From an uncultured archaeon (GTDB lineage: Archaea; Asgardarchaeota; Lokiarchaeia; Sigyniarchaeales; SOKP01), in contig CAZGJX010000117.1 of assembly GCA_964525635.1 (NCBI GenBank), forward strand, positions 1 to 11,750: 11,750 nucleotides of DNA. The letters run 5' to 3'. The notes under the pieces are model-generated. The model was not told where the DNA came from. It saw only the letters and a program-made list of their open reading frames with translations, and did no database searches. This document shows positions 1-11,750 of the stretch, in pieces (position 1 is the first letter of the stretch; every line of letters starts with the position of its first letter). The position numbers and the translations under genes are program-made.

Positions 1-437
1 ATAATAACTGCGGGTACCACAAGAATAAGTGTATATGGGATATAAGGTGACATTTTATCCCATACTGTATAAGAAAACCATTTTATAGATTTACCTAAAT
101 CACCTTAAAAAAAGGATCGTAAAAACATAAAATATTGTTCATAAAGAGGTTTATTCAAATCAAAAGCATCGACATATTGCCCATATTTCGCTATAATATC
201 ATCTCAGTCTGTATTTCCAGCAGTTTCAAGTAATCTTGCTCTTACTGAATCTCCGGGCATGAGATGGGGAATTAAAAAAGCTAAAGATATTGCAGCAAAA
301 AATAAAATAAAATAAAAAATTACTTTTTTTAATATAAATTTCAAGAATGAATTGTGAATAACTTTCTTTAAATTATCAATATAACTTTTATCAACTACTA
401 ATTCTGTATTTTCTTCTTCTAATATTTGTAAACCCAT
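1..437 (-). pseudogene. dppB: Dipeptide/oligopeptide/nickel ABC transporter permease (DppB/OppB family), 5' part, disrupted by two in-frame stops; runs off the window's left edge
   Basis: Manual translation past the listed ORF stays in one frame: ...FILKKVIFYFILFFAAISLAFLIPHLMPGDSVRARLLETAGNTD*DDIIAKYGQYVDAFDLNKPLYEQYFMFLRSFF*GDLGKSIKWFSYTVWDKMSPYIPYTLILVVPAVI. It contains the DppB signatures 'F.I.HLMPGD', 'LNKPLYEQY', 'GDLGKS' and 'P.TL.L'. Stops are TGA at 204-206 and TAA at 105-107. Substrate specificity (dpp/opp/nik) is not resolvable. Confidence 0.88.
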
Positions 438-447
438 TTTTTTATCC

Positions 448-453
448 CCTCCT
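448..453 (-). promoter_or_regulatory. Shine-Dalgarno site (AGGAGG) for the permease gene
   Basis: Plus-strand cctcct at 448-453 reads AGGAGG on the minus strand, 10 nt upstream of the ATG at 437. Confidence 0.7.
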
Positions 454-870
454 AAATTTTAATAATACAAAATAATCTTAAACATTAATAATGACGTAAA
501 TCGAAATCTATTTAAATGAATTAGACAAAAATATTGTTTTATAAGCTTCGCCACTGTCTTTTAAGACTAATTATATATCTTTATAGACAATGTTTATGTC
601 TATTAATTAAAATTATATTTAATTTAAAATTAGTAATATCTTGAAGATATTAATAAAGAAGGGAAAATATAAAAAAATGCTTTATATTTTTCCAAATAAA
701 TAAGATAAAAGAATATACGTATAATTTCCAAAAAGAAATCATATTTGGAATTCATTATTATCATAAAATAACATCTTTTCTAAAACCATGTTTAGAAAAA
801 TGAAATTATATCCATTTTTATTAACAATATCAAGAATTATTACAAATCCCATTTTTGATATAATTAGATA

Positions 871-880
871 TTTATATAAA
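871..880 (+). promoter_or_regulatory. Candidate archaeal TATA box for the longin-domain gene
   Basis: TTTATATAAA about 47 nt upstream of ATG 927. The AT-rich background makes this weak evidence. Confidence 0.35.
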
Positions 881-926
881 ATTATATATGTAATAATAAA
901 ATCAGAATGAATAGAGTTAAAATCTT

Positions 927-1535
927 ATGGATAATGTGTTTATATCGAATTTTAGCAATCTTAATAATCACCTCAATTTTATAAATATTAGTAGTAAAAA
1001 TATGTCATTATTTGAATGGAAACCACCAAGTTCATTTAGGAGTTATATCTTGGATGTGAACCTAGTAAAGGAATATGCTACAGATGATATATTTTTTCAT
1101 ATTTTTAAAGGGAATAGTAAAATCGTACATATAAAAAAAGGAGATCTGATATACACGATAGGGGCTAATAATGATATTCAATTTCAATTACTTGAAGCAA
1201 TCCTGGAATATATAGATGAAAAATTTAATGAAATGTATGATATTAAAGTTATTTTATCTTTTGAGAATGTATCTTCGAATATATTTACAAGATTTAATAT
1301 TGTTATAGATAGTTTATTAGAGCATTTTAAGAAATTAGATCTGGTAAAGATTATTAATGCTTATTGTCGGGTTTGTAAAAAAATACTTCCTATTCTAGTA
1401 AAAAAAAGTTTTATTGATAATGCAGAAGATTATCCTGTTCCTTTAGTTTATAGCCATAAAGGGCATGCTATTCTTATTTTTATAGATAAAAATTTTGATG
1501 TTAGAGGAGTAGAGCTTGTTAATACAACAGCTTAA
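927..1535 (+). CDS. Longin-like domain protein with C-terminal CxxC...HxxH putative zinc-binding beta domain
   Basis: Residue pattern fits the longin order beta-beta-alpha-beta-beta-beta-alpha-alpha: LNFINIS/SLFEW; helix ILDVNLVKEYA; IFFHIF-KIVHIK-LIYTIG; LLEAILEYIDEKFNEMY; IFTRFNIVIDSLLEHF. It is followed by CRVC...YPVPLVYSHKGHAILIFIDKNFDVRGVELV. The CDS is solid; the fold call is by eye. Confidence 0.7.
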   Translation: MDNVFISNFSNLNNHLNFINISSKNMSLFEWKPPSSFRSYILDVNLVKEYATDDIFFHIFKGNSKIVHIKKGDLIYTIGANNDIQFQLLEAILEYIDEKFNEMYDIKVILSFENVSSNIFTRFNIVIDSLLEHFKKLDLVKIINAYCRVCKKILPILVKKSFIDNAEDYPVPLVYSHKGHAILIFIDKNFDVRGVELVNTTA

Positions 1536-1648
1536 TTTTATTATTTTTTAAAATGATTGAAAATATCATTAATTATATAATTTTAATATATTTTCATTTT
1601 TATTTTTGAATAAGAATTATTATTAAAGTTCATTGCTATTTAAAATAT

Positions 1649-2617
1649 ATGGAAGAGAAAATGAACAGTGGAGAAGATAATTATTTTGAAGCTATTGTTA
1701 AAAAAACAAAAACAGGAATCACATTACCTAAAGAAATCAGGGAAGATTTATTTAAATCGAATATAGATGTTTATTTCAAGCTTATTGTTCCAAAGGAAAA
1801 AAATAAAATAATTCTTAATATTATTTCCAAAGAAGAAGCTGAGGGAATTTTAGATAGAAATTTAACGGTTGAAAAATCTGAGAAAACAAGGAAAAAAACC
1901 AATAAAAATAAAGATATTCCAGAACCTAAATGGGCTGAATATTTTGTTTATGATTATGAGAGCAGGAGTAAAGTACAGACTATTTTAGAATCTGCTTATT
2001 ATAAATTTGCAGAAATTCCAGTAGATTTTGATGATGCTATTGGAAGGGTTAAATATACTTTAATTTCTTTTTTATCTCCTACTAAAACCGAAAATGCAAA
2101 ATTATATTATTCTGTCATAAGATTTTTAATTGATATTATTCATAATTTTGGTCATTATAGGTTAATTGAATGGATTTATGATAAAGTAATTCCAAACATA
2201 GATAGTATATTTCTTTATGAACTGGCATTATTAGATTTAATCGAGATAAGTTATAAAATCAAACAAATTGATAATGTTGAAATGTTTGTAAATAAAGTTT
2301 TAGAGAGTATTGATAAATATAATAAATCAGAATGGTATAATATAATGAGTAGTCTTAATCAACTTGTAAAAAAAATTAAACAATTTGAAAGTATATCAGG
2401 TATTTCAAATATTGTAAAAGAAAAATTACTCCAATATGAAGGAGAAACTGAAGTTGATGACTATAAAATCCAAATAATTGAACTTTTAGAAACTTTAAAT
2501 TTTATAGAAGAAGGATATCAATTAGCTGAGGAATTAATAAAAAGTCTCCCTCCTGAAAGTATAAAATTACCTGAAATTAGGAAAATAAGAAATAGACTCA
2601 AAGAAAAACCTATTTAG
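1649..2617 (+). CDS. Hypothetical protein: N-terminal AbrB/MazE/SpoVT-like swapped-hairpin domain plus C-terminal alpha-helical (TPR/solenoid-like) region
   Basis: The N-terminus EAIVKKTKTGITLPKEIREDLF...VYFKLIV...KIILNII matches the AbrB 'G.ITLPKEIRE.L' signature. A Lys-rich linker is followed by amphipathic helix pairs ending LNFIEEGYQLAEELIKSL. Confidence 0.7.
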   Translation: MEEKMNSGEDNYFEAIVKKTKTGITLPKEIREDLFKSNIDVYFKLIVPKEKNKIILNIISKEEAEGILDRNLTVEKSEKTRKKTNKNKDIPEPKWAEYFVYDYESRSKVQTILESAYYKFAEIPVDFDDAIGRVKYTLISFLSPTKTENAKLYYSVIRFLIDIIHNFGHYRLIEWIYDKVIPNIDSIFLYELALLDLIEISYKIKQIDNVEMFVNKVLESIDKYNKSEWYNIMSSLNQLVKKIKQFESISGISNIVKEKLLQYEGETEVDDYKIQIIELLETLNFIEEGYQLAEELIKSLPPESIKLPEIRKIRNRLKEKPI

Positions 2618-3633
2618 GTGTTATTACTATTTTCTTCTTCAATATCTTTCATTTTTTCTTGAATTCTCTTTGATTCGTGTTCCAATATCTTCTGTTGTCG
2701 TTCTTCTACCTCTTTTCTTTTTAATTCGAGCTCTACTTGAGATAAAACTTTTTCTTTCTCTATTAATTCTTCTTTCTTTTTTAAAACTTTCTCTTTTTCT
2801 TTAATTTCTTTTTCTTCTAATTCTAATTGCTTTTTCTTTAATTCTAGGTCCTTTTTTTTAAGTTCGACTTCTTTATCTAAGATTTTTTGTTCTACTTTTT
2901 TTAACTCTTTAACAATTTTAACTTTTTTCGTATTATCTGGTGTAATAATATCATGCAATTTCTCTTCTTCAACAATCTCATCAATTTTTTCAACAGACAC
3001 TATAGCTTTTAAAATAAGATCCAAATTTTTTTTTAATTCTTCATTTTCAGGAAATTGTTTAAGGTAATTTGTTAAAATTTTTGTAGTTAATGAAGGAGCT
3101 TGTTTGCCTATTACTATTAACACTTGAAGTGCCTTTTCTATAACAAAATCTTGCTTACTTGATAAAGAATTAGCAACTGCTTTTATTTGTGATTCTTCAA
3201 GATTTATTTTTTCTCCTCCCACAATAAAGAGCAATAGTTGTAAAGCCGCTTCTACTACATTAGGATCTTTTGATTCCAATAAGCTTTCAATATGAGGGAG
3301 TATTAAATCAAATTCATTTTCACATATTGACTTTAATAATAATAGAAAAGAATATCGGAGTACGGAATCTCTCTTAGATAAATTGTTTAATAGTGATGGT
3401 ATGTCAATTATATTATGTTCAAGGAGAAAACGAAGTACCGTTTTACCCCCATGTAAAGTTAAAACAGCTTCTAATATATTTTCTATTCTATCTAAATCAT
3501 TTTCGTCAGTACTTTTCTCTAAATACAATGCAATTTGTTCTACAGCATCATCTATTCTTCCTTCATTTACTAATTCTTTAATATTTTCTATTTCCTCATC
3601 ATCTATATTTTCTTCAGTCATATTTATAACCAT
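2614..3633 (-). CDS. HEAT/ARM-repeat protein with C-terminal Lys/Glu-rich coiled coil
   Basis: Three HEAT-like units about 37-39 aa apart: LSKRDSVLRYSFLLLL, LESKDPNVVEAALQLL and LSSKQDFVIEKALQVL. The last ~100 aa are K/E-rich heptads (KEVELKKKDLELKKKQLELEEKE...). The start could be ATG 3633 or ATG 3621. Confidence 0.8.
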   Translation of the reverse strand: MVINMTEENIDDEEIENIKELVNEGRIDDAVEQIALYLEKSTDENDLDRIENILEAVLTLHGGKTVLRFLLEHNIIDIPSLLNNLSKRDSVLRYSFLLLLKSICENEFDLILPHIESLLESKDPNVVEAALQLLLFIVGGEKINLEESQIKAVANSLSSKQDFVIEKALQVLIVIGKQAPSLTTKILTNYLKQFPENEELKKNLDLILKAIVSVEKIDEIVEEEKLHDIITPDNTKKVKIVKELKKVEQKILDKEVELKKKDLELKKKQLELEEKEIKEKEKVLKKKEELIEKEKVLSQVELELKRKEVEERQQKILEHESKRIQEKMKDIEEENSNNT

Positions 3634-3669
3634 TTGAAAAAATCTTTCAAAAATTTTATTAAATTGTTA

Positions 3670-4632
3670 TTAAACCCAAATAACATAGAATTTATTATAT
3701 ATATAATCAATGATCTTAATGATTTCATTCAGATCTCTATATTTTAAAGGATCTTCAGTTTTAATATTGATTTTATTATAATCTCTATTTTCAATAATTA
3801 AAGTTAATATTAAATCATTAAAATTATCCATATGTAAATTTATCATTTTACAAAATTCTGATAATTTTATTAAATCATCAGGAAAGATATTCCAAAAATA
3901 ATTATCAGGATGATGTTTATTTTGATTTTTTACAATTTTTGAATAATCATTAGTAATTTTAGACACTATATCATATGGAATTTTCATTATAATACTGATA
4001 AATTTATCTTCGATCAGTTTTATAACTATCTCAGGAAAGTACATTTTAGCATGTAATTTAAATATCGCTTTGACTAATTCTAAATCTTCAATTCTCTCTC
4101 TATTAGCATTACATAGTACATAACCCTCATTTAAAAAGATTATATGTAATCGTTCTTCATAATGAATTAAAAAATAATTGTCTGTTCTATAATATCGAAA
4201 TTTTTCTTCTTCTTTTATTCGGTCATCAAGTATTTTATAGGTTGCGTCCCAATTTTTAAAGGAAATATATTTATTTAATTTACGATAATCTCCATGAAAA
4301 AATATGTCTAAAAAGTCAATTAAATATAGATAACTATCAAAAGGTTTGTAAACAATTGTCTTTCCTCTAAAATATCTTTCAATAACACCCTTATTAACAC
4401 TATAACAGAATTTCGGAAGATCTTCCATAGTTAATCCATTTTTTATTCTTAATTTTAGTAGAAATCGACGTGTACACATTGGAGTTAAGGTACATGTGAT
4501 CCGATCAACTTGACATTCTTTAAAACATAAGTCATTGATTCTGTTAATTAGATGTCCTAATAATTCAGAACTCTGTCGCTTAATTATTGGATTTTTTAAA
4601 AAATCAATAATATGCTTTTCTTCTAAGGGCAT
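3670..4632 (-). CDS. Hypothetical protein with N-terminal cysteine cluster (C-x3-C-x6-C-x5-C-x22-C)
   Basis: 320-aa ORF with normal composition, 36 bp upstream of the co-oriented HEAT gene. Cys at aa 36, 40, 47, 53 and 76. No family recognised. Confidence 0.8.
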   Translation of the reverse strand: MPLEEKHIIDFLKNPIIKRQSSELLGHLINRINDLCFKECQVDRITCTLTPMCTRRFLLKLRIKNGLTMEDLPKFCYSVNKGVIERYFRGKTIVYKPFDSYLYLIDFLDIFFHGDYRKLNKYISFKNWDATYKILDDRIKEEEKFRYYRTDNYFLIHYEERLHIIFLNEGYVLCNANRERIEDLELVKAIFKLHAKMYFPEIVIKLIEDKFISIIMKIPYDIVSKITNDYSKIVKNQNKHHPDNYFWNIFPDDLIKLSEFCKMINLHMDNFNDLILTLIIENRDYNKINIKTEDPLKYRDLNEIIKIIDYIYNKFYVIWV

Positions 4633-4942
4633 AGTATTAATTGGTTAGATTGATTTTTAGAGATCTCATTTAATATTAATATATTATTAAGAAATCAAAT
4701 ATTTTTTATTGTTTAAAGTTTTAGAAGAAAATTTAAAAAATGTATAATTTTTAAATTATGGATAAATATCAAAAAAAAAGATTTAACATTCTGAAGAATA
4801 ATTATTCTTACTTTTAGAGTTTAATATTATAAGTTATGTCTTGCACTTATTTTTTATATTAAATTCTTCGAGTAAAAAATTATTAATACAAATTATATTA
4901 TTATTTTAATACCCAAACTAATAAAAAACAATATTTAATGAA

Positions 4943-6373
4943 ATGCTTCGACAATTTCATATTATTTACAATGGAGAAAGAGTATTTTCACATACCTTTG
5001 CATTAGCTTTTGAAAATAAAGAAATCGAAAATGTTGCCAATACAATAATAAGCAAAATTGAAATACCCTCACCTGGAAAAATCCTTTCCCGTCGAATTTC
5101 AGAACATCAGATTTTTTATAAAAAGTTTCAAAATATTTGTTTTATTACTGTAACCGATCTAATAGATTCTATAGACTATATTGAAGATATCTTAGATAAA
5201 GCTATTACAAAATTTAACGTAATTTATCATAATATAGAATCTTTAAAATATTCTGAATCCGTTAAAAAAGAATTTATAAATTATCTTATTAAACTACAAG
5301 CAGAATTACATTGCAAAATATCTATAATAGGTCCAACAAATGCAGGTAAATCAACACTTTACACATTATTAACGAAGCATAATAAAGAAAGAAATATAAT
5401 GAATTTTGCTAAGGTCTCAATTCTTGATTTATATGAATTAAAATTTGATGTTTGGGATTTTCAACTAAAGGACAATTTTTCCCTTTTATGGCCCAAATTC
5501 ATACGTGGTTCAGACTTGGTTCTATTTGTTTTTAACGCTGCAAATTACAATTTAAAAGTACTTAACTATTTCCTTACGTTAAAAAAGAAAGAAAGTAATT
5601 TATCTAGATTTATAATCATAGCTAATAAAATGGATTTAATTAGTGAAAGAGATATAAAAAAAATTAAAAATGAGTTAAATTTCTCTAATATCACCTTTTT
5701 ATCTTTTATTAATTCAGATGATAAACAAGAGGTTTTTGATTTAATCAGAAATGCACTTGAATTAAAAAAAGCACTACCAGATAATTTTAATGAATTAATT
5801 AAATCAGCTGAAAAAATGATAGAAGAAAAGAATATAGTTAAAGCATTGGCAACATATAAGGAATTGATAATATTAGCGAACTCATGCCAATGTTATAATT
5901 ATTTGGATGATTTTAAGAGAATTGTGAAAGAAATAGAAGAAAAATTAAATGAAAGAGTCGCTATAAGAAAAAAAATTGAGAGAAAAAAAAAATTTGCTCC
6001 TCCAAAACAAATCTCATTTACAAAAGAAATAAAAGTAAAACAGCTTCCTAAAATTCAGAAATATCCAGAAATTACTAATGAGAAGCCTATTAAAACAGAA
6101 AAGTCAAAACTAAAATTAACACATGATGATATTGCAATAAAAAAAAGTTCTGAAATATTAAAAGTAGTGATGAAAAATCCTGAAGAAAAATATAATGATA
6201 TTAGTGAAATCCCTGATAAAGCACAATTATTACAAGAGATGATTGAATTTAGAGGGAGTAATCTTAATCTGGATTTATGTAATAAATTTATAATGGAAAT
6301 AAAAAACTCCCTTAAAAGGGAATTAACACTGGATGATCTAAAAAGAGCGGCTAATATTTTTATAAAAAAATAA
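4943..6373 (+). CDS. Longin domain + Arf-related small GTPase (degenerate G2/G3) + TPR/MIT-like helical hairpin + C-terminal helical domain
   Basis: aa 1-~120 are longin-like (MLRQFHIIYNGERVFSHTF...QIFYKKFQNICFITVTD...ILDKAITKFNVIY). P-loop GPTNAGKST at 5330-5356. 'FDVWDFQLKDNFSLLWPKFIRGSDLVLFVFNA' aligns by eye to Arf '[32 protein letters not shown]'. G4 NKMD at 5624-5635. Confidence 0.85.
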   Translation: MLRQFHIIYNGERVFSHTFALAFENKEIENVANTIISKIEIPSPGKILSRRISEHQIFYKKFQNICFITVTDLIDSIDYIEDILDKAITKFNVIYHNIESLKYSESVKKEFINYLIKLQAELHCKISIIGPTNAGKSTLYTLLTKHNKERNIMNFAKVSILDLYELKFDVWDFQLKDNFSLLWPKFIRGSDLVLFVFNAANYNLKVLNYFLTLKKKESNLSRFIIIANKMDLISERDIKKIKNELNFSNITFLSFINSDDKQEVFDLIRNALELKKALPDNFNELIKSAEKMIEEKNIVKALATYKELIILANSCQCYNYLDDFKRIVKEIEEKLNERVAIRKKIERKKKFAPPKQISFTKEIKVKQLPKIQKYPEITNEKPIKTEKSKLKLTHDDIAIKKSSEILKVVMKNPEEKYNDISEIPDKAQLLQEMIEFRGSNLNLDLCNKFIMEIKNSLKRELTLDDLKRAANIFIKK

Positions 6374-6443
6374 TAAAAATCTAACTAATTATATAGATTT
6401 TTCAATTCTTAATTATCTACAAATAAATTATAAATAAACTATT

Positions 6444-7937
6444 ATGACTAAGATTAGAGAATTAAATGAGCGTTTTTCTGATTTAAAGAAATTAAAATAT
6501 ATTAATAATCTCCTTGAATGGGATCAACATGTCTACATGCCTGAGAAATCTAATAAAGGAAGAGCCGAACTAATTGAATTAGTTAGTAGAATTACCCATA
6601 AAAAATTGATATCGAATAAAACACAAAGACTTATAGAACAAGCAGAAAGAATCAATGATTTAAATATAATCGATTCAGCAATACTTAGAGAAGCAAAAAG
6701 AGAATATGAAAAGGCAATAAAAGTTCCCACAGAACTAATAACAGAGTTAGCTAAAACATCAATTTTAGCTTATAAAGCATGGAAGGAAGCTAGAGAAAAA
6801 AAGGATTTCTTGAGATTTAGACCTTATCTTGATAAGATTATAGAACTTCAGAAAGAATATGCTGATAAAATCGATATTGGTCTAACAAGATATGATTCAT
6901 TGATCGATGAATTTGAACCAGGTGCAACATCTGAATGGATTTCTGAAATTTTTAATAGATTATCTATCAAACTTAAAACTATTTTGAAAAAATTGATGAA
7001 TTCCAATGATGTTCCTGATCAATCTATTTTAAATAAATATTATAATCCAAAAAAGCAATGGGATTTTAGTATAAAAATCTTAGAAAAGCTAAATTTTGAT
7101 TTCTCAATTGGTAGACAAGATAAGTCTGTTCATCCATTTACAGTTTCATTATCATCAACAGATATAAGAATAACAACTCGTATTTGGGAGAATTTTTTAC
7201 CTGCATGTTTATTTGGAACATTACATGAATGTGGTCATGCATTATATGATGCTGGATTTATGAAGGAAATTCATAATACAAATCTAGCAGGGGGAAGTTC
7301 TTTAGGATTTCATGAATCTCAATCAAGATTATGGGAAAATTTTATTGGGAGGAGCAAAGAATTTTGGGACTATTGGTATCCTCAATTACAGAAATTATTT
7401 CCTGAACATTTAAAAAAATTATCCAAAAATGAATTTTATAGATCAATAAATAGTGTTAAACCCTCCTTAATAAGAGTTGAGGCAGATGAAATAACTTATT
7501 CTCTTCATATTATTTTAAGATTTGAAATAGAGAATTTAATTTTTCAAGATAAAATAACTACATCAGAATTGCCTCAAATTTGGAATGAAAAAACAGAAAA
7601 ACTATTGAATCTTATACCTCCAAATGACTCTGATGGGATCTTACAAGATATTCATTGGTCTGGAGGAGCATTTGGATATTTCCCTACTTATACTTTAGGT
7701 AACTTATATGCCGCTCAACTATATCATAATGCATTAGTTAAAAACCCTCACTTACAAAATGACTTTTCAAAAGGTAATTTCTCAGGGTTTCTTAATTATT
7801 TAAGGGATAATATACATCAATATGGAAAAATTTATCATCCAATAGATTTAATAAAAAAAATATCTGGAGAAAATCTAAATCCTGATTATTTTATCCATTA
7901 TTTGGAAAATAAGTTTTTTCCTATATATTCTGTATAG
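6444..7937 (+). CDS. Thermostable metallocarboxypeptidase, peptidase family M32 (carboxypeptidase Taq-like)
   Basis: M32 motifs are all present: LLEWDQ, HPF, DIRITT, HECGHALY (HEXXH), HESQSRLWEN, IRVEADE, QDIHW, GYFPTYTLG. The 497-aa length is typical. Confidence 0.97.
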   Translation: MTKIRELNERFSDLKKLKYINNLLEWDQHVYMPEKSNKGRAELIELVSRITHKKLISNKTQRLIEQAERINDLNIIDSAILREAKREYEKAIKVPTELITELAKTSILAYKAWKEAREKKDFLRFRPYLDKIIELQKEYADKIDIGLTRYDSLIDEFEPGATSEWISEIFNRLSIKLKTILKKLMNSNDVPDQSILNKYYNPKKQWDFSIKILEKLNFDFSIGRQDKSVHPFTVSLSSTDIRITTRIWENFLPACLFGTLHECGHALYDAGFMKEIHNTNLAGGSSLGFHESQSRLWENFIGRSKEFWDYWYPQLQKLFPEHLKKLSKNEFYRSINSVKPSLIRVEADEITYSLHIILRFEIENLIFQDKITTSELPQIWNEKTEKLLNLIPPNDSDGILQDIHWSGGAFGYFPTYTLGNLYAAQLYHNALVKNPHLQNDFSKGNFSGFLNYLRDNIHQYGKIYHPIDLIKKISGENLNPDYFIHYLENKFFPIYSV

Positions 7938-8061
7938 GCTAGTTTAAATATAAATTGGTACAATTTGACTTATATATTAAATAATTATATTAATCCTATT
8001 TATTTTATTTATTTTCCAAGTTATAGGTTCTTTAATTTTATTAAATATAGAATCAAATTTA

Positions 8062-8077
8062 GAAAAGAATTTATATC
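8062..8077 (+). promoter_or_regulatory. Candidate BRE + TATA box for the Rab-like GTPase operon
   Basis: Purine-rich GAAAAGAA directly followed by TTTATATC. This would place transcription start near 8100, downstream of the ORF-finder TTG at 8084. Confidence 0.45.
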
Positions 8078-8131
8078 ACTTTTTTGATATTATATTTAAA
8101 TCTTTATTTCACCAGTAGTGTGTTGTTTTTT

Positions 8132-11750: not shown

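Follow-up and report, generated by a model that had tools for sequence, protein, structure and literature searches.

Asgard archaea are the prokaryotes most closely related to eukaryotes, and their small GTPases are counted as eukaryote-like switches. One gene of a Lokiarchaeia archaeon raises the question of what becomes of a small GTPase when its switch residues are missing, and whether such a gene is decaying or has been kept for another role. The window (the whole stretch of 11,750 nucleotides that was analysed) comes from a metagenome-assembled genome with a GC content of 27%. Positions 4943-6373 on the + strand form one ORF of 476 aa, made up of a longin domain, a putative pseudo-GTPase domain, a helical hairpin, a linker and a C-terminal domain. 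The homologues are labelled mostly Promethearchaeota or Lokiarchaeota, and annotations of the family read Rab, SAR1 or Arf. Longin-GTPase fusions of Loki archaea have been published previously, in PMC4917890 (five of them), in PMC10933270 and, as Clat_adaptor_s-Arf, in the supplement of PMC10307638. A promoter scan of the window gave results at chance level; the scan is designed for bacteria and the host is archaeal.

The AF2 model of the protein had a mean pLDDT of 87.6. Residues 122-272 (5306-5758, +) form a G domain that is derived from ArfL as judged by Pfam, fold match, alignment and tree. Pfam Arf was matched with E 3.7e-10, and matches to Arf, Roc and Ras were all above the cut-off. The best VIA match of the model was a GTPase (Z 16.6, rmsd 2.6, 151 residues), and Pfam and VIA together identify a Ras-superfamily small-GTPase fold. 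Residues 1-121 (4943-5305, +) were assigned to a sigma-adaptin-like longin domain. As matches to the G domain took up the fold searches with the whole model, this assignment rests on profile evidence: AP-2 sigma was matched by a family profile (E 3e-4) and was its best solved match, and some family members match Pfam Clat_adaptor_s, Fuz_longin_1 and Longin. Residues 1-122 of the window protein alone gave no Pfam match; the order of strands and helices in the model of residues 1-121 is consistent with a longin. The fusion of a longin to an Arf-like G domain proposed in an earlier note is supported by the profile, the matches of members and the model, and the N-terminal position of the longin is that of the Asgard longin-fused ArfL proteins.

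The earlier note described residues 1-272 and had the motifs right, but left out the C-terminal 200 residues, which matter. Three long helices (residues 282-350; 5786-5992, +) form a TPR/MIT-like hairpin in the model, common to a canonical paralogue on contig C23 of the source genome. They are followed by a conserved linear motif, FxxPxxIxF...VKxLP (residues 351-369; 5993-6049, +), a disordered linker of variable length (6050-6172, +; residues 370-408 in the model, pLDDT <50) and a three-helix domain (6206-6370, +; residues 426-475 in the model). This C-terminal domain is a marker of the clade and matches no family. It had no PDB match at E <1 and no histone family among its Pfam matches, which were scattered and weak (SapB_1 in 7/66).

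In small GTPases the gamma-phosphate is linked to switch I and switch II through the G2 Thr and the G3 Gly. The motifs were counted in 120 full-length homologues with 36-68% identity. As the earlier note had reported, the G1 P-loop GPTNAGKST (5330-5356, +) and the G4 motif NKMD (5624-5635, +) are intact; GK[ST] was found in 117 of the homologues, NKxD in 100 and NKxE in 18. Switch I reads ERNIMNFA (5387-5410, +), conserved as IM[ND]FA, and is 2-3 residues shorter than in canonical paralogues, with Met153 aligned to the G2 Thr. None of the homologues carries Thr at positions 152-154, and 104 have Met. The G3 motif WDFQLK (5453-5470, +) has neither the Gly nor the catalytic Gln, and Gly at position 175 was likewise absent from all 120; in canonical relatives the G2 Thr and G3 Gly were both present in 65/65. 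Both losses had been noted earlier and were confirmed. The positions of the lost Thr and Gly are occupied by bulky conserved residues. Position 174 is Q, R or E (91, 15 and 6 homologues) and position 176 is K, R or N (81, 16 and 10), giving no invariant polar stand-in for Gln or Thr. The Mg-linked Asp172 is variable (D104, N14, Y2), and near it W171, W183, K185 and D191 are invariant. The G5 motif LSF (5699-5707, +) had also been listed among the defects. It is present, and it is a variant of the xSL of the family (S in 118/120, L in 115/120). It is weak evidence because Rag GTPases have TSI there, according to an alignment in the PMC10933270 supplement, and as a sign of inactivity it was rejected. 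The window protein thus keeps G1 and G4 of a canonical switch, and lacks the G2 Thr and the G3 DxxG with its Gln. By motif state and fold it would count as a pseudo-GTPase in the sense of PMC5593906.

Progressive motif loss, and a deletion that removed the N-terminal part of the gene from the four genomes described below, could be taken to mean that the gene is a decaying, functionless copy. The selection data led us to reject this, and we regard it as hardly credible. Over 13 disjoint gene pairs, the longin had a dN/dS of 0.19, the G domain one of 0.18 and the C-terminal domain one of 0.17, within the 0.17-0.21 seen for every folded part, as compared to 0.44 for the linker. The most constrained stretch was G3/switch II itself (5453-5503, +; 0.09), and G1 and G4 each gave 0.16 in the branch of the window protein. 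A single strong match, free of internal stops, was found in about 110 of the 127 genomes of the family. Eleven loci without a scored full-length ORF are explained by the start-codon filter or a contig end and not by internal stops. The C-terminal domain is single-copy in 41 of the 44 genomes of the order and was found in none of the 157 other Asgard genomes searched; the ten best loci in five genomes of other orders of the class were canonical. As none of the 120 homologues has the canonical residues and the altered motifs, for which the earlier note had proposed a homologue alignment, are under purifying selection, the switch defects are not decay. The same two results give good, indirect support to the earlier suggestion that canonical switching was lost and that the protein acts as a scaffold.

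A deep profile search separated three tiers: the branch of the window protein, a sister branch, and canonical longin-GTPases with PT, DxxGQ and NKQD. The sister branch has the same switch I, a G3 without Gly (Gly in 1/18) and a degenerate G4 (NKxD in 1/18). In trees of longin-fused sequences only, midpoint-rooted and built in quick and FastTree versions, all 37 non-canonical sequences fell on one side of a long branch with support of 99-100, and the same split was obtained when the motif columns were left out and when only the longin was used. The nearest relatives after the clade were the canonical family, whose motifs match entries labelled ArfL by tree, making ArfL the nearest group. The canonical state is taken to be ancestral because G2 and G3 are general to the superfamily. 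Judged from the sequences, the clade appears to have branched off from ArfL, a group confined to Asgard archaea, and it fails the test for a canonical switch. It shares the longin, the Arf-like G domain and the helical hairpin with the Asgard longin-fused ArfL proteins, but differs from them in lacking the G2 Thr, DxxG and Gln, in its shorter switch I, and in having its own tail, one copy per genome and its own gene cluster. The orthologues Lokiarch_11040, Lokiarch_09000 and OLS14325.1 were labelled ArfL by BLAST in bioRxiv 10.1101/2024.02.28.582541, which labelled canonical members by tree and excluded sequences assigned by BLAST only from its representative set. Separately, P0225, P0237 and P0252 lost the G3 Gly independently inside the canonical longin-ArfL clade, in at least two events.

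The orthologues of both cultured Loki species fall in the sister branch. MK-D1 WP_162306730.1 ('LGX' in PMC10933270 Supp. Fig. 6b) and Ca. L. ossiferum UYP43828.1 belong to the same four-gene cluster; they differ from the window protein in that NKxD is absent too, and are annotated 'Rab family' or 'SAR1 family GTPase'. In the passages covered, PMC10933270 remarks only on a missing switch-I Arg of the MK-D1 orthologue and not on the loss of G2, G3 or G4. We found no paper that calls the clade pseudo-GTPases, nor any on inactive Asgard longin GTPases, in a search that covered the subscription literature in part.

An atypical class iii GTPase resembling the RGK proteins (Rad, Gem, Rem1/2) would bind GTP and GDP, hydrolyse slowly or with the aid of residues contributed in trans, and signal by a non-canonical change of shape. 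RGK proteins likewise keep G1 and G4, have a poor G2, carry a bulky residue in place of the G3 Gly (DxWE) and switch non-canonically (PMC4081519). They are nevertheless classed as still catalytic without DxxG or a conserved G2 (PMC5593906 Table 2, PMC4081519), which speaks against the adaptor reading developed below. Conservation of G1 (117/120) and of G4 as NKx[DE] (118/120), with dN/dS of about 0.16, also fits an enzyme of this kind. However, neither Gln nor Thr has an invariant polar substitute, G4 is gone from the sister branch, one member has no G1, and four genomes have a deletion of the domain. We consider this reading rather unlikely. The likeness would be a convergent state and not homology, as RGK proteins are Ras-derived animal proteins without a longin. 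In its way of working, the clade would by analogy come closest to an RGK-type or a class ii pseudo-GTPase. AAGAB, a pseudo-GTPase bound to the sigma of AP1 and AP2 (PMC12490416, which also describes the switch regions), likewise works with a sigma-type longin. It differs in being one of two chains, in belonging to class i (no nucleotide, G motifs absent) and in acting as an assembly chaperone, and is an analogy only.

The source genome has four canonical longin-ArfL copies, and canonical copies were present in the genomes checked. In the manner of Rag-type heterodimers, the clade protein may be a dead partner that pairs with them through its longin and serves as an exchange factor, as a GAP platform or as a decoy. 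It shares its longin-G-hairpin architecture with the C23 paralogue (27% identity over 354 columns), and AF2 longin homodimers have been predicted for MK-D1 longin GTPases in the PMC10933270 supplement. Against such a pairing, non-canonical and canonical genes adjoined in no locus read, and the four genomes with the deletion still have canonical copies; we judge it unlikely. A canonical paralogue (L089:6411-8102, -; G000 contig C23) has no ATG, GTG or TTG at the conserved start and apparently uses ATA or ATT.

The pairing of a longin with an Arf-like G domain is also found in SRX-SRbeta of the eukaryotic SRP receptor, and the earlier note had drawn this parallel. SRbeta keeps DxxG. A single-chain analogue or forerunner of SRX-SRbeta with a role in protein targeting would agree with this architecture and with weak matches to SRPRB in 30 of 67 members and to SRP-alpha_N in 3; an Atlas feature match to SRP-alpha_N at 0.75 is a lead only. 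Yet the SRPRB match of the window protein is below the cut-off (E 0.0038, as compared to 3.7e-10 for Arf), and canonical relatives match Arf at about 1e-20 and SRPRB at 2e-3. The protein has no membrane anchor and no SRP GTPase domain, and the clade is confined to one order. As SRbeta groups with ArfR/Arf and ArfL is Asgard-only (bioRxiv 10.1101/2024.02.28.582541), and the longin is nearest to AP-2 sigma, the parallel holds for architecture and not for kinship, and a targeting role of this kind is very improbable.

In four genomes of a single genus, the syntenic position is taken by a gene of only 126-174 aa, which lies at the usual distance from the divergent neighbour (L122:5102-5479, L123:490-1011, L128:6937-7449 and L129:5219-5617). 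These tail-only genes contain the linear motif of residues 351-369, the linker and the C-terminal domain. Their common start position points to a single deletion event. The full-length gene is present in two genomes of the same genus. In the tail-only genomes, two of which are 98-99% complete, no pseudo-G domain was found elsewhere, the eight best full-length matches being canonical paralogues. The C-terminal domain of the tail-only genes is under purifying selection (dN/dS 0.18-0.33, with dS up to 1.2). One lineage can thus do without the longin-G part, which it lost while the tail was kept under selection.

Three linked genes lie next to the longin-GTPase gene: one for a Cys-cluster protein of 320 aa (3670-4632, -), one for a protein with HEAT repeats and a coiled coil (2614-3633, -) and one for an uncharacterised 322-aa protein (1649-2617, +). 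The order 927+, 1649+, 2614-, 3670-, longin-GTPase gene+, M32 peptidase+ is nearly constant in 80 loci. Among these and the window, the Cys-cluster gene was present in 78/81 loci and the HEAT gene in 74/81. In distant families the M32 and 927 genes drop out and the Cys-cluster and HEAT genes remain adjacent, divergent from the longin-GTPase gene in some and co-oriented in others, and the 1649 gene is often retained as well. In one genome the two gene pairs are 9 kb apart. Ca. L. ossiferum has all four orthogroups (ORTHOMCL1949-1952) in common with P. syntrophicum (PMC9834061 Supp. Table 2).

The Cys-cluster gene, with a conserved N-terminal Cys cluster, is single-copy in 141 of 201 Asgard genomes and a candidate Asgard core protein gene. 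The model of its product (pLDDT 88.8) showed no clear fold, with a best VIA Z of 6.4, Foldseek E >0.01 and no Atlas match at 0.9; ARPC2 and a type III chaperone appeared as weak matches and were rejected. In 15 of 20 loci outside the order, the gene lies directly upstream of a gene whose product, of about 1000-1300 aa, carries a TrmB winged helix as well as very long helical repeats (L093:7911-11834, L109:8205-11867 and 13 other loci), so its link to the longin-GTPase gene is order-specific.

Several other features were recorded around the cluster. The 927-1535 (+) gene may encode a longin-like domain, with a CxxC/His metal site at the C-terminus; its C-terminal piece has paralogues in the source genome, and the gene is linked only within the family. 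At 8084-9133 (+) lies a gene for a Rab-like GTPase that has a helical tail and in which Glu stands where the G3 Asp would be; it overlaps a gene for a coiled-coil protein (9126-9875, +), and this pair occurs in about 23 loci and is absent from distant families. A short ORF at 204-437 (-) resembles the start of an ABC peptide-transporter permease and is apparently interrupted. In L084 only, the cluster includes a gene (5235-7331, -) with a match to Adap_comp_sub (mu-adaptin) just under the cut-off (E 1.8e-7), and L082, L084 and L087 each have an actin gene no more than about 10 kb away. L024 and several other loci of the Loki-type order are titled Nanopelagicaceae bacterium, Hodarchaeota or Hermodarchaeota and are probably mislabelled or misbinned.

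The reading we favour, with modest confidence, is that an Asgard longin-ArfL GTPase gene was duplicated, and that, early in one Lokiarchaeia order, one copy ceased to be a GTP/GDP switch and was retained as an adaptor, with an indispensable tail that works with the products of the linked genes. Without the contacts of Thr and Gly to the gamma-phosphate, canonical switching would not take place and hydrolysis would be absent or negligible, going by the chemistry of GTPases; we hold the loss of canonical switching to be very likely, and little or no GTP hydrolysis to be probable. G1 and G4 are still constrained in the branch of the window protein, so nucleotide may still matter, and there it is probably still bound, as a structural ligand in a class ii-like manner. 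The sister branch would bind nucleotide weakly or not at all. The conserved switch surface reads as a fixed binding surface, and longin and reshaped switch surface may, more tentatively, form a fixed docking module, tethered by the flexible linker to the tail. The tail would make the contact that the cell cannot do without, most likely in a module that also contains the Cys-cluster, HEAT-coiled-coil and 322-aa proteins, and the docking module, dispensable in at least one lineage, would tune or localise it. Against such a module, a single family supplies much of the synteny, and in it housekeeping neighbours, among them the M32 peptidase, are also conserved; moreover, the Cys-cluster gene is far older and has a different neighbour in other classes. 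It is doubtful, though conceivable, that the four linked genes encode a primitive adaptor-like complex of a sigma-type longin, a locked Arf-like domain and the HEAT-coiled-coil protein, in which the pseudo-GTPase would replace regulated Arf binding. The likeness to an AP sigma and HEAT trunk lies in the sequence of the longin and in gene linkage, with putative longin-HEAT binding.

As an innovation restricted to one order, and not an ancestor of a eukaryotic protein, the clade has limited reach. The erosion is graded, from an active paralogue through loss of G2/G3 and then also of G4 to deletion of the longin-GTPase part, and this natural series offers ready comparisons. The adaptor reading is testable because both cultured Loki archaea carry orthologues, and the tail-only genes mark the part to use as bait. 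If the adaptor-complex reading were true, an archaeal pseudo-small-GTPase would have a defined role as a scaffold, and there would be a way to approach an Asgard-wide protein whose fold is unclassified. Pseudo-enzyme reuse of small GTPases is well known in eukaryotes, and an order-wide, single-copy member that is apparently unable to switch canonically would mean that it occurred in Asgard archaea too.
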